Shown: one piece after another, positions 1-64,000 of the stretch | How the letters are laid out: each line of letters begins with the position of its first letter | Position numbering within the stretch: the first letter of the stretch is position 1 | Origin: Patescibacteria group bacterium UBA5147 | GTDB lineage: Bacteria > Patescibacteriota > Saccharimonadia > UBA4664 | Assembly (NCBI GenBank): GCA_002415345.1 | Contig: DHXV01000001.1 | Coordinates: 33,059-97,058 of the forward strand | Direction of reading: 5' to 3' | Length of the DNA: 64,000 bases | Notes under the pieces: generated by a model | Told to the model about the DNA's origin: nothing | Database searches by the model: none | Seen by the model: the letters and a program-made list of their open reading frames with translations, nothing else | Translations under genes and position numbers: made by a program

Positions 1-142
1 CCAGGACCGGCGCTTTCTTGGCGGCGGCGGCCAGCGCAACAGCTTTGAGGGTTTCCTGGTTATCGATATTGAAGGCACCCAGGGCAAATTTCTCATTGCG
101 AGTTCGGGTATAAAGATTACGGGCGGCTTGTTGATTGGTCAC
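1..142 (-). CDS. fba: fructose-bisphosphate aldolase class II, N-terminal part (gene runs off window start)
   Basis: Minus-strand translation from GTG at 142 gives VTNQQAARNLYTRTRNEKFALGAFNIDNQETLKAVALAAAAKKAPVL, matching the class II FBA N-terminus (..GAFN(V/I)NN.E...A...AAe...P.il). An AAAGGAG RBS lies 7 nt upstream (151-157). Confidence 0.55.
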   Translation of the reverse strand, partial: MTNQQAARNLYTRTRNEKFALGAFNIDNQETLKAVALAAAAKKAPVL

Positions 143-182
143 GTGCAGACTCCTTTGATTGACGGATTATTGCGAAATATAA

Positions 183-1172
183 CTACGCCGATTTGCGTTT
201 GATCAGCTCCCGGGCGCGTTTGACCAAATGAGGTGCCGACAGGCCAAAATTATCAAACAGCTGGGCAGTTGTCCCCGATTCGCCGAACCGGTCTTGGAGC
301 CCGACGCGGGTCATCGGGGTTGGCGTATTCTCTGTGAGCGTTTCAGCCACGGCCCCGCCGAGTCCGCCGGCCATCTGGGCTTCCTCCACCGTCATGACCG
401 CACCGGTTTTGCGGGCACTGGCCAGGATGGTCGACGTGTCGAGCGGCTTGATGACGGCAGCGTTGATTACTTCAGCCTCAATTCCTGCTATGGCCAGTTG
501 TTCCGCGGCCATGAGCGCCTCATACACCATGGTGCCGCAGGCAACTATCGTTAGGTCGGTGCCCGATCGCAATACGTTGGCCTTACCCAGCGAAAACGGC
601 GTTTTGTCAGTAGTAACGATTGGCGACTTGTCGCGGGCCAGGCGCAAATAGGCTCCCCCGATATGGCTTGCTAACGCCAAAGTGGCCTTCCCCGCCTCGA
701 TGCTGTCAGCAGGTACGACCACCACCATGTTAGGCAGGACCCGCATAAGGGCGATGTCTTCGAGCATCTGGTGGGTAGCACCGTCAGGACCGACGCTGAC
801 TCCGGCGTGAGACCCCACGACTTTGACGTTCGTCTGGTTCAAACACACGGTGGTGCGGATTTGTTCCCAGTTGCGGCCGGGGCTGAAGGCCGCGTAGCTG
901 GATATAAACGGCACTTTCCCGGCCAGCGACATGCCAGCAGCTACAGTTACCAGGTTCTGTTCGGCGATCCCGATTTCCACGAACCGCTCCGGGTAACTCT
1001 TGGCAAAAGCATCCATCTTGGTGCTCTCAGTGAGGTCGGCGCACAACGCCACCACGTTAACGTCGCGGTGGCCCGCCTCCAGCAATCCGCGGCCAAAGCC
1101 GGCGCGGATGGGTTCCAACTCAACCTCTGCGCTGGATAATTTTGGATTCAAATACATTTTCGGGTCAATCAT
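183..1172 (-). CDS. tkt: transketolase, C-terminal subunit (pyrimidine-binding and C-terminal domains)
   Basis: 329-aa ORF. Its overlap with the upstream N-terminal subunit (ATGA overlap) is typical of split transketolase, and the Pyr/C-terminal domain pattern (EQNLVTVAAGMSLAGKVPF..) is present. Confidence 0.9.
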   Translation of the reverse strand: MIDPKMYLNPKLSSAEVELEPIRAGFGRGLLEAGHRDVNVVALCADLTESTKMDAFAKSYPERFVEIGIAEQNLVTVAAGMSLAGKVPFISSYAAFSPGRNWEQIRTTVCLNQTNVKVVGSHAGVSVGPDGATHQMLEDIALMRVLPNMVVVVPADSIEAGKATLALASHIGGAYLRLARDKSPIVTTDKTPFSLGKANVLRSGTDLTIVACGTMVYEALMAAEQLAIAGIEAEVINAAVIKPLDTSTILASARKTGAVMTVEEAQMAGGLGGAVAETLTENTPTPMTRVGLQDRFGESGTTAQLFDNFGLSAPHLVKRARELIKRKSA

Positions 1173-2041
1173 TCGTGCTCGCTCCTTATCCGACCGCCAA
1201 GGGTCCTGAGCTCATGCAAGGCGACCTTGGCCTGATCGGCCTTTTTGGGGGCGCCGGGAACATCCACCAGACCGGCCGGGATGCCGTGCCAATGGTAGTC
1301 ATACTCCATGTAGTCGACGCCTTTACCGGGGATGGTATGGGCGATAATGACGGTGGGCGATTCGGTGACGGCCTTGCTCAGGTTGCAGGCGCTGATGATC
1401 GCGTCCATGTTGTGGCCGTCGATTTCTATGACGTGCCAGCCAAAAGCTGCCCATTTCTTGCTGAGGTCGCCTAGGGGCATGACGATTTCCGTGTTGCCGT
1501 CGATCTGAATATTATTGCGGTCGACAATGACAGTTAGGTTGCTGAGGTGGTTCTTGGCGGCCCACATCATTCCTTCCCAAATGTTGCCCTCGTCGAGCTC
1601 GCCGTCGCCCGTCAGGCAGTACACGCGGGAACGACTGCCGTTCATCCGCAGGGCGTAGGCGTGACCGGCAGCCTGGCTGAGGCCGGAACCCAGCGGGCCA
1701 GACGTAGTTTCGATGCCCGGCAGGCGTACCCGCTCAGGGTGGCCTTGTAGGCGTGAGCCAAACTTACGCAGCGTCATCAGTTCCTTGATGGGAAAGTACC
1801 CCGCGTGAGCCATGGTGGCATAAAGAACCGGAACTATGTGGCCGTTGCTCAAAAACAATCGGTCGCGCTCTGCCCAATCCGGCTGTTTGGGGCGATGGTT
1901 CATTACCTCAAAGTAAAGGGCCGTAAACACATCGGCCATGCCCAGCGGGCCGGCCGAATGGCCGCTGCCGGCTTCAACGAGCATCTTCACGATGTCCTCG
2001 CGGATTGTGTTGGCCATAAGTTCTAAATCACGATGCGTCAT
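1169..2041 (-). CDS. tkt: transketolase, N-terminal (thiamine-diphosphate-binding) subunit
   Basis: 290 aa with GHSAGPLGMADVFTALYF.. and the GDGELDEGNIWE TPP-binding motif. Confidence 0.9.
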   Translation of the reverse strand: MTHRDLELMANTIREDIVKMLVEAGSGHSAGPLGMADVFTALYFEVMNHRPKQPDWAERDRLFLSNGHIVPVLYATMAHAGYFPIKELMTLRKFGSRLQGHPERVRLPGIETTSGPLGSGLSQAAGHAYALRMNGSRSRVYCLTGDGELDEGNIWEGMMWAAKNHLSNLTVIVDRNNIQIDGNTEIVMPLGDLSKKWAAFGWHVIEIDGHNMDAIISACNLSKAVTESPTVIIAHTIPGKGVDYMEYDYHWHGIPAGLVDVPGAPKKADQAKVALHELRTLGGRIRSEHE

Positions 2042-2088
2042 ATTATAACCATAACCTTTACGGCGTATTTTTGCGAGGGGAAATCTTA

Positions 2089-2745
2089 CTAGACGCCGTC
2101 GGCAATAGCTTCAAGTGCGATGTAGGCGATCTCCGGATCAGAGTGGTCATGGATAAAACTGCCGCAGTTGAGCAGGTCGGCGCCCGATTCGATGGCCATG
2201 CGGCCTGTTTCCTGGTCAATCCCACCGTCTACCCCGATTTCCAAACTTGGATTAATAGCCCGGGCCTGGGCGATTTTCTCCAGACAATCGACGCGGAATT
2301 CGCCGCCGTTGTGTCCTAGCCGCCCCGTAAAAATAAGCAGATGGTCAATTCGCGGCAATAATTCCTTAACCTGCTCAATTGTTGTTTCGGGATTAACCGC
2401 GAGACCGACGCGGATTTCAAACGATCTGAGTTCGCGCATCAACGCTTCACGGTCCACATCGGCTTCAAAATGAAATATCACTAGGCTGGGCTGGAGCGAG
2501 ACGATGTTTTCAATCTGGCCTTCGGGGTGGCTCATCATCAGATGCAAATCAAACGGCACCCCGTCGATGTCATAAACCTGGCTGAGCCCGACGGTCTTGA
2601 CGTCGATGAACACCCCGTCACAGACATCGATATGCAGCCGTTTGGCAAACGGTTTAACCCGGTCGATACGCTCGGCATAATCGGCGGGGGTTGATGCGAG
2701 GATTGTCGGTGCAACTACAGCCATCTTAGCCGTAGAGTTCTTCAA
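2089..2745 (-). CDS. rpe: ribulose-phosphate 3-epimerase
   Basis: 218 aa with HIDVCDG..F.. and HLMMSHPE.. motifs of Rpe. It overlaps rpiB by 20 nt, as in an operon. Confidence 0.88.
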   Translation of the reverse strand: MKNSTAKMAVVAPTILASTPADYAERIDRVKPFAKRLHIDVCDGVFIDVKTVGLSQVYDIDGVPFDLHLMMSHPEGQIENIVSLQPSLVIFHFEADVDREALMRELRSFEIRVGLAVNPETTIEQVKELLPRIDHLLIFTGRLGHNGGEFRVDCLEKIAQARAINPSLEIGVDGGIDQETGRMAIESGADLLNCGSFIHDHSDPEIAYIALEAIADGV

Positions 2746-3178
2746 TTTGATCCAAACGGCGCTGGTATTTCGGGTCGCCGTCGAACTTGGCTTTCAGCCA
2801 GGCGTCTACCGCGGCGATAGCCTCATCTTCATCGATGAATTTGGAAGGAAGCACCAGAATGTTGGAGTTGTCGTCACGCTTGGCGGTCTTGGCGCTCTCC
2901 AGGCTCCAGGCCAGAGCGGCCCTGATACCGCGGACCCGGTTGGCGGCGATGCTCATCCCCTGGCCGCTCCCACAAATTAGCACCCCGTGGGCTTGGGCCG
3001 TGTCTTCTTCACCTAGCAATTTAACGGCAACCCCGTAAGCGTACAAGGGATAGTCATCCTCATGTTCCAAGGACTGCGCTCCGACATCAACCACTTCATG
3101 ACCCGTGCTTTTCAAATGCTCGATAATGGCTTTTTTGAGCTCAAATCCGGCGTGGTCGGCTCCGATGTAAACTTTCAT
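2726..3178 (-). CDS. rpiB: ribose-5-phosphate isomerase B
   Basis: 150 aa, MKVYIGADHAGFELK.. GVLICGSGQGMSIAANRV.., typical of RpiB/LacAB. Confidence 0.88.
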   Translation of the reverse strand: MKVYIGADHAGFELKKAIIEHLKSTGHEVVDVGAQSLEHEDDYPLYAYGVAVKLLGEEDTAQAHGVLICGSGQGMSIAANRVRGIRAALAWSLESAKTAKRDDNSNILVLPSKFIDEDEAIAAVDAWLKAKFDGDPKYQRRLDQIEELYG

Positions 3179-3346
3179 GGATTGGGTGTCCTGCTTATTG
3201 GATGTTCGTTAGGGGGTTTGGATAGTACCTATAAGGTTGGTGGGCCGGTTGCTATCCCAATGCTGTTGCTTGTGGTTGAATTATCGGCTATGACTGTGCT
3301 CTAGGCAAGGGCGGGCAGACAGAGGATTAGGCAGGATACTTATGCA

Positions 3347-3402
3347 ATAGCGGTAAAATACCGCTAAATTAAGCGTTTTAAATGGCGGTATTTTACCGCT
3401 AT
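3347..3402. promoter_or_regulatory. 56-bp inverted repeat made of two self-palindromic GCGGTA-N3-TACCGC boxes
   Basis: atagcggtaaaataccgct (3347-3365), a 19-nt spacer, then gcggtattttaccgctat (3385-3402), matching 18/19 as a reverse complement. It sits in the 312-bp gap between gap and rpiB. Confidence 0.4.
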
Positions 3403-3490
3403 TTGGTTCATGAACGAGCCCGTCCGCCGTTCCAAAGTGACACTAAAATAAGTAAAATCTCCGCCAGACAATCAACGACCTAACGAACAT

Positions 3491-4513
3491 CTATACGATG
3501 GTCTTACCAACGTTAATCACGCTCTCAACTAACCGGTTGGAATAGCCCCATTCGTTGTCATACCAAGCCACAACCTTAAGCAAGTTGCCATCGACTACGC
3601 GGGTCAAGCCAAGGTCAATAATGCTGGAATGAGGGTTGCCTATGAAGTCGCTCGACACCAGTGGCTCGGCGGTGGCATCTAGAATCCCAACGTACTGGGC
3701 GTCCTTGGTAGCCTCAACCAGCACCTGGTTCACCTCCTCGACCGTAACGTCGCGCTTGGTGAGAATAGTAAGATCCGATAGCGAAACCACCGGAGTAGGA
3801 ACCCGCACGCTCATGCCGTCGAACTTACCCTTTAAAGGCAGGTAGGCCTTTGCCGCAGCGGTTGCAGCACCCGTGGTGGTAGGAACGATATTTTCAGCCG
3901 CATTTCGGCCTTCGCGCAAATCTTTGGCCGGAGCATCCTGCAAAGCCTGCGAGGCGGTGTAACTGTGAACGGTCGTCATCATGGCTTTCTGGATACCAAA
4001 AGCCTCATCGATAACTTTGACGAGCGGAGCAATGGAGTTGGTGGTGCAAGACGCATTGGAAATTACCGTGTCGGAGGCAGCCAAGGCACCTTCGTTGACC
4101 CCGATAACGAACGTACCAACGCCGTCGCCCTTGGCAGGTGCGCTGATTACAACCCGCTTTGCACCGGCTGTCAGGTGCATGCCGGCATCTTCGACATTAG
4201 TGAATCGTCCGGTACTCTCAATCACAACATCTACGGCCAGATCTTTCCAAGGCAACACCGCTGGATCTTTTTCGGCCGTAACTTGAATGCTCTTGCCGCC
4301 CACTATCAGGTGGGTTTCGTCAAAGCTGACTTCTTCGTGGTAGGCGCCATAGTTTGAATCGTGCTTGAGCAAGTAAGCCAGAGTCTCGGTAGAGGTAAGG
4401 TCGTTGATAGCTACGACATCCAACTCCGGGTGCCCCATGGCAATCTTAAAGGCATTACGACCAATGCGCCCGAACCCGTTTATAGCAATCTTATAACTCA
4501 TTGATGATCTCAC
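3491..4513 (-). CDS. gap: glyceraldehyde-3-phosphate dehydrogenase
   Basis: 340 aa with INGFGRIGR, the SNASCTTN active-site cysteine motif and WYDNEWGYS. Confidence 0.95.
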   Translation of the reverse strand: MRSSMSYKIAINGFGRIGRNAFKIAMGHPELDVVAINDLTSTETLAYLLKHDSNYGAYHEEVSFDETHLIVGGKSIQVTAEKDPAVLPWKDLAVDVVIESTGRFTNVEDAGMHLTAGAKRVVISAPAKGDGVGTFVIGVNEGALAASDTVISNASCTTNSIAPLVKVIDEAFGIQKAMMTTVHSYTASQALQDAPAKDLREGRNAAENIVPTTTGAATAAAKAYLPLKGKFDGMSVRVPTPVVSLSDLTILTKRDVTVEEVNQVLVEATKDAQYVGILDATAEPLVSSDFIGNPHSSIIDLGLTRVVDGNLLKVVAWYDNEWGYSNRLVESVINVGKTIV

Positions 4514-4569
4514 CTTCTTATTTGCTATAAGCGTATAAGGTTTGACTTACCTGCGCAAGGCAGGCGGGG

Positions 4570-5097
4570 CTATTTACTGTCTTCGTAGAGCTTCATGGAG
4601 TCACGTACCACCTCGATGGCCTCTGCTGATTGCCCCCAGCCGTTAAAATGGACATTGGCGCCGGACCAGTCGTTTTTCCAGTCTTTATAGTGGTGATAGA
4701 AATGCTCGATGACTTGAGGAAAGTGTTTTCCCAGGTCGGCAAGATTGGTGATGTGGTCTTTAGTGATATCGTTAGCCGCCACACAAATGATCTTCTCGTC
4801 GCCCTCACCATCGTCAACCATATGCAGGACGCCGATTGGGCGGCTCGGTACGCAAACACCGTGAGGAACGCTCTCATTTATCACCAGCAGTACATCAAGG
4901 GGGTCGCCGTCGTCACATAGAGTGTGAGGAATATAGCCGTAATCAGACGGGTAGCCCAGAGGCGTGGCATTAACTCGGTCCAAAGTCAGGTAACCGGTTT
5001 CCTTATCCATTTCCAATTTATTACGTTCCCCCATACGAATCTCAATGACGACGTTTACAATCTCTGGTGCCTGAATGCCGGCAGTAAGTTCTTTCAT
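4570..5097 (-). CDS. ppa: inorganic pyrophosphatase (family I)
   Basis: 175 aa with the DGDPLDVLV and HxVDDGEGDEKIIC signature. Confidence 0.9.
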   Translation of the reverse strand: MKELTAGIQAPEIVNVVIEIRMGERNKLEMDKETGYLTLDRVNATPLGYPSDYGYIPHTLCDDGDPLDVLLVINESVPHGVCVPSRPIGVLHMVDDGEGDEKIICVAANDITKDHITNLADLGKHFPQVIEHFYHHYKDWKNDWSGANVHFNGWGQSAEAIEVVRDSMKLYEDSK

Positions 5098-5280
5098 ACG
5101 GGATAACCTCTTATTTTGTACTCAAGTATAGCACGATTATCCCTTGAGGGAGCCTTAGGGCAAAGCTATAAAGTCCTACCATAATCACTTTAATCTATTG
5201 TGACTTTGCCCATTAAAACTTTACCTGATACAAGCGTATTCTCAGTGTGTAATTGAGTGTTTAATTAAGGAGTAATAGTT

Positions 5281-5544
5281 ATGATAATGACCATTATTAC
5301 GTGGATCATCCTTGGTGCGCTGGCCGGCTGGATCGCCTCGATGATTACAGGAACCAACGCTCGTGTTAGCGGATACATGAACGTCGTCGTAGGTATAATC
5401 GGAGCCTTCATCGGCGGCTTGGTCTTGCAGCTGCTCGGCGCGTCACAGCCGGCAGGATTCAACCTGCCAAGTCTGCTGACTGCGGTATTGGGAGCCGTTA
5501 TCCTGTTGGCTCTCGTCCGGGCCTTCCGTCGCGACACGATTTAG
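5281..5544 (+). CDS. GlsB/YeaQ/YmgE-family small membrane protein
   Basis: 87 aa with two TM helices, GALAGWIAS...GIIGAFIGG motif, and an AAGGAG RBS. Confidence 0.65.
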   Translation: MIMTIITWIILGALAGWIASMITGTNARVSGYMNVVVGIIGAFIGGLVLQLLGASQPAGFNLPSLLTAVLGAVILLALVRAFRRDTI

Positions 5545-5567
5545 CAGTTACGCAACCCACCCCACCT

Positions 5568-5596
5568 AAAAAGGCCCGCATCATGCGGGCCTTTTT
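5568..5596. terminator. bidirectional intrinsic terminator
   Basis: aaaaa-GGCCCGCA-tca-TGCGGGCC-ttttt hairpin between convergent genes. Confidence 0.6.
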
Positions 5597-5613
5597 AGTA
5601 CGAACTACGGGTG

Positions 5614-5868
5614 TTAACCGACCAGTTTGAGTTGATCGGCCAGCCAATCCTGGTCAAAGCCGACGACGCCGGCTACAGTTCCGTCAGCGTGGGTAATGGT
5701 AGTAAACGGAACACCCATCTGACCGGATAGTTTAACCATCTCGGCTGCGGCGGCTTCGTCTTCCTCGACATTTACGTCGATATATGGCACTTTATGCTCA
5801 TCCAAGAAGTTCTTCTCAGCCTTACAGTATGCGCACCAACTTGTTGAATAAATTTTTACGGTTGCCAT
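5614..5868 (-). CDS. glutaredoxin-like protein (NrdH/Grx family)
   Basis: 84 aa, YSTSWCAYCK CxxC thioredoxin-fold motif. Confidence 0.75.
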   Translation of the reverse strand: MATVKIYSTSWCAYCKAEKNFLDEHKVPYIDVNVEEDEAAAAEMVKLSGQMGVPFTTITHADGTVAGVVGFDQDWLADQLKLVG

Positions 5869-5918
5869 GGATGTTTCTCCTTACTTCTACTATACCAAAT
5901 GAGGCAAGCCCAGAGTGA

Positions 5919-6569
5919 TTACGGACGTATTGGATCCGAAACTGCATTCGTTGGCGGTGAAGGTTCGGGCGAAACCGTCGGGGTGGGATCAGGCTGAGCA
6001 ATCTGCGAGGCCGGAGTTACCGGGGATTCCGGTACCCGCGTAACTAGAGGCAGGGCATTTATCAATGAGCCGACCCCGTCGTCTGCTTGATAAGGTTTCT
6101 TTGAACTCGCCTCCGCGTCCTCCGGCTTGTTGTGGCGCTTCGATTGGGAGGTTGTTGCGATATGAGTCGCGATGGCGGTTTTCTTCCCCTTTTCGACGCT
6201 CGGAGTATGAAGCACCATTGGGTGAGCTGAAGGTTCCGCCAGGCTGCGGGCAACCTCTTCATGTCCACCAGATGACGGTTGGACATTTGCCGGCCTACCG
6301 ATAAACTCAGCAATAGCTTTTTCTCCGGCAACCGCAGATAGCCCAAGTACTCCAGCTCCAAGCAACACCAGCAGGATCATGCGCGCCTTAGGCATGTGAG
6401 TATCCATGAAATTGGTCCGCAACCGATATGCGGCCATAATTTTATCAATATCAACCGATAGGGCGTACTTGGCTAGTTCGGCCATACGCACTCGTCGTTT
6501 ACGACCATTTTTGTATTGCAACAGGATGGTGGAATCAGTCTCTAAACTGAAATTGGCTAATTCTTGCAT
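5919..6569 (-). CDS. membrane-anchored protein with Pro/Thr-rich extracellular tail, function unknown
   Basis: 216-aa ORF with a cytoplasmic N-domain, one TM helix and a low-complexity P/T/S tail. Confidence 0.45.
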   Translation of the reverse strand: MQELANFSLETDSTILLQYKNGRKRRVRMAELAKYALSVDIDKIMAAYRLRTNFMDTHMPKARMILLVLLGAGVLGLSAVAGEKAIAEFIGRPANVQPSSGGHEEVARSLAEPSAHPMVLHTPSVEKGKKTAIATHIATTSQSKRHNKPEDAEASSKKPYQADDGVGSLINALPLVTRVPESPVTPASQIAQPDPTPTVSPEPSPPTNAVSDPIRP

Positions 6570-6626
6570 GCGCCCATTTTACCATGCTTATGGTTTTTAT
6601 CGACCTTAAACAGGATAACCGCTCCC

Positions 6627-6791
6627 TTAAGCAGCGAAACGATAGGCTAGGACGACCGCCCCTACTCCGCCGACTGTCGACCACAGAATTCCCCATCCGG
6701 ACAACATACCGGCGCCGAAAAGGCTGGGGATAAAACCTCCGGCCGTCGACCCGACAAATGCGGCTAGGATAAAAAGGTTACGATTGCTCAT
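6627..6791 (-). CDS. small hydrophobic protein (54 aa), not in ORF track
   Basis: MSNRNLFILAAFVGSTAGGFIPSLFGAGMLSGWGILWSTVGGVGAVVLAYRFAA, Gly-rich two-helix membrane peptide. Confidence 0.3.
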   Translation of the reverse strand: MSNRNLFILAAFVGSTAGGFIPSLFGAGMLSGWGILWSTVGGVGAVVLAYRFAA

Positions 6792-6835
6792 ACTACTTTT
6801 GAGTATACCCGAATATGGTAAAAACGTTAGCGCTG

Positions 6836-8173
6836 TTAAGGCTGACAGGTCGATACCGGACGCTCGCCGCCGGTGACTTGCTTCAACCAGGCGAGGGTGT
6901 CGTTCAAGCTTAATATCATGGTGTTGTAATGGGTCCCGTCATAGAGCTTCAACTGAACCGGTCCCGTGCTGGCATGACACATCCCCGGTATCGCCGACTC
7001 GGACTGGCGTGCGAGAACAACATTATCGTTGCGCCCCTGGTTAATCAGTTTGGCGCTGGAGGTAGCCTCGTTGCCGACCGAGTTCTTATCCAAATCCCTG
7101 GCCAGCTCCGGATAATCACTGGCAAAGGTGTCGGTGTTAATGGATGCCAGGAACTGGGGCGTGTAGACCGCGTTCGGATTATGTCCCCAGAACGCAATAT
7201 CCGAATCGATACAATGAGACAACACGTCTCCGGTCAGATTTTGATGGAAACGCGGTTGTAATATCCGTTCCAGCCCGTAGTCGGCTTTATAGTAATCGTG
7301 ATAACTGGTGAGAACGTAGGGTCCAATCCAATTCAGGGTCGAGCCGAATGCCACGTCCCCGATGGATTCCTTGACGCTCGTGACCGGCCCGAATCCAACG
7401 ACACCCTTTACCGTAACGTCCGGTGCGTAGGCCTCCGCGATCGTATCGGCCCAGAAGGCGGCGTGGCCGCCCTGCGAATACCCTCCCACCACCACTTGAC
7501 CCTCTTTGAGGTGGCCTTTGGTGTCAGGGAGGTATTTGATTGCCCGGATGGCATCAAGCAGCGCCCGGCCTTCCAGCTCGCCGTTGAGGTAATGATGGAT
7601 GCGACCGGGATCCCGCATACCCTCATAATCGGTAGTCACCGCCACGTAGCCTTGGCTTGCATACATCAGCATGTGGGAATCGTAGTTGCCCCAGTTGGCA
7701 ACTTTCGGATTCTCAAGCGACGGCGCACATTGGTCGCCGATGCCCGTGGTACCGGGACCAAAGGCAAATACTGGATACGACCTAGCACCAGTCGGAACGT
7801 ATGCCCGCCCGTACACCGTAAACAAAGTGCCGTCTAAATCGGATGAACGGTAGCGGAAGGTTATTTTTGTAACCCCGGACTTGGCGGGCAGAGTCGCGGC
7901 CCCGTAATTCTCGTGTGCCACTTCCTGAGTCTGCGTCAGGGAAAAGGTCTGCCTGGCATCAACGCCGAGCAACTGACCCGGAGCGGGTTTGATCGGAATC
8001 GGCGAAGAAATAACCGCAGGCACCGTACGGCCCCGCCGGACGTCATCCTGATGGATGAAGAAATACAGGAACGCACTGGTCACCAGCGCCAAGACAATAA
8101 AAGCTCCAACCGCTCCCCGATGGCTTCGCTGAGATTTGTCGTGGCGGTATGGTTTAAAAAACGGCTGGATCAC
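6836..8173 (-). CDS. secreted/membrane-anchored alpha/beta-hydrolase (lipase/esterase-like)
   Basis: 445 aa, N-terminal TM, GGYSQGG (GxSxG) nucleophile elbow. Confidence 0.65.
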   Translation of the reverse strand: MIQPFFKPYRHDKSQRSHRGAVGAFIVLALVTSAFLYFFIHQDDVRRGRTVPAVISSPIPIKPAPGQLLGVDARQTFSLTQTQEVAHENYGAATLPAKSGVTKITFRYRSSDLDGTLFTVYGRAYVPTGARSYPVFAFGPGTTGIGDQCAPSLENPKVANWGNYDSHMLMYASQGYVAVTTDYEGMRDPGRIHHYLNGELEGRALLDAIRAIKYLPDTKGHLKEGQVVVGGYSQGGHAAFWADTIAEAYAPDVTVKGVVGFGPVTSVKESIGDVAFGSTLNWIGPYVLTSYHDYYKADYGLERILQPRFHQNLTGDVLSHCIDSDIAFWGHNPNAVYTPQFLASINTDTFASDYPELARDLDKNSVGNEATSSAKLINQGRNDNVVLARQSESAIPGMCHASTGPVQLKLYDGTHYNTMILSLNDTLAWLKQVTGGERPVSTCQP

Positions 8174-8174
8174 G

Positions 8175-8660
8175 TTAAACCTGGCCCGTCTTAAAGGTCA
8201 TGATGTCCATCCGGACCCCATCTACAGGGTAGGCATCACACCACACAAAACCCTGGCGCTCGTAGTATCTCCGGTGATCATGGGTCGCCAGTGACACCTC
8301 GGTGGCCCCCAACTGACTTTGCATCCGCAGCATTCGACTGAGCAGAGTGAGGCCGGTGTTACGACCGCGGCGGCTTGGATCAACGAACAGCCAAAAAAGC
8401 TGGCCTTTGCCGTTCTTCGGCACACTGCCAATGGCGTACCCCACCAGTTCGCCGCCGTGATGTGCCGTCAAAATGATTCGCCGCGGATGAATAGCCGCCA
8501 GCAGCAGCTTGAGCGGCCGATGATTACGAATCACCTGATCCTGCTCAATCGCGGGGAAATAGGCGAAATGAGACCGCACGGCCGACACGAACATCCGGTG
8601 GAGAGCCGGAATATCACGCAGTTTAATGGGAATGATGATGGTTTTGTCCACGGGCACCAA
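8175..8660 (-). CDS. GNAT-family N-acetyltransferase
   Basis: 161 aa, acetyl-CoA-binding-like motif (..RRGRNTGLTLL..). Confidence 0.65.
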   Translation of the reverse strand: MVPVDKTIIIPIKLRDIPALHRMFVSAVRSHFAYFPAIEQDQVIRNHRPLKLLLAAIHPRRIILTAHHGGELVGYAIGSVPKNGKGQLFWLFVDPSRRGRNTGLTLLSRMLRMQSQLGATEVSLATHDHRRYYERQGFVWCDAYPVDGVRMDIMTFKTGQV

Positions 8661-8683
8661 GCGTTACCGAAATATCATATCAG

Positions 8684-9310
8684 TTAAGACCGCTTGAGGC
8701 GACCGGCGAAGACCTCCCGCAGATGCTTTAGTTTGGGATTTATAACCGCTTGGCAGTAGGCGCGCTCCGGGTGGGTACGGAAATAATTCTGATGGTACGG
8801 CTCGGCTTCATAAAAGGCGTCGAGCCGCTCAATTTCAGTAACCACCTCGGCGTCCCACAGTTGGGCTACTGCGTTACGGCTAGCCAGAGCCGCCTCCTTC
8901 TGGGATTCATTTTCGTACAGGATGATCGAACGGTACTCCGAGCCGACATCGTAGCCTTGCCGATTCCTCGTCGTCGGATTATGGATTGCCCAGAAGATGT
9001 CCAGGATATCGGCGTAACTGATGACGCGGGGATCGAAATGCACTTGAACGACTTCGGCATGACCTGTACTGCCGCCCAATACCTCCTTATAGCTGGGGTT
9101 CGGCACCTTCCCCCCGGCATAGCCGGAGACGACATGGTCCACTCCGGCAATTTCCTGATACGCCGCCTCCAAACACCAGAAGCAGCCGCCTCCGATGGTT
9201 GCAACCTGTAATGCCGTGTCAGCCATCGCTGTCCCCTTTGTGGATATTTTAGGAGCCGCTTGGGGAGCACACAAGGATAAGCGTTGCTTAGAGCTCTTCC
9301 TGCTTGTCAC
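8684..9310 (-). CDS. msrA: peptide-methionine (S)-S-oxide reductase
   Basis: GGGCFWCLEA active-site motif. Confidence 0.9.
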   Translation of the reverse strand: MTSRKSSKQRLSLCAPQAAPKISTKGTAMADTALQVATIGGGCFWCLEAAYQEIAGVDHVVSGYAGGKVPNPSYKEVLGGSTGHAEVVQVHFDPRVISYADILDIFWAIHNPTTRNRQGYDVGSEYRSIILYENESQKEAALASRNAVAQLWDAEVVTEIERLDAFYEAEPYHQNYFRTHPERAYCQAVINPKLKHLREVFAGRLKRS

Positions 9311-10859
9311 GCATGAAACCGACCCACTGCTGCACCAGCCTGAGCGACGTCTTAAGCGGAAATTCTATCGCCACGTCCAGCAGCCTCGTCACGATATTCG
9401 CCTTGGCATAGCGGTCAGACAGCCAATGCCCCACCCGCACAAACGGCGTCGACAGAAAATCGGCCAGCACCTGAATCAGGTTTTGCCGTTCCGGCAGCAT
9501 GCGCAGCTCGCCGGCGGCCTGGCGCAATCTCAACCCCAAGAAACTGACGGCCGAGAAGAACATAAAGAAGATAAATCCGTTCACCGGGTTGAACCCAAGG
9601 TAGCGAAGCAACCAAATGAGCAAGCCAAAGGACAACGTAAAGCCCAGCCCGTAAATACTCAGGAAGACCGTATTCAACGAGGGAGAAGTTACGCGGCGAC
9701 GTAGTTTATAGGAGATGGGAGGCTGATCGGAAGCGTAGATTATCCGGTCGACATATGAAGCGATAACTTCCGTATTCTGTCGCCCCGGAGCTCTGGCTTG
9801 TAGCCCGATAAGCATCATATACAAGGGAGGAAAGACAATATTGATGATGAGTGGCTGCCAGAGAATAAATCGGGATATGAACAGATCATATGGAACCTCA
9901 ATGCTGATTCCAATCAATATTTTGGTAAGGAAGATGAACATGATGGTTCGTATCAGCCTATCAGAAGCATTTTTTTCGACGAGCTGGTACTGCTGTTGAC
10001 AGATTGACCGCACTTTTCCCAGGGTTGTTTCTCGGGACAGCAATGTTCCGGAAGTGACAGTACTTGAAACCAGGAGTTCGCGCATAATGCGGATTGGAGC
10101 GGCGTACCGGTTTACGACCCGGCCTAGGCGGTTCGTCAGCGGAGACTGATATTGGACGTCGATAAGCTGGTTGGCGGCGATGAAGTCGCGCACCGGGAAA
10201 GCGTCAAGATCCTCAAGGTTGGCAGCCAGCGCATAAAACCTGGTGGTCGCCAGATCCGATTTGAAAATTGTCCGGTGAATTGCGCAGTATAAGGCAGTCT
10301 GATCGCGCTCGGGCTTACCGGCGCCTTCAACACTGGAAAAATCAATGGCTTTCAAATAATGATCGTACGCGAAGGAGATGAACGGGCTCAACCGTCGGCT
10401 CGTCGGCACGAGCGTATTTTCAAGCTGGACCGAGAGCAACTGCGTAATCCAACGCTTAAGTACCTTGGGCTGTTCCCCGCCGGTCTGACGGGCGGCATTA
10501 AAATAATTGCCATACTTGGCGCCGGTGTCGTCCATTGCGGCTAGCATCGTGATTGGCACGCTGTGGTTGGGGACGTAGCCCGCCTGAGTAAGCTCGTTAA
10601 TCAGTTCTGCAGCCGAAGTGCGGTAATTGCCAATGTCCACGTGCCGCGTCAGGAACCGCTCAATAGCCCCGCGCAGCAGCAGATGACGTTCACGGTATTC
10701 AGCCGCGTTTCGCAGCTGCTCATAGGCAAAATAAAAGTTACCTCCGACACCGTCGACATGGTAAACCGGACCCGCAGCGGGAGCTATGGCCTCTCCGGCG
10801 GACAATTGGTTTATAAGGTGACGGACGGCAGGAGTCAATTCAGTGGATGAAGAATGCAT
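9288..10859 (-). CDS. large membrane protein, function unknown
   Basis: 523-aa ORF with a soluble N-terminal half and a polytopic C-terminal half. No recognised motif. Confidence 0.5.
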   Translation of the reverse strand: MHSSSTELTPAVRHLINQLSAGEAIAPAAGPVYHVDGVGGNFYFAYEQLRNAAEYRERHLLLRGAIERFLTRHVDIGNYRTSAAELINELTQAGYVPNHSVPITMLAAMDDTGAKYGNYFNAARQTGGEQPKVLKRWITQLLSVQLENTLVPTSRRLSPFISFAYDHYLKAIDFSSVEGAGKPERDQTALYCAIHRTIFKSDLATTRFYALAANLEDLDAFPVRDFIAANQLIDVQYQSPLTNRLGRVVNRYAAPIRIMRELLVSSTVTSGTLLSRETTLGKVRSICQQQYQLVEKNASDRLIRTIMFIFLTKILIGISIEVPYDLFISRFILWQPLIINIVFPPLYMMLIGLQARAPGRQNTEVIASYVDRIIYASDQPPISYKLRRRVTSPSLNTVFLSIYGLGFTLSFGLLIWLLRYLGFNPVNGFIFFMFFSAVSFLGLRLRQAAGELRMLPERQNLIQVLADFLSTPFVRVGHWLSDRYAKANIVTRLLDVAIEFPLKTSLRLVQQWVGFMRDKQEEL

Positions 10860-10955
10860 AGCTAGGATTATGGCTCCCGGACGAGAGTAAATTCAAGGCT
10901 AATAAATATGCCGGGTACAACCCGCCCGGAAAGGGTGAATAATTGATGCAAGTGA

Positions 10956-11441
10956 TTAGTCTTGTTTGACACGTGTCTTCGGCGTGAAGGCCCGCAAGGA
11001 AAGGTGAGTCGTACTTGATTCATGAATCTTGGATTGCAAACGGTTTAATTCCGTCAACTCGTCATCAGTCAGAACATCCAAAATGGGCTGTAAGCGGGCC
11101 AGCTGGAAGGCCTTATACTTGCGATGACGAATCTTGCCCTCCTTACTCAGGCGCAAAGCAACCACACGACGATCCTGGTCGCTCGTTTGGCGGGACACCG
11201 TACCGTCTTTGACCAGCGCGTCAATCAGCTGAGTGGCGGCGCTCGGGGTAATATCAAGGGTAGTGGCAACATCCTTGACGCTGATTCCAGGGTTCGCGTT
11301 GACGATATGCATCACAATGGCTTGGGAGCGGGGAATGACTGCCCCGCTCATATCAGACTGGGAAGAAATAAGGGTGCGCCGCCAAATGTAGCGAACGTCC
11401 TCCATGACTTCCTCAACGAGTTTCTTACGATTAATTGACAT
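10956..11441 (-). CDS. MarR-family transcriptional regulator
   Basis: 161 aa with a winged HTH (..ISVKDVATTLDITPSAATQLIDALVKDG..RRVVALRLS..). Confidence 0.8.
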   Translation of the reverse strand: MSINRKKLVEEVMEDVRYIWRRTLISSQSDMSGAVIPRSQAIVMHIVNANPGISVKDVATTLDITPSAATQLIDALVKDGTVSRQTSDQDRRVVALRLSKEGKIRHRKYKAFQLARLQPILDVLTDDELTELNRLQSKIHESSTTHLSLRAFTPKTRVKQD

Positions 11442-11599
11442 TATTTCCTTTCGGTTGAGAGTCTAATTTAGCTATCTAATATATTAGTTACTTAATTAAT
11501 TTCTGTCAACAAACAAATCATCCGCTTGTTGTACTCGGGAGTCTCTTGGCTAAATTGTCCGGCTGTAACGTATCCAAGGTGTTCGAATTACCCAGCGAG

Positions 11600-12121
11600 T
11601 CAGCCCAACTTTAGCAAGTCGTCGAGGATTCCAGCGATCCGCCGGTTTGAATCCCGGAGCATTTCTTCCGCTTCTTTGAAGCTCGTGATGTCATGGTAGC
11701 AAACGACCACGAACTTTGGTTTGAGGCTGCGGCCAGTGATAGGGAACGCCTTTACGGTGAGCCAAAAATTTTCATTCTCCTGCGTTCCGACAAAATGCAT
11801 GACGCTTTCCGTTTCCTCATTGAATCGCAAAGCTCGACGGCCAGGCAGGTCCTCGACACCCATTAGGGCTCCGCTTTCATCAAAGAACATAAAACGGTCG
11901 GCTATGTCGGTTACCGACTGATGCATAAGCTGCTCCGCAGAGACGTAACGCATATTGTCGGATGCCAATTTATTGGCGTAGACAATGTCACCGGAGAGGT
12001 CGTAGACGGTAACTGCGTCAATCATGTTGCCCAGTATTTTTCGCCAATACCTACCGATAGCTACTTTTCCAGCAGACTGGCTCTCAGATATCCCCAACGA
12101 TGCTGATCCAATAGTTTCCAT
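11600..12121 (-). CDS. PAS-domain protein (sensor module only)
   Basis: 173 aa, PAS fold (..VTVYDLSGDIVYANK..). Confidence 0.65.
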   Translation of the reverse strand: METIGSASLGISESQSAGKVAIGRYWRKILGNMIDAVTVYDLSGDIVYANKLASDNMRYVSAEQLMHQSVTDIADRFMFFDESGALMGVEDLPGRRALRFNEETESVMHFVGTQENENFWLTVKAFPITGRSLKPKFVVVCYHDITSFKEAEEMLRDSNRRIAGILDDLLKLG

Positions 12122-12276
12122 AATACGGTAGACGCAAATTTATATTAGCATTCTAAAATACTTTAGAATTAATGTCAATAACATAATGTCTGGATAGTAG
12201 CTTTATTAAGCCTACATTTATGTATAAATTATCCCTCATCCACCTAATATGCGATCTGAATCAGAAACAGATCGGT

Positions 12277-13791
12277 CTATACGTAGCCCGGGAAGAAATC
12301 GACTTTGACGTTGTGCTCCGACACCCCTATCGCCTTTAGAACCGCCTGCATGGCCTTAACCATGGAATGCGGACCCGAAACATAAAACAGACGCTCACGG
12401 TAATCGGGGACCTCGGCCATAATCAGCTCAGGCGTTATAACACCGGCGTGCATATCGGCCGGCACTAGGGTATTCGGATCGGTTAGCGTATAGACGACTT
12501 TAGTCTGCAGTTTGGCCTGGGCGGCCGCAAATACGTCACCATAGGCCAATTCGGCCACGTTCCGCTCCGAGTACAGCAAGGTGACGTCTCTGGGATCATT
12601 AGTGTCGACCAAATATTTGATCATGCTCCTAAACGGCGTCACGCCAATGCCGCCGGCGATGAACGCGAGTTTGCGAGTGGGGTCTGTGGGCAGGACAAAG
12701 TCGCCGCCCAACTGCGCGGCGGCAAAGGGAGTGGTCGCCGTCATAGCCTGGAGCGCCTGTTTGAAGGTACTGCCCTGGGGATAGATTTTAATTCCCAGGC
12801 GTAAGGTCTGTTCGGTGGGCGAAGATGCCAGGGTGAAATAACGGCGACTCCCCCGCTCATCGGGCTTTTTATGAGGCAAAGTGAACTCCATGTACTGTCC
12901 CGGCTGATACGATATCGGCTTATCCAGGGCAAAGACAAAATCGTGGACATTCGGTCCCCAAGACAGGGTTTTGATAAGCCTTGGCAGCAGCTTAACTTTT
13001 GGGTTGACGACAAAGGCGTAGATATTGCTGGCTAGAAGCACCAGTTCGGGCGTGGAATATAGCGACAACAGATGGATCTGAGGCGGGAAAAGTAACCCAG
13101 CCAGTACCCCGTACCAGCGCTGATGATGTAACTGGGTTGGTGAGGTTAACGGCTCTGTCAGCATAACGAAGGCCAGGAAGAGCAAAGCAGACTCCAAAAA
13201 AGTTTTTTGAATAACGACAAAGATGTTGCCATGGGCTATTAGAGCGAATACGGCCGTTGCGGCGACTGCGGTCAGGACAAAGGTTGCCACCATCTGCCCG
13301 CGTCTGATTTTGCGGACCATCAGCACACCGCCGACTATAACCGCCGGGGCAAGTACCGCGCTTCCCACCCACCAACTGGCCGACTCGCCGGCGGCGGCTG
13401 CGGTAAGGGCCACTGCAACGGCGGCCGGGTTAAATAAATGGCGTCCCCGGATTGCCAGGATATACTTTGAAGCTATTGCCAGCCCGGCAGCGGCCGTCAG
13501 AAAGAGTAAATTTTGGGCCGAGGTCGACGGCGTGATAATCAACGCCAGGATTAGAGCTGTAATCAGTGACGATTCAGGGTTGCTTGGTACATTAAATATT
13601 GTTGCGAAAATACGGTTAGTCAGAACACTGACGCCTACCAGATAACCCGCGGATAGGGCTATTGCCAGCGGATTAAACGCTAGAAACCCCAGAGCGCTCA
13701 GCAGCATTGCGGCTCCCAACAGCCCCACTAAATAGTAGAGGAGCAAACGGTACATAGTTATGCGGTCAAGTCGACTATCGATAAAATTCAT
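12277..13791 (-). CDS. polytopic membrane protein fused to a ferredoxin-NADP-reductase-like FAD/NAD(P)-binding domain
   Basis: 504 aa. The N-terminal ~260 aa has six or more TM helices, including an RHLFNPA motif reminiscent of the NqrB/RnfD family. The C-terminal domain has RxYS-type FAD (RRYFTLAS) and GGIGVTP NAD(P) motifs. Confidence 0.65.
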   Translation of the reverse strand: MNFIDSRLDRITMYRLLLYYLVGLLGAAMLLSALGFLAFNPLAIALSAGYLVGVSVLTNRIFATIFNVPSNPESSLITALILALIITPSTSAQNLLFLTAAAGLAIASKYILAIRGRHLFNPAAVAVALTAAAAGESASWWVGSAVLAPAVIVGGVLMVRKIRRGQMVATFVLTAVAATAVFALIAHGNIFVVIQKTFLESALLFLAFVMLTEPLTSPTQLHHQRWYGVLAGLLFPPQIHLLSLYSTPELVLLASNIYAFVVNPKVKLLPRLIKTLSWGPNVHDFVFALDKPISYQPGQYMEFTLPHKKPDERGSRRYFTLASSPTEQTLRLGIKIYPQGSTFKQALQAMTATTPFAAAQLGGDFVLPTDPTRKLAFIAGGIGVTPFRSMIKYLVDTNDPRDVTLLYSERNVAELAYGDVFAAAQAKLQTKVVYTLTDPNTLVPADMHAGVITPELIMAEVPDYRERLFYVSGPHSMVKAMQAVLKAIGVSEHNVKVDFFPGYV

Positions 13792-14534
13792 CAGTTGTTC
13801 CTTACGTACTTGTCAAAGCCGCTGGTAAGCGTAGCTTGGCCGGCGCTGTCAATCATGTAGGCGTCCAAGCCTGGCAGTGACTCTATAAACTCTACGCCAC
13901 GTACACCCATAGCAAAAGCGGCCGTGGCAAAGCGGTCGGCCTCATATATATTCGGCCCGATAACCGTCAGCGACGCCACTTGTGATAATTGCGCCTTATC
14001 ATCAAAAGGATTATAAATATGTTCACCGCGAATATAGAGCCCGGAAGTGGCAATACCCTGCGTAGTCAGTGCCACCACTTTTACGATCTGGTGGCGGTCA
14101 AACGGGTTACGGATACCAATTTGCCATGGCTCGCGAGCCGCGTTTAGACCATTCACTTGGATATCACCGCCAGCTTCAACGTAAATATTTTCGCACCCCA
14201 AGCTAAGCAGGAGCTTGGCCGCCTTATCTATAGCCCAGCCTTTTACCAGGCCCGAAGGGTCAAACTTGCCTTGATGCCAAGCGTCAAAGTAACCGTTGGT
14301 GGCACCCGTCGTATCCCGGCACAATCGCACCACCTCCTGCATCTCGGGACTCCAGGCAGATTCCATAAAACCGGCGTTAATCCGCGACACTTCACTGGTT
14401 GGCTTGTAGGGGCTGTAGGCTTCATCCACGGCCGTAAAGTACGCGTAGGCTTTATTGAATATGTCCGGCGAAACCGCCTCATCTTCAATAATGAGAGTCA
14501 CCGGCATACCCATTAGCTGGCGGGTCTGTTTCAA
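13791..14534 (-). CDS. apbE: FAD:protein FMN transferase (ApbE family), apparently without signal peptide
   Basis: 247 aa. An MGMPVTLII motif near the N-terminus and overall ApbE family pattern. 4-nt overlaps with both neighbours. Confidence 0.75.
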   Translation of the reverse strand: MKQTRQLMGMPVTLIIEDEAVSPDIFNKAYAYFTAVDEAYSPYKPTSEVSRINAGFMESAWSPEMQEVVRLCRDTTGATNGYFDAWHQGKFDPSGLVKGWAIDKAAKLLLSLGCENIYVEAGGDIQVNGLNAAREPWQIGIRNPFDRHQIVKVVALTTQGIATSGLYIRGEHIYNPFDDKAQLSQVASLTVIGPNIYEADRFATAAFAMGVRGVEFIESLPGLDAYMIDSAGQATLTSGFDKYVRNN

Positions 14535-14956
14535 GCTGCTTTGGCGTTAGTTAACGCCGATGTGAGTGATTGAATGAACGCCTGACTAGTATCCGTGGCT
14601 CCGGAGACGCCGTCAACGTTGGCGCTCTGAGCCTGGATTGCCTCTTGCTTCAGGAATGGCATGGCCTGAGTGTTAATATGCATCGAGGTCATGCGGTCAT
14701 GGGGATATTGTAAAAAGACAACATCGGATATCTTACCGCCCTGTATCGTCACTTGGACCTGGATGTAGCCATAATAGGCATCAGCGGCCTGACCGGTATA
14801 CTGGCCGTCCTTATAGGCAACAACCGTGCCAACGGCAGCTGAGACCGGCGATTGAACCGGTGGCGGCGCAATTGCCGCTGACCCGGCCTGGCGCTGGTGA
14901 ACGCCGTACAGGATATAGCTGCCGATGACGAATGCAATGAGTAGAAATTTTTTCAT
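14531..14956 (-). CDS. exported FMN-binding domain protein (NqrC/RnfG/PplA-like)
   Basis: 141 aa. N-terminal signal anchor and FMN_bind domain with the DGVSGAT flavinylation motif (Thr acceptor for ApbE). Confidence 0.75.
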   Translation of the reverse strand: MKKFLLIAFVIGSYILYGVHQRQAGSAAIAPPPVQSPVSAAVGTVVAYKDGQYTGQAADAYYGYIQVQVTIQGGKISDVVFLQYPHDRMTSMHINTQAMPFLKQEAIQAQSANVDGVSGATDTSQAFIQSLTSALTNAKAA

Positions 14957-15036
14957 GACCCAAATGTACCAATCAAACCTTAGAATTAGATGAGAACTCC
15001 AGGGAGGTACTACGAGTCACTATTCAGGACCTGGTC

Positions 15037-16485
15037 CTACTGCTTCGAGCGTGGTTTACGCCATATGAGCTTATAGATACGCAGCTTTTCCGGCAGCTGA
15101 TTGACGAACGGGATGAAGGGGAAGGCCAGCAACAGGAGCAGGGATGTCCCAATGATGATGGCTCCGTCGCGGTCACCGTTGTCTTCATCTTTGGCTAGGA
15201 CCGTGTGGTTAAGGAGCCCGATGGGTGCCAGCCACCATGCGCCCGGTGTCGGGCTGCTAGCTTCCTCGCGGACCATGCCATATTGATCAGTCGTCATGTT
15301 AAGCTTGGTGGCAGTTTCGTCAGGTATGCCCGTATCAGCCAGGAATCTGACCACGTAGGTCGTTTGGTAGCCTGCGCCGTTGTTGTCTCGCAGCGCCGCT
15401 TCATACAGACCGCTTTTTGCCATTGTAGTAAGACTATCGACTACTGCGATGGCCTGGTTCCCCTTGGGGAGAACTTTGCTGACCTGATCACTGGTATAGA
15501 ACACAGTGGCGGCTTCAAGTTGGGTCTTTTGCACCTCGGCTGGCTGCGCCAGGAACAACTTCAATTGGTCGGGGGAAGACTGGGTAGCAATGAGTTGGTC
15601 GTAGGGAGTCTGGATGTAAACGGTCCGCGAATCAAACGTGTATGGAGCGATATTGTTTTTATAGGTCGCTGTGTCGGACGTACCGTCAAATTCTTTGAGC
15701 AGAGTCTGCGAAATCAGCGCGGGGTCATCCTTCGAAATCTTACTAATAGTCAGAGGTGATAAATAAGGGGAAGGAAACACGATCGCCAGTAGCGCTACAA
15801 GTGCAATGACCGTTCCGCCGCGCCAGAACAAGAGAGTGTGATTTGCCTTGACTACAGGATATGCATCAGCGGCCGGCGACGGCTTACTGATACCCAACAC
15901 ACGAACCAGAAAGTAATGGGCGACTATGAGAGCAATCAACGTCAACGGCAATACCGCGATGTGAATTCCCATGACCTGACCTGTGTTGAGGTTATTGAGC
16001 ACCCATCCTATTCCGCTGCCGTTATAAAGGTCGGCTCCCTGAAGGCTGCGGTATTGCGAAGAGAAATCGCCGCGGAGGACGTAGCCGAATTCGGCTTCAG
16101 CCAAGGCGAACAAAAACATGAAGACGCCCAACACCCAGGTGAACTTGCGAGCACCTTTGTATCCGGAAGTTAGGAACACTATCGTAAGATGCAGCAGGAT
16201 GAATACCACGAAAGCCTGGGTCGCCCACAGGTGGAAGCTGCGGAAGTACTGGCCAACCGAACTTGTAATCCACCAATGCGGACCTGCCATGGCCATGACG
16301 ATGCCGGTTATCAGCAACAAGAAGAATGATATGGCCGAAAGAAAACCGAGCGAATAGACGAACTTATTGGCAAACGAGGGAACGTCCCTGAGCATTAGGT
16401 TTTGGAGAGCGGTGCGTATCGGTCTGGACGAAGGTGTATTTTGATCCATAGTTCCTATCCTTGGCGACCGGCGAGCTACGCTCAC
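15037..16485 (-). CDS. cytochrome b6-type di-haem membrane protein with extended C-terminal domain
   Basis: 482 aa. Helix pairs carry H-x13-H (FHLWATQAFVVFILLH) and H-x14-H (HIAVLPLTLIALIVAH) bis-His haem ligands, typical of cytochrome b6/QcrB. Confidence 0.65.
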   Translation of the reverse strand: MSVARRSPRIGTMDQNTPSSRPIRTALQNLMLRDVPSFANKFVYSLGFLSAISFFLLLITGIVMAMAGPHWWITSSVGQYFRSFHLWATQAFVVFILLHLTIVFLTSGYKGARKFTWVLGVFMFLFALAEAEFGYVLRGDFSSQYRSLQGADLYNGSGIGWVLNNLNTGQVMGIHIAVLPLTLIALIVAHYFLVRVLGISKPSPAADAYPVVKANHTLLFWRGGTVIALVALLAIVFPSPYLSPLTISKISKDDPALISQTLLKEFDGTSDTATYKNNIAPYTFDSRTVYIQTPYDQLIATQSSPDQLKLFLAQPAEVQKTQLEAATVFYTSDQVSKVLPKGNQAIAVVDSLTTMAKSGLYEAALRDNNGAGYQTTYVVRFLADTGIPDETATKLNMTTDQYGMVREEASSPTPGAWWLAPIGLLNHTVLAKDEDNGDRDGAIIIGTSLLLLLAFPFIPFVNQLPEKLRIYKLIWRKPRSKQ

Positions 16486-16536
16486 TTAGGCAGCATTATT
16501 ACCAGTATAAATATAGCACTTACGCTTTTTTACCCT

Positions 16537-16552
16537 TGTGATTTAAGTCACA
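16537..16552. promoter_or_regulatory. CRP/FNR-family binding site TGTGA-N6-TCACA
   Basis: tTGTGAtttaagTCACAcc is a perfect match to the CRP consensus half-sites. It is centred ~59 bp upstream of the cytochrome b start codon, with a TATACT-like -10 between them on the minus strand. Confidence 0.5.
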
Positions 16553-16563
16553 CCAGCATAATG

Positions 16564-17823
<1,260 letters not shown>

Positions 17824-17888
17824 TTAATCCCATAGTACCGTTTGTCAGGTTGCCGAGTCGAGCACTCTTGGGTCATACTGACTATATT

Positions 17889-18896
17889 ATGCCAATTATT
17901 CATGTTTACGACACAACTCCGGAAGATCAGGATTCGTTAAAGGATCAGCTTGCAGGGGCAGGCGACCTACGGTTTAGCACCGAACCGCTCACCGACGACA
18001 CCGTCGATGCCGAAGCCGAAGTTATTTCGGTCTTCGTAACCAGCCCCGTCGGCAACGACCTGGTGAGAAAATTCCCTAAACTGAAACTCATCGCCTGCCG
18101 CTCCACCGGTTTTAACCACGTTGATATCCAGGCGGCCAGCGAACAAGGAGTCACCGTGGTCAATGTCCCGTCTTACGGCGAGCACACGGTGGCCGAGTAC
18201 ACTTTTGGCTTATTGCTGGCCCTGACGCGGCGGATTATCGCCGCCAGCGAGGCGTTTCAGGCCGGAACCGCAGACCACGACTCTCTCCGCGGCACGGACT
18301 TGAACGGCAAAGCGTTGGGACTGATCGGCACCGGCCACATCGGACGCAACGTCGCAACCATCGCGGGCGGCTTCGGAATGACCGTCAAGGCCTATGACGC
18401 CTACCCCGATGCCGACTGGGCACAACGTGTCGGCGTAACCTACGCCGAGCTGGACGAGGTAATCAGCACGAGCGATGTCGTCACGCTCCATATCCCCTAC
18501 TCCGAGTCGGTCCATCATCTCATCGATGCAGCCAAGCTCAAGCTCATGCGTCCCACCGCCATCGTCGTCAATACCGCTCGAGGGGAATTAATCGATACCG
18601 TAGCTCTGCTGGAAGCCTTGATCGCCGGCCAACTCCAAGGTGCCGTTTTGGATGTGTTCGAAGGCGAGTCGCTGGTTGACGTGCATAACGAACTCCGCAC
18701 ACTGCGCCTGAGTGGTAAGCAGGAACTCCTTGAACAGGGAGTGGAGCTCGACATCCTGCGTAAACTACCCAACGTGCTGGTGACCAACCACAATGCCTTC
18801 AATACGACTGAGGCCCTTGGCCGGATCAATCAAACCACCGCCGATAATATCAAGAAGTTTTTGGACGGCAAAACCCAAAATAGCGTGACTAAATGA
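17889..18896 (+). CDS. D-isomer-specific 2-hydroxyacid dehydrogenase (D-lactate dehydrogenase-like)
   Basis: GLIGTGHIGRNVA NAD-binding motif and catalytic R/E/H pattern. The start is moved to ATG 17889 (MPIIHVYD) because the track start 17817 would invade the divergent eno promoter. Confidence 0.8.
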   Translation: MPIIHVYDTTPEDQDSLKDQLAGAGDLRFSTEPLTDDTVDAEAEVISVFVTSPVGNDLVRKFPKLKLIACRSTGFNHVDIQAASEQGVTVVNVPSYGEHTVAEYTFGLLLALTRRIIAASEAFQAGTADHDSLRGTDLNGKALGLIGTGHIGRNVATIAGGFGMTVKAYDAYPDADWAQRVGVTYAELDEVISTSDVVTLHIPYSESVHHLIDAAKLKLMRPTAIVVNTARGELIDTVALLEALIAGQLQGAVLDVFEGESLVDVHNELRTLRLSGKQELLEQGVELDILRKLPNVLVTNHNAFNTTEALGRINQTTADNIKKFLDGKTQNSVTK

Positions 18897-19528
18897 CCGG
18901 CAAACTGATAATTGTCCGCCACGCCGAGTCATGGTGGAACGCCGAAGGCAAATGGACCGGAACAACCGATGTCCATTTGAGTCCAAAAGGCCAGCACGAA
19001 GCCGAGCTCATGGGTAAAGCCCTATCCGACCTTAGCTTTGACCAAGCTTATGTTTCGGAACAAACCCGCACTACCGAAACCCTGCAGGGCATCCTCAAAT
19101 CGTCACCTACTCCCAATGTGCCGGTGACGGTTGCATCTGCGCTGAATGAGCGTGATTATGGCACCTATACCGGAAAGAACAAATGGCAGGTCAAAGACGA
19201 AATCGGCGAAGCCGCTTTCCAAGATTTACGCCGGAGCTGGGACTACCCCGTGCCGGAAGGCGAGACAATCAAGGCCGTTTACGAGCGGGCAGTACCTTAC
19301 TTCCACTCCACCATCCTGCCGCAGCTGGCAGCTGGCAAATCCGTCCTAATCGTGGCCCACGGCAACTCAATCCGCGCCCTGATTAAATACCTTGAATCTG
19401 TAAGTGACACCGACATCAGCCAGATCGAAATGATCTTCGGCACCGCCCTTCTTTACGAAGTCGATGCCGATGGTCGCATGACCACCAAAGTCGTCCGTAC
19501 CATAGACAGCCCGCCCCCTCCGGCGTAG
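18893..19528 (+). CDS. gpmA: 2,3-bisphosphoglycerate-dependent phosphoglycerate mutase
   Basis: 211 aa with the RHAESWWNAEGKWTG histidine phosphatase motif. 4-nt overlap with the upstream gene. Confidence 0.85.
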   Translation: MTGKLIIVRHAESWWNAEGKWTGTTDVHLSPKGQHEAELMGKALSDLSFDQAYVSEQTRTTETLQGILKSSPTPNVPVTVASALNERDYGTYTGKNKWQVKDEIGEAAFQDLRRSWDYPVPEGETIKAVYERAVPYFHSTILPQLAAGKSVLIVAHGNSIRALIKYLESVSDTDISQIEMIFGTALLYEVDADGRMTTKVVRTIDSPPPPA

Positions 19529-19579
19529 CGGGAATCAAGTCCAGCTTACCTAATCATTATCAGCTGATACAATTAGCTT

Positions 19580-21568
19580 ATGTCTAAATCTAGATTTCTT
19601 GGTCCCATCCTGGGAATTGCGCTCTTATTACTGCCCGCACTAGCACTGGCGGAGTCAATTTATGTCAGGGATAGCGGTGGCGCTTTGACGCAGCCAGCTC
19701 TCCCGCAGAAAACCATTATCCTGACCTTTGATGACGGACCGTCAGCCTACACACCGAAAATCTTGGCCATCTTGCGTGATAAAAGAGTCAAAGCGACCTT
19801 CTTCGTAGTCGGCAAACAATCATTGCAGTATAAAAGTCTCGATACGATATATGCAGACGGGCACGAGATCGCCAACCACACCTACAGCCATGCCGATCTT
19901 TCCAATCAACCCGATTGGAGGGTACAGCTGGAACTGAGCCTTAACCGCCTCATTATCGAGTCTCAGACTAACCATAGTACCCGTATCTTTCGGCCGCCTT
20001 ACCTGGGTTCAGACAGCCTGACGTCACGGTCCAAGGATCTTATCGAGAAAGTCGATCAATTCGGCTACTTAACGGCTGGCGAAGATATTGACTCCGAAGA
20101 TTGGCGCCGTCCGGGAGTTGAACGGATAGTCAAAAACGCTACGGCTCCCTCAACTGGCGGAATAATTCTAATGCACGATGGTGGCGGCGACCGCAGCCAG
20201 ACCGTCCAGGCTTTGCCGATGATTATCGATTATTACCAGCAACGTGGCTACAACTTTACGACCATCAGTGGCGCTCTGGGGCTGACTCGCGATCAGCTCA
20301 TGCCAAAACTTAGCACCGGCGATGTCGTTCTATCTGCTCTTGCGACGGCGGTATTTGGGGCTTACGCCTTGGCCAGCCATGCCCTGTACTGGGTAATCTT
20401 GGTACTTATTATTGCCAGCTTCGGACGGATGGTGCTGGTTATCCTGGCTTCCCTGGTGCAGTCCAGGCGCAAGTTCCTGCCACCGCCTCAAGACGATATT
20501 CCTTGCAGCGTCATCGTTCCGGCCTACAATGAAGCGGCCGTCATTCAGAGCTGTCTCAGGTCAATTTTAGCTAGCAATTACCGGGTGTTCGAAGTGATTG
20601 TAGTTGATGACGGCTCTAAGGATAACACCAGCGGACTAGCACTCGCTATTGCCGACCGACGGCTTAATGTAGTCCGTAAGGCCAACGGCGGTAAGGCCTC
20701 GGCGCTCAACCATGGCATAGAACTGGCGCGCGCTCAGTTTATTATCGCCATCGATGCCGACACCGTGTTCCATCCTGATACTCTGCGCCAGCTCATGCGT
20801 CATTTCCAAAATCCTCATGTTGGAGCGGTATCCGGCAATACCCGGATCGTTAACCGCCATAAGCTAATTACCAAGCTTCAATCGCTGGAGTATGTTGTCG
20901 GCTTCAATCTGGACCGGCGCATGGGCGACTTGTTTGATTGCATCACGGTAGTACCAGGCGCAATTGGCGCATTTCGAAAGTCCGTCCTCCAAAAGGTTGG
21001 CGGATTTACCTACGACACGCTAGCCGAAGACACCGACCTGACACTATCGATTAAAGAGGAAGGCCACCGCATTGTTTATGATTCTACGGCCGTGGCCTAT
21101 ACCGAGGCGCCAGCGACAGTTAACGATCTCCTGAAGCAGCGGTTTCGTTGGACCTTTGGCACCATGCAAGCGGTTTGGAAGCATAAGCGAGCCATACTCA
21201 ATCCTCGCTATGGAACCCTGGGGATGATTGGCTTGCCATATCTGCTGTTTTACCAAATTCTGTTCCCCCTCCTCAGCCCGTTGTTCGATGTGGCCATCAT
21301 TATTGGCCTTCTCAACCACCAATACCACCTGATGCTCATTAGTTTTGCCATATACACAGCCGCAGACATTATCATGTCGGGCGTCGCGTTGAAGCTTGAT
21401 GGCGAAAAGCTACGTCAGCTGTGGCTGATTGCCCCGCAACGCATTATCTTCCGCCAGTTGATGTATTATGTGATCGTTAAATCGGTCGTGAATGTGCTCA
21501 AAGGCAATCTCGTCGGCTGGGGTACCCTCAAGCGTGAGGGTAAGCATTTAGCAAATGCTAATGGGTAG
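19580..21568 (+). CDS. bifunctional polysaccharide deacetylase (NodB domain) / family-2 glycosyltransferase (PNAG/cellulose-synthase-like)
   Basis: 662 aa. Signal peptide; a NodB domain with motif order TFDDGP, then HTYSH; TM helices; a GT2 domain (DDGS, DAD, QRFRW-like QQRFRWTFG). Confidence 0.8.
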   Translation: MSKSRFLGPILGIALLLLPALALAESIYVRDSGGALTQPALPQKTIILTFDDGPSAYTPKILAILRDKRVKATFFVVGKQSLQYKSLDTIYADGHEIANHTYSHADLSNQPDWRVQLELSLNRLIIESQTNHSTRIFRPPYLGSDSLTSRSKDLIEKVDQFGYLTAGEDIDSEDWRRPGVERIVKNATAPSTGGIILMHDGGGDRSQTVQALPMIIDYYQQRGYNFTTISGALGLTRDQLMPKLSTGDVVLSALATAVFGAYALASHALYWVILVLIIASFGRMVLVILASLVQSRRKFLPPPQDDIPCSVIVPAYNEAAVIQSCLRSILASNYRVFEVIVVDDGSKDNTSGLALAIADRRLNVVRKANGGKASALNHGIELARAQFIIAIDADTVFHPDTLRQLMRHFQNPHVGAVSGNTRIVNRHKLITKLQSLEYVVGFNLDRRMGDLFDCITVVPGAIGAFRKSVLQKVGGFTYDTLAEDTDLTLSIKEEGHRIVYDSTAVAYTEAPATVNDLLKQRFRWTFGTMQAVWKHKRAILNPRYGTLGMIGLPYLLFYQILFPLLSPLFDVAIIIGLLNHQYHLMLISFAIYTAADIIMSGVALKLDGEKLRQLWLIAPQRIIFRQLMYYVIVKSVVNVLKGNLVGWGTLKREGKHLANANG

Positions 21569-21590
21569 GTCGCGGTGGGCTAGGCCAGGA

Positions 21591-22028
21591 TCATTTAGGT
21601 CGGTGGGCAAGGCCAGGGTCGTTTTGTGTTGGGTCACCACCAGTAGGTGAAACTGATTGAGGCTTAGCCGGTGCGGCAGGGGTCGGTGTAGGAGTGCTAC
21701 TTGGAGCAGAGGCGATGGGAGGAGCGGTAATCGAGCTCTTGGCTGCCAGCTGATAGGCCACCTGGGCGATGGCATGAGCAGTTGCCGTAATTGACGTCGA
21801 TGTCCGCTTTGGCGCAGTTGACCCTGGATTGCCAGTTAGCGTCTTGGTAGAACCCGACAATACAGCTCCGGTTGCTTGGCTTATTAGCGGCAGCACACCC
21901 CACTGCGGGTGGTACGCCAGGCTACCGCCAATCAGCGCTAATACGGGTAATGTAACCGCTAGGGTTATACCTGCAGTTGAGCGCTTGATACGCTTCCATC
22001 GCTTGCCAGATTCATCCAAAAATATCAT
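21591..22028 (-). CDS. membrane-anchored Pro/Thr-rich protein, function unknown
   Basis: 145-aa ORF with an N-terminal TM helix followed by low-complexity sequence. Confidence 0.4.
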   Translation of the reverse strand: MIFLDESGKRWKRIKRSTAGITLAVTLPVLALIGGSLAYHPQWGVLPLISQATGAVLSGSTKTLTGNPGSTAPKRTSTSITATAHAIAQVAYQLAAKSSITAPPIASAPSSTPTPTPAAPAKPQSVSPTGGDPTQNDPGLAHRPK

Positions 22029-22195
22029 AGCTACATTATATCACATACAACGTCATTCATTATCAAGGCTGCTCAAGTATTTTTACAGCCAAAGTGTTCA
22101 AAATGAAATTCGCAATTTTTGTAGGCGTATAGTAAGCATAGGGGTTATACCCAAATTCAATTAACAGCTCAAAGCTTTCATTGAGGAGTCTTTCC

Positions 22196-23398
22196 ATGAA
22201 ACGTGTAGTCGTGGTCGGCGCAAACTTTGCAGGGGCAACCGCAGCTCTTGAAATAAAACGCAAACTCAAAAAAAATGTCGAAGTCACGGTTATTGATCGA
22301 ATGGAGAATTCGCTATACTTCCCTTCTCTCATCTGGGTGCCAACCGGGCGCCGTGAAGTAAGTCAGGTTCAGGTGCCTCGCAAGCCCGTGTTCGACAAAC
22401 GAGGCGTCAAATTCGTAGTCGACACGGCCATAAGCGTTGACCCGGACAAACAAGAAGTTGTCACCGAGTACGGCACATACCCGTACGATCAGCTCGTTAT
22501 TGCAACCGGACCAAAGGTTAACCGTGATATTGCCCAGGGTGTACGCGAGCACAGTTGTTATATCGGTTCGGTTGACGGTGCTCTTGATGCCCGTGCCAAA
22601 CTGGAAGAGTTCAAGAAGCACCCCGGCCCGATTGTAATCGGCGCCACCCAAAAAGCCAGCTGTATGGGGGCGGCCTATGAATTCTTGTTCAACGTGGAGA
22701 AATGGCTGCGCGAGCAAGGGATTCGCAAGCAGGTCGAGTTGTACTGGGTTACGCCGGAACCGTACCTGGGGCACTTCGGAATAGACGGCATGCCATTAGG
22801 CGAGTTTTACTTACGCAAATTTATGGAAGTGTTCAACATCCACTACCGCACCGAGGTAGGCATACAGGAAGTAACGGCTGACGCGGTCACATTAAGCACG
22901 GGCGAGAAGCTTGCCAGTCGATTTACCATGCTCATGGTACCGTTTACCGGCGTTGACTTTGTCACTAACTCACCCAAGCTGGAGACGCCGGAAAACCATT
23001 TCCTGGCCATTAAAGCGAGCTACCAACACTTAAAGTACCTAAACGTTTGGGGCGCGGGGCTGGCCGTAGACGTCAAACCGCCCTTTACCCCTGGCAAGGT
23101 ACCCTTCGGCGTGCCGAAGACGGGCTACCCAAGTGACAAAACAGGCAAAATCGTGGCTACTAACGTCGTCAAGGCACTGAGTGGGAAGACAAACTTCGCT
23201 GAAAAGCCATGGGGCAAGATCGCCGGGCTCTGCGTTATGGATGCGGGTAAAAAAGAAGTCCTTATCGTCAGTAACACGTTGTTCAAACCGCGTATATTCG
23301 CCGTGATGATTCCAAATGTATTCAATGATTTTTCCAAATTATCCCTGGAGAAGTATTTCCTTTGGAAACTTAAAAACGGTTACTCGTTCTTGCCATAA
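22196..23398 (+). CDS. FAD-dependent pyridine-nucleotide-disulfide oxidoreductase (sulfide:quinone oxidoreductase / NDH-2-like)
   Basis: VVVVGANFAGATAA Rossmann motif. The start is ATG 22196 with a GAGGAG RBS (22184-22189) rather than the track's TTG 22181. Confidence 0.7.
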   Translation: MKRVVVVGANFAGATAALEIKRKLKKNVEVTVIDRMENSLYFPSLIWVPTGRREVSQVQVPRKPVFDKRGVKFVVDTAISVDPDKQEVVTEYGTYPYDQLVIATGPKVNRDIAQGVREHSCYIGSVDGALDARAKLEEFKKHPGPIVIGATQKASCMGAAYEFLFNVEKWLREQGIRKQVELYWVTPEPYLGHFGIDGMPLGEFYLRKFMEVFNIHYRTEVGIQEVTADAVTLSTGEKLASRFTMLMVPFTGVDFVTNSPKLETPENHFLAIKASYQHLKYLNVWGAGLAVDVKPPFTPGKVPFGVPKTGYPSDKTGKIVATNVVKALSGKTNFAEKPWGKIAGLCVMDAGKKEVLIVSNTLFKPRIFAVMIPNVFNDFSKLSLEKYFLWKLKNGYSFLP

Positions 23399-23437
23399 GG
23401 GAATAAATCGTCCGATTCAAATCCATAGTCCTATAAT

Positions 23438-23469
23438 CACAAATACCCCGCGTTAGCGGGGTATTTGTG
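23438..23469. terminator. perfect 12-bp stem hairpin (cacaaatacccc-gcgttagc-ggggtatttgtg)
   Basis: Lies between the convergent SQR-like and NUDIX genes and abuts the 21-bp direct repeat at 23470-23490. Confidence 0.4.
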
Positions 23470-23512
23470 ATGGCTGAGCATGTCGGTCTAAAACATTGTG
23501 CGGCTGGCAGAA

Positions 23513-24010
23513 TTAACCTCTGGACCATTCTTGTTTTTGCCCAAGACGTTGCTGCTCAGCCATGACTAATTCATCGTAGATGCCATCAATAAGGTCATAA
23601 TCCTTGGCTTCAGCCAGACTCACCCAAGCGAATTGATCAGTTTCTTCAGCCTGCAGTTTCACTTCACTATTGGCATACTCGGCTAAGCAAGAGATTACCA
23701 GTGACGGTGCACCATCCGCGTGGACGGTGGCGAGCGAGGTAACGTACTCAATATTTTTGATATCTAAGCCGGTTTCTTCTTTGACTTCACGCCTTAAAGT
23801 CTTTTCCAGGACGTTATACCAATACTCTTTTGTTTCTTTGGGTAAGGATACGAAATCATCGGTTTCCAATCTCCCGCCTGGAACAGTCCACATTTTTGGG
23901 AAGCGTTTTTTAGTGGCTGCCCGGCGGGTAATCAGGTACTTATCCTCTTGATAGATAATGGCTGTAATCACGACTTCAAATAAGAGTTGATTCGTCATAG
24001 GCGCCTTCAT
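23513..24010 (-). CDS. NUDIX hydrolase
   Basis: Nudix box GGRLETDD..REVKEETGL. Confidence 0.8.
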   Translation of the reverse strand: MKAPMTNQLLFEVVITAIIYQEDKYLITRRAATKKRFPKMWTVPGGRLETDDFVSLPKETKEYWYNVLEKTLRREVKEETGLDIKNIEYVTSLATVHADGAPSLVISCLAEYANSEVKLQAEETDQFAWVSLAEAKDYDLIDGIYDELVMAEQQRLGQKQEWSRG

Positions 24011-24031
24011 TTAACCCAAATCATAGCATTA

Positions 24032-24754
24032 TTAACTAGGGCTAGCGTCGGGAAATATATCCTCACCGTTTACCGCCCTCAATAACTCTTCCCTGCTTAC
24101 CTCAGGATTAGTCGCGTACGCCGGGTGCTTCGTGCTCATCAGTTGCCAAATAGCGGCATCATCTCCATCTGCGAAACCGCCTATCCACTGCTTGAGTATG
24201 GCCATCGATCTAACTTCGTGCTTGAGTTCCTTTTCGTACTGCACCTCGGGTATGACCCGTTCACTTACTTCGTATTCAACGACATAATCCGGGCCAAACA
24301 CCTTGGTAAAGATGTACTCCGAACGCTCAAGATGATCATCGGAAGTTACGACGACGATATTATGCCAACTTCTTGGTTCACAGAAGTCCTTCTTTGAAAA
24401 ATAGGCATTTCCGAGAGTATCTTTCGACTTGATTTCTTCGATTATCGCAACTTCTGGCACGCCCAAACTGACAGCGTATTCCTTCATAGCCGCAGCTTCC
24501 GTGCGTGACGGGCTAATATCAATGTGATACGTCCATGAACCGGACATTATGATAACCGGCGCAACGTTAGCCGTAAAAAGCTCTACACCCTTCCGGACTC
24601 GAGCCAATGGGTCGGGCGGCAAAGAGCCGTCTCGCTCAACACCCCTAGCTAGGATAATGATTACGTCAGACATCGCTTCTCCAATACTGACATCATACAC
24701 TTCGAGAAGCTCGTTCGCTTCTCGGGGTTCTAAATAATTGCAATGGCTGAGCAT
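24032..24754 (-). CDS. YdcF/SanA-like DUF218 family protein
   Basis: 240 aa with the DUF218 pattern (..IIMSGSWTYH.. KDTLGNAYFSKK). Confidence 0.6.
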   Translation of the reverse strand: MLSHCNYLEPREANELLEVYDVSIGEAMSDVIIILARGVERDGSLPPDPLARVRKGVELFTANVAPVIIMSGSWTYHIDISPSRTEAAAMKEYAVSLGVPEVAIIEEIKSKDTLGNAYFSKKDFCEPRSWHNIVVVTSDDHLERSEYIFTKVFGPDYVVEYEVSERVIPEVQYEKELKHEVRSMAILKQWIGGFADGDDAAIWQLMSTKHPAYATNPEVSREELLRAVNGEDIFPDASPS

Positions 24755-25067
24755 GTAGGTCTAGATAGTTATCGGTCTTTGTTCGGGGTTCAAATCCTGG
24801 CTCATTGAGTATTATAGTCTAGACCATGAAGTCTGATTTTGTGCGGCATCGTCGGCCTTAGACACAATTATTCCCATCTGTGGGTGGAGTGAGTCAAAAG
24901 GACTTCAAATGACTACCTAAATGATAACACAAATTGACAAGATTAACAACCCAGCGTGGTTATTTCCACCAGTGCAAATACTGAAATAATCTAGATAATT
25001 AATTATTCTTCACGTATAATAAACATAAGTTTTTTACTCACAAGAATGAGGACGCCGAGCGAAAACT

Positions 25068-25943
25068 ATGCCACGCCTTCCAACTCCAGGACAAGATGAC
25101 GGTACATGGGGATCCATCCTTAACGACTACCTGGTCCAGGCCCATCGGGCCAACGGATCCCTCCGGGCAAACAGTGTTGACTCCAGTGCGATCGTCGCCG
25201 GCAGTGTCGCCGAATCCCAACTTGACTCCGCCCTGCAGACGAAAGTTAACGCTCTCGCGGGCGCAACCGGACCAACCGGCCCCGCCGGAGCCGACTCGAC
25301 CGTACCGGGCCCGGCGGGAGCCACGGGAGCGACCGGCAGCGCTGGTGTCGCTGGAGCGACGGGTGCTACCGGTGCCGTCGGTGCGACCGGTCCAATCGGC
25401 GCCACGGGTGCCATTGGAGCGACCGGTCCCGCCGGAGCCGATTCGACCGTGCCTGGTCCGGCGGGTGCCACTGGCCCAACCGGTGCCACGGGAGCCGCAG
25501 GGGCAACCGGAGCGGCCGGAGCCACGGGAGCTCAGGGTGCAGTCGGCCCCGCCGGTGCGACCGGGGCGACTGGCCCGACCGGAGCGACTGGAGCAACCGG
25601 TAACGCGGGCTCGGTGTACAGTATTGTCGGTCCGGTTACTGTCGGCACCGGCATGCATCGACTCTACAATGACTCCGGTTTAACCAGAACTATCTCCAAG
25701 GTCCGTGCTTCCGTCGGCACCGCGCCGACCGGGGCCAGCCTCATCGTGGACGTTCTCAACGGTGGCACCACTATTTTTACTACTTCGGGCAACCGGCCGA
25801 CGGTTGCCATCAACGGCAACACGGCCACGGGCATTCCCGACATTACCAGCTGGGCCGACGGCACCTATCTGACCGTCAACATCACTCAGGTCGGTTCCAC
25901 GGCAGCCGGCGCCGACCTAACCGTCTCCGTTAACGCAAACTGA
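25068..25943 (+). CDS. collagen-like triple-helix repeat protein (tail-fibre-like)
   Basis: 291 aa with 39 G-X-Y triplets ([10 protein letters not shown]...), no signal peptide, and a globular C-terminal domain. TTGACA/TATAAT-like promoter in the AT-rich 24.9-25.06 kb gap. Confidence 0.8.
25260..25610 (+). repeat. collagen-like G-X-Y coding repeat (GAT/GPT/GPA triplets, 117 aa)
   Basis: Periodic ggN-gcN-acN nucleotide repeat, which accounts for the many spurious antisense ORFs here. Confidence 0.85.
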
Positions 25944-25955
25944 AAGGACTCTATT

Positions 25956-26954
25956 ATGGCATTACTCTTTATGGACGGCTTCGATGTCAACGATCTAGCG
26001 ACAAAGGGCTGGGTGGGCGGCTTGGATCACTACGCCACGGGCCGTTTCGGCGGCAAGGCCGCCGTGCCAGGCCAGAACACCATCCTCAAGAAGACAATCA
26101 CCGCATCGGCCAAGGTCATCGTCGGGGGTGCTTGGTTTGTCGACACCATGCTCGACGCCAACCAGTCAATGTTGATGTTCTGGGGTGATGCAGGTGCTAC
26201 CGTGCATCTTGCGCTCCGTGCCTACGCCAACGGCTCCTTCAAGCTGTACCTCGGTGATGCTGGCACCCTACTTGCCACGAGCGCCACTGGTCTGTACGTC
26301 CCCAACATATGGCGATACTTAGAAATGTCAGCGACAATCGCTGACGCTGGTGGCCGAGTGACAGTCAAAATCGACGGCAGTACCATCATCGACTTCACCG
26401 GTGACACCAAGAACGGTGGCACTAACACCACCATCGACACGGTTGGCTTCGGCAATAACGGCACCTTCCAGGCGTACGGCAACTGGGATGACCTATACGT
26501 CTGCAATGACAGCGGCTCGGCAAATAACGCCTTTCTAGGTGACGTGCGAGTGCAGACTCTGTACCCCACTGGGGCCGGTTCATCTACGCAGTTCACCCCG
26601 ACTGGTGTCGCGAACAACTGGGACAATGTCAACGACACTCCCTACTCAACTGCCACTTATAACGCTGATTCCGTTCCCGGGCATCGAGACACCTACGCGA
26701 TGGCTGACCTGGTTGCTGGCACCGGTACTGTCTTCGGGGTGCAAGACAACATCCTGGCACTGAAATCAGATGCCGGGGCTGCATCCATCAAGGCGGCGAT
26801 CAAGAGTGGCGGTACGGTTTACTACGACTCCGCGCTTACTTTGAGTGCATCTGCGACTGAATCGACAGCTCTGCGTGAAGTGGACCCAGCCACCTCGGCT
26901 GCCTGGACACCAGCTAACGTGAACTCTCTCGAGTTCGGCGCGGAGATCGTCTGA
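25956..26954 (+). CDS. hypothetical beta-rich protein (tail-fibre / lectin-like), unknown function
   Basis: 332 aa, Gly/Thr/Asn-rich beta-sandwich-like composition. No signal peptide. Tightly packed behind the collagen-like gene. Confidence 0.55.
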   Translation: MALLFMDGFDVNDLATKGWVGGLDHYATGRFGGKAAVPGQNTILKKTITASAKVIVGGAWFVDTMLDANQSMLMFWGDAGATVHLALRAYANGSFKLYLGDAGTLLATSATGLYVPNIWRYLEMSATIADAGGRVTVKIDGSTIIDFTGDTKNGGTNTTIDTVGFGNNGTFQAYGNWDDLYVCNDSGSANNAFLGDVRVQTLYPTGAGSSTQFTPTGVANNWDNVNDTPYSTATYNADSVPGHRDTYAMADLVAGTGTVFGVQDNILALKSDAGAASIKAAIKSGGTVYYDSALTLSASATESTALREVDPATSAAWTPANVNSLEFGAEIV

Positions 26955-27820
26955 TGGCTGGACTATACCCGGATGTACCCGACCATCGCATGGCGTTGGA
27001 CCAAGACGGCAGCGCGGCATTCAATCTTAACGGAACACTATCCACCACTACTCAGTTAACTGCTGGCCAGGTCACCGCCTTTAACGATGAAACCGCCGGT
27101 AACGTGCAATATACGGCGTCTGACGGCTTTCAATATCTTTGCGTGATATTCCCGGAGTTGCGTGATGTCACTAATGTCTATGTGGCAGTGAACACCGGTA
27201 ACCAGGCCGGTGGAGCTACGAGTTGTTCGGTTGAAAAATCCACAGACACCACGAATGGTATCAACGGAACGTGGGCACAAATCAAGGCATCCTACGGGCC
27301 ACCAACAAATATCGACACAACTTGGCGTACCGCAATCCAACCCGTATCGTCATCACTAGCGACGAGGGCCATCCGCATAAAAGTATCGGTTATCTTCTCT
27401 CACCTATTCCTCGATACGTTTCATATTTATGGAACAATCTCATCCGGACAGAACCCAGACCGTCTCGCTCTGTGGCACCCGACCAGTGACATCCAAGTTG
27501 GAGCAGCCTACTTTGACTGGGGCAACGCACTCCGCGGAACGACTGCTGACCGTACCTTCAGGGTGAAAAACCTCAGTGCTACGCTCTCGGCAAACACAAT
27601 AACCTGCTCGGTAGATGCTCTCTCTGACACGACTCCGACCGTGGTCGGCCAGCATACCTTGTCAGCGGACGGTACGACCTTCGCAGCCACGGCCAGTGCC
27701 GGGACGCTCGCTCCGGGAGCAATTTCCGGGGTCATGACAATACGTCGAACAACATTGAGTACTGCCGTATTGTCCCTCTGGGCAATTCGAGTTCATGCTG
27801 CTGCTACGTCGTGGTCGTAG
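26954..27820 (+). CDS. hypothetical beta-rich protein, unknown function
   Basis: 288 aa. Its start overlaps the upstream stop (TGATGG). Thr/Ser-rich. Confidence 0.55.
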   Translation: MAGLYPDVPDHRMALDQDGSAAFNLNGTLSTTTQLTAGQVTAFNDETAGNVQYTASDGFQYLCVIFPELRDVTNVYVAVNTGNQAGGATSCSVEKSTDTTNGINGTWAQIKASYGPPTNIDTTWRTAIQPVSSSLATRAIRIKVSVIFSHLFLDTFHIYGTISSGQNPDRLALWHPTSDIQVGAAYFDWGNALRGTTADRTFRVKNLSATLSANTITCSVDALSDTTPTVVGQHTLSADGTTFAATASAGTLAPGAISGVMTIRRTTLSTAVLSLWAIRVHAAATSWS

Positions 27821-29262
27821 GGGACGCCTGTGAATACGGGTATTTGGATGTAGGCGTTTCGCTAACGGTTGCTTCGAATGCTACTGAATACGGCTATTTG
27901 GATGGCGGCATCTTGCCAACGGTTGTCCCGATCGCGACCGAATATGTCTATATAAATGTCGTCACAAATTCTCTGCTGGTTGAGGCTTACGTCGAGGCAC
28001 TGGCGGTTCCGACGGCAACGCCGCGCAACCTGGTAGAGTCCTACCTCGAGGCACTGGCGGTTCCGACGGTCACGCCGCGTAACTTGGTCGAGTCCTACCT
28101 CGAGGTATTAACACCGTCGTACGCAGCACAAAATGATCTCAGTCGCGATTCAAGAATCGCCGCCCTAACCGGAAATATGCTATGGCTTCGCGCCAAGGAC
28201 AATGCCAGCGGAAACGTCTCGACCTGGCCTGATCAATCGGGTCTCGTCCATAACGGTTTTGCGTCCGGTGCGACGCCGACACTGGACGGGTATTCGACCC
28301 CACTTGGCGGGAAGTCAGTCCGGTTCGGCGGCGCTGGGAGCTTCCGATGTTCGGTGGCCGGGGGTGCTATCGCCACCGCCTCTAGCGCAGTAGGCGGAGA
28401 ACCCGCGACAAACGCCATCGATGGAGGTTTAACGAACCGCTTCACGACCAACGGCATCAAGACCGGCTGGCTCTGCCTCCAGCTGCCGACCGCGCGGGTG
28501 GTGACCTCCTACGCCATTGCGCGGCGCGATGACCTCCCAACTCGCAACGTCAAGGACTGGACCTTTGAGGGCTCGAACGACGGGTCGGCGTGGACCACCC
28601 TGGAGACTCGGACCGGCGTGACCTGGCCGACGGTTGGCGAAGTTAAATCCTTCACCTTTGCCAATGTCACCGCCTACCTGTACTACCGGATTAATTTCAG
28701 CGATAACAACGGCGACCCTACTTATACCAGCATCGCCGAGATCGGTCTCGAGCACTACATGAACGGCGTGGCGGCGGCCGAGATCTGGGCGGTCGTCAAG
28801 GCGAATACCACCGGTGCCAGCGGCCTCTGGTCCTTTAATGATCGCAGTAATAACCGGGCCTTTTCCTACTACCCCTTCCCGAACGTCGGCAACTCCGTCT
28901 ACGAATCCTTCGGCGTAAATAATGACTCCGGCACTAAAATGGCTGTGTACCCCGATGTCATCAGTTGGCACATCTACCGCGTAGTTATGGATGGCAGCAA
29001 TATCACCTCATACGTGGACGGTGTCGCGATTGGCAGCCATACGGTTGCCGCGGCCGGTGGAATTAACTGGGGTATGGTGCCGCTGATCGGACAGACCGGG
29101 GCCGGCAACAACCTGGACGCCTTCTTCCAGGGCAATCTGGCCGAAGTTTTGGTGCGCTCGCAAATTTCCACTGCCCTTGAGGCTGGCGATATCACGAACT
29201 ACCTACGGACAGAACACTTTACCGTCCTGCCACCGTTCCAGGGCTGGGGCCTGCCGCTCTAA
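27811..29262 (+). CDS. F5/8-type-C (discoidin) plus LamG/ConA-like lectin-domain protein with N-terminal 18-aa tandem repeats
   Basis: 483 aa. A discoidin-like segment (NAIDGGLTNRFTT..WLCLQLP..WTFEGSNDGSAWT) is followed by a ConA/LamG-like domain (..GNLAEVLVRSQISTALEAGDITNYL). Confidence 0.7.
   Translation: MVVGDACEYGYLDVGVSLTVASNATEYGYLDGGILPTVVPIATEYVYINVVTNSLLVEAYVEALAVPTATPRNLVESYLEALAVPTVTPRNLVESYLEVLTPSYAAQNDLSRDSRIAALTGNMLWLRAKDNASGNVSTWPDQSGLVHNGFASGATPTLDGYSTPLGGKSVRFGGAGSFRCSVAGGAIATASSAVGGEPATNAIDGGLTNRFTTNGIKTGWLCLQLPTARVVTSYAIARRDDLPTRNVKDWTFEGSNDGSAWTTLETRTGVTWPTVGEVKSFTFANVTAYLYYRINFSDNNGDPTYTSIAEIGLEHYMNGVAAAEIWAVVKANTTGASGLWSFNDRSNNRAFSYYPFPNVGNSVYESFGVNNDSGTKMAVYPDVISWHIYRVVMDGSNITSYVDGVAIGSHTVAAAGGINWGMVPLIGQTGAGNNLDAFFQGNLAEVLVRSQISTALEAGDITNYLRTEHFTVLPPFQGWGLPL
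27831..28107 (+). repeat. two families of 54-bp (18-codon) tandem repeats, about 2.4 copies each
   Basis: gaatacggNtatttggatg... units at 27831, 27885 and 27939. ctggtNgagNcNtacNtcgaggcactggcggttccgacggNNacgccgcgNaac units at 27976, 28030 and 28084 (LVESYLEALAVPTxTPRN). Confidence 0.7.
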
Positions 29263-29302
29263 GCTTGCGATTCACAACTGGAGACGGAAAACCACCACCA
29301 GC

Positions 29303-29509
29303 CTAGCTGCGTTTTGGACTATCGCCATAGGCTGACGACCCATATCCTGCCTGAGATTTGGTCTTGGTATCGCTCTCGTCCAGGCCGAATGATTTTAAGA
29401 CTGTGGCAACCCCAGTTAGGGCTATTAAAGCGCCTCCGGTGTTCTTCAAAAACTCCCGGCGGTTCATAGGTTTGGTTGTAATTTCTGCGACTGCCCGCTT
29501 AATACTCAT
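29303..29509 (-). CDS. small protein with twin-arginine (Tat) signal peptide
   Basis: MSIKRAVAEITTKPMNRREFLKNTGGALIALTGVATVLKSFG.. has the canonical RREFLK Tat motif plus an h-region. The mature part is only ~30 aa. The start is ambiguous (29509 or 29467). Confidence 0.45.
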   Translation of the reverse strand: MSIKRAVAEITTKPMNRREFLKNTGGALIALTGVATVLKSFGLDESDTKTKSQAGYGSSAYGDSPKRS

Positions 29510-29561
29510 GGTCACAACTCGTTTGTTAATGGTTATGTTTATTTTAAAGGAAGTAAATGGC

Positions 29562-30443
29562 CTAAGCAAGCTTTCTTAAATCGACGATATTAGCTGAATA
29601 ACGGGGGGCGGTTACGGCCGGTTGGACATTCCTCAGATCAAGAACGGAAACTGGCGGCCGTCGGCGGGTATGTTCTACCACTGCGTCCGGGTTGGATTTC
29701 GGTCTGGGTATCGACCCGGAATCGATAACAGCAGATGTAGCCGCTAACGCTTTGCCGGGTCGGCGACGGAGACTTCGAGCCCAAACCACCGCTAGGGATA
29801 CTTCATACAGGAGAATTATTGGCAGCGCCAAAATAATCTGCGAGACCGGGTCGGGTGCCGACGGCATAATGAGTGCGATCCCAAAGGCTCCTGCTATGAC
29901 GAATTTCCGTGCTTTCCGTAATCCACCCGGGCTCAAAGGAGTAACGTGATCCAATAAAAGTATTAGGAGTGGCAATTGGAAGACTACCGCAAATGTCATG
30001 AGGTAAGCGAAAACGAATCGAAAGTACTGCTCGATACTGATCAGCGGCATAAGGGTACTGGAGCCGACCGACCCAAAAAAATGCAAAGCGGTTGGCAAGC
30101 TGACGTAGTAGGCGAAGGCGACCCCCGCCATGGCCAGAGTAAAGGATAGTCCCACAACTAATCCAAGTAAGCCCTTCGTCAAACGTTTAGGCAGTGCCGG
30201 TTCAAGAAAGCGCAACAGGTTATAAACCAGAACCGGTAGTGCTGCAATCAGTCCGATTAGGCCGGAGACCTGCATTACGAATTCAAATGAGCCAGTTGGT
30301 GTGGTGTAGTAGAGCGATTGATGAAGCGGACTCTGGAGATAATGGATGATATCAACCCTGAGTAGGAATCCTAACACCGCGCCAACCAGAAAAACCCCGA
30401 CAGTACACAACAAACGACCGCGCAGTTCACTCAAATGATCCAT
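29562..30443 (-). CDS. tatC: twin-arginine translocase subunit TatC
   Basis: The MDHLSELRGRLL N-terminal signature and six TM helices. The start is moved to ATG 30443, because the track ORF adds 53 non-homologous N-terminal codons that overlap tatA. There is a ~70-aa basic C-terminal tail. Confidence 0.8.
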   Translation of the reverse strand: MDHLSELRGRLLCTVGVFLVGAVLGFLLRVDIIHYLQSPLHQSLYYTTPTGSFEFVMQVSGLIGLIAALPVLVYNLLRFLEPALPKRLTKGLLGLVVGLSFTLAMAGVAFAYYVSLPTALHFFGSVGSSTLMPLISIEQYFRFVFAYLMTFAVVFQLPLLILLLDHVTPLSPGGLRKARKFVIAGAFGIALIMPSAPDPVSQIILALPIILLYEVSLAVVWARSLRRRPGKALAATSAVIDSGSIPRPKSNPDAVVEHTRRRPPVSVLDLRNVQPAVTAPRYSANIVDLRKLA

Positions 30444-30477
30444 AAGAGTTAACTGTGCGGTCGTCTCCACGGCTATG

Positions 30478-30657
30478 TTACGCCTTGGTTTTGTTGGTCT
30501 CAGAGGTCTCAGCCTTCGACGGCTCGTTGCGGAAACCCTTACGCACTTCGCGTACGCTCTCTGCAATCCCCTTCGATAGTTCCGGCAATTTTTTTGCTCC
30601 AAAGAGCACTAAAATAATGACCAGGACAATAGCTAATTCTTCAACTTTTCCAAACAT
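30478..30657 (-). CDS. tatA: twin-arginine translocase subunit TatA/E
   Basis: MFGKVEELAIVLVIILVLFGAKKLPELSKGIAESVREVRKGF, with the start at ATG 30657. Confidence 0.8.
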   Translation of the reverse strand: MFGKVEELAIVLVIILVLFGAKKLPELSKGIAESVREVRKGFRNEPSKAETSETNKTKA

Positions 30658-30712
30658 TATATATACTCCCCACACTTACCTTAAGTATTATTCTTATGTT
30701 AGCATAGGAACT

Positions 30713-32560
30713 ATGAATAGCAAGTACTACACCCGTGGCTGCACGGCAATTATAGGCGGTGTGGTAGGCATTTTGTTTGGATACTTCTTCTTAAGCGGCC
30801 AGGCATTTGCATCGGTATATGGAGGAGGTTCGTATTCTTCCTGCTCTTACCAAGCCGGGTGCGGTTCCGCAAGTCCCACCCCTATCCCTCAGACGATCAT
30901 TACCACGCCGTCCAACCTGGACTTTACCGTCAACCTTGCCGATGGACAGTCAATCACAGCCGGAAGCTACGGCTTGACGGTTTCTCCGATGGACAGTCAG
31001 GGCAGGACGTTTCAGCGCGTTGAATTCTACGTGGACGGAACCCTAAACTACACGGCCGCGCCCTCATCCAATGGAACCTTCCATTGGCAGTGGAACACGC
31101 CTTCACCCGGGAGCCATAAAATCAGCTTGATGGCATATGAACAGGGTAGCGCGAACCCTACGATCAGAAAATTTAGCCTAACCATTACTCCTCCTCCTGC
31201 AAAGGAACAGCCGTCCAACGTCCTTTCCGTTGCGGCCCATGCGATTACCGACACCGTGAGGAAAGCCATCCAGCAAATTCCTGAGCCCGTGGCTATTGCA
31301 ATTCCCTACTTGCTGTTTGGGTTACTTGGGGCAAACATTTTGTTGCTGATATTGCAGTCGCATCAAGAGGTTGCCCGCGCCGAGATGGCCGAAGCCGAGC
31401 TTGTGCAAAAGCGCGCAATCGCCTCCGATAAGGAAACTTTCGTACAGCTGGCATCCCATTATTTTAATACGCCCATTGCTCTTATCTCAGGCGGACTGGA
31501 TCTTGGAGTATTTAAGAAGTTTATCGACGAACCGAAGGCGACGGCTATCCGGGATGGACTAACGGACCTAAAGAAGATATTCGGCCAGCTGATTGAAGAA
31601 ATAAACGCACTTAAAGTCGTGGTGCCTGAGACCGGAGTGGCCGCGCATGTGAGGATATGGCTCACTCCAGGCTTTCTGTTGCCCTTGCTGCTCCTCGGGG
31701 GTGTCGCGGTTGGATTTAACGCATTATCCGTGTCATTTGGCCGCGTAAGCGGAAGCCTTATAAACACTTTGACCCAGGCAGCGTTGTTCGGCATATTGGC
31801 AACAGCCCTCTATATGCTAATCCGAGGTCGAATCCTCAGAGCTAAAGCCCGTAAAGAGCGGGAATTCCTGCTAAACGAGGAGATGAGGGTCGATCAGGCG
31901 AAGAATCGCGTAATCCACATTGCCGCCGAAACACTGACTGCCGAGCTGGTACGAATCAGGGCAGGGATCTCTCAAATTACAGATCCGGACACCACGAGGA
32001 TGATGACCAACGGTTGCGACCGTCTCGAGACTATGGCAGCTGCCTTCAGCATGGCTAGCAAACTGGAATCCGGTCAAAGTGGCGAACCGTTTGAGCCTTT
32101 CGATTCAGGTGCTTTGGTCGAAGCGGCAATTCACGCGTCCGACAATACGGTGACAACCAAAAGGTTATCTCTTAACAGGCGGGACAGCGCCTTGGTAAAT
32201 GGACGTCGGCCGGACTTACTGCAAGTTGTCGTCTCATCGATTATCCATAATGCTGCCACCTACAGCTCAGATGGGGGTAGCGTCGACGTGGGAGTTGATA
32301 CAGCCGGAAACAGCGAGACCAGCTTAATCGTAGCCGATCATGGGCAAGGTCTCTCGCAGGAACACCTCCAGCGGTTATTTCGCCCGTTCACCAAGGCCGA
32401 GGGGGCGCTTACCTTCGATCATGAAGGCATGGGCTTCAGCCTTTACCTCGACAAGTTAATTATGACGTACTTGGGAGGCAGAATCGCATTACAGAGCAGC
32501 CCCGGCAAGGGTACGACCGCAACCATCGCATTTCAAACCAGCCCTCAGAGCATTAAATAA
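30713..32560 (+). CDS. sensor histidine kinase with extracellular Ig-like domain
   Basis: AGGAA RBS then ATG 30713 (MNSKYY..). Signal/TM, a Big-like beta domain, TM helices, a HisKA-like H-box (ASHYFNTPIA) and a HATPase_c (..DHGQGLS.. GMGFSLYL). No response regulator in the window. Confidence 0.75.
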   Translation: MNSKYYTRGCTAIIGGVVGILFGYFFLSGQAFASVYGGGSYSSCSYQAGCGSASPTPIPQTIITTPSNLDFTVNLADGQSITAGSYGLTVSPMDSQGRTFQRVEFYVDGTLNYTAAPSSNGTFHWQWNTPSPGSHKISLMAYEQGSANPTIRKFSLTITPPPAKEQPSNVLSVAAHAITDTVRKAIQQIPEPVAIAIPYLLFGLLGANILLLILQSHQEVARAEMAEAELVQKRAIASDKETFVQLASHYFNTPIALISGGLDLGVFKKFIDEPKATAIRDGLTDLKKIFGQLIEEINALKVVVPETGVAAHVRIWLTPGFLLPLLLLGGVAVGFNALSVSFGRVSGSLINTLTQAALFGILATALYMLIRGRILRAKARKEREFLLNEEMRVDQAKNRVIHIAAETLTAELVRIRAGISQITDPDTTRMMTNGCDRLETMAAAFSMASKLESGQSGEPFEPFDSGALVEAAIHASDNTVTTKRLSLNRRDSALVNGRRPDLLQVVVSSIIHNAATYSSDGGSVDVGVDTAGNSETSLIVADHGQGLSQEHLQRLFRPFTKAEGALTFDHEGMGFSLYLDKLIMTYLGGRIALQSSPGKGTTATIAFQTSPQSIK

Positions 32561-32630
32561 GCGTTTCGAACAGGTTGATACTAGCTTTGCAAAGCCAAAT
32601 GACCTCCAATAAGAGGCCATAAAGGACATT

Positions 32631-32705
32631 TGGCTGGGATGGTAGGATTCGAACCTACGATCCTCTGATCCAGAATCAGATGCCTTACCGCTTGGCCACA
32701 TCCCA
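32631..32705 (-). tRNA. tRNA-Gln (anticodon CTG)
   Basis: 75-nt cloverleaf TGGGATGTGGCCAAGCGGTAAGGCATCTGATTCTGGATCAGAGGATCGTAGGTTCGAATCCTACCATCCCAGCCA. Anticodon loop TTCTGGA, encoded CCA. Confidence 0.75.
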
Positions 32706-32747
32706 TCAGCCGAAAAAATTGTTCTTAACCGTCATATTCTAGCGAGT

Positions 32748-33035
32748 TTAGCCGAGTTTGGCAAGAATTATAGCCTCGACGTGTTCCGGCGAGATGGCGC
32801 CGAATTGTCGGCTGTCGGTTGAGGCCTCGTTGTTGTCGCCTTGGAGCCACAGACGGCCGTCGGACTCAATCCGGATGACGCGCTTAACCAGCGGTTTTCC
32901 GAATTGAGCCACGACCACCGAGCCGTTGCGCGGTCTCCCCCACCGATTTCCGACGAGGACGTCCCCGGTTTTGTAGGTTGGCAGCATGCTGTCTCCGGAT
33001 ACGCGGTACAGGCCGAGCGGCCATCGGAGCTTCAT
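32748..33035 (-). CDS. sodX: Ni-SOD maturation endopeptidase SodX (S26/S24 signal-peptidase family)
   Basis: 95 aa with SGDSMLPT (Ser nucleophile) and KRV (Lys base). It lies immediately downstream of sodN, as in actinobacteria. Confidence 0.7.
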   Translation of the reverse strand: MKLRWPLGLYRVSGDSMLPTYKTGDVLVGNRWGRPRNGSVVVAQFGKPLVKRVIRIESDGRLWLQGDNNEASTDSRQFGAISPEHVEAIILAKLG

Positions 33036-33044
33036 GGAAATTAC

Positions 33045-33488
33045 TTACAGACCGATCTGGAGGTTGGTGTTTTTAACGACAGACGCGTAGTCGTAGCCCG
33101 GTTTGGTCTGGGCAAAAATTACGCCGATTTCGTCGATGCGGTCGAGCAGTTCCTTGGCATGTTCGAGTGAGCCCGAATGTTTGGCCTCGCCCGCGGCTTT
33201 GGTAGCTCGCCAGAACAGGTCGTGCAGGGTGGGGAATTTCTCCACATGTTCCGGCTTGAAGTAATCGGTCCACAACACCCACAGGTGGTGTTTTACTAGT
33301 TCGGCGCGCTCTTCTTTAATGACCAGTGAACGAGTCTTGAACTCCTGGTCGTCGGAGTCCAGGTATTTCTTGGTAATGGCGTAAACGCTGGCGGCTTCGA
33401 TGCGGGCCTGGGCCGGGTCGTAGACGCCACAGGGCAGGTCGCAGTGGGCATAGACGGTTTTGGCAGGGATGAGTTGGGTTAGTTTCAC
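33045..33488 (-). CDS. sodN: nickel-containing superoxide dismutase precursor
   Basis: A 14-aa propeptide then HCDLPCGVYDPAQARIEA.., the Ni-hook motif His-Cys-x-x-Pro-Cys-Gly-x-Tyr. The rest also matches Streptomyces SodN along its length (..KHHLWVLWTDYFKP..). Confidence 0.9.
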   Translation of the reverse strand: MKLTQLIPAKTVYAHCDLPCGVYDPAQARIEAASVYAITKKYLDSDDQEFKTRSLVIKEERAELVKHHLWVLWTDYFKPEHVEKFPTLHDLFWRATKAAGEAKHSGSLEHAKELLDRIDEIGVIFAQTKPGYDYASVVKNTNLQIGL

Positions 33489-33600
33489 GGATATCTCCTA
33501 TGTATTGCCCTATTGTACGCTCCCGGAGCCGAATTCCCTTGGACTATTTGACGAACATAAGCATCTTGATAGTCCTTACGCTTTTTGCGATAATAATTCC

Positions 33601-34740
33601 ATGAGTTTGGCGATGGATGGAGTTGTACGCCGCGGCCCAGTTTTGGCGCCGCGTGTCGTTACACCAAAGCAGATAACACCAGCTGTGGCAGCAATGCCCG
33701 CGGCTTCAGTTCGCTATGTCACCGGGATTGACGGTATCCGCCGCCGCGCGCCGCAAACGGCGGCGCGGGTGATCCTTGCCAGTATGCAGGCTCCGTTGGC
33801 CGTTGAGGCACCTCCAGCAGTTATATCAGAGGTCATGGCCGACTCGGTTGTCTACCCTGGACGCTCGTGGGGCCGCCAAATCGGCTTTGGGCTGGTGGCC
33901 AGCGCTTTGATCGCGGGCGGCGCCTACAGCTGGCAGGTGGCCCGTGCCAGTTCACAGGCGCAGGCGACTTCCCGAGCTGCTTCCGCCCTCCACGCCACCA
34001 GCGTACAGCCTAGTCCGAATGCAATAGCGGCCGCCGCAGCGCTGGCCGTAGCCCAACAGGAAACCGGCCTGCAAAAACTGCTGACCGAATTTGCCGCCGG
34101 CCATGAAAACCAGTTGGGTATCGTAGTCAAAGATCTCAAGTCGGGCGCGACAGCCCAAATCGGCGGCGACACTTCGATGACCAGCGCCAGCCTGTACAAA
34201 TTATTCGTGGCTCAACAAATCTACGGCCAGATCGACAACGGTCAACTTACCTACGGCAGCAACGCGGGCAGTGGCAGCGGGCGTAATATCGATGGCTGCC
34301 TCACCGTTATGATCAATATCTCGGACAATACCTGTGGACGGGCATTGGGAAGCGTTCTGGGCTGGGACGACCAAGATGCGGCCCTCAAAGCCGACGGCTA
34401 CACCGGAACAAGTTTACAGACTCCCCAACAGACCAGTGCACACGACGTAGCTTTCCTGTTAGAGAGGCTCTATCGCGGCACGCTCAACTCCCCTAACGCC
34501 AATGACCGCTTCATGGCCTTATTAAAGGATCAACGAGTCAACAATCGATTGCCTCAAGGTCTGCCGGCGGGAACGGTTATAGCCCACAAAACCGGCGACC
34601 TGGACGGCTACACACATGATGCCGGCATCGTCTTCGGTACCAAAACCGATTATCTGGTGGTTATGATGGGTAAGCCCGGGACAACCGCCGGCCAATTCGC
34701 CGACCTCTCATCACGCCTCTGGACTTTCTTCCAGCAGTAA
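33601..34740 (+). CDS. membrane-anchored class A beta-lactamase-like serine hydrolase
   Basis: Contains S-x-x-K (SASLYK), SDN (ISDNTC) and KTG (HKTGD) motifs, with a ~150-aa N-terminal extension bearing a TM helix and an Ala-rich linker. The start is placed at ATG 33601, because the track start overlaps the divergent sodN. Confidence 0.65.
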   Translation: MSLAMDGVVRRGPVLAPRVVTPKQITPAVAAMPAASVRYVTGIDGIRRRAPQTAARVILASMQAPLAVEAPPAVISEVMADSVVYPGRSWGRQIGFGLVASALIAGGAYSWQVARASSQAQATSRAASALHATSVQPSPNAIAAAAALAVAQQETGLQKLLTEFAAGHENQLGIVVKDLKSGATAQIGGDTSMTSASLYKLFVAQQIYGQIDNGQLTYGSNAGSGSGRNIDGCLTVMINISDNTCGRALGSVLGWDDQDAALKADGYTGTSLQTPQQTSAHDVAFLLERLYRGTLNSPNANDRFMALLKDQRVNNRLPQGLPAGTVIAHKTGDLDGYTHDAGIVFGTKTDYLVVMMGKPGTTAGQFADLSSRLWTFFQQ

Positions 34741-35403
34741 ATCGGGCCGAAACTCACGGGTTTTTTCAGTTGCCCGCTCGGCACGCCATTTTTCAATCTC
34801 GGCGTGATGGCCGTTCATAAGTACATCCGGGACCCGTTCACCGCGGAATTCAATCGGGCGGGTGTAATGCGGATACTCCAAGAGGTGCGGATCACTGAAC
34901 GACTCATCATGAGCGCTGGCTTCACCGCCGAGCACACCCGGAATAAGTCGGACGACGGAATCCACCAAGACCATGGCTGGCAGTTCGCCGCCGGTCAACA
35001 CGTAATCACCGATTGAAACCTGTTCATCGGCATACGCTAGTATGCGCTCGTCAAAGCCTTCGTAGTGCCCGGCTACCAGGATCAGCCCGGGCTCCTCGGC
35101 CATGCGTTGCGCCATCGACTGATCGAACTTACGGCCACTCGGGGTCATGATAATGACTTTGGCATCAGGATTATTGGCTTTGACCGCTTCAATGGCCGCC
35201 ACCATTGGCTCAACCCGTAACACCATGCCGTCTCCGCCGCCGTAAGGCGTGTCATCGACGGTGCGGCGGACGCCAAGCCCAAATTCGCGCAGGTCGTGCG
35301 TGGCAATACTCACCAGCCCACGCTCCTGGGCTTTCCAGAGCATGCTCATGTCGAACGGCCCCTTGAACATATCGGGGAATAACGTAATTATATCTATTTT
35401 CAT
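34711..35403 (-). CDS. trmD: tRNA (guanine37-N1)-methyltransferase
   Basis: MKIDIITLFPDMF.. SPOUT knot motifs. The start is at ATG 35403, because the track ORF adds 45 spurious codons overlapping the KH gene. Confidence 0.9.
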   Translation of the reverse strand: MKIDIITLFPDMFKGPFDMSMLWKAQERGLVSIATHDLREFGLGVRRTVDDTPYGGGDGMVLRVEPMVAAIEAVKANNPDAKVIIMTPSGRKFDQSMAQRMAEEPGLILVAGHYEGFDERILAYADEQVSIGDYVLTGGELPAMVLVDSVVRLIPGVLGGEASAHDESFSDPHLLEYPHYTRPIEFRGERVPDVLMNGHHAEIEKWRAERATEKTREFRPDLLLEESPEA

Positions 35404-35413
35404 GGCTTGTTCT

Positions 35414-35788
35414 TTAGAGGTCGAGGTCATCCAGATCGGCGAACTCTTTTTTAGTGCGGGCGACCATTTCGGAGTCTTCGGGTTCGGCGGGCAGGACAGC
35501 GGCGCCGTCAGTGTCGGCTGGGGTCTGGGCGGCCTCATCGCCTTCCGGCTCGACGATCTTTAGGTTAACCCGCTCATCGCCACGGGATCCAAGCACTCGT
35601 AGCAACGTACGGATGCTCTTGGCTGTCGCGCCGGCCTTACCAATTACCTTGCCCATATCGTCCGGGTTGACGGACAGCTCCAGCAGCACGCCCATGTCGT
35701 CGACCGAACGCTTAACTTGAACGTCATCGGGGTTGGTTACGAGGGCTTTGACCACATATTCAACAAATTCTTTATCCAGATCTGCCAT
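35414..35788 (-). CDS. KH-domain RNA-binding protein (YlqC-like)
   Basis: 124 aa, GKVIGKAGATAKSIRTLL KH motif, located between rpsP and trmD. Confidence 0.8.
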   Translation of the reverse strand: MADLDKEFVEYVVKALVTNPDDVQVKRSVDDMGVLLELSVNPDDMGKVIGKAGATAKSIRTLLRVLGSRGDERVNLKIVEPEGDEAAQTPADTDGAAVLPAEPEDSEMVARTKKEFADLDDLDL

Positions 35789-35840
35789 TGTTGCTCTCCT
35801 TAAGAGTTTACGATTTCCTTAATAATACATCATTTTACCG

Positions 35841-35867
35841 AAAACGACCCGTCTCGCGGGTCGTTTT
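35841..35867 (-). terminator. hairpin between rpsP and KH/trmD (possible attenuator)
   Basis: aaaacgacccg-tctcg-cgggtcgtttt, 11-bp stem. Confidence 0.4.
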
Positions 35868-35885
35868 CGTAAACAAAGGGGCGGA

Positions 35886-36362
35886 TTATTTGTCCGAATC
35901 GGTTTCGGTAGTGTTGATGTTTGGCACATCGTCGCCGGCTTCGGCGGCAGCTTCTTCGGTTGTCGAGGCCACGCGGGTCTCGTCGGTCAGAGCTTCGGCA
36001 TCGCTGGCTTCAGGGGCGTCCTCGGTACCTTCGGCGTCGGCGGCTGCCTCGGTCTCGGTTACTTCGACGGACTCTTCAACTGCGGCGACAGCCTTAGGGG
36101 CCTTAGTCTTGAGTTTGACCCAAGCAGGCAGGACGACTTTGTCGCGGGTAAGGAGTTTAACGACGGTGTTCGACGGCTGGGCACCTTGGCTCAAACGCTT
36201 CTCAGTTTCTTCGTGCTTGATAACCAACTCTTTGGTGTGCGGATTATAGTGACCAAGAATCTCCACGAATCGTCCGGTAGCCGGGCGTGAAGACTCGGCC
36301 GCAACGATGCGGTAAGTGGGGTATTTGGAGCGGCCGGTGCGGGCCAGACGGATGACTAACAA
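35886..36362 (-). CDS. rpsP: 30S ribosomal protein S16 with Ala/Glu-rich C-terminal extension
   Basis: MLVIRLARTGRSKYPTYRIV. Confidence 0.9.
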   Translation of the reverse strand: MLVIRLARTGRSKYPTYRIVAAESSRPATGRFVEILGHYNPHTKELVIKHEETEKRLSQGAQPSNTVVKLLTRDKVVLPAWVKLKTKAPKAVAAVEESVEVTETEAAADAEGTEDAPEASDAEALTDETRVASTTEEAAAEAGDDVPNINTTETDSDK

Positions 36363-36452
36363 ATGAATTATTCCTGACTCGGTTACAAAGTTGACAACGA
36401 ACCTGATTCTAGCTCACTTAACCCCCTTAAGTCAACCCATGCCGGGATAATG

Positions 36453-38942
36453 CTATCTGGCGGCCAGCGTAGTTGCCTCATCCAGGCGCAAGCTGAGGAG
36501 ACGCGAGACGTGATGTTGGTCCATCGTCACCCCGAACAATACTTTGGCCGACCGCATGGTCTGACGGTTATGAGTAATGACAATTAGCTGCGACTGACTT
36601 TGGAGTTCCTCCAAGATAACCGCCAAACGGCCGGAGTTAGCCTCGTCCAAGGCGGCGTCGATTTCATCGAGGACCACGAACGGGCTGGGATTGACACTCA
36701 AAATGGCCGCCAGCAAAGCCACGCCCGCCATCGCTCGTTCGCCGCCGGACAGGGCGTTCAAATTGGTCAGCCGCTTGCCTTTGGGGCTGGCCTTGATTAG
36801 AATGCCGTACTCACCTTCCTCGCCCTCCTCAATTTCCAGAGTTGCCGTCCCACCCTCGAACAGGCGGGCAAAATAGCGGCCGAAATGGTCGGACAGGCTG
36901 GCGAAATTCTCTTTGAACCGGGTGCGGATGACTTTGTCCAGCTCGGCGATCAGCTGGTCCAGGTTGCTGCGCGCATCCTCCAGATCGGTAATTTGTGCCA
37001 TCAGTTCGGATTGCCGGGCCTCGACCTCAGAATATTCGGCGGCTGTGTCGCGGACCTGCGCCTGTCGGGCTTCAAGCTCGTATTCCAATTTGGTCAACGC
37101 CTGCTCCAGGTTGCTCACCGACTCTGTGGAGGAGCATTCCGTGCGGCAGTCCAGGCTCCATGTCTTCATCTGCCCGCGCAACCGGAAACCCGACTCCTCA
37201 ACCGCGCTCGCCCGTGTTTTGAGCTGCAGGAGCTCATTCTGCACGGTGGTCAGGCGGCCGCGGGCGCGCTCAAGGCGCGCAGCCTCCTCGGCGATACGGA
37301 CGGCGGCGTCACGGTCGGAGTCGCTGCCGTCCGCCTGGGCACGGACTTGGGCCAGCGAGACCTGAAGGGCGGTAAGCTGGCCTGCGGTTGCTTTAACTCT
37401 GGCCCCCAGCTCCGCGGCCTCCTTGCGACTGGTCTCGGCCGCGGCCACGCGCCCTTCCAAAGAATCGATTTCATGATCCTGCCGAGCCAGCAGCGTCCGC
37501 AGATGGGCCTCGTCAAGCTCCAGCGAGCGTCTGGTAATCGTAAAGTTGTTCTGGTGCTCCGTGGCTGTCTCCCGGCGGCTCATGGCCGCTTCCAACAGGA
37601 CCTGCGACGCTTTGAGCCGCACCAGGAGCTCGTCCTCCCCGGTTTTGGTGGCGTGGCTCAACATACGGCCGGCCTTGTGAACCAACAGCCTTAACTGCTC
37701 CAGTTCCAGCTGTTCGTCATTAAGTCCCTGGGCAATCGTCTTAAGAAGTTGCAGGGCATGGCCGACATAGCGCTGACCGCTGCCGTCGTGGAGGGACTCG
37801 CGCAGCTCAAGGAGTTCCGATTGTGCCCCGGCGACCGCGGTACTGGCACGCTTCAAGGCTTTGTCAGCTTCCTTGGCTGCAGCGCCGTTATGGCTTAACT
37901 CACCAATGAACTCCTGCTGGGCCGCGGCGGTCTTTTCCCGCTCGCGCCTAAGTTGAGCTAGCTGGCGGGTCAGCTCCTTGCCATGTTCGGCCGACTCCCG
38001 TGCTTGGCGTTCCTCGGCGGTAAGCCGCCCCAACTCCAGCGCCCGCGCCTGCTGCTCTGTTTCAATCTCGGTAATCTTTAAGCTGGCGGCGGCCTGCTGA
38101 ACCCGAAACGCTTCAGCCGCCTTGAGCTGACCGCGTTGCAATGCGACTGCCTTGGCAATCTCGCTGGTCAGCCGGTGCGATTCAAGCGTCAGGTCGTCGG
38201 AAGCGTGGGTCACGGCCAACGATTCAGCACCCAGCGTGCGGTCAAGCGTGGCAATATAAGTCAGGCGGGCTGCTTCTAGCGAGGCTTTCAGCGCCTCAAC
38301 CGCCTTGATTGCGGTCATTCCCTGCTCCAGGGACTTTAAGCGCGGCGCCAGTTCGCCGGCGATATCGCGCAGACGGGTCAGATTGGTTGAAGTCGCGTTC
38401 AGCTGGCGCAGGCTGGCCTCACGCTTGAGCTCCGACGCCCGTATTCCGGCCGCCTCGTCAAACAACAGCTTGCGTTCGGACGGACTCGATAACAGGAACG
38501 AATCGATCATACCCTGGCCGATGACGGCGTACGTCCCAGCGCCAAAGCCGGCCTCGGCCATCTGTGTCTGGATATCCGCCAGCCGCGCGATCCGGCCACC
38601 CAACCGGTACTCCGATTCCCCGCTGCGGTACAATCGACGGCTGATTTCAACCTCAGCCAGGTCCAGGGGAAATGCCCCGTCCTGGTTGTCGAACACCAGG
38701 ACGACCTCCGCAAAGCTTGCACGCGCCCGTTTGTCGGTGCCGGCAAAAACCACCTCTTCGCGGTCGTTCAAGCGCAGTCGGCTCTTGTTCTGCTCGCCCA
38801 ACGCCCAACGGATGGCGTCGGCGATGTTGCTCTTGCCCGACCCGTTAGGCCCCACGATGGCGACTATCCCCGGCTCTAAATTAAGCACAGTTTTAGCGGC
38901 AAACGACTTGAAGCCGGTTACAGTGATGCGTTTAAGATACAT
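36453..38942 (-). CDS. smc: chromosome partition protein SMC (short form, 829 aa)
   Basis: Walker A GPNGSGKSN, C-terminal LSGGERAMAGVALL signature and Walker B. The start is ATG 38942 (MYLKRI). Confidence 0.85.
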   Translation of the reverse strand: MYLKRITVTGFKSFAAKTVLNLEPGIVAIVGPNGSGKSNIADAIRWALGEQNKSRLRLNDREEVVFAGTDKRARASFAEVVLVFDNQDGAFPLDLAEVEISRRLYRSGESEYRLGGRIARLADIQTQMAEAGFGAGTYAVIGQGMIDSFLLSSPSERKLLFDEAAGIRASELKREASLRQLNATSTNLTRLRDIAGELAPRLKSLEQGMTAIKAVEALKASLEAARLTYIATLDRTLGAESLAVTHASDDLTLESHRLTSEIAKAVALQRGQLKAAEAFRVQQAAASLKITEIETEQQARALELGRLTAEERQARESAEHGKELTRQLAQLRREREKTAAAQQEFIGELSHNGAAAKEADKALKRASTAVAGAQSELLELRESLHDGSGQRYVGHALQLLKTIAQGLNDEQLELEQLRLLVHKAGRMLSHATKTGEDELLVRLKASQVLLEAAMSRRETATEHQNNFTITRRSLELDEAHLRTLLARQDHEIDSLEGRVAAAETSRKEAAELGARVKATAGQLTALQVSLAQVRAQADGSDSDRDAAVRIAEEAARLERARGRLTTVQNELLQLKTRASAVEESGFRLRGQMKTWSLDCRTECSSTESVSNLEQALTKLEYELEARQAQVRDTAAEYSEVEARQSELMAQITDLEDARSNLDQLIAELDKVIRTRFKENFASLSDHFGRYFARLFEGGTATLEIEEGEEGEYGILIKASPKGKRLTNLNALSGGERAMAGVALLAAILSVNPSPFVVLDEIDAALDEANSGRLAVILEELQSQSQLIVITHNRQTMRSAKVLFGVTMDQHHVSRLLSLRLDEATTLAAR

Positions 38943-39001
38943 TCTCGCCAACCATTAGTAGTATTGTAGCAAACTTCCGCGAGCCCGGGGTTTGGTTTTC
39001 C

Positions 39002-39027
39002 AAAGAAAACGCCTCCCGAAGGAGGCG
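39002..39027 (-). terminator. intrinsic terminator after alpha/beta-hydrolase gene
   Basis: CGCCTCC-cgaa-GGAGGCG hairpin followed, on the minus strand, by a UUUUCUUU tract. Confidence 0.55.
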
Positions 39028-39031
39028 AGGG

Positions 39032-39688
39032 TCAAACGGCGATATGACCGTAGTTATCGTTGATGCTGATGAGGCGAAGCGCCTCGATGAGAGGCCCGTT
39101 ATAGAGCTCGCTGATATGGTTGGGATTACCATCCAGCCGCACCGTATCGATTTTATGCTCGCCTGTCACAAGGTATTCTTCAGGGCTGGCAAACAAATGG
39201 TTGCGGGCATCATCGACGTGCGCCGAATGATAGGGATGGATCATCAGGTCATGTCGCAGGTAGATGGAATCCAGCCGAGGCGCAACCTCAGGCAACCTCG
39301 CCAGATATGCCTTCATGTAGGCGCTTTCCGGCCGCATGTCCCACAATGGCGGGATAAAATTAGCCAGAACGGTGCCATGATGCGCCGTGCTTATCGTTAT
39401 GACCCGCTCGACGTTGGGCCGGTCCAATGCGAGCCGAACGGCGTGAAGTCCCCCCTGTGACTGGCCGACGAGCGTGAGCGGCTGGTCAGGTGCAATTCGA
39501 CTGTCCAGCCACCTGGCCAAGGCTTGATAGGTCTCCTCCAAGCTTGCCAACCCGGTTTTCGGAAGCGTCTTGACGATCGCTTCTTTCCAAGCCTTGGTTA
39601 ACCCCCAGTTGAGCAAGGGGCCAAGTACCGGCGGCATTAATGTTCCGCAAAAGAAAACGGTAATCGGTATCATTGCCACCACCTCCAA
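39032..39688 (-). CDS. alpha/beta-hydrolase fold protein
   Basis: 218 aa with a GQSQGG nucleophile elbow. Confidence 0.6.
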   Translation of the reverse strand: MEVVAMIPITVFFCGTLMPPVLGPLLNWGLTKAWKEAIVKTLPKTGLASLEETYQALARWLDSRIAPDQPLTLVGQSQGGLHAVRLALDRPNVERVITISTAHHGTVLANFIPPLWDMRPESAYMKAYLARLPEVAPRLDSIYLRHDLMIHPYHSAHVDDARNHLFASPEEYLVTGEHKIDTVRLDGNPNHISELYNGPLIEALRLISINDNYGHIAV

Positions 39689-39754
39689 ATTGGAAAAGGG
39701 CTACTATTGAATCCGTTATAGCATAAGCGTAATCAGCTGTATATATGGTGACGT

Positions 39755-40462
39755 TTAGCTGACGGGTTTTTCAGATTTAGCTCGGATATTTTCGAGCGCT
39801 AGTCCGGCAGCTTCCTGCTGTGCCGCCTGTTTGCTGGCACCGTTGCCCTTGCCGAACAGTTTATCGCCGACGTACACGCCGATGGTAAAGATTTTGTCGT
39901 GGTCGGGGCCGGCTTCTTCGAGCACTTTGTAGTTGGGTGTCAGGCCGAACTGTTCCTGCGCCAGCTCCTGGAACTTGCTTTTGGGGTCCATCCAAGTGCC
40001 GCTCGCCAGGATTTCCGGCAAGGTTGAGATTATCTGCTGAGTAATGAACATCTTAGCCATGTCATAACCCTGATCGAGATAAATTGCGCCGATAATAGCC
40101 TCGGTGGCGTTGGCGGAAATAAGCGCGTGCGAGCGGGCGTTGCCTTTGGCTTCGCCGCGGCTCAGCTTAAAGTATGTGGAAATCTCCAGCTTCTCGGCGA
40201 CGGAGGCTAGGCTTTCGGTTTTAACCAGCGCCGAGCGCCAGTTTGTGAGGTCGCCTTCGGGGTTCGGATAGGTGCGGTAGAGAAAGTCGGTTACAACCAA
40301 CTCCAATACGGCATCACCCAAAAACTCCAGGCGCTCGTTGTGTTCGAGGCCCAATTTAGGGTGTTCGTTTAAATACGAGCGGTGGATGAAGGCGCGCTCA
40401 AGCAGCGTGATGTCTTTGAACTGGACACCGATGAGCTTTTGAAAATCTTGTAATGAATTCAT
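39755..40462 (-). CDS. rnc: ribonuclease III
   Basis: ERLEFLGDAVL signature and a C-terminal dsRBD. Confidence 0.9.
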   Translation of the reverse strand: MNSLQDFQKLIGVQFKDITLLERAFIHRSYLNEHPKLGLEHNERLEFLGDAVLELVVTDFLYRTYPNPEGDLTNWRSALVKTESLASVAEKLEISTYFKLSRGEAKGNARSHALISANATEAIIGAIYLDQGYDMAKMFITQQIISTLPEILASGTWMDPKSKFQELAQEQFGLTPNYKVLEEAGPDHDKIFTIGVYVGDKLFGKGNGASKQAAQQEAAGLALENIRAKSEKPVS

Positions 40463-40474
40463 ATTTCTTGATTG

Positions 40475-40990
40475 TTATGTTAATACGTTCCGGGACTGGT
40501 TACCATGGATCTTTTCCAGCGCGATGCGAAAGAGCCGCTCGGTATCACGGTATTCGATGAGTGTCAGCGCCTCTTCCTCGGGAAACCATTTGGCATCGAC
40601 GATACCTTCGGAGTCTTCGGGGATCACGGCGTCGGTGTTGCCGACGGCCTCCATCAGGAAGACGTAGGTCGTCATAAAGATCAGCTTGCCTTCCTTGCGG
40701 TAGAAGAAATGCAGCTTATCAAGTTTTTCCCCCATGACAAATTCTGTCAGGCCGGTTTCCTCAGCAACTTCACGAACGGCCGTTTGCTCCAGGCTTTCGC
40801 CCGTCTCAACGTGACCTTTAGGGATGGTCCATCGGCCCATAAGATCCTGGATCATGAGGATATCGGCGGTGTCACCGTTGCGCCGGAATACGACGCCGCC
40901 CGCAGTATATTCGCGGACGGCCCGGCCGGCACCACCGCGCTTGGCTTTATTCTGTCGGTTTTTGGACCGACGGTTCTTCTTCTGGTTCAT
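40475..40990 (-). CDS. NUDIX hydrolase
   Basis: Nudix box [23 protein letters not shown]. The start is ambiguous (40990 or 41059), and either choice overlaps the nusB 3' end. Confidence 0.65.
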
Positions 40991-41414
40991 AGAAATCACT
41001 GTTCCGGTAGATGGTGCCAAGGACACCGTTGATAAACTTACTGGAGTTTTCGCCGCCAAATGTCTTAGCGAGTTCTACCGCCTCGTTAATGGCCACCTTC
41101 GGCGGCACGTCACGCTTGATCGTCAATTCATAAACGCCGATGCGCAGGATGATCTTGTCGATTTTGGCGATCTGCTCGACCGGCCATTCCGGCGCGGCCG
41201 GGGCGATGACGGCATCAATGTCTTGACGGTTGGAGTTAACGCCTTCGACGATATCCTCGACGAAATTGGTGTCATCGATGCTGGAACGAAACTCGTTCAA
41301 GTTCCGTTCTAGGATCGGTGGCAATTCCAAACTGGCATCGCTGCCACCTCTGAAATCATGCTCGTACAAGGTCTGCATAGCGACGATTCGGCCAAGGTGA
41401 CGGTTTGATGCCAT
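40947..41414 (-). CDS. nusB: transcription antitermination factor NusB
   Basis: 155-aa ORF, NusB fold pattern (..AMQTLYE..). Confidence 0.8.
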
Positions 41415-41420
41415 AGGGAG

Positions 41421-41591
41421 TTAGGCCTTCTTCTTATTAAGGTTGAGCAATCCCATTTCGGCGGCTCGCTTGAGGCGGCGAGGAATCAGCTGTCCATCGG
41501 GGCCAGCAATCAGCTGAGGGGCCTTGAGTGCCAGGTGCGAACGGCGCTGACCCTGGGTACTGGCGGTAGTGCGTTTTTTAGGTACGGCCAC
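41421..41591 (-). CDS. rpmF: 50S ribosomal protein L32 (not in ORF track, 56 aa, GTG start)
   Basis: Translation MAVPKKRTTASTQGQRRSHLALKAPQLIAGPDGQLIPRRLKRAAEMGLLNLNKKKA. The canonical L32 N-terminus MAVPKKRTS..R..RRSH is present, and yceD lies immediately upstream. Confidence 0.7.
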   Translation of the reverse strand: MAVPKKRTTASTQGQRRSHLALKAPQLIAGPDGQLIPRRLKRAAEMGLLNLNKKKA

Positions 41592-41593
41592 TA

Positions 41594-42055
41594 TTATGGT
41601 CCTTTCGTTATACGGGCGTTGGTGCCGAGGCTATGGTCCGGTCCGTCGCTGATAAGGTTCCGAGGGGCGTCTTCGACTCCGGGGCAGTCGCGGCGGCAGA
41701 GAATCTTAATGGGCAGGTTCAGGAGAATTTCCTGCTGAAGCAACGGCGCCAGATCGATATTGTCATTTTCATCGATCAGCATCTCATCATCCACGGGCTT
41801 CTCGGTAAAGAGCTGCTCGAACCTGACATTGACGGGGCGGACAAACGAGCGCAAGCAACGATGACATTCTAATTCTATCTGGCAGGACACGCGGCCGCTG
41901 ATGATCAAACCGTTATCGAGCCGCGATATTTTCACCTCTCCGGCAACCGGTGAGATAAGCGTAACCTGGTCAAATTCAGGCCGTTCATCCGTGATGGTGA
42001 ACGTCTGGCTGTGTCCCAGTTCTTTAGCTAGAATGTCGCGAACGTTGATGTGCAT
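41594..42055 (-). CDS. yceD: YceD/DUF177 family protein
   Basis: 153 aa, C-terminal CxxC...CxxC, in the conserved yceD-rpmF arrangement. Confidence 0.8.
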   Translation of the reverse strand: MHINVRDILAKELGHSQTFTITDERPEFDQVTLISPVAGEVKISRLDNGLIISGRVSCQIELECHRCLRSFVRPVNVRFEQLFTEKPVDDEMLIDENDNIDLAPLLQQEILLNLPIKILCRRDCPGVEDAPRNLISDGPDHSLGTNARITKGP

Positions 42056-42137
42056 AGCACTCTTACCCGTGATTATACTTTGTTACCCGTGTTTTTACAA
42101 CCTGACTATGCTAGCACGCTTTGGGTACTCGAGTAAA

Positions 42138-44606
42138 TTACTTAACTACAAAGTTAACCAGCTTGCGTGGCACGACGACGGTTTTGACCACCTCGCCGGC
42201 CGACAGATACTTGGCGACGTTGGACTCGGACTTGGCTGCTTCAGCCAGGTCGTCATCGGTGGAATCGGCTGCCAAGACGATGGTGGCGCGGAGCTTGCCG
42301 TTAACTTGGACCGCCACCGAGACGAGTTCGTCCTTGATGAGTTCGGGGTCGTATAACGGCCAGGCGGCGGCGTGGACGCTTCCCTCCTGCCCGAGGGTAT
42401 CGTGCCAGATTTCTTCGGTCATATGAGGCACCATGGGCGCAAGCATCAGAATCAGATATCGGATAGTTCGCTCGGCCAGATCCACGTTGTCAGGCGTTGC
42501 CAGTTTGGCCTGGTTCTTTTGCAGGAAATTAACGTACTCCATAAGTGAGCTCACCATGGTGTTGAAGCTCATGGACTGGATGTCCTCGTTGACCTTCTTG
42601 AGAGTCTTATGAGTGGCGCGGTCGACTTCAGTCGCAAAGATCCCATCAGGCGTGGCCGATTGGACGTGCTCTCCCGTTAGGGTGTCGACTAGCGTCCAAA
42701 CCCGGTACAGGAAACGCGACACGCCACTTAGGCGCTCATCACTCCAGGCGGTCTGTTCGTCGAACGGCCCCATGAACATTTCATACAGGCGGACCGCGTC
42801 GGCGCCGTAGCGCTCAATGACCCCGTCGGGATTAATGACGTTGCCGCGGCTCTTGCTCATCTTTTGCCCGTCGGGTCCCAAAACCATCCCGTGACTGCGA
42901 CGCCGGGCGTAAGGTTCGGGCGTCGGAACAAAGCCCTGGTCATAGAGGAACTTGTGCCAGAATCGCGAGTAGAGCAGGTGGAGCGTGGTGTGCTCCATCC
43001 CGCCGTTGTACAGGTCCACCGGCGTCCACTGGTCGAGCTTGGTACGGTCGGCGAAGGCCTGGTCGTTTTTGGGATCAATATAGCGCAGGTAGTACCAGCT
43101 TGAACCGGCCCAGTTGGGCATGGTATCGGTTTCGCGCTTGGCCGGGCCATCGCACTTCGGGCATTTGGTATTGACCCAGTCGGTAATGGCCGCCAGCGGC
43201 GACTCGCCGGTTTCCGTGGGTTCATAGCTATCAACCATCGGCAAAGTCACCGGCAGTTGGTCTTCCGGAACCGGAACCACGCCGCACTTCGGGCAGTGGA
43301 TCATCGGAATAGGTTCACCCCAGTAATGCTGACGACTGAAGATCCAGTCGCGCAGCTTGAATTTCTTGGCACCTTTGCCGGCGCCCTTGTCCACCAGGGT
43401 CTTGATTATTGCCTGCATGGCCTGCGTGTCGCTCAGTCCGTCGAACTCACCGGAGTTGACCAACTTTCCATGTCCGAGGGATGGCAATTCTCCGCCTTCG
43501 ATTACGCGGGTAACCGGCAGGTCAAAGGCGCCGGCAAATTCAAAGTCGCGCGGATCGTGTGCCGGGACGGCCATTATGGCCCCCGTGCCGTAGCCGCCCA
43601 AAACGTAATCGGCGACCCAGACGGGCAGGAGCTCGCCACTCAATGGGTGCACGGCCTTGATTCCGGTATCGACGCCGGTTTTGACTTTGTCTTCCTGGCG
43701 GCTCAATTCGGACTCGTTGAGGGCATGGGCTATATAGGTGGATGCTTCGCTCGATGCCTTCCAGCCGACCTTCAACCAGGAATCGGCCAGTTCCGGCGAC
43801 ACCACGATGAACGTCGCGCCGAACAAGGTATCGGGGCGGGTCGTGTAAACGTCTACATCATGCAAGTCATCATCCTGACCGGCGATGCCGCGCAGCTTAA
43901 AGGTAATCTCGGCCCCCTCGCTTCGACCGATCCAGTTGATTTGCTGGCTCGATATCCGGTCCAGATAGTCGACGGTTTTAAGGTCGTCAATGAGGCGGTC
44001 GGCGTAGGCGGTGATCTTGAGCATCCACTGTTTCATCAACTTCTTCTCAACCGGGGTCCCACAGCGTTCATGGACGCCGTTAACGACTTCCTCGTTGGCC
44101 AGGCCCGTCTTTTCAAAGGGGCACCAGTTTATCGGCATCTCTGACTGGTAAGCCAGCCCGGCTTTATGCAGTTGTAAGAATATCCACTGCGTCCAGCGGT
44201 AGTATTCGGGGTCGGTGGTGTTGACTGTCCGGTCCCAGTCAAAACTAAGCCCCAACGCCTGAAGTTGACGGGTGTAGTTGGCGATATTGGTGGTGGTTGC
44301 ATCCTGAGGCGCCACTTTGTTTTTGATGGCGTAGTTTTCCGTAGGCAGTCCGAAGGCGTCAAAGCCCATGGGGTACAAGACGTTAAAACCCTGCATTCGC
44401 TTGTGGCGCGCCATGATATCCAAGGCGGTATAGCTCCGGACGTGCCCCACGTGCAAACCCTCACCCGAAGGGTAGGGGAACTCCACCAGGTAGTAGTACT
44501 TATCTCGCGGGTCGTCATCGACGGCGCGATACAGCTTAGTCTTGTCCCAGACCTGCTGCCATTTGGACTCAATTTCTGATGGCTGGTAGCGTTTCATATC
44601 GGTCAA
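42138..44606 (-). CDS. leuS: leucine--tRNA ligase
   Basis: 822 aa with HVGHVRSY (HIGH) and KMSKS motifs. Confidence 0.95.
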   Translation of the reverse strand: MTDMKRYQPSEIESKWQQVWDKTKLYRAVDDDPRDKYYYLVEFPYPSGEGLHVGHVRSYTALDIMARHKRMQGFNVLYPMGFDAFGLPTENYAIKNKVAPQDATTTNIANYTRQLQALGLSFDWDRTVNTTDPEYYRWTQWIFLQLHKAGLAYQSEMPINWCPFEKTGLANEEVVNGVHERCGTPVEKKLMKQWMLKITAYADRLIDDLKTVDYLDRISSQQINWIGRSEGAEITFKLRGIAGQDDDLHDVDVYTTRPDTLFGATFIVVSPELADSWLKVGWKASSEASTYIAHALNESELSRQEDKVKTGVDTGIKAVHPLSGELLPVWVADYVLGGYGTGAIMAVPAHDPRDFEFAGAFDLPVTRVIEGGELPSLGHGKLVNSGEFDGLSDTQAMQAIIKTLVDKGAGKGAKKFKLRDWIFSRQHYWGEPIPMIHCPKCGVVPVPEDQLPVTLPMVDSYEPTETGESPLAAITDWVNTKCPKCDGPAKRETDTMPNWAGSSWYYLRYIDPKNDQAFADRTKLDQWTPVDLYNGGMEHTTLHLLYSRFWHKFLYDQGFVPTPEPYARRRSHGMVLGPDGQKMSKSRGNVINPDGVIERYGADAVRLYEMFMGPFDEQTAWSDERLSGVSRFLYRVWTLVDTLTGEHVQSATPDGIFATEVDRATHKTLKKVNEDIQSMSFNTMVSSLMEYVNFLQKNQAKLATPDNVDLAERTIRYLILMLAPMVPHMTEEIWHDTLGQEGSVHAAAWPLYDPELIKDELVSVAVQVNGKLRATIVLAADSTDDDLAEAAKSESNVAKYLSAGEVVKTVVVPRKLVNFVVK

Positions 44607-45218
44607 TTATAGCGAGGGTGCGGAGTTATTGCGAGTGGGCAGCACAACGCTGGCCGCACCGACCGGACTGAGGTTGCGCCTAATCTCCTCGATTGAGTAA
44701 AACCGGCGCTCGTTACGCGCGTCGGGATCAATAATTTCATACTGATCGTCTTTGAGGGCGGCTAGAATTACTGCGTGCACCGATGTATTGGACGTAAAGC
44801 CCGGCTTCATCGTAACGATTACCGGCGTTCCCGAAGCCACGATAACCTCCAGCGGGAAGCTCAGCGCGTCCTGCTCAAACCAGGCGATTTCCCGTTGGCT
44901 GGAACGATATCCGGCAGTAATCGCCGCCTGCTTGTTCTGGTCGGTCATCGGGCTGGGAGCATGGATCCACCACGAAACTACGGGGATATGGTAGCTACTA
45001 CGCAAATCCTGCGACAAACGCGCCCGCAGCCAATCCCCGGAGGCATTGCGATCCCCATCCCAGTCGATATCCTTGATGAAAGTCTCAAAATCAACCTCAG
45101 GCAGGTAGCCGTAGGCATGGGCCAACATATAGAAACAGGTTGGCAGGCAGGCCTGGAGGGCGCGGGCCTCGCCGATAACGGATGCAAGATGCTGCTGATA
45201 AAGGGGCTTTACGGTCAT
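44607..45218 (-). CDS. hypothetical protein with papain-like (C39-like) Cys/His arrangement
   Basis: 203-aa ORF. QACLPTCFYMLAHAYG (candidate oxyanion Q and nucleophile C) and a later SVHAVIL (candidate His). Its stop abuts the leuS start. Confidence 0.4.
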   Translation of the reverse strand: MTVKPLYQQHLASVIGEARALQACLPTCFYMLAHAYGYLPEVDFETFIKDIDWDGDRNASGDWLRARLSQDLRSSYHIPVVSWWIHAPSPMTDQNKQAAITAGYRSSQREIAWFEQDALSFPLEVIVASGTPVIVTMKPGFTSNTSVHAVILAALKDDQYEIIDPDARNERRFYSIEEIRRNLSPVGAASVVLPTRNNSAPSL

Positions 45219-45227
45219 ATTGATTGA

Positions 45228-46526
45228 TTATACTCCAAACTGTTTGGCTTTTTTGGCCAGCCAGAACGGCGATTGACGTACTAAATGGTTGGCATCGGCG
45301 GGGTCCGCCAACAGCAACTTCAGGGCCTCCTCGGCGAAGACGCCGTTTTGGGAGCCTTTGGCCAGCACCACGTCTCCCGACTGCAAAAGTAGTTTCAGGA
45401 ATTCGCCGGCAGCGTAAGGCGAATCGGCCGGTTTCCAATTGCGAGGGTCCAGACCGGCTTGAACGGCCGCCGGTCCAAGATGGGTGTTGGCGAGATCGCC
45501 GATAGTAATCAGCATGTCGACCCCGGCACAGACCGCCCCGGCCTCACCGTGATAACGTGGCGACTCGGCGCCAAGTTCGTTCATGGAGCCCATAATGGCA
45601 ATCCTCCGGCCGGTTACGGGTACGTTTTGCAACGTGGTAACGGCGGCGACAACGGCATCCGGGCTGGAATTATAAGTATCATCGATGAGGGTTGAACCGT
45701 TCAGTCCGGTAAAAATTCTCATCCGTCCGGCAATCGGTACAAACGACTGAACCCCTTGTTCTATTTCCTCGCGTGACATTTCAAGCAAATCACCAACGGC
45801 ATAAGCTGCCGCCACCGCTTTTATCGCCGGCTCGCCGTACACTTTAACCGTCAGACCAACAATGGTGGCATGGCCGTGCTTGAGCAAAGCGCAATCGGTA
45901 CCTCCGACCAAATCGACATCCTTGATGCGCGCGCTGTAATCGGACTCTGCGGAAAGTCCATAGGTTACGACATCGGGGTGGTGTTTTAAATATTTTGTCC
46001 GATATGCCGCTTTCACGTCGTCACGACCTACCACCATCACCTTGGAACCCGCCGCCAGTTCCAGCTCCTCGGCCGCCACAGCGTCCAAATCACCGAAATA
46101 TTCCATATGTTCCGGAGTCACTGCCGTCAGCACCCCGATGCCCGGCTTGAGGTAGGTCATGAAATGGGCGATTTCACCCGGGTGGTCCGTACCCACTTCC
46201 AGCACCACGACGTCATAAGGAAAGTCTCCGCGGATCTGCCGCTCCGCGCGGATAAACCGCACCAGCCATGCCGCCGGATTGAACAAGACGGCGGGCACCG
46301 TCTGGCCAAAAACCATCAATGGCAGGCCGATTTCCGAGTTGTAGTTGCCTGGTTGAACCAGAACCCGGTATTTCTGCGCCAATACGGCCGCAATCGCCAA
46401 CTTGGTGCTGGTCTTGCCGACACTGCCGCCGACCGCCACGATCTTGAGTTTTGGATTTGCCCGCACCAAACGAACTACGGCTCCCTCAAGACCTTTAGCA
46501 ATCAGACGGCGAAGAAAAGATTTCAT
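45228..46526 (-). CDS. murF: UDP-N-acetylmuramoyl-tripeptide--D-alanyl-D-alanine ligase
   Basis: The start is moved to ATG 46526 (MKSFLRRLIAKGLEGAVV.. VGGSVGKTSTK P-loop). The track ORF adds 127 Arg-rich spurious codons that would overrun the divergent murA. Confidence 0.8.
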   Translation of the reverse strand: MKSFLRRLIAKGLEGAVVRLVRANPKLKIVAVGGSVGKTSTKLAIAAVLAQKYRVLVQPGNYNSEIGLPLMVFGQTVPAVLFNPAAWLVRFIRAERQIRGDFPYDVVVLEVGTDHPGEIAHFMTYLKPGIGVLTAVTPEHMEYFGDLDAVAAEELELAAGSKVMVVGRDDVKAAYRTKYLKHHPDVVTYGLSAESDYSARIKDVDLVGGTDCALLKHGHATIVGLTVKVYGEPAIKAVAAAYAVGDLLEMSREEIEQGVQSFVPIAGRMRIFTGLNGSTLIDDTYNSSPDAVVAAVTTLQNVPVTGRRIAIMGSMNELGAESPRYHGEAGAVCAGVDMLITIGDLANTHLGPAAVQAGLDPRNWKPADSPYAAGEFLKLLLQSGDVVLAKGSQNGVFAEEALKLLLADPADANHLVRQSPFWLAKKAKQFGV

Positions 46527-46554
46527 ATTAGTTATTGTACCGTACAATGGGGCT

Positions 46555-47928
46555 ATGAATGAACACCTTACAATCCGCGGCGGCCGCCCGCTATCTGGCA
46601 GCGTCACCGTCAGCGGTGCCAAGAACGCCGCCACCAAAATGATTATTGCCAGCCTCCTGACCGACGAGCCGGTCATCCTCGATAACTGTCCCGACATCGA
46701 GGACGTCGAAATTACGGCCGAGCTCTGCCGAAACCTGGGCGCGGACATCACGCGCCAGGGCAGCACTTTGCACCTCCACACCCCCGAAATCAAACATCGA
46801 ACCGTAAAACGCCAAACTCGCTCCAACCGCCTGCCGATCCTGGCCCTCTCACCGCTCCTACACCGGGTCGGCGAAGCTGAGGTCCCGATGGTTGGCGGCG
46901 ACGCCATCGGCCCCCGTCCAGTGGACTTTCACATCGCTGCCCTGCGCCAGATGGGCGCCACCATTACCGAAACGGCCGACGGTTACACCGCTCACGCCGA
47001 ATCATTGGTTGGAGCCAGTCTGATACTGCCCTATCCCAGCGTCGGTGCCACTGAGAACATTATCTTCGCGGCGGTCCTTGCCAAGGGACGTACGCGCATT
47101 GCGGGTGCAGCCACCGAACCCGAGATTACCGACCTCGTCAAACTGCTCCAAAAGATGGGCGCAATCATTGAGTTCGGCGCCGACCGCACAATGACCATCG
47201 ACGGCGTCGACCGTCTGCATGGCACCCGTCACACCGTAATGCCCGACCGACTTGAAGCTGCCTCCTTCGCCCTCTTAGCCCTGGCAACAGATGGCGAAAT
47301 AACCGTCAACGGCGCCCGCCAGGACGAACTGATGACCTTCCTTAACACCGTCCGCCGGATCGGCGCCGACTATGAAGTGACATGCGACGGCATCACCTTC
47401 CGCCGCGGCATCCAACCGTTAAAGGGCATTGGCCTTGAAACCGATACCTACCCCGGATTCTCCACCGATTGGCAGCAGCCGCTAGTCGTTCTTCTAACCC
47501 AAGCCAACGGCCTGTCAGTTATCCACGAAACCGTCTACGAGGACCGTTTCGGCTATACCGAAACCCTGCGGCAAATGGGAGCCGAGATCGGCGTCTTTAA
47601 CAAGTGCCTCGGTGAGGTCACCTGCCGTTTCCGCAACAACTCCCAGCGCCACTCGGCCGTGATCAACGGGGCGACACCGCTGCATGGGGTGACTATCGAG
47701 ATTCCCGACATTCGCGCCGGCATGGCCCATGTCATCGCCGCCCTCGTGGCCGAAGGCAACAGCGAACTCACCGGCGTCGAGCACCTGGAGCGAGGATACG
47801 AAGGCTTCTGGAACAAACTAAGAGGCGTCGGGGCCGACTTCGACCTGCTCAAACCAGCCGATTCAAACGCTCGGCCAGCTCAAAATCCAACTCCGACAAA
47901 CCACCGACCTCGTGCGTCGCAAGTTTAA
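46555..47928 (+). CDS. murA: UDP-N-acetylglucosamine 1-carboxyvinyltransferase
   Basis: MNEHLTIRGGRPLSGSVTVSGAKNAA... The 3' end overlaps the convergent pterin dehydratase gene by 80 nt. Confidence 0.9.
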   Translation: MNEHLTIRGGRPLSGSVTVSGAKNAATKMIIASLLTDEPVILDNCPDIEDVEITAELCRNLGADITRQGSTLHLHTPEIKHRTVKRQTRSNRLPILALSPLLHRVGEAEVPMVGGDAIGPRPVDFHIAALRQMGATITETADGYTAHAESLVGASLILPYPSVGATENIIFAAVLAKGRTRIAGAATEPEITDLVKLLQKMGAIIEFGADRTMTIDGVDRLHGTRHTVMPDRLEAASFALLALATDGEITVNGARQDELMTFLNTVRRIGADYEVTCDGITFRRGIQPLKGIGLETDTYPGFSTDWQQPLVVLLTQANGLSVIHETVYEDRFGYTETLRQMGAEIGVFNKCLGEVTCRFRNNSQRHSAVINGATPLHGVTIEIPDIRAGMAHVIAALVAEGNSELTGVEHLERGYEGFWNKLRGVGADFDLLKPADSNARPAQNPTPTNHRPRASQV

Positions 47929-48124
47929 CGTTTACCCGGTTATAAACATTGCTCCACTCCGGATGGTGATTCATTTTTTCAGCGATTAACGCTGCCGAGG
48001 TCATAAACCCAAAAGCGGTGGCAAAATCTTTGAACACAAACTCCCGGGTTATAGCCTCGCCGGTGCTAGCCCAGCCAGTGAGGCTACTTAGCCGATCCTG
48101 AATTTCGGTTTCGGTGAGTTTCAT
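47849..48124 (-). CDS. pterin-4-alpha-carbinolamine dehydratase
   Basis: 91-aa ORF with the PCD signature (..EKMNHHPEW.NVYN.V.V.L.THE..GLS..D). Confidence 0.8.
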   Translation of the reverse strand: MKLTETEIQDRLSSLTGWASTGEAITREFVFKDFATAFGFMTSAALIAEKMNHHPEWSNVYNRVNVKLATHEVGGLSELDFELAERLNRLV

Positions 48125-48198
48125 GGGTCAATAATAACACTTCAGGATTTGATAATATTACCTACCGGCTCTGCTTCGTTTAACTTTCAAATCAAGAA

Positions 48199-48242
48199 GA
48201 AACACCCGAGCTTGGGGTTCAGGTGTTTCTATTGGTGGAGCA
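48199..48242. repeat. degenerate copy of the tRNA-Ala 3' end plus its terminator hairpin
   Basis: gaaacacccgagcttggggttcaggtgtttctattggtggagca is about 86% identical to 48921-48964, including the tRNA 3' end TGGTGGAGCA. Confidence 0.55.
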
Positions 48243-48346
48243 TTGTGTGTGCTGTTAGCACTGCAGCAGAGGGTGCGGCGAGTCTTGCGTGAGCAAGATT
48301 AAAGCGCCCCACTGGATGTGAGGCGCTGGTCGAACTACTAGCCGAA

Positions 48347-48910
48347 CTAGTCGTGGACATGGCCTTTCGAATCACGATAGCGCCAGAATTTAGCACCATC
48401 CTCGCGAGCGACTTCGAAGCGATCGAACCGTCGTTCTCTCAGGCAAGGCCACTGCCAACAACGTTTGAAAATACGCTCTTGCGGGTTACCCCAGCCGATG
48501 CCCGGAAAGTGGTGCATTTCATCTTTGTGGCCGATAGGTAACTCACACATGATCTGTGAGTCGCGGGTGTAGAGGTCTTTACAGGACCCCACCACCTCCG
48601 CGTGGAATAGGAGAGCTTGGTGTTCGAATAGGTCAGCCAGAACGATGTCTTCGCTGGCCCGCCGAGAAATCTCTGCGCCAAGGACACCGAGCTGCTCGGA
48701 TGAGGCTCGAAGTGAGCGTGCCTCCTTGAAGCAAGCTTTAGCCTTCACTGAGGGAGGTTGGGCTGACATTTTAGCAAGGATGGTATCCAAAGCTGCATGA
48801 TTCATTAGTGCCCCTAGAGCTCGTGAACAAAAAGTGTGAGAAAGAACTAAACATTTTGTAACATAAGTACCTAAATGAGTCCAGCTATCCGAACAGGTGA
48901 CGTGGGACAC
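48347..48910 (-). CDS. hypothetical protein enclosed by the tRNA-3'-end direct repeats
   Basis: The 187-aa ORF starts at GTG, but its upstream end abuts the tRNA terminator. ATG 48805 (MNHAAL..) is the more likely start. No recognisable motifs. Confidence 0.4.
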   Translation of the reverse strand: MSHVTCSDSWTHLGTYVTKCLVLSHTFCSRALGALMNHAALDTILAKMSAQPPSVKAKACFKEARSLRASSEQLGVLGAEISRRASEDIVLADLFEHQALLFHAEVVGSCKDLYTRDSQIMCELPIGHKDEMHHFPGIGWGNPQERIFKRCWQWPCLRERRFDRFEVAREDGAKFWRYRDSKGHVHD

Positions 48911-48920
48911 TAATCAAATA

Positions 48921-48951
48921 GAAACACCCGAGGTTGGGGCTCGGGTGTTTC
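48921..48951 (-). terminator. terminator hairpin of tRNA-Ala(GGC)
   Basis: gaaacacccgag-gttgggg-ctcgggtgtttc, a 12-bp stem directly 3' of the tRNA. Confidence 0.6.
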
Positions 48952-48954
48952 TTA

Positions 48955-49030
<76 letters not shown>

Positions 49031-49083
49031 ATACGTACAAGTGCAAAGATTATCATATTTTTTGCTTTGAGGGAAGACGGTAC

Positions 49084-49260
49084 CTAATGCAGATTGAGCG
49101 TAAGGATCAAACCCCAGGCGATAGCACCTGTCAGCAGGCTGACCAGCAACATAGCCACGATAGCGCCAATTCCGAATCTGAATCCGTCCATGAACGTCAA
49201 ATGAGCCTTGGGACGATTGCGGCCGAGTTCGTCGGCCAGGAACGTGTCTTGTTTTATCAT
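49084..49260 (-). CDS. small hydrophobic protein (58 aa, not in ORF track)
   Basis: MIKQDTFLADELGRNRPKAHLTFMDGFRFGIGAIVAMLLVSLLTGAIAWGLILTLNLH. Confidence 0.3.
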   Translation of the reverse strand: MIKQDTFLADELGRNRPKAHLTFMDGFRFGIGAIVAMLLVSLLTGAIAWGLILTLNLH

Positions 49261-49300
49261 GGCTTCATTCTAACATAAGCGTCATTTCGAACGAATACTT

Positions 49301-49831
49301 CTATGCATGGTCGAGATCACTTCGCGTCAATACGGCATGGAGTGCAATGCCCACGGCAGCCAAGGCTTCTGCCCCGCCCTCCTCGCGATCAATGGCGCAA
49401 ATGACGTCCGTGACCATACCGCCAAGGCCACGAATTGCAGCCGCCGCATTAATGACCGCTCCGCCACTCGTAACGACGTCCTCTATCAACACGATGCACT
49501 GACCCGTTGGGTCGCCGCCCTCAGCCTGCTTTCGTGTTCCGTATTCTTTGGCCGCCTTGCGGACGAACAGCACTGGCAATCGGGTTGCCTGTCCTACCAA
49601 AGTCGCCAGTGGGACGCCACCGAGCTCGAGCCCGCCGAGCATTTGGGCGTTTGCCGGAACCAGCCCAACCATGCGGCCGGCAACCTCTTTTAACAGTTTG
49701 GGATCAGACTCAAAAAGGTATTTGTCGAAGTACTCACTAGCGGTCCTGCCTGAGCGAAGCGTGAAACTTCCGGTCAAACGACTGCGTGAATTTATGGATT
49801 TGGCCAATAAATCAGGTGTTTTATCTTCCAT
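49301..49831 (-). CDS. pyrE: orotate phosphoribosyltransferase
   Basis: PRPP-binding motif VLIEDVVTSGG. Confidence 0.9.
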   Translation of the reverse strand: MEDKTPDLLAKSINSRSRLTGSFTLRSGRTASEYFDKYLFESDPKLLKEVAGRMVGLVPANAQMLGGLELGGVPLATLVGQATRLPVLFVRKAAKEYGTRKQAEGGDPTGQCIVLIEDVVTSGGAVINAAAAIRGLGGMVTDVICAIDREEGGAEALAAVGIALHAVLTRSDLDHA

Positions 49832-49928
49832 GGACTAATTATGACACATCGATATTAGCGTGACTGCTCATTAGATACGACAAACCCCCGACAACTAGCA
49901 TCGAGTGCTTGTCGTCGGGGGTACGGTT

Positions 49929-50417
49929 CTAGACAGATGCGGGTTCAAATGACACCCAGTCCATGGCCGTAATCCCGTCCTTACCCACATATACCTCTTG
50001 GGGCCAGTCGCTGGACGTCGCCGGGATAGTCCTGGTCTCAAAACTGAAGTCTGCGACGGCCTTACGAAGCCACTTCGGACTCATGGCAGCGTTGCTCGCA
50101 GCGATGAGGGTATCTTGCTGCAGCGGCGGAATAATTGAGGCCGTGCCGCATTGATCACAGTGTCGTTGAAGGGCAAGGCGGTATTTAACGCTAAAATTGA
50201 ACCAGTTCGTAGCTTGATCCCCCTTTATCCGGAAGTCATCGGGTCCGACTGGTTTGCCATCGCGAACAGTTCGCGGGGTGATCCTTCGAGCATAAAAGTC
50301 CTCACACACTGTTTCGCAGACTCGGCACCCCAACTGTAGAATCAACGCAAGCCCGGGCTGGTCGTCGTAATTACTCGAGTTGCCGTGGAGCGCGATACGC
50401 CACTGTCGTACATACAT
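49929..50417 (-). CDS. Cys-rich hypothetical protein (CxxC...CxxC)
   Basis: 162-aa ORF containing CRVCETVC and CDQCG motifs. Located downstream of the TIR-like gene. Confidence 0.45.
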   Translation of the reverse strand: MYVRQWRIALHGNSSNYDDQPGLALILQLGCRVCETVCEDFYARRITPRTVRDGKPVGPDDFRIKGDQATNWFNFSVKYRLALQRHCDQCGTASIIPPLQQDTLIAASNAAMSPKWLRKAVADFSFETRTIPATSSDWPQEVYVGKDGITAMDWVSFEPASV

Positions 50418-50606
50418 TTGTACTCCTTGTTGTCGAGGTGCGATGCCGTTATTTTGACATATTCAGATTCAGTTGCAAACAATATGGCGACCAGATTGCA
50501 ATCGGGTCGCCATTTTGGTGGTCCTGATGGGACGATACTACAACCATGATTCGCTCCAAGAGCGGTTTATCAAGCTGCAGGAGGAGTGTAGCTGTATTCC
50601 GGCGGA

Positions 50607-51713
50607 CTAAGACTTGAAGCTAGCGAACGCCTCTAATAGCGCCATTGTCGATTCGTGGTCGAGGCCAGAGCCCTCATACCTAACTTCATACAACCCTTGA
50701 AGGTTTGACGGAAGCGTCACACCACGCTCTACTAGTAGGATAAAACGTCGACCGTACAATGCCATCGCAGCACCTATCTCAATCAATACATTCGGGTTCA
50801 ACACCTGCTGCTCATTGCCGTCTGAATCGATTAGAGTTTTTTCAGCCCCAACATGAACTATTCCGGCGGAACAGGAACGCATATCATCCATCACTTTGTC
50901 CGGTACTGGCTTGGCATTGGTTTGCTTCTCTACCGAAACGACAGCCTCAAAATCACCGAAAATCAAAAGTTTCTTAATCTGAGCGACAATCTGTTGGTCT
51001 TTTCCGTGCGTTATGAAGACCCGACGATTCTCATTCTCAATCAGGGGAGGAAGCGCTGGCGTTATTGGGGGTTCGTCGTTTGAGTCAACCATAGAACCAT
51101 CTGGATTGGAGCTATCACCGTGATCCTGCGAGGTGCCTACCGGACCTGGAAATAACGAAGTTGGCAATAAGACCGCATCAGTGGTAGCGGCGGCCGACAG
51201 CTCAACAAAATCGGTGCCATTAATGTTTGTGATGAATCCCAAGTCGGAGGCATCCTTATATATAAGTTCGAGGGCTCGCCCCGTCTGCTCTTCTGGAACG
51301 CCCAAGGTAGAAAGAACGTTTCGGCCGATATCTTCCCGTGGCCACTTCGAGCCTTTGTACTTCATCAAGAACTCACGGGTAATTCGCGGACGCATGATCG
51401 CTTCTCTCATTGCCGCTAAATCATCACCTTCCGAAGTAGGAGCAACTATTCGGAGTCCCAATTCGGTAAGGCCTATTTTTTCAGCAAAAGCACCAGCGTC
51501 CGTCATGCCATACGCCATCGCCGATGTCGTTATAGTGCGAAACGGTCCAGTGGTTGGCTTCATGTTCATCGCCGCAGCAACCTGAAGCGGCGTGGACGGA
51601 TGCTTTCCAAGCTCGCTCACAATTGCCTGGGGGACACGTAGCGATTCTTTTAGACTATAAGAAGGCACATCTGTCTGTGGCAATGCAGCCTTTCTTAACT
51701 TTTTTTCACTCAT
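50607..51713 (-). CDS. protein with C-terminal COG4271/PF10137-type TIR-like nucleotide-binding domain
   Basis: The C-terminal ~130 aa reads RVFITHGKDQQIV...NPNVLIEIGAAMALYGRRFILLVERGVTLPSNLQGLYEVRY, matching the vFivHG...NV.fElGy..g...ll...v..PSdl.G COG4271 pattern. The N-terminal ~190 aa has an unknown fold. A Pro-rich linker joins them. Confidence 0.6.
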   Translation of the reverse strand: MSEKKLRKAALPQTDVPSYSLKESLRVPQAIVSELGKHPSTPLQVAAAMNMKPTTGPFRTITTSAMAYGMTDAGAFAEKIGLTELGLRIVAPTSEGDDLAAMREAIMRPRITREFLMKYKGSKWPREDIGRNVLSTLGVPEEQTGRALELIYKDASDLGFITNINGTDFVELSAAATTDAVLLPTSLFPGPVGTSQDHGDSSNPDGSMVDSNDEPPITPALPPLIENENRRVFITHGKDQQIVAQIKKLLIFGDFEAVVSVEKQTNAKPVPDKVMDDMRSCSAGIVHVGAEKTLIDSDGNEQQVLNPNVLIEIGAAMALYGRRFILLVERGVTLPSNLQGLYEVRYEGSGLDHESTMALLEAFASFKS

Positions 51714-52115
51714 TGCGGTCTCTTCGGTTATCTAAAGTTAGTATAATTACACGCATGGATATGTGTCAAGATTGTGTGTAATAGGAACAGGCTGACTTTC
51801 TATCTGGATAATTAGTCCGAAGCGGGCACATATAGAAACATAAAAGTGTGGCTTAACCTTGCCGGATTCGGAAAACTGTCGCAATCTAAAGAAAAACAAA
51901 ATTAAAAACGCCAGCACTTAATGGGTTTCTTCGCGCATGACAGTCATAACTTGAGAATGGTAGAAAACTACATTTTCAGGCGAATTTAGACGTGAAGCGC
52001 CCCCGGCATCAAATAATGAATACTTGATGCCAAGGACTATTTTGCAAGCATGGGAAGTTCAAAGATAGCCACTCAACACTTCTGAAATATCCGAAGGTCT
52101 CTTGTTTAAGACAAC

Positions 52116-52136
52116 AAAAAGGGCTCCTCTGAGCCC
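52116..52136 (-). terminator. terminator of tRNA-Ala(CGC)
   Basis: GGGCTC-ctct-GAGCCC hairpin followed, on the minus strand, by UUUUUG. Confidence 0.55.
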
Positions 52137-52148
52137 ATAATTGCAAAT

Positions 52149-52224
52149 TGGTGGAGATAGAGGGATTCAAACCCTCGGCCTCTGCAATGCGAATGCAGCG
52201 CTCTATCAGCTGAGCTATATCCCC
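52149..52224 (-). tRNA. tRNA-Ala (anticodon CGC)
   Basis: GGGGATATAGCTCAGCTGATAGAGCGCTGCATTCGCATTGCAGAGGCCGAGGGTTTGAATCCCTCTATCTCCACCA, with G3:U70. Confidence 0.8.
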
Positions 52225-52266
52225 GCGGTATTTTACTTCGCTACTATAGCGCAGATACGTCGGCGG

Positions 52267-53529
52267 TTACAGCCACTCGAAGGTGCTGTCGCCGATGGAG
52301 ACCTTGTCGCCGGGCTTGCAGCCTTGGCGGCGGAGGCCGCGGGCGACGCCGGTTTTGCGCATGATGTCGCGCAGGCGTTCCACGCCTTCGTCGGATTCAA
52401 AATTGGTGCGCAGGGCAAAGCCCTGGATGCGCTCGCCGATGACGCGGTAGTTGCCGTCTTCCTCGATTTCGACGTGCCACATGTCCGGCATGGCGATTTC
52501 CGTGATGACGACGGCGTCTTTCTCCGCTTGCAGTCGGGCATGTTCGTCGCGGGCGGCCTTAACCACCGGTACGGCGGCGTCCAGGAGCGGCTCAAGGCCT
52601 TGATGGGCCTGAGCCGATATAACGTAGACCTTCTGCTTGGTGTGCTTCTCCAGGGCCTTACGTGCAGCCTCAACGGTGGCCGGTTCAACGGTATCGGCCT
52701 TGGTGATGACGATGAGCTGCGGGCGCGTCGACAGATCGACGACGTAGCTGGCCAGTTCTTTTTGAATTACTTTGTAGTCGCGTACGGCGTCGTTCGAGGC
52801 GGCTTCGATCATATGGAACAGCACGGCCGTGCGCTCGACGTGGCGCAGGAACTCGTCGCCCAGGCCCTTGCCTTCGCTGGCACCTTCGATGAGACCGGGA
52901 ATGTCGGCCATGAGGAAAGCGAAATCACGGTGTTCCACCACGCCGAGATTAGGAATCAGGGTCGTGAATGCGTAGTCGGCGATTGCCGGTTTGGCATTTG
53001 TAACCACCGACAGGAGCGTCGATTTTCCGGCGTTGGGCAGGCCGACCAGCCCGACATCCGCCACCATCTTCAGTTCCAGCCGGACCTTAAGGGACTCCCC
53101 TGGTTCGCCCAGCTCAGCCGTACGTGGTGCCTGGCGCACGCTGGACACGAAGTGGGCATTGCCGAAGCCGCCGCGTCCGCCCTTGGCCAGAATCGCCTCC
53201 TGGCCGTTGACGGTCAGGTCGGCCAGCAGCTCTTCGTCACACCACACCATCGTGCCCTCGGGTACGTTGATGATGACGTCGGCGCCGGCATGGCCACGGC
53301 TCTGATTGCCCCCGCCGACCATGCCGTCTTCGGCGGCAATCAACCGCGCAGTGCGGTAGCTGGAGAGCGTGTTGGCATTGTGGTCCACGCGAAAGACGAC
53401 GTTGCCGCCGTGTCCGCCGTCGCCGCCGTCCGGACCGCCCATGGCGCGATATTTCTCATGACGAAAAGAGGAGCGGCCATTGCCGCCCTTACCTGCGCGA
53501 ATCTCAATTGTGGCGGTATCTGAAAACAT
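52267..53529 (-). CDS. obg: GTPase Obg
   Basis: Obg fold, then a GTPase domain with GLPNAGKST and DIPGLIEGA motifs, then a C-terminal TGS-like tail. Confidence 0.95.
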   Translation of the reverse strand: MFSDTATIEIRAGKGGNGRSSFRHEKYRAMGGPDGGDGGHGGNVVFRVDHNANTLSSYRTARLIAAEDGMVGGGNQSRGHAGADVIINVPEGTMVWCDEELLADLTVNGQEAILAKGGRGGFGNAHFVSSVRQAPRTAELGEPGESLKVRLELKMVADVGLVGLPNAGKSTLLSVVTNAKPAIADYAFTTLIPNLGVVEHRDFAFLMADIPGLIEGASEGKGLGDEFLRHVERTAVLFHMIEAASNDAVRDYKVIQKELASYVVDLSTRPQLIVITKADTVEPATVEAARKALEKHTKQKVYVISAQAHQGLEPLLDAAVPVVKAARDEHARLQAEKDAVVITEIAMPDMWHVEIEEDGNYRVIGERIQGFALRTNFESDEGVERLRDIMRKTGVARGLRRQGCKPGDKVSIGDSTFEWL

Positions 53530-53592
53530 TACTCATTCATCATACCATAGAATTGACTAATAGTGGTTATGGTGTTATATTATGCCAGCCAC

Positions 53593-53624
53593 AAACGGCC
53601 CCGTCTTTTTCGACGGGGCCGTTT
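53593..53624 (-). terminator. 13-bp stem hairpin after the LysM-CHAP gene
   Basis: aaacggccccgtc-tttttc-gacggggccgttt. Confidence 0.55.
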
Positions 53625-53638
53625 GCTGTTGATAGGCT

Positions 53639-54751
53639 CTAGTAGATGTAGCTGAAGCTTCCAGCGGAAACGGTCCGTGTGGTCACACGGTTCCAATTGC
53701 CGTTGAAGTTCATCTCGCTAATGTTAACTAAGTTACCGTTGACGCTCTCAACGTAGGCGACGTGACCGTAGTAACCGGCACCGCTCCAGGCGATTGCGCC
53801 TGCAACTGGGACTGACCCGGTCGAGAAGCCTGAGGCCCTGGCGCGATACAGCCATTGGTTGGCGTTACCCCAGGATGACGGTACGCTGCGGCGCGAGGCC
53901 ACATAGTAGGTACAATACCCGTAGGAGTAACCGTTGGCACCGAACGCGAAGTTGGTCAGACGAGGAGCCACCGACGAGCTTCCCGCCACGCTGCCGCGGT
54001 TTCCCTGCGACGTAGCTACTTGTGAAAGCGGCTTAGGGGCATCGGCCTTGGTGCCGTCAGGAACGATGATTTTCTGTCCTACCGGCAACCCGGTGACCTC
54101 GGCATTGTTGAACGAGGTAATCTGGGCCGCGTTGGCGTTGTATTTCGCTGCCAACGAGTCGGCCGTATCGCCGGCTGCAACCGTCACCACCAAACCGCTG
54201 ACCGGTAGGATCGTGAGGGACTGGCCGGGAGATATCGAGTCGATACTGGTCATATCGTTCGCCCATTTGATAGTCGAGGTAGTGATATTGAACTTGCTCG
54301 CCACATCCGACAACGTGTCGCCCGGTTGGACGGCGTAAGTCGAAATATCGCGCGTAGCATTGCCGGCCGTTGAGACAACCTGACGCTTGGCCAGTGTGCC
54401 CTCATCGCTGGTTAGCAACGCAATTTGTTGACTCTTGACCGTGGCGGTCTTTGAGGCATCACTCGTTATAAGCAGGTGGCTCTTAACTGCCATATCGGCC
54501 GCAACCTTGGCTGTCGCCGCATCATCCAAGGTCGTCGTCATAGCCGCATGAGCCGACATCAGACGAACCGACAGGCTATGAGCGTGCGACGGACTGTTGG
54601 TAACGACGATTCCTGCTGCCAGACCGATGAACCCGACATGGGCCCAAAAACGTCGGCGGTAGATGCCGCGAACAGTTTTGACGGCCTCAGCTTGGGTTTT
54701 TGAGAGACTGCGGTATGCCGAACGCTGCTTTGCAAGCGTCTGACGACCCAT
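53639..54751 (-). CDS. LysM-repeat / CHAP-domain peptidoglycan hydrolase
   Basis: Two LysM motifs (YAVQPGDTLSDVASKF, VTVAAGDTADSLAAKY) and a C-terminal CHAP (..YGYCTYYVASRR..GHVAYVESV). The start is placed at ATG 54751 (MGRQTLAK.., followed by a TM helix), but the longest ORF extends to 55054. Confidence 0.75.
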   Translation of the reverse strand: MGRQTLAKQRSAYRSLSKTQAEAVKTVRGIYRRRFWAHVGFIGLAAGIVVTNSPSHAHSLSVRLMSAHAAMTTTLDDAATAKVAADMAVKSHLLITSDASKTATVKSQQIALLTSDEGTLAKRQVVSTAGNATRDISTYAVQPGDTLSDVASKFNITTSTIKWANDMTSIDSISPGQSLTILPVSGLVVTVAAGDTADSLAAKYNANAAQITSFNNAEVTGLPVGQKIIVPDGTKADAPKPLSQVATSQGNRGSVAGSSSVAPRLTNFAFGANGYSYGYCTYYVASRRSVPSSWGNANQWLYRARASGFSTGSVPVAGAIAWSGAGYYGHVAYVESVNGNLVNISEMNFNGNWNRVTTRTVSAGSFSYIY

Positions 54752-55300
54752 CCCGCGAGGGGTGTTTATATTTGCAAATGACTCGGTGGCCGGACCCACT
54801 CCCATTCCTGGGAACGATTCAAGGGACCCGCCAAGGGCACTTCTACTAATACTATTCTCCACCCCATCCCGAACGTAATTGATCGGGATGAGAAAACTAT
54901 TCCTAGAACGTCCTTCCCCCGTGGTACTGACCCGGGGCAGAAGAATTTCGACCTGTAAATTATTACTTCGTCTCGACGTTTTGGAATAGTAAATTGGTGC
55001 CGCATCAGAGTCAATACTGCTAATGCTTATCAATTTACCTTCGTAGTCTAGCAACGGGAAAAACCACTGTCAACAACGTTAAAAGGCTTTATAAAGGGTA
55101 AATATCCTGATTATGGTTATGCTAATAAATATGACCCTTCTGCAATGCACAAAAAGTCGAGATGTCAAATCACGCTTAAACGACCATATTTACAGATTAA
55201 TGCAATACTCTAAATTTGCTGGCTCCATTTTGAAAGTTTTTTGTTAAAAGGAATGTATTATTCCCCCTCAAATCAACCGCCGGCAAGCTAGTCGATGACG

Positions 55301-56335
55301 CTATTTCAGGTATTTTTGAATGTTCTGCTGGTGCTCGGCATAGGTGTTGGCGTAATAGGTCCTGCCGTCGTTCCCGCTTAGAAAATAGTTGTATGACGTG
55401 TTCGCGGGATGGGCGACCGCGTCCAGTGCCGATAATCCGGGACTGGCAATCGGCCCTGGCGGCAACCCGACATACTTGCGGGTATTGTAAGGTGAATTGA
55501 TATCCAGATTGAACGGTACTCCGGCCAGATCCGAAGCGTAGTGAACGGTCACGTCCGATCCCAAAGGTTGTTTGTCGCGGAACCGTTTGAGGAATATTTG
55601 TGCCACTATCGGGCGGTCGGCGGGAGTATTTACCTCGCGTTCAACGATGGAAGCCAAGGTCAGGCCCTGATGCAGCGTCAGGCCCTCGGCCGCAAACGCC
55701 TGAAGGTATTCCGGTCCGACGCGCTGGCCGAACGCATCAAGCATCGCGTTCACCAGTTGCTTGGCCGTCGTCGTAGCGTTCACTTCATATGAATCAGGAA
55801 ACAAGTATCCTTCCAGGCTGACGCCGGCCGGTTTGCCAGCCAGAAATGCCTGAGTATGGGGGCCGTTCAGGGCAGCTTGGAAATCGGCCTTGGTGATGCC
55901 TTTTTTGGCGGCCAAATCCTCAATCTGGGAGATGCGGTAGCCCTCGGGAATTGTTATACGATTAAGCAACGTTTGCCCTCCGGTTAGAATTTCGACGATA
56001 AACGGCGCCGACTTGGTTGGGCTTATCGAGTAGGTACCTGCCTTGAGCCGCGCCCTCAGGAAGTGAAAATTCAGGTATGTAAGAAAAGCGGTGCGATTAC
56101 GGATCAATCCGGCCTGTTTGAGGGCGGTGGCGACTGAATTCGCGTTTTCACCGCTCTTGACCTCAAATACTTGGGATGCCCCGGCGGATGCGGCCGGCCC
56201 CAATCCCACTCGATAGCTGACATACCCGATCAAGGCCGCGCATGCAATAATCGCGATGCCGACCGCCATGAGCCGTTGCCGGCGTGGCAACTTAGAAGCT
56301 GTTCCATCGAACCGGTAACCTCGTCGATCCGCCAT
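55301..56335 (-). CDS. mltG: endolytic murein transglycosylase MltG (YceG-like)
   Basis: 344 aa with an N-terminal TM helix and YceG-family pattern. Confidence 0.8.
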   Translation of the reverse strand: MADRRGYRFDGTASKLPRRQRLMAVGIAIIACAALIGYVSYRVGLGPAASAGASQVFEVKSGENANSVATALKQAGLIRNRTAFLTYLNFHFLRARLKAGTYSISPTKSAPFIVEILTGGQTLLNRITIPEGYRISQIEDLAAKKGITKADFQAALNGPHTQAFLAGKPAGVSLEGYLFPDSYEVNATTTAKQLVNAMLDAFGQRVGPEYLQAFAAEGLTLHQGLTLASIVEREVNTPADRPIVAQIFLKRFRDKQPLGSDVTVHYASDLAGVPFNLDINSPYNTRKYVGLPPGPIASPGLSALDAVAHPANTSYNYFLSGNDGRTYYANTYAEHQQNIQKYLK

Positions 56336-56718
56336 TACAACGAATCCAAATAATCTTGCAAGATAATTGCTGCCGCCTCCGCGTCAATGTCCCCGCGGGC
56401 GTACTTGCGGCCGGACTCTTTTAGCCGCTCTTCGGCGACGCTGGACGTGCCCGCTTCGTCTTGAAACGCCAATTCTGTTCCAAGCCCTGCCAACACATCG
56501 TCAGTATAGCGACGCACTGCCAGTGTCTGAGGTGTCTCCCGGCCGTCCAAACTGCGCGGCAACCCGACGACAATAATGTCGGGTGTATGTTCGGCGATGA
56601 CTGCTGCCACTTTATCGGGCGCAACGGTTGTGAGCGGGGTTGCCAGTTTGGACTCGCTGTTGCCGGTCGCAATGCCAACGCGTGCGGAGCCGTAATCTAT
56701 TCCTATATAGCTGGGCAA
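56335..56718 (-). CDS. ruvX: Holliday-junction resolvase-like nuclease RuvX/YqgF
   Basis: 127-aa ORF, YqgF N-terminus IGIDYGSARVGIA. Confidence 0.85.
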   Translation of the reverse strand: MPSYIGIDYGSARVGIATGNSESKLATPLTTVAPDKVAAVIAEHTPDIIVVGLPRSLDGRETPQTLAVRRYTDDVLAGLGTELAFQDEAGTSSVAEERLKESGRKYARGDIDAEAAAIILQDYLDSL

Positions 56719-56720
56719 AT

Positions 56721-58373
56721 TTACTCCTTGGTATCGGCAACCTTAATCGATAATTTGATCTTGGACGCATTACCGGGCAGGCTAGTGGCCCAGGCCGGTG
56801 AAACCGTCACTTCGGCGCGCTGGACGCCCGGTTGCTTGCCGGCAATATCAACGGCGTCGCCGTAGCGCTTGCCTTTGATCTGGTTGATGATACCTGCTAC
56901 ATCAAGTTTAACACCGCCGTAGGCCTGGGTCGAAAATTTGAAGGTGGCACGGCCCTTACTGTCTTTTTCGCCGGCGGTAATTTGGGCCGCATCAAGGCCA
57001 TCGTTATAGATCTGGTTCTTGGCCCCAATCTGGGTCTGCTCCTGGGCGTGCACGAAGTCCGTGTAATCGCTCTTCTTGACCGTCAGCAGCGTATAGGTGA
57101 CCGGCAAAGTCAGCGTCGCGGAGCTGGCCTCCTGATCGACGGCCGGGCTCGAACTGGCCGTTCCCGGAGCAGCCTGCAATGAATCGGGCATAGCCTGGTA
57201 ACCGCTGGGTACTTTGCCCTTGAGGTTGGTCTCGGCTGAGTCTTTGTCTTTTGTGAGGAGGTCGGCTTGGGCTTTGTCGATGTCGGCTTGGGTGACGACG
57301 GTTATTGTCTTTGAGATACCGCCGGACATCTGAGCGCCGGTCAATTTAAAGTTTGACGTTAATTTAGCACTCGTAAACGTTGCATTGGTGAGATTATACT
57401 TGTTGCCGTTTTGCGCAGCCGTTACAGGAACGGAAACTGTCGATGAGGTGCAGTTTTTCCCGCCGTTCGTAAAAGTTCCGGCCGGAATATTAACAGCTTC
57501 ATTGGTCGTAAAGCTCAGGCCTTGTGAAATAAGCGTGTTTCCGGCCGCCAACGGATAAACACTGGTATCTTCACAGTTTTGAATAGTTACCGTACCGCTT
57601 GCCTTGGAACCTACGTCCTTCTGCCCAGTCGGGGCGAACGAGCCCGACAAATCCTTGGCGTTGGAAATAGCCTGGCCGCCGATGACGCCTGCCGCGGTGT
57701 CGGTGGCGCCGTTGGTGTCGACGGCAAAGTTGGCGTCAATCTGCACCTTGGAACCGGCCGCGTAGAGCGTGACGTTGGCTTTAGTGAAGAGCGCCATGAA
57801 CAGGACGTACCCGGCAATGAGGGCCACCGCCAAACCGACCCATAACAGCCGCCGTTTGAGGAGGTTGAAATTGGGTACCTTTGGCGCACCGCTGGATTTG
57901 ACGGATTCCGCGGCCACGGCCCCAGCCTCAGCAACCGAAGCTGCAGGCTTATCCACCACGTCCTTGCGTGAGAACAGCGGCGGGCGCTTGGCGGCGGCGG
58001 CCGCTAACGGTACGACGGTAGCCGGCATCGGTGGCGGCGTCTCGTCCTCGTCGTCTTCGATAATGTCTTCGTTGGTCGGCGGCTTGAGCGTTTCCGGTTC
58101 GGCCAGAACCGGTTTTGCACCGATGGACGGTGCAACGGCCAAACCTACCCGGCCGGCCAGGTCATGGGTTACCCGGTCGCCGGTTACCAACACCAGCTCC
58201 TTGCCAGCATCAGCGGCGGCTTTCTTAAGCAGCTTGAGGTTGATGATGCTTTGGAGCATGGTGGAACGTTTGGGCGCAACAACCTGCACTGATGTCCCGT
58301 CGATCTTGGTCAGTTTATCGATGGCCGAAGTGATATCTTCATCGACCTCTAAATAAAGGGCAGTTTCTTTCAT
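56721..58373 (-). CDS. bitopic membrane protein with large extracellular Thr/Ser/Gly-rich beta domain, function unknown
   Basis: 550 aa. A cytoplasmic N-terminal ~80 aa, a Pro/Glu linker, one TM helix, then a ~350-aa extracellular domain. Confidence 0.5.
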   Translation of the reverse strand: MKETALYLEVDEDITSAIDKLTKIDGTSVQVVAPKRSTMLQSIINLKLLKKAAADAGKELVLVTGDRVTHDLAGRVGLAVAPSIGAKPVLAEPETLKPPTNEDIIEDDEDETPPPMPATVVPLAAAAAKRPPLFSRKDVVDKPAASVAEAGAVAAESVKSSGAPKVPNFNLLKRRLLWVGLAVALIAGYVLFMALFTKANVTLYAAGSKVQIDANFAVDTNGATDTAAGVIGGQAISNAKDLSGSFAPTGQKDVGSKASGTVTIQNCEDTSVYPLAAGNTLISQGLSFTTNEAVNIPAGTFTNGGKNCTSSTVSVPVTAAQNGNKYNLTNATFTSAKLTSNFKLTGAQMSGGISKTITVVTQADIDKAQADLLTKDKDSAETNLKGKVPSGYQAMPDSLQAAPGTASSSPAVDQEASSATLTLPVTYTLLTVKKSDYTDFVHAQEQTQIGAKNQIYNDGLDAAQITAGEKDSKGRATFKFSTQAYGGVKLDVAGIINQIKGKRYGDAVDIAGKQPGVQRAEVTVSPAWATSLPGNASKIKLSIKVADTKE

Positions 58374-58490
58374 AATCTTAGATTACCACAAAGCTTATGG
58401 TTTAGCTGGGTCAAGTGCCCAATAGAAAAGGATGATTCACAGAATCATCCTTATCCATTTCGTATTCAGTTATGTAGGCGGATAAGGCGT

Positions 58491-58883
58491 TCACGCGCTC
58501 TCCTGTAGATTGAAGGTGCGGGCCGTGCGGGTACGGATAGCCCATTCAAGAAAAATGCGGTTGGCCCGAGCCGCCATGGCATCCGAAGCGTTCTCGCGCC
58601 ACAACAACTCGGTTAGACCCTCGACACGGGCGTCGATGCGCTTATCCAGCAGATGCCTCGCCTTGGCAACCCGCACCGTCTGGAGTGCCATGCCATAAAA
58701 ATCTCGATGCGCCCGTAGGCGATGCATCGTCAGGTTCAGTATGATGACGGCTGCCAACTGCGGGACATCATACTCAAGGCTCGTTTCCCGCTTGATATTG
58801 CGCTGTCGAACCAATATATCGATTTTGACGTCATCGGCTGCCAACACTTTGGCGAATCGAGCGATAAACCGAGTCATTTCCAA
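58491..58883 (-). CDS. hypothetical alpha-helical protein
   Basis: 130-aa ORF followed by the AAGGATGATT-cacag-AATCATCCTT hairpin at 58427-58455. Confidence 0.4.
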   Translation of the reverse strand: MEMTRFIARFAKVLAADDVKIDILVRQRNIKRETSLEYDVPQLAAVIILNLTMHRLRAHRDFYGMALQTVRVAKARHLLDKRIDARVEGLTELLWRENASDAMAARANRIFLEWAIRTRTARTFNLQESA

Positions 58884-59247
58884 GAGGTTTCACCCCCTTC
58901 CATAACTTGAAGGTACAAAATGGTAATGGAATTTTATCCGCACTCGCCCACACATGCAAGGGGTGGATTGACAATGCAGCCAGATATATTATTGGTCGGC
59001 AATTACGCCGAAATCGCCCGGGATAATTCCTTAATCAGCGTATCCGCAACGCCAAGATCATGTTGATCGACGCCGGCAACGGTACTCCCGATTGACACCA
59101 TCGTAGGGTTGATCGTGAAAAACCTGGGACCACAGGTCCACGCTCCGGTCGCAGGGTCCATTCCAAACCCACCCTATGAGCTGATCACCACCATTTCCTA
59201 ACCCCGTATCGTCCCGCCTAAACACGGGTGCCGGTACGTAAACCGGC

Positions 59248-59298
59248 TCACTCAACGACGGCGTAGTTGTTCTGATGAGTCCAAAAGGGCGAAAGTGA
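59248..59298 (+). ncRNA. candidate minimal type-III hammerhead ribozyme
   Basis: UCAC-UC|AACGAC-ggcgua-GUUGUU-CUGAUGA-GUCC-aaaa-GGGC-GAAA-GUGA. The conserved CUGAUGA and GAAA cores, three stems in the required topology and a CUC cleavage triplet are all present. Confidence 0.25.
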
Positions 59299-59388
59299 AT
59301 CATAGAGATGCTACTATTGACATTTGCGGCCTTTGATGATAAAGTCCTGCCAACTGTCCCTTAACATCCCGTCGGCGATTGGATAATA

Positions 59389-60012
59389 ATGAGTCCTGAA
59401 CTGCGAAAGGTACTCAGAAGTATCAATTCTTATATAAACGGGATGCCAAGTCCTGCCAACACACTCATGTGGTTGGCTTGGCTTCTGATTAGTCTTTACC
59501 CGGTTATTACTCACCGTAGCCTCATCAACTTCGTCATACCCTTCTTGATAATGCTGCTACTACTCCGTGAAGGACTGAATTTTTATCGGCGGCGGCAGTA
59601 TTTCGCACCCAAGCGTGCTTTCACCAGCCTTGTTCGTCAGCGCCTGGCAAACCGTAAGTACCTCCATTTACGGTCCGAAGGTTCCGAATGGGTGATTCAG
59701 CGGACATTCATGAAACTCGCCCTATGCCAACTTAATCATGACGATGTTCGAGAAGGACACCAGCTATCGGAAGATACATTAAGTGCTCTTGTAACGACAT
59801 ACCTCGTAACGTGGAATGCGTTCGCGGTATTAAAACACATCGGATCTGTGCCTATCCATAAAAGCCCAGACGATTTACAATTCTCAATAAATGAAGACTT
59901 TGTAGTTTCGGTTTCCAATCGAGACCTCAACAGCTTCCCCAACATAGTGACGGCCGAAGCTGCTGAACTAGATCAGTTGACCGCTATTATCGCTTCAGCT
60001 GCCGAGGTTTAG
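59389..60012 (+). CDS. hypothetical membrane protein
   Basis: 207-aa ORF with two N-terminal TM helices. Confidence 0.45.
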   Translation: MSPELRKVLRSINSYINGMPSPANTLMWLAWLLISLYPVITHRSLINFVIPFLIMLLLLREGLNFYRRRQYFAPKRAFTSLVRQRLANRKYLHLRSEGSEWVIQRTFMKLALCQLNHDDVREGHQLSEDTLSALVTTYLVTWNAFAVLKHIGSVPIHKSPDDLQFSINEDFVVSVSNRDLNSFPNIVTAEAAELDQLTAIIASAAEV

Positions 60013-60042
60013 CTAAGAGAACCGCTCTACCCCTTTCGGAAC

Positions 60043-60066
60043 AAAATACCCCGAAAGGGGTATTTT
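60043..60066. terminator. bidirectional terminator
   Basis: AAAATACCCC-gaaa-GGGGTATTTT followed by gtttt, between convergent genes. Confidence 0.55.
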
Positions 60067-60088
60067 GTTTTAGGTTCAAGGATTTCGA

Positions 60089-61378
60089 CTAAGCGCTTAT
60101 GGCCCGCGAAAGCTTTTTAATTAATGTATCGGTAACAGTTTCCGCACCGGCAGTATCCAGGCCCAGGTTTGCCAGGCCCATGGGGGTAATGTCGGCGTAG
60201 CTGGTGAGCTGGCCGGTCTTGTCGATGACGCGGGTGACTTCGCTGGGGCTGATATGGCTGATGACGGGTTTGCGGGCGAACGGCAGGTTCTTGTACCAGT
60301 CGTTGCCTTTGAGGGCAGCCATGATTTGAGGCAGGCCGGTGCCGCCGCCGCAGAGCATGATTTTGGCCGGCAGGTGGTCGACGCGGTCGAATTCGGCCAG
60401 GCTCAGTTCAACACCCGACAGCCAGACTTTGATGTCCGAATCAACGGCCTCTTCGACGGCTTTTTTGGCTTTGACCCCGATGGTGCCGGCGCTGTAGGCC
60501 AGCTTCATCGCCTCGGCTTTTTCGAAACTGACGCCGGCCACCTGCGCGATGCGCTTGGTAAAGCTGCGGCCACCGATGGCGAACATCTTGGTGCCTTCGA
60601 CGCCGCCGTTATTCACCAGGGCGATATCGGTGGTACCGCCGCCGATGTCGATGAAAATGGCGCTGAACTCGCTCGAGTCCTGCGCGCCCACCGATTTGGC
60701 GACGGCGAAAGGTTCGGCCGCAATGTTGACCAGGTTCAAATCCAGGTCGGCGGCCACGCTCTGCAACGCCCCCAAATGGACCATCGGCGCAAAGGCGTTG
60801 AATAGTTGGATTGAGACGTCCCGGCCTTGGAATCCAATTGGATTGGTAACGCGGTAGCCGTCGATCTGGACGTCGACGATGGCGGTGTTGACGAGTTTGA
60901 CCTCGATTTCCTTCATCCCGGTTTCCCAGGTAAGCTGCTCGCGGGCCCGTTCAAAAGCGCGATATTGGACACGGTCCAGGATCTTCTTGAGTTCCGTCAT
61001 GTCGATAGGATCACTGGAAGCCGCGCGTTTGTAGCGCACGGTGGTGCTGGCGCCTTTGACGAGCTCGCCGGCAATTCCTATGACGACATCTTTGGCCACC
61101 ACGCCGGCCATTTTCTCGGCCGCACGGAGCGCCGTGTCGCAGTTTTCCACTACCCCGCGAATATCGGTAACGGCCCCGCCTTGCATGTCGGTAAGGCGCT
61201 GGCGCTGGCGCCCGACGCCGATAATTTCAATTTGGCCGTCCTTGATCTCGCCGATCAGCGCCTTGACGAACTCGGTGCCGATATCCAGTGCCACCAAATA
61301 CCGAGCTTGGGGTTCACGCCCACGGAGCCTGACGAATTTTTCTACGAGCTTTGAGGCCATGCGGTTACCCTTAATCAT
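60089..61378 (-). CDS. ftsA: cell division protein FtsA
   Basis: Actin-like ATPase (LDIGTEFVKALIG.., DIGGGTTDIAL). Confidence 0.9.
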   Translation of the reverse strand: MIKGNRMASKLVEKFVRLRGREPQARYLVALDIGTEFVKALIGEIKDGQIEIIGVGRQRQRLTDMQGGAVTDIRGVVENCDTALRAAEKMAGVVAKDVVIGIAGELVKGASTTVRYKRAASSDPIDMTELKKILDRVQYRAFERAREQLTWETGMKEIEVKLVNTAIVDVQIDGYRVTNPIGFQGRDVSIQLFNAFAPMVHLGALQSVAADLDLNLVNIAAEPFAVAKSVGAQDSSEFSAIFIDIGGGTTDIALVNNGGVEGTKMFAIGGRSFTKRIAQVAGVSFEKAEAMKLAYSAGTIGVKAKKAVEEAVDSDIKVWLSGVELSLAEFDRVDHLPAKIMLCGGGTGLPQIMAALKGNDWYKNLPFARKPVISHISPSEVTRVIDKTGQLTSYADITPMGLANLGLDTAGAETVTDTLIKKLSRAISA

Positions 61379-61415
61379 CTAAATTGTAACGCTAATGCTT
61401 GAGGCTGCCAAACGG

Positions 61416-61703
61416 TTAGCGAAGTTTCGGTGTCGCCGTCGGGAGCGGAGTCGGGGTCGGGGTAGCCGCGGACGGACCATTGCCGACGGCCTCAGGGAGA
61501 GCCTCAACGGTGGGCTTAGGTGTCAACTTCGCCTGGCGTACCTGCTCGCGCAAGCTGGTAATATTGCCGGCTTGCGAGTCGCGCTCAGTTTTGTACTGGT
61601 CGGTCTTGTTCATGAGCATCACGAACGCGGCCCCGCCGACCACTACCAAAACGGTAATGACTATCCATTGCAGCCGGACGATGTTGCGCTTTTGATCTGA
61701 CAC
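61416..61703 (-). CDS. FtsB/DivIC-like septum formation initiator (small bitopic coiled-coil protein)
   Basis: 95 aa: TM helix, a coiled coil (ITSLREQVRQAKL) and a Pro-rich tail. Located next to ftsA. Confidence 0.45.
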   Translation of the reverse strand: MSDQKRNIVRLQWIVITVLVVVGGAAFVMLMNKTDQYKTERDSQAGNITSLREQVRQAKLTPKPTVEALPEAVGNGPSAATPTPTPLPTATPKLR

Positions 61704-61745
61704 GAATACCCTCGTTCCTTAGTAGCTATTGTAGCAGAAGCGTAA

Positions 61746-62378
61746 TTAGTTTATCTGGGCAAGCGTCGGCAGAACGGCGTCAAGCAGTGCCGCCTTGGCC
61801 GCGGTAACTGAGGCGCGGCCAGCCACGTCGGAAGCGCAGTTACCGGCTGCCGCCACGTAATAATAATTGTAGTCGCCGAACGATTTTATCAACTTGCTCG
61901 TTGAAGCCGCCCGTGAGGTTTTGGGCCGACGAACCAATTGGCCCAGCGCCGCGCCCGGCTTACAGGCCGGATACTGCGCCACCAGGCCGGTGGTAGTTAA
62001 ATTCGCAACGGCCAAACCGCTGACGAGCTGATAGGAGTAGGTCAAATCGGCAATCGGGGCGGATGTGGTTACGGCGACGCCAAGCTGATCAAACTTAACA
62101 GCCGTCGTACCAAGGACTCCTGGCGTTTCCGTAGGGGTCGGGCTAGGCACCACGCTTGGCGACGGGCTCGCCTGGGCGGCGGCCACCTGCTGTTTAAGCT
62201 GGTATCTCAAGTCGGTGAGCTGACCGTTCAATGCGTCCTTATCATCCTTGGCGCGGCCGAATTGGACGTAGTTAAGATATCCGGAGGCGACCAGGCCCAG
62301 CCCAAAAGTCACGACAATTACAATCAATAATTTCGGGCTCGAAAGTCGCTGAGACACCTTTACTCCAACCTTTAACAA
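61746..62378 (-). CDS. membrane-anchored hypothetical protein
   Basis: 210-aa ORF: N-terminal TM helix, coiled coil, Pro/Ser linker and a globular domain. Confidence 0.45.
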   Translation of the reverse strand: MLKVGVKVSQRLSSPKLLIVIVVTFGLGLVASGYLNYVQFGRAKDDKDALNGQLTDLRYQLKQQVAAAQASPSPSVVPSPTPTETPGVLGTTAVKFDQLGVAVTTSAPIADLTYSYQLVSGLAVANLTTTGLVAQYPACKPGAALGQLVRRPKTSRAASTSKLIKSFGDYNYYYVAAAGNCASDVAGRASVTAAKAALLDAVLPTLAQIN

Positions 62379-62441
62379 TGGCCCTAGTATATCTTATGAA
62401 GACATAAGCGTGAAGCCCGGAACTTGTACTGCTGTAAGGAC

Positions 62442-62470
62442 TTGATTAGAAATTGTAGATATGTTATAAT
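62442..62470 (+). promoter_or_regulatory. sigma70-type promoter TTGATT-17 bp-TATAAT
   Basis: Canonical -35/-10 with 17-bp spacing, about 155 nt upstream of ATG 62627. Confidence 0.45.
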
Positions 62471-62626
62471 ATAGGGCGAGTCTGCGATTGATAACTACTC
62501 TCGTCGTGGCGGCTCATTTACAAGCCGTTTGTTTGATGTTGTTTGTCCTAATTGAGAGACCACAATCGGTCTTTTTTCTAATTCAAACAACCCTACTCGA
62601 ACCGTCCCGAAACCCTTGGAGAGTTC

Positions 62627-64000
62627 ATGTTCACAATCCTGATCTTTATGGCAATCCTCGCAATTTTGCTTACGGTTGGAGGAATCCTCACGGCACGCCA
62701 GAATGGTAATCCCCTGACAATGGGACAGATTACGGCGTTCTCGATTTTGCCGCTCGCAATACTCGGTATCGGTGCCGGTTCCTACCCCTTCGGTCTGAAT
62801 GCCGCACAAGCTGATGCCGTGGGCGGTTACCACCAGTTCCTCAACGGGAGCATAGTGGCGACCAACAGCGTGCTCTATCGGTGCAGCGAGGATGGTTCAT
62901 GCTCCCACGACTACGCTTGCGATTACTACACCGAGGAAGAGACCGAATACTATACGGACTCCAACGGTAAGTCGCAGTCGCGGCAAGTCACGGTAAGCAA
63001 ACACCACGATTGCCCTTACGCCACAAAGGAGTTCAGTTACACGGCTACCGACAGCTTCGGTAACGACTACCAGCTTGGTGATCACGTCTTTGACAAGAAC
63101 CCTCAAGCGTGGCGCCGAGGCGAAGGAATCCCCAAAGACATACCACGAGGCGTGCCACCACAATGGCAACACGCCTCGGACGGCATCGCCAACGGCAATA
63201 CCGACCCGGTAACCGTGCCCGCCGATTACAAGAACTACATCCTGTCGTCGGAACACACGCTGCTCAAAGCGGCATCCAGTGACATCACCTTGCTTAAGAA
63301 CAAGAAGCTGTTGCCTGACCACACGACCAATCTGGAAAATCCCATCTACGACAACTACCTGGCCGGCAAGGTGAGTTTTGTCGGCGTAAAGCCGCCCAAC
63401 TCGGCCAACTGGCAGGATGCCCTGATGCGATTCAACGCGGCCTTGGGGACGATGAGGCAAGGCGACATGCACGTTGTCGTAATCAAGGCATCAGCCCTTC
63501 CGCCAAGCGTAAGTTCCGAGGATTACCTGAACGCCGTCAAGGCGTACTGGCTCAATGACCTCAGCAAGAACGCGTTGGCCAAAAACGGCATCGTGTTGGT
63601 TATGGCAGTAGACAATTCGACTTCAACCATCAAATGGGCGAGGTCGACCACCGGCATGCCGATCGGAAACGGTCCCATGCTGCAGGCTCTGAATACCGAG
63701 CTAAACGGAAAACCGTTTACGGTTGATTCCGTGTTCGGCACCACAAGCGGTTGGGTTGTTTCCGCGGGCCCCAAACCCAAGGTCACTTACCGGATCGGGA
63801 GCGGACTGGCAGCTCAAATCATCATGCAGGATTTCCCGTTCCAACGGGCCTGTATGGGATGCGAAGGCAAGGAAGACGTTGGCCAACACGGCTTCGTCAA
63901 CCTCTCCACCGAGATTCCTCTCGGCGGTGCTGCCCTCGTATGGACGATCATCATCGATATCGTCATCTGCTTGTTCCTCGCCATAGGACTCAACAACTTG
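62627..64000 (+). CDS. membrane protein with Cys-containing extracytoplasmic domain (partial, runs off window end)
   Basis: A GGAGAG RBS is followed by an ATG open for 458 codons to the window edge. The reading frame is first opened by a TAA at 62579. Protein-like composition with TM helices at both ends. It is absent from the track because no stop is reached. Confidence 0.6.
   Translation, partial: MFTILIFMAILAILLTVGGILTARQNGNPLTMGQITAFSILPLAILGIGAGSYPFGLNAAQADAVGGYHQFLNGSIVATNSVLYRCSEDGSCSHDYACDYYTEEETEYYTDSNGKSQSRQVTVSKHHDCPYATKEFSYTATDSFGNDYQLGDHVFDKNPQAWRRGEGIPKDIPRGVPPQWQHASDGIANGNTDPVTVPADYKNYILSSEHTLLKAASSDITLLKNKKLLPDHTTNLENPIYDNYLAGKVSFVGVKPPNSANWQDALMRFNAALGTMRQGDMHVVVIKASALPPSVSSEDYLNAVKAYWLNDLSKNALAKNGIVLVMAVDNSTSTIKWARSTTGMPIGNGPMLQALNTELNGKPFTVDSVFGTTSGWVVSAGPKPKVTYRIGSGLAAQIIMQDFPFQRACMGCEGKEDVGQHGFVNLSTEIPLGGAALVWTIIIDIVICLFLAIGLNNL

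Follow-up and report, generated by a model that had tools for sequence, protein, structure and literature searches.

Four minus-strand genes that run in the same direction on a Saccharimonadia (CPR) contig, at positions 12277-16485 of the 64-kb stretch of DNA analysed here (the window), encode a cytochrome b6-like protein, an FMN_bind protein, an ApbE-family FMN transferase and a two-domain membrane flavoprotein. The last three are an "NQR/RNF-like" flavinylation-associated transmembrane electron-transfer system. With a probability of roughly 0.7, we consider that they form a stand-alone flavin conduit of this class, for which the cytochrome b serves as a facultative partner.

Gene layout and the three-gene module

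All four genes are present as open reading frames at these coordinates and carry the corresponding Pfam domains, which bears out the gene set and component list proposed in an earlier sequence-only reading. The genes are genuine, with hundreds of homologues each for the fusion protein and the cytochrome b (the two proteins searched) and with the core synteny found elsewhere. The same reading had described the junctions as 4-nt overlaps or short gaps, which is roughly right: the cytochrome b and FMN_bind genes are separated by 80 nt (14957-15036) that contain no terminator-like site, FMN_bind and apbE overlap by 4 nt (TTGA), and apbE and the fusion gene overlap by 1 nt (TGATG). A strong sigma-70-like promoter on the minus strand (TTGACA-17-TAGAAT, 12150..12178) precedes the next gene, which encodes a PAS protein, and delimits the operon at its 3' end. 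Because all genes between 8.7 and 17.8 kb run in one direction, adjacency by itself is weak evidence at this locus. A gene for an SQR/NDH-2-like flavoprotein is located 6 kb from the operon.

The fusion gene (12277..13791, minus strand) encodes a protein matching the Pfam models NQR2_RnfD_RnfE (PF03116, 37 bits against a cut-off of 27.7), FAD_binding_6 (PF00970) and NAD_binding_1 (PF00175). The fusion of a polytopic and an FNR-like domain had been recognized from the sequence, but the NqrB/RnfD-like character of the polytopic part had been missed. This membrane domain (residues ~1-268, 12988..13791, minus strand), identified by PF03116 and by a match to RnfD of 8ahx, has ~10 transmembrane helices with both termini inside, as read from its pattern of charged loops. 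Alignment with E. coli RsxD reveals deletion of the periplasmic RnfD/NqrB loop, roughly 80 residues long, that carries the flavinylated threonine (DGISQAT, T187), as reported for the NQR/RNF-like class (PMC11334425). Judged by the positive-inside pattern, the shorter loop found in its place lies on the outer face. The FNR/NqrF-like FAD- and NAD(P)H-binding domain (residues ~273-504 plus the stop codon, 12277..12975, minus strand; PF00970 and PF00175) carries the motifs RRYFT and GGIGVTP, and its NCBIfam and PDB matches are to flavohaemoglobin reductase and NqrF. The whole fusion protein contains no cysteine and therefore no Fe-S cluster, in contrast to the protein of Starr et al., for which an Fe-S domain was reported (PMC6031116).

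The FMN_bind gene (14531..14956, minus strand) encodes a 141-residue NqrC/RnfG-like protein (Pfam FMN_bind, E=2.7e-10) in which an N-terminal MKK and transmembrane anchor are followed by a Pro/Ser/Ala-rich linker and the FMN-binding domain. The DGVSGAT sequence noticed earlier occupies residues 115-121 (14594..14614, minus strand) and is a flavinylation motif as defined in the ApbE literature (PMC12052999), with T121 as the predicted FMN acceptor. Among 38 orthologues, the anchor is kept in nearly all and the [ST]GAT core in most, and typically two Lys or Arg residues precede the anchor and 0-4 follow it, an asymmetry that is not strong. The FMN domain presumably resides on the outer face, which is also where a published AF-multimer model places the FMN_bind subunit (PMC11334425).

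The apbE gene (13791..14534, minus strand) encodes a 247-residue FAD:protein FMN transferase (Pfam ApbE, E=4.6e-39, 135 bits). As had been claimed, this protein is leaderless: its TTG start lies four codons downstream of an in-frame stop codon, and no hydrophobic segment, signal peptide or lipobox was detected. All ~37 orthologues are leaderless too, and in most of them a stop codon precedes the start by 0-8 codons. The enzyme is predicted to be cytoplasmic in every module examined. A statement that signal peptides are missing from ApbE throughout the class was not found in PMC8238504, PMC11334425 or PMC6031116.

The NQR/RNF-like class was defined, and reported in CPR, by Méheust et al. (2021, eLife, PMC8238504) and Huang et al. 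(2024, mSystems, PMC11334425), and Starr et al. (2018, PMC6031116) were the first to draw attention to the fusion protein, in Saccharibacteria. Its definition, an N-terminal PF03116 and a C-terminal PF00175 domain encoded alongside ApbE and FMN_bind in one cluster (PMC8238504), fits the domain architecture of the window module, which shares with the class the three genes, their architectures, the lost NqrB/RnfD flavinylation site and the occurrence in CPR. The gene order FMN_bind-ApbE-fusion is kept in ~34 of 41 related genome loci from Saccharimonadia, Microgenomates and Chloroflexota, the last being the phylum of the modelled Ktedonobacter racemifer complex. In the literature searched, we found no biochemical characterization of any member of the class.

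The cytochrome b6-like protein

The cytochrome gene (15037..16449, minus strand; the maximal ORF extends to a GTG at 16485) was identified by its Pfam matches to Cytochrom_B_N_2 (E=1.8e-13) and Cytochrome_B (E=1.6e-8), by NCBIfam and by alignment to the PDB sequences of cytochrome b6/QcrB. Translation probably starts at the ATG at 16449, which is preceded by an AAGGA Shine-Dalgarno sequence and would yield a protein of 470 residues, in agreement with homologue lengths of ~460-469. In the numbering of the 482-residue maximal ORF, the haem-ligand histidines are H85 (16231-16233) and H99 (16189-16191) in helix B and H175 (15961-15963) and H190 (15916-15918) in helix D, with all four codons falling within 15916..16233 on the minus strand. 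This H-x13-H and H-x14-H spacing is of the b6/Firmicute type. The haem pairs of the sequence-only reading hold on alignment, where the four histidines coincide with the ligands of Chlamydomonas cytochrome b6 (1q90_B) and are invariant among 60 homologues.

Structurally, helices A-E are homologous to those of cytochrome b/b6 and are followed by a helical domain of ~200 residues and a final transmembrane helix. A Foldseek search with the AF2 model (pLDDT 75) matched only bc1/bcc cytochrome b, the best matches being actinobacterial QcrB and bc1 cytochrome b. With the cytochrome b6/QcrB subunits of b6f and bc(c) complexes the protein shares helices A-E, all four bis-His ligands and the b6-type spacing. 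However, the window lacks a Rieske protein, cytochrome c/f and a subunit IV partner, and, as had been noted for Rieske and cytochrome c, no Rieske, Fe-S or CxxCH motif occurs in any of its real ORFs. The protein itself lacks the PF00032 C-terminal domain, and because it has no cysteine it also lacks an attachment site for haem cn.

The conserved all-helical domain that follows helix E (residues ~246-442, 15160..15750, minus strand) likewise sets the protein apart from b6 and QcrB. When modelled alone with AF2 it reaches a pLDDT of 76, with 98 residues at or above 90, but it belongs to no Pfam family and has no fold match in the PDB (best Foldseek E-value 1.2). Searching 1.84 billion proteins for this family gave only 26 representatives; a Pfam scan of the six near-full-length matches found the cytochrome b N-terminal domain in four of them. 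The helical domain probably faces outward, judging from the topology of cytochrome b6 and from the positive-inside rule. This is a small, Saccharimonadia-specific cytochrome b family with a novel, apparently outward-facing domain.

Association of the cytochrome with the module

The cytochrome b gene is usually solitary with variable neighbours, and of 31 dereplicated cytochrome b loci flanked by at least 700 bp on each side, 25 have no module gene nearby. Conversely, the gene lies upstream of the module in only four of the 41 module loci (L001-L004), all from the clade of the window, and the modules of Chloroflexota and Microgenomates have no cytochrome b gene within 8 kb. The cytochrome b is neither a core nor an obligatory component, and its earlier casting as an integral membrane haem carrier does not survive the finding that it adjoins the module in a minority of lineages only. 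These observations, together with the tiny size of the C-terminal domain family, a 78-nt AT-rich spacer with a Shine-Dalgarno sequence before the gene and the 80-nt gap after it, favour the reading that the functional unit is the three-gene module only, with the cytochrome b an unrelated neighbour that has its own promoter and function. We regard this reading as possible but somewhat doubtful.

Against it stands the recurrence of FMN_bind adjacency among cytochrome b lineages sharing no more than 52-61% identity. The two genes adjoin co-directionally in L001-L004 and again in L083, whose cytochrome b is only 52% identical; they adjoin divergently in L059 and are divergent with one gene between them in L111. 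This adjacency is missing from the closest cytochrome b relatives of L059 and L083, and in two further lineages both genes share a contig, at a distance of more than 10 kb. By our own rough estimate, adjacency within two genes is expected by chance at ~0.4% per lineage for ~1000 genes per genome, so that four separate contexts among ~53 dereplicated loci are far above expectation. At least four separate contexts with differing orientations suggest a facultative partnership between cytochrome b and FMN_bind. The lack of a terminator-like site between the two genes also argues against independent units, and in this lineage the cytochrome b and the module are probably co-transcribed. In another locus (L130), the cytochrome b gene is followed by a UbiE-like methyltransferase gene.

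Electron path and relation to known systems

For this gene set, a path has been proposed from NAD(P)H through a cytoplasmic flavoprotein and the membrane to an exported FMN protein flavinylated by ApbE (PMC8238504; PMC11334425). Throughout the class the path is no more than a model, and in its published form it runs one way rather than in a U shape. By the same logic, the FAD-containing FNR/NqrF-like domain would oxidize NAD(P)H in the cytoplasm, and the fused NqrB/RnfD-like domain would carry the electrons across the membrane. Because this domain has no haem, Fe-S cluster or covalent flavin site, a non-covalently bound flavin is presumed within it. At the outer face, electrons would reach the anchored FMN_bind subunit at the FMN covalently linked to its Thr121 by ApbE, and from there they would pass to an acceptor outside or in the membrane. 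The flavinylated subunit may have the cytochrome b as an optional redox partner; in the simplest case, the haem pair of the cytochrome would take electrons from the outer FMN. Further points count against this explanation: with the electrons already outside, there is no obvious need for a dihaem transmembrane cytochrome, and a predicted cytoplasmic ApbE is inconsistent with a sole candidate substrate predicted to face outward.

The sequence-only reading had instead compared the operon with the flavin-based extracellular route (FLEET) of Listeria monocytogenes, which, as summarized in PMC12153355 after Light et al. 2018, consists of Ndh2, DmkA/B, EetA/B, FmnA, FmnB and PplA. In such a route, the cytochrome b would be the membrane carrier, possibly oxidizing scavenged or host quinol, and reducing equivalents would be disposed of on Fe(III), flavins or host quinones. 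The parallel is real insofar as FLEET, on that summary, delivers NADH-derived electrons to an outward-facing tethered protein flavinylated by an ApbE-family enzyme, as the window module is predicted to do with electrons from NAD(P)H. Flavin-based extracellular electron transfer has been proposed for CPR on the basis of FmnB hits (PMC12153355), some NQR/RNF-like clusters adjoin VIT1 iron transporters (PMC8238504), and the nearby SQR/NDH-2-like flavoprotein and the L130 methyltransferase also speak for this route. However, FLEET-specific proteins are absent: the PplA model reaches 18 bits where 325 are required, with no PplA lipoprotein among the operon proteins, Pfam and NCBIfam detect no EetA, EetB, DmkA or FmnA among them, and the operon has no NDH-2 gene. 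With the fusion protein, electrons from NAD(P)H can already reach the outer FMN without a quinone, through an NqrB/RnfD-like membrane step, and FmnB is described as acting outside the cytosol, whereas the window ApbE is leaderless. No conserved iron transporter or outside reductase lies beside the module in related loci. We therefore consider a FLEET-like route unlikely; its NqrB/RnfD-like polytopic domain puts the operon closest to the NQR/RNF-like class among known systems.

Less probable still is a minimal NAD(P)H:quinone reductase facing the cytoplasm, in which electrons would pass from the FNR domain through a cytoplasmic FMN_bind domain and the NqrB-like domain to a (scavenged) quinone, reduced in the manner of NqrB, with the cytochrome b handling quinol. 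Because ApbE is cytoplasmic, FMN_bind would be flavinylated on, and kept at, that face. The leaderless ApbE of all ~37 modules and the weakly asymmetric charges around the FMN_bind anchor agree with this arrangement. A cytoplasmic ApbE without a signal peptide is also known from Klebsiella pneumoniae, where it serves a soluble fumarate reductase (PMC12052999), although that substrate is cytoplasmic and the one here is N-terminally anchored and predicted to face outward. In contrast, the hydrophobic N-terminus after MKK and the Pro/Ser/Thr-rich linkers are typical of an outward-facing tethered domain, NqrC and RnfG are periplasmic, and both the outer position of the shortened RnfD loop and the AF-multimer model favour an external FMN_bind subunit. 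Finally, membership in a canonical Rnf (RnfABCDGE) or Na+-NQR (NqrA-F) complex with its other subunits elsewhere in the genome, a possibility that the sequence-only reading had named, is highly improbable: the NqrB/RnfD, NqrC/RnfG (likewise flavinylated by ApbE) and NqrF-type modules are homologous, but the RnfD-like domain is fused to an FNR domain and has lost its flavinylation loop, NqrA/D/E, RnfA/B/C/E and Fe-S centres are missing with no Fe-S motif in the window, tblastn found no RnfA/B/C/E/G homologue in the window or 125 related loci, and the published class has two subunits only (PMC11334425). The module is Rnf/Nqr-derived, yet it is a stand-alone two-subunit system rather than a fragment.

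The favoured reading, a flavin conduit with a facultative cytochrome partner, differs from the described NQR/RNF-like class in the cytochrome b6-like gene 80 nt upstream, and the term 'cytochrome b' does not occur in PMC8238504 or PMC11334425. Dihaem bis-His transmembrane cytochromes with genes next to those for ApbE and a flavinylated protein are known from the PepSY-like, MsrQ-like and DUF4405 systems (PMC11334425). However, the window cytochrome belongs to another family, with only a weak DUF4405 match below threshold (21 bits versus 26.7), and unlike those systems its operon encodes a separate flavin-based transmembrane route. The module is a known kind of system, and its cytochrome accessory, a possible extra partner found in this bacterial group only, may be new.

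An NQR/RNF-like module in the operon

The operon at 12277-16485 on the minus strand consists of four co-directional ORFs, as the sequence-only reading had it, that encode a cytochrome b-like protein, an FMN_bind protein, an ApbE protein, and a fusion protein, in that order. The junctions are an 80-nt gap, a 4-nt overlap (FMN_bind to ApbE), and a 1-nt overlap (ApbE to fusion gene), which places FMN_bind and ApbE directly upstream of the fusion gene. No terminators were seen between the genes, and a strong promoter-like site before the next gene closes the operon. The closest named relatives of the encoded proteins belong to Candidatus Saccharimonadia/Saccharimonadales and to entries labelled 'Patescibacteria group', from which the source is taken to be a member of the Saccharibacteria lineage within the CPR.

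The fusion gene (12277-13791, minus strand) carries the Pfam domains NQR2_RnfD_RnfE, FAD_binding_6, and NAD_binding_1. PF03116 matches residues 147-234 of the protein with 37.0 bits (cut-off 27.7), PF00175 matches residues 377-482 with 45.8 bits (cut-off 22), and PF00970 scores 21.6 bits (cut-off 21.1). The polytopic domain, which had been left unassigned in the sequence-only reading, is thus NqrB/RnfD-like, which assigns genes 2-4 to a class that earlier publications have defined. Méheust et al. described proteins that unite an N-terminal NqrB/RnfD domain with a C-terminal NqrF-type NAD-binding domain (PMC8238504), and the fusion protein has precisely this architecture (PF03116 followed by PF00175). 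Their clusters include ApbE and/or FMN_bind no more than five genes away, with at least one of them bearing a signal peptide or anchor; here both genes directly precede the fusion gene, and FMN_bind has a predicted N-terminal hydrophobic anchor. Starr et al. 2018 had earlier noted a protein that fuses NqrF and NqrB in a Saccharibacterium from soil (PMC6031116).

A two-subunit complex of this kind from Ktedonobacter racemifer has been modelled by Huang et al. 2024 (PMC11334425). Its membrane domain is without the flavinylated Thr of NqrB/RnfD, and the covalent FMN of the partner lies close to what appears to be a site in this domain for a non-covalently bound flavin. The flavinylated Thr is likewise absent from the UBA5147 protein. 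Alignment reveals that the loop of ~80 residues that contains DGISQAT (T187) in E. coli RsxD is deleted from the fusion family, and the fusion protein has no [ST]G[AS][ST] motif. A G-E-S-A-S sequence, considered as a degenerate flavinylation site in the RnfD-like domain, was rejected because it aligns to AGAGWQW of RsxD and the flavin loop is wholly deleted. The charged-loop pattern predicts ~10 transmembrane helices with both the N- and C-termini inside, so the C-terminal FNR-like domain would be cytoplasmic and the shortened loop would face outward. The fusion protein and the cytochrome b-like protein are both free of cysteine, which precludes Fe-S clusters and c-type haem in them.

To examine conservation, one genome per species was scanned, which returned 41 loci with flanks of 8-10 kb. 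The order FMN_bind, ApbE, fusion gene is retained in ~34 of these, which are distributed among Saccharimonadia, Microgenomates (Levy-, Gottesman-, and Blackburnbacteria), and Chloroflexota (Ktedonobacteraceae, Chloroflexia, and Thermomicrobiales). The commonest upstream neighbour of the module is a response-regulator/histidine-kinase pair and not a redox protein. Such a pair lies directly upstream of FMN_bind at locus L006 (5017-6716) and at ~12-14 other module loci, which suggests two-component control of the module. In the window, regulators are found downstream of the operon instead, namely a PAS-only protein (11600-12121) and a MarR regulator (10956-11441). The complete FMN_bind-ApbE-fusion module occurs twice in tandem in one Saccharimonadales MAG (L010, 6796-9503 and 11365-13934), with proteins 51-55% identical to those of the window. 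A 523-aa protein (9288-10859, minus strand) with four C-terminal transmembrane segments and no Pfam or NCBIfam match has homologues (35-37% identical) within 4-6 kb of the module, on the opposite strand, at two related loci (L002 and L003).

Genes 2-4 are a further member of a catalogued, experimentally untouched NQR/RNF-like system, and two other assignments do not hold. A canonical Rnf or Na+-NQR complex includes RnfA/E (NqrD/E), RnfB, RnfC/NqrA, and Fe-S centres, none of which were found in the window. Searches of the window and of 125 related loci by tblastn with the E. coli proteins RsxA/B/C/E/G gave no match, and only RsxD matched, to the fusion protein. A scan of the window for Fe-S motifs was likewise negative, and together these searches rule out, locally, a fragment of a canonical complex. 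The proposed parallel with the Listeria FLEET pathway survives as an analogy only. FMN_bind scores 18 bits on NF041941, the model for the PplA-type flavinylated lipoprotein of FLEET, against a cut-off of 325 and in the motif region only, and no operon protein matches Ndh2, EetA/EetB, or DmkA/B in Pfam or NCBIfam. These scores rule out FLEET membership. Flavin-based extracellular electron transfer in CPR has already been suggested from FmnB matches (PMC12153355).

A leaderless ApbE and an anchored FMN_bind subunit

The FMN_bind gene (14531-14956, minus strand) encodes a single FMN_bind domain that begins with MKK and a hydrophobic anchor, has no lipobox Cys, and carries the motif DGVSGAT at residues 115-121. 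Nearly all orthologues retain the MKK and transmembrane anchor and most retain the [ST]GAT core, with the Asp upstream of this core often replaced by Asn or Gln. The product of gene 3 (13791-14534, minus strand) is assigned to the ApbE family of FAD:protein FMN transferases by its match to PF02424 (135 bits, E=4.6e-39), and the conserved motifs ATSG...HI.NP and EAD..ATA can be read in its sequence.

This ApbE has no signal peptide, lipobox, or hydrophobic N-terminus, and the extracytosolic location of the ApbE proteins that serve Nqr, Rnf, and FLEET is not found here. The mismatch between such an enzyme and an exported substrate had been flagged as an oddity of this operon, and it proves to be both real and general, with leaderless enzymes at all ~37 module loci. 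All of these proteins begin with MKxT..MGMP, which corresponds to the first strand of the ApbE fold. An in-frame stop precedes the start by four codons in the window and by 0-8 codons in most of the 37 orthologues. A hidden signal peptide, gained through an upstream start or through fusion to FMN_bind, is ruled out because the upstream frames at the 37 loci are closed or non-hydrophobic.

A leaderless ApbE that serves an outward-facing substrate implies either that FMN_bind is flavinylated before export or that the assumed topology is wrong. Known cytoplasmic ApbE proteins act on cytoplasmic substrates (PMC12052999). Pro/Ser/Thr-rich linkers after the FMN_bind anchor speak for an outward-facing domain, and we consider a wrong topology to be of low probability.

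Two close relatives carry a second leaderless ApbE paralogue, 41-43% identical, that adjoins a separate FNR-like gene (L004, 14986-17316; L005, 293-2614). The product of the latter gene is 24-25% identical to the FNR domain of the fusion protein, and the two genes may constitute a second, cytoplasmic flavinylation pair. This pair is absent from the window.

A dihaem cytochrome b of uncertain membership

The cytochrome b-like gene (15037-16485, minus strand) matches the Pfam families Cytochrom_B_N_2 and Cytochrome_B. Its best NCBIfam matches are ExtP-type and b6-type cytochromes, all far under the family cut-offs. Translation probably starts at the ATG at 16449, which is preceded by an AAGGA Shine-Dalgarno sequence and yields a protein of 470 aa, consistent with the lengths of homologues. 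Numbered on the 482-aa maximal ORF, H85/H99 (x13) and H175/H190 (x14) occupy the positions of the four haem-ligand histidines when aligned with cytochrome b6, and all are invariant in an alignment of 60 family members. Two bis-His haem sites of the b/b6 type are thus predicted on helices B and D.

Helices A-E are homologous to cytochrome b/QcrB and are followed by an all-helical domain of ~200 residues and one further transmembrane helix. A bc1 or b6f complex would require a Rieske Fe-S partner, cytochrome c1/f, and either a cytochrome b C-terminal domain or a subunit IV that has the PEWY Qo motif; none of these were found in the window. PF00032 does not match the protein, whose C-terminal region is an unrelated helical domain. 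Equally, the earlier statement that no Rieske protein, cytochrome c, or terminal oxidase is present agrees with our searches of the window, which also included haem-copper oxidases and recovered no CxxCH in real ORFs.

The all-helical domain is predicted to face outward on the basis of cytochrome b6 topology and the positive-inside rule. Modelled alone, it gives a pLDDT of 76 with 98 residues at or above 90, and most of the core is confident. No fold match was obtained from the PDB (best E=1.2). The domain family is tiny: at 50% identity, a set of 1.84 billion proteins contains 26 representatives. The cytochrome b N-terminus is also present in four of six near-full-length matches scanned. Rosetta-stone fusions of the domain gave no lead, the sole co-occurring part being this same N-terminus; one 982-aa protein with the domain has a weak and uninformative beta-propeller match. 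An invariant acidic loop, D-x-D-N-G-D-R-D-G (residues ~430-440; 15037-15200, minus strand), lies just before the last transmembrane helix and resembles the NxDxDG calcium-binding motif. AF2 confidence is low there, as it is at an invariant PGAWWLAPIGLLNH stretch of the same protein.

The gene is upstream of the module in only four of the 41 loci, which are the closest relatives (fusion protein at least 75% identical), and most of its homologues in metagenomes and long contigs stand apart from the module, with varying neighbours. These observations indicate that the cytochrome is not an obligatory component. Across 83 cytochrome b loci there are no conserved redox neighbours, only lineage-specific housekeeping genes. 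Adjacency to FMN_bind nevertheless recurs beyond the window clade, in differing arrangements. At L083, a cytochrome b gene (52% identical) and FMN_bind are co-directional with a 75-bp gap. At L059 the two genes are divergent, with ApbE and the end of a fusion gene alongside, and at L111 they are divergent with one gene between. The nearest cytochrome b relatives of the L059 and L083 proteins (60-72% identical) are without this adjacency. In two further lineages, the two genes are on one contig, more than 10 kb apart. By our own estimate, which is not a computed statistic, such repeated adjacency is unlikely by chance at ~1000 genes per genome. We place a functional link between the cytochrome and the module at about even odds.

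The wording 'cytochrome b' has no occurrence in Méheust et al. (PMC8238504) or Huang et al. (PMC11334425), and no report that combines Saccharibacteria with ApbE was found in the searchable literature. Only the cytochrome b association and the lack of a leader on ApbE are new at this locus. At another locus (L130), a cytochrome b homologue is followed, 28 bp on, by the start of a gene for a UbiE-like/class I SAM methyltransferase (11394-12305), which hints weakly at a link to quinones.

Genomic surroundings and a proposed electron path

Several features of the window bear on the lifestyle of the organism. At 32748-33488 (minus strand), a nickel superoxide dismutase gene, sodN (TIGR02753, 147 bits), is followed by a small S26-like peptidase ORF that is probably the SodX maturation protease. 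Together with genes for MsrA (8684-9310) and glutaredoxin (5614-5868), sodN suggests an oxygen-exposed lifestyle that is not strictly fermentative or anoxic. Outside the operon, ~6 kb away on the other strand, a Pyr_redox_2 flavoprotein (22181-23398, plus strand) has its best match to type III sulfide:quinone reductase (119 bits, far under the cut-off of 525), making it a possible quinone-reducing enzyme of the SQR or NDH-2-like type. The superoxide dismutase and this flavoprotein are hints that the habitat is oxic and, possibly, that quinone is used. A run of four ORFs (25068-29262, plus strand), 288-483 aa long and unusual at their N-termini, may encode surface or phage-tail-fibre-like proteins. 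A promoter scan was non-significant overall, except for strong, near-consensus sigma-70-type sites before the PAS gene (TTGACA-17-TAGAAT, 12150-12178, minus strand) and the MarR gene (TTGACA-17-TAATAT, 11481-11509, minus strand), which show that canonical promoter hexamers are in use in this CPR organism. No FMN or other riboswitch was found in the window.

Méheust et al. proposed unidirectional electron transfer, with NAD(P)H as the source and an extracytosolic FMN-binding domain as the recipient (PMC8238504). Given the domain identities, cofactor motifs, and synteny of the operon, the loss of the RnfD flavin loop, and the lack of Fe-S centres and c-type haem, a path can be drawn from Nqr homology and the published model. 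NAD(P)H would reduce the FAD of the FNR domain in the cytoplasm, from which electrons would move to a non-covalent flavin in the NqrB-like domain, then to FMN bound covalently to T121 of the tethered subunit on the outside, and finally to an acceptor. Where the cytochrome is present, its simplest role would be that its haem pair takes electrons from the outer FMN, which would permit their return to the inner face in an Nqr-like, U-shaped path. Flow might also run in reverse, with quinol-derived electrons delivered to the flavoprotein as in FLEET.

In its fullest form, the U-shaped path would constitute a minimal respiratory loop in Saccharimonadia in which electrons travel out via flavins and back via haems bp/bn, with a scavenged quinone or some other acceptor on the inner face at the end. 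The NqrB-like domain could possibly translocate ions, the outer domain would act as a docking site, and the FMN subunit would receive its flavin in the cytoplasm, ahead of export, making FAD export unneeded. We give this complete scheme roughly a one in ten chance.

CPR bacteria are commonly portrayed as fermenters that lack electron-transport chains, and the NQR/RNF-like module is among their few widespread membrane redox devices. To our knowledge, no such module has been studied experimentally. If the cytochrome is merely a neighbour, the locus just adds another instance of an already catalogued system. The recurrent, non-obligatory tie to a lineage-specific dihaem cytochrome b, with its domain of unknown fold, could show what accepts electrons from the module, or donates them to it, in Saccharimonadia, and the module-wide ApbE without an export signal challenges either the presumed outward topology or the presumed site of flavinylation. 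If the U-shaped loop is real, it would represent an unrecognised, possibly energy-conserving electron-transport chain for reduced-genome epibionts.

Follow-up and report, generated by a model that had tools for sequence, protein, structure and literature searches.

A single-gene insert in the genome of Patescibacteria group bacterium UBA5147 encodes a 368-aa protein (hereafter the sensor-TIR protein) in which an N-terminal domain, presumed to sense a trigger, is joined to a C-terminal TIR domain of the Cap12/PycTIR type. The gene was acquired horizontally at the 3' end of tRNA-Ala(CGC), within the window, i.e. the whole 64,000-nucleotide stretch of contig DHXV01000001.1 that was analysed. In the interpretation that we favour and consider probable, the protein constitutes a horizontally acquired one-protein abortive-infection system, whose N-terminal sensor is connected through a linker to a TIR domain that would hydrolyse NAD+; the NADase activity, the activation by oligomerisation, the phage trigger and the defence phenotype are all proposed by analogy with characterised TIR proteins. 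No description of this architecture, nor any experiment on its family, was found in the searchable literature, including that on PDC-S35, COG4271 and Saccharibacteria defence.

Table 1. Features of the sensor-TIR locus (positions are those of the window)
Feature	Position	Strand	Basis or remark
tRNA-Ala(GGC)	48955-49030	-	
Phosphoribosyltransferase (PRTase) gene	49301-49831		Between both tRNA-Ala genes
Gene, 162-aa Cys-rich protein with invariant CxxC...CxxC (Zn-ribbon-like)	49929..50417	-	ORF list; adjoins the TIR gene
Hairpin GGCGACC-CGATTGCAATCT-GGTCGCC, resident DNA	50486..50511	-	Junction comparison
CCACCA, second copy of the tRNA 3' end, right junction	50516..50521	-	Empty-site comparison with L002
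Horizontally acquired insert, 1,627 bp	50522..52148	-	Empty-site comparison and GC
Gene, 368-aa sensor-TIR protein	50607..51713	-	ORF list
C-terminal Cap12/PycTIR-type TIR domain, residues 229-368	50610..51029	-	PF10137, PDB profiles, Foldseek
Codon N337, LPSNLQG motif	50703..50705	-	
Codon E312, predicted catalytic Glu, NVLIEIG motif	50778..50780	-	
Acidic Pro/Ser-rich disordered linker, residues 176-228	51030..51188	-	pLDDT, composition
N-terminal domain, residues 10-175	51189..51686	-	AF2
Non-coding low-GC leader, 435 bp	51714..52148	-	Upstream of the TIR gene
Predicted sigma-70-like promoter, TTGACA-18-TATACT	51740..51769	-	Consensus match
Terminator-like hairpin GGGCTCAGAGGAGCCC, then T-run	52121..52136	-	Consensus scan and sequence reading; function inferred
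tRNA-Ala(CGC)	52149..52224	-	ARAGORN; Rfam tRNA, 68.4 bits

The window holds 64 non-overlapping ORFs, whose content is core metabolism only. An earlier note on this DNA had described an islet bounded by two tRNA-Ala genes, and the ORF list and ARAGORN place both protein genes and both tRNA genes where it had put them; the foreign DNA, however, amounts to 1.63 kb beside tRNA-Ala(CGC) alone. The PRTase gene that lies between the tRNAs had been left out of that description.

The extent of the insert follows from comparison with three related loci (L001-L003), in which homology to the window extends through tRNA-Ala(CGC) and ends at the 3' end of the tRNA, so that its CCA end marks the left boundary. 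L002/L003 represent the empty site, where the tRNA is followed directly by a hairpin and the 162-aa gene, and the window has 1,627 bp more at this point; because the GGCGACC/GGTCGCC hairpin directly follows the tRNA in the empty site, it is resident DNA. In L002, a relative without the TIR gene, the two tRNAs likewise flank the 162-aa and PRTase genes, and this is the ancestral arrangement. In L001 the same slot after the tRNA is occupied by a different cargo. A TIR-/NDT-like identity for its 138-aa product was a motif guess and was rejected, with an hhalign probability of 0.2% against the TIR profile and no match in Pfam or PHROGs. A search of metagenomes for further variants of this hot spot, made with the conserved motif of the right flank, returned five chance matches, none accompanied by Obg, tRNA or the 162-aa gene.

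In the insert, the low-GC leader with a predicted promoter is followed by the TIR gene and a tail of 85 bp. At the left junction, 12 nt (ATTTGCAATTAT) separate the tRNA from the terminator-like hairpin, which lies inside the insert, and the only direct repeat at the insert ends is the 6-bp CCACCA that copies the tRNA 3' end. This repeat may be att-like, a reading that is suggestive only, because the repeat is short. No integrase or recombinase was detected within the insert by ORF and Pfam analysis, the TIR gene being the sole gene there. With a GC content of 47.1% (window mean 54.2-54.3%), the insert belongs to the lowest 1.3% of 1.6-kb windows. The 435-bp leader, earlier called strongly AT-rich, is indeed low in GC (40.2% against ~54% for the window), although "strongly" is slightly generous; Rfam searches of the leader and of the entire window recovered tRNAs only, with no family matching the leader. 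The putative promoter, which would give the TIR gene its own transcription start, matches the sigma-70 consensus at 11 of 12 positions and ends ~27 nt before the ATG. Collectively, the locus is a horizontally acquired single-gene insert at the 3' end of tRNA-Ala(CGC).

The proximity of the 162-aa gene, 189 bp away on the same strand, had led to the suggestion of a two-gene defence module; in such a module the Cys-rich protein would be a functional partner, be it a sensor, an antitoxin or a regulator. The CxxC...CxxC motif claimed for it is real and conserved, with C31, C34, C87 and C90 invariant in all five members of its family. Nonetheless, that family has only four homologues (52-64% identity) among 5.8 billion clusters, a size incompatible with the thousands of members of the TIR family, and a TIR gene is absent from all four homologue loci (L001, L002/L003, L095 and L097). 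The order Obg-tRNA-Ala-162-aa gene is kept without the TIR gene in L001 and L002/L003, with the PRTase gene next in L002/L003; the insert boundary runs between the two genes, and their GC3 differs (0.61 for the 162-aa gene vs 0.49 for the TIR gene). Synteny and family sizes therefore effectively refute a partnership, and the 162-aa gene is a lineage-specific resident gene outside the TIR module.

The C-terminal domain belongs to the COG4271/PF10137 TIR family, as proposed from its motifs at the outset. The Pfam model CAP12-PCTIR_TIR (PF10137) covers residues 231-347 with an E-value of 2.4e-19 and 69.9 bits (cutoff 24.7), spanning positions 1-118 of the 119 in the profile, a score far beyond chance. 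Profile matches in the PDB include PycTIR (8jsj, E 1.5e-6) and SfSTING (7un8), and the top Foldseek matches are the TIR-STING filaments 7un8 and 9lmq (E 4e-5). AF2 models residues 228-368 as a TIR (flavodoxin-like) fold with pLDDT ~90.

Within this fold, E312 is invariant in 44 homologues and aligns with E84 of SfSTING (chain index 92), at the catalytic-Glu position on helix alpha-C; E84 is the catalytic residue of SfSTING (PMC9402430). In SfSTING, F6, R78 and N80 belong to the pocket, and their counterparts in the alignment are the invariant F233, N306 and N308. By analogy with the TIR proteins named above, the domain is probably an NADase upon oligomerisation. D110 of SfSTING completes the active site of the dimer mate (PMC9402430), and an Asp is also found at this position in PycTIR and 9lmq. 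In the alignment, the acidic DD-loop residue equivalent to D110 is absent from the sensor-TIR protein, its place being taken by the invariant N337, and the chemistry or the substrate could therefore differ.

The N-terminal domain, of ~170 aa, is modelled by AF2 with high confidence (pLDDT ~97 in the full model; 90.9 with pTM 0.83 when modelled alone). It had been described as lacking a recognisable motif, and searches of Pfam, NCBIfam, PHROG, PADLOC and PDB agree in giving no sequence match, a profile search of PDB sequences yielding nothing below E 0.4. The fold matches are weak, with a best Foldseek E-value of 0.047, and all are tandem winged-helix proteins; given this value, the winged-helix label rests on the order of secondary-structure elements and on the consistency of the weak matches. 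The domain is presumed to be the trigger sensor and to consist of two winged-helix-like units. It is acidic (pI 5.5), which disfavours plain DNA binding. The linker that follows has pLDDT <50, a pI of 4.05 and no Lys or Arg, and it varies in length and sequence across the family.

A profile search with the N-terminal domain retrieved 2,416 cluster representatives (clusters at 50% identity). Among the best 150 of these 2,416 matches, 68 carry this TIR domain and four carry a kinase instead; the domain also occurs with a short alternative C-terminal motif. In the kinase fusions (P0167, P0183, P0215 and P0268), the N-terminal domain shares 35-44% identity with the window homologue, and the kinase matches the PADLOC model PD-T4-6 over nearly the full profile (E 2e-54). 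Because it is fused to PD-T4-6-type defence kinases as well as to TIR domains, the N-terminal domain behaves as a swappable sensor. We tentatively entertain, as a serious possibility, that it represents an undescribed and very widespread infection-sensing module, which would recognise a conserved phage component directly and could act through one of two effectors, a Cap12-type TIR or a PD-T4-6-type kinase.

The sensor might instead depend on a second messenger, so that the protein would be an orphan effector of CBASS-, Pycsar- or Pucsar-like signalling, its N-terminal domain binding a nucleotide made by a cyclase whose gene lies elsewhere in the genome and its TIR domain depleting NAD+. The TIR domain is of the Cap12/PycTIR type, all characterised members of which are switched on by a messenger, and a new cGMP-dependent PucTIR system has recently been reported. 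Against this, neither a cyclase nor a CD-NTase is conserved near the gene in 83 sensor-TIR loci, and a search of the 64 window ORFs found no cyclase, CD-NTase or other specific defence partner, the lack of a cyclase or known partner having been noted from the start. Models of cNMP-binding (CNBD), SAVED and STING domains do not match the N-terminal domain (cNMP binding even at E-values up to 10), whose weak fold matches are winged-helix proteins; the NCBIfam Cap12 equivalog (NF050172) reaches only 11.4 bits (cutoff 450); and the same domain drives PD-T4-6-type kinases, which are stand-alone systems. We therefore regard a messenger-dependent orphan as quite unlikely.

PycTIR of Pycsar (8jsj), the best PDB sequence match, likewise combines an N-terminal sensor with a C-terminal PF10137 TIR domain and shares the NV..E.G catalytic motif and the L.V....LPS..GL motif with the window protein. 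Its sensor, however, is a cyclic-nucleotide-binding domain that needs the PycC cyclase next door, whereas the window protein has an unrelated winged-helix-like sensor and no cyclase, and the PADLOC PycTIR model matches weakly and over the TIR part only (E 6e-5). Cap12/TIR-STING of CBASS (7un8, 9lmq) is the best structural match for the TIR domain, with E84 aligned to E312, but there the TIR domain is N-terminal and followed by STING, and function depends on c-di-GMP and a CD-NTase operon; in the window protein the TIR domain is C-terminal, an Asn replaces D110, and neither a STING domain nor a CD-NTase is present. For Thoeris (ThsB-type TIR), an adjoining gene for a ThsA-type or other Thoeris effector, within one operon, would be expected, whereas sensor-TIR loci have no conserved neighbour.

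A parallel in logic is offered by SpbK of ICEBs1 and by E. coli TIR-II, V, VI and IX, each likewise a single mobile-element protein. In these proteins the N-terminal region itself detects a component of the phage, and abortive infection results from the action of the C-terminal TIR NADase. They come from Bacillus and E. coli, and the sensor-TIR family is not mentioned in the reports on them. The best PADLOC match of the window protein is PDC-S35 (E 2.9e-10, 38 bits), a single-gene candidate with the same type of TIR; the match is confined to the TIR part (profile positions 116-238 of 264), and the first ~115 positions are left unmatched by the N-terminal domain. Finally, PD-T4-6 Ser/Thr-kinase defence is linked to the family through homologues of the N-terminal domain joined to a kinase of this type, in place of which the window protein has a TIR domain.

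Taxonomic distribution revealed a widespread and patchily distributed family. The window's 368-aa protein was found in identical form on 15 metagenome or genome contigs, the longest of which measures 570 kb, and its full-length homologues share 45-73% identity with it; full-length family members were found in at least 443 species representatives from many phyla (45-56% identity), including cultured Microbacteriaceae, Solirubrobacter, Halopseudomonas, Duganella and Chlorobium. The best-identified relatives are Actinomycetota, and a TM7-annotated homologue (P0214) shares only 49% identity. Among 2.9 million viral contigs, only three matches were found.

Genomic contexts of the homologues are consistent with mobility. 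In 73 of 74 loci the sensor-TIR gene is poorer in GC than the flanking DNA, the GC content of the upstream regions of homologues in other phyla averages 8.1 points less than that of their flanks, and 8-9 of 60 loci have a tRNA within ~1.5 kb of the gene. None of the neighbouring genes is conserved across the 83 loci, the commonest clusters being an ABC-ATPase-like fragment (10/83) and a tyrosine integrase (9), nor do the flanking ORFs of homologues carry a second copy of either the N-terminal domain or the TIR domain. Together with the single-gene insert in UBA5147, this bears out the stand-alone organisation that had been suggested. The nearest flanking ORFs include six integrases, a TrwC relaxase, DndB, MkoA, mad6 and PDC-S06. 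They match 107 PADLOC models vs 18 for distal controls, a crude enrichment in which models rather than genes were counted on naive ORF calls and in which the ATPase and kinase models cross-match housekeeping SMC proteins and kinases. Matches of neighbours to mad3, AriA, GajA and LmuB were discounted as evidence of defence, because one housekeeping SMC protein of the window matches these models too. Many homologues adjoin ordinary housekeeping genes, but such contexts are not universal. In complete genomes, many copies have a frameshift in the TIR domain.

These contexts, together with the active site, bear on whether the protein is an abortive-infection NADase at all. It could act on another substrate, for example as a nucleotide or nucleoside N-glycosidase like MilB or the relatives of nucleoside 2-deoxyribosyltransferase, or produce a signal like ThsB of Thoeris, with the winged-helix domain regulatory or targeting nucleic acids, and its role would then be metabolic, regulatory or signal-producing. 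With Asn at the positions of both D110 and R78, the active site is unlike that of SfSTING, TIR-like folds include an hmCMP glycosylhydrolase (PMC9402430), and many loci are housekeeping contexts. A metabolic enzyme would nevertheless be at odds with the patchy cross-phylum spread at high identity, the low GC content, the integrase, tRNA and defence neighbours and the frameshifts. A signal producer would be expected beside its effector, and no ThsA-like effector adjoins the gene, neither ThsA nor a SLOG effector appearing among the top PADLOC and Pfam families of 150 flanking ORFs. As the pairing of the N-terminal domain with a defence-type kinase also argues for a role in conflict, we consider such an activity rather unlikely.

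A conflict role need not be anti-phage immunity: the gene might be selfish, left behind by a decayed mobile element as its toxin or addiction gene, or it might serve as a weapon between bacteria or between an epibiont and its host. With its position at a tRNA 3' end, its short repeat and its lack of an integrase, the insert looks like what remains of a larger island, homologues have integrases, transposases and a relaxase as neighbours, and the best-identified relatives lie in Actinomycetota. Yet no small antitoxin-like gene is conserved beside family members, the protein has no secretion signal, no secretion system is found among the commonest neighbour families, and the sensor-linker-effector build resembles that of known immune proteins. 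We accordingly give this explanation little credence.

For the one-protein abortive-infection system that we favour, a course of events can be outlined from the characterised relatives. The resting protein would probably be inactive, by analogy with Cap12, PycTIR and TIR-STING TIR domains, until the N-terminal domain encounters its trigger; a phage protein or nucleic acid is the likeliest candidate, rather than a nucleotide made by a cyclase. Oligomerisation of the protein would follow and bring the TIR domains into close contact, these would hydrolyse NAD+, and the loss of NAD+ would stop the infected cell before phage release. Precedents for such a mechanism exist: the NADases of PycTIR (PMC11224242) and TIR-STING (PMC9402430) are switched on by sensor-driven oligomerisation, and SpbK, a single-gene TIR NADase, is switched on by a phage portal protein.

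The latest systematic survey of TIR proteins set stand-alone members aside as presumed NAD+-depleting effectors (10.64898/2025.12.03.692087), and stand-alone TIR sensors have for this reason been left largely unexplored. The sensor-TIR family couples a well-understood type of effector to a sensor fold that is confidently predicted but unannotated. That the N-terminal domain drives a kinase as well makes it a clean system in which to identify the target of the sensor and to learn how two unrelated effectors can be activated by it, and experiments are feasible because the family is compact (~370 aa, one gene), common and present in cultured strains. If the proposed sensing role holds, the family would constitute a new group of one-protein immune receptors extending from Actinomycetota to Patescibacteria and archaea, and the altered TIR active site, with Asn in place of the trans-acting Asp, might bring with it another product or another geometry of activation. 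For UBA5147, the finding would mean that a small, streamlined region of the chromosome acquired one immune gene at a tRNA-linked hot spot.

An AlphaFold2 model of the 368-aa protein, built with a 44-sequence alignment, comprised two confident domains separated by a disordered acidic linker. The C-terminal domain had been proposed in the earlier note as TIR-like, and it was confirmed as PF10137 (CAP12/Pycsar-effector TIR; residues 231-347, 69.9 bits against a Pfam cutoff of 24.7). The top PADLOC matches of the protein, namely PDC-S35 (a single-gene candidate), generic TIR effector models and PycTIR, were all confined to the TIR part. Foldseek placed the TIR closest to the TIR-STING filaments 7un8 and 9lmq (E 4e-5), and profile searches of PDB sequences returned PycTIR 8jsj (E 1.5e-6) and SfSTING. 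In SfSTING, E84 is catalytic, F6, R78 and N80 belong to the pocket, and D110 completes the active site of the dimer mate (PMC9402430). These residues were transferred by profile alignment, correcting an 8-residue chain offset; the D110 position is Asp in PycTIR and 9lmq. With E84 kept and R78 and D110 both represented by Asn, the TIR enzyme core is therefore predicted to be intact yet not identical.

Coordinates of genes, insert segments, protein domains and mapped residues (window positions unless given as residues)
Feature	Position	Details
tRNA-Ala(CGC)	52149-52224(-)	
Extra DNA relative to the empty site (insert)	50522-52148	1,627 bp
Insert part 1, junction		12 nt, ATTTGCAATTAT
Insert part 2, terminator-like hairpin for the tRNA		
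Insert part 3, leader		40% GC
Insert part 4, predicted sigma-70-like promoter		TTGACA-18-TATACT, 11/12 positions matched, end ~27 nt 5' of ATG
Insert part 5, TIR gene, then tail	50607-51713(-) (gene)	368 aa; 85-bp tail
N-domain	residues 10-172	pLDDT ~97
Linker	residues 176-226	disordered, acidic
TIR	residues 228-368	pLDDT ~90
SfSTING E84 (catalytic)	E312	invariant
SfSTING F6 (pocket)	F233	invariant
SfSTING R78 (pocket)	N306	invariant
SfSTING N80 (pocket)	N308	invariant
SfSTING D110 (dimer-mate active site)	N337	invariant Asn
162-aa gene	49929-50417(-)	Cys-rich
Phosphoribosyltransferase (PRTase) gene	49301-49831	
tRNA-Ala(GGC)	48955-49030(-)	
54-nt direct repeat, first copy	48190-48243	87% identity between copies
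54-nt direct repeat, second copy	48912-48965	includes the tRNA-Ala(GGC) 3' end
Segment between repeats	48244-48911	668 bp
ORF between repeats	48347-48910	187 aa

The N-domain gave zero matches in Pfam (up to E 10), NCBIfam, PHROGs, PADLOC and PDB sequences. Modelled alone, it reached a pLDDT of 90.9 and a pTM of 0.83, and Foldseek searches of PDB and BFVD with this model yielded no significant match. The weak matches were all winged-helix assemblies, namely SelB WH2-4, DtxR/IdeR, GntR, O-methyltransferase dimerisation domains and the FokI recognition domain (prob 0.96-0.97); these, and the order of helices and two β-hairpins in the model, tentatively fit two winged-helix-like units. With a pI of 5.5, the domain gives no hint of being a simple DNA binder. 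A profile built from the N-domain by itself matched 2,416 representatives at E≤0.001, 250 of them at E≤1e-30. Among the best 150, 68 carried a TIR of the same type and four (P0167, P0183, P0215 and P0268) a Ser/Thr kinase in its place, the remainder being mostly fragments. The N-domains of the kinase fusions share 35-44% identity with that of the window, and the kinase halves align to almost the full length of the PADLOC PD-T4-6 profile (up to E 2e-54, 183 bits), with generic Pkinase scoring lower (123 bits). PD-T4-6 is entered in PADLOC as a single-gene defence, and its defence activity is experimentally validated. Judged from these fusions, the N-domain appears to be a swappable module. That it is joined to two defence-type effectors unrelated to each other makes the strongest indirect case for a role as input module in an immune protein. 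In two Curtobacterium proteins, P0287 and P0185, the N-domain and linker lead into a short, conserved motif at the C-terminus (…G[VI][HN]INIEIHIAADA…IEDIF..MRRYVLK…), with neither TIR nor kinase.

At the locus, the positions of both ORFs, both tRNA-Ala genes and the low-GC spacer were as the earlier note had placed them. Contigs as long as 570 kb carry the identical TIR gene. Beyond it, the gene content of the window is limited to core metabolism and translation. Insert borders were set by pairwise comparison with relatives lacking the TIR gene: homology is lost right at the terminal CCA of tRNA-Ala(CGC) (52149) and restarts at ~50521. At the empty site of L002, a locus with a 162-aa homologue, the tRNA CCA is followed directly by AAAGGGCGACC, a hairpin, GTTTGCAA and the ATG of the 162-aa gene. 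A 6-bp repeat of the 3' end of the tRNA, CCACCA, closes the insert tail. Insert GC is 47.1% against a window mean of 54.2%, among the lowest 1.3% of 1.6-kb windows, and GC3 is 0.49 in the TIR gene and 0.58-0.76 in its neighbours; no integrase was found within the insert. In L001, another locus with a 162-aa homologue, the slot after tRNA-Ala(CGC) (5466-5990) opens with the identical 12-nt junction, the resident hairpin being replaced, and carries a different gene (5506-5922) whose 138-aa product has no Pfam or PHROG match and does not resemble the TIR profile. This makes the slot a small hot spot for cargo.

The Cys-rich 162-aa protein, which has no family match in Pfam, PADLOC or NCBIfam, had been proposed as the partner of the TIR protein in a two-gene module. 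A search of 5.8 billion clusters returned just four homologues. Those of L001 and L002/L003 share the window synteny RuvX–YceG–LysM/CHAP–Obg–tRNA-Ala(CGC)–162aa, with the PRTase gene next in L002/L003, and the TIR gene is absent from these loci despite the kept synteny; it is likewise absent beside the homologues of L095 and L097, which lie in different gene contexts. The partnership is effectively ruled out by these uniformly TIR-less loci (n=4), and the two-gene module falls with it; the gene contexts mark the 162-aa gene as a resident. Its residues C31, C34, C87 and C90 are invariant across five known homologues, compatible with a Zn-ribbon. Nor do the two tRNA-Ala genes bound an islet: because L002 has tRNA-Ala(GGC) after the PRTase gene in the same synteny without the TIR gene, the tRNA pair enclosing the 162-aa and PRTase genes is ancestral.

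A separate att-flanked islet, better delimited than that of the TIR gene, lies just outside the interval of the earlier note, between the 54-nt repeats at tRNA-Ala(GGC). Its 187-aa ORF had no match in Pfam, PADLOC or NCBIfam. In L002, three further copies of the 54-nt element lie downstream of tRNA-Ala(GGC) (8151-8204, 8682-8736 and 10104-10150), separating small genes (165 aa, 105 aa, an acetyltransferase and Peptidase_S51), which suggests an array of mini-islets at this tRNA.

Full-length homologues of the TIR protein number at least 4,810 at E≤0.001 (8,000 candidates scored); the best 120 listed share roughly 50-75% identity, nearly all covering almost the entire protein. Relatives are encoded by 443 stretches in GTDB (one genome per species), of which the best 80 (45-56% identity, full length) span Actinomycetota, Chloroflexota, Pseudomonadota, Acidobacteriota, Planctomycetota, Verrucomicrobiota, Bacteroidota, Chlorobium, Patescibacteria/Saccharibacteria and one archaeal MAG. 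Just three relatives were found in 2.9 million viral contigs. At 73 of 74 loci the GC content of the family gene falls below that of the flanking DNA, by a mean of 7.5 points, and the 300 bp upstream average 8.1 points below the flanks; the bias holds across host GC of 37% to 71%. Many "short", N-domain-only members in complete genomes or long contigs are TIR frameshifts soon after the VFI(T/S)HGK motif (P0332, P0305, P0318, P0339, P0344 and P0316, for example), consistent with a costly, toxic gene and a family that decays often.

Clustering of all ORFs within ±6 kb at 83 loci revealed no conserved neighbour, the most frequent clusters being an ABC-ATPase-like fragment (10/83) and a tyrosine integrase (9/83). 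A tRNA lies within ~1.5 kb of the family gene in 8-9 of 60 loci. In Pseudolysinimonas, Leifsonia and Leifsonella (L013, L015 and L017), a tRNA-Gly(TCC)/tRNA-Pro(TGG) pair lies 0.36-1.2 kb away from the homologue, suggesting a common tRNA-linked site or vertical inheritance in these Microbacteriaceae. The 150 nearest flanking ORFs include six integrases, a TrwC relaxase, DndB (×2), MkoA (×2), mad6 (×2), PDC-S06 (×3) and AbiLi (×3), together with plain housekeeping enzymes. These ORFs matched 107 PADLOC models against 18, mostly weak, for 116 ORFs at least 7.5 kb away, a crude contrast because ORF calls were naive, models rather than genes were counted, and ATPase and kinase models cross-match housekeeping proteins, as the SMC protein of the window itself does. 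One window ORF is SMC_N in Pfam (E 1e-65), and single ORFs strongly match PADLOC mad3 (1.8e-63), LmuB, AriA and GajA; we infer that all are the same housekeeping SMC-family ATPase, in which case such matches are no specific evidence of defence. Pfam NUDIX is matched by two window ORFs, and the PADLOC candidate PDC-S07 also by two (E 3.7e-15); these pairs are probably one and the same.

In PycTIR and TIR-STING, a ligand bound by the non-TIR domain causes the proteins to form filaments or oligomers; this assembles the TIR active site and leads to NAD+ depletion and abortive infection (PMC11224242, PMC9402430), and SpbK is a single TIR protein activated by direct binding of a phage protein. The window protein may be likened to PycTIR, Cap12 and SpbK. 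It differs from CBASS and Pycsar in having no cyclase and no CNBD, STING or SAVED domain, from Thoeris in that no ThsA accompanies the gene, and from PDC-S35, which it matches by the TIR only. By analogy, the N-domain would bind an infection cue, the flexible linker would allow the TIRs to pack, and the packed TIRs would cleave NAD+, arresting the cell. Since the accessible literature holds no description of the N-domain–TIR architecture, and a 2025 systematic TIR survey left out stand-alone TIRs on purpose (10.64898/2025.12.03.692087), we rate the protein as a putative immune receptor of the single-protein TIR kind, whose sensor domain is undescribed.
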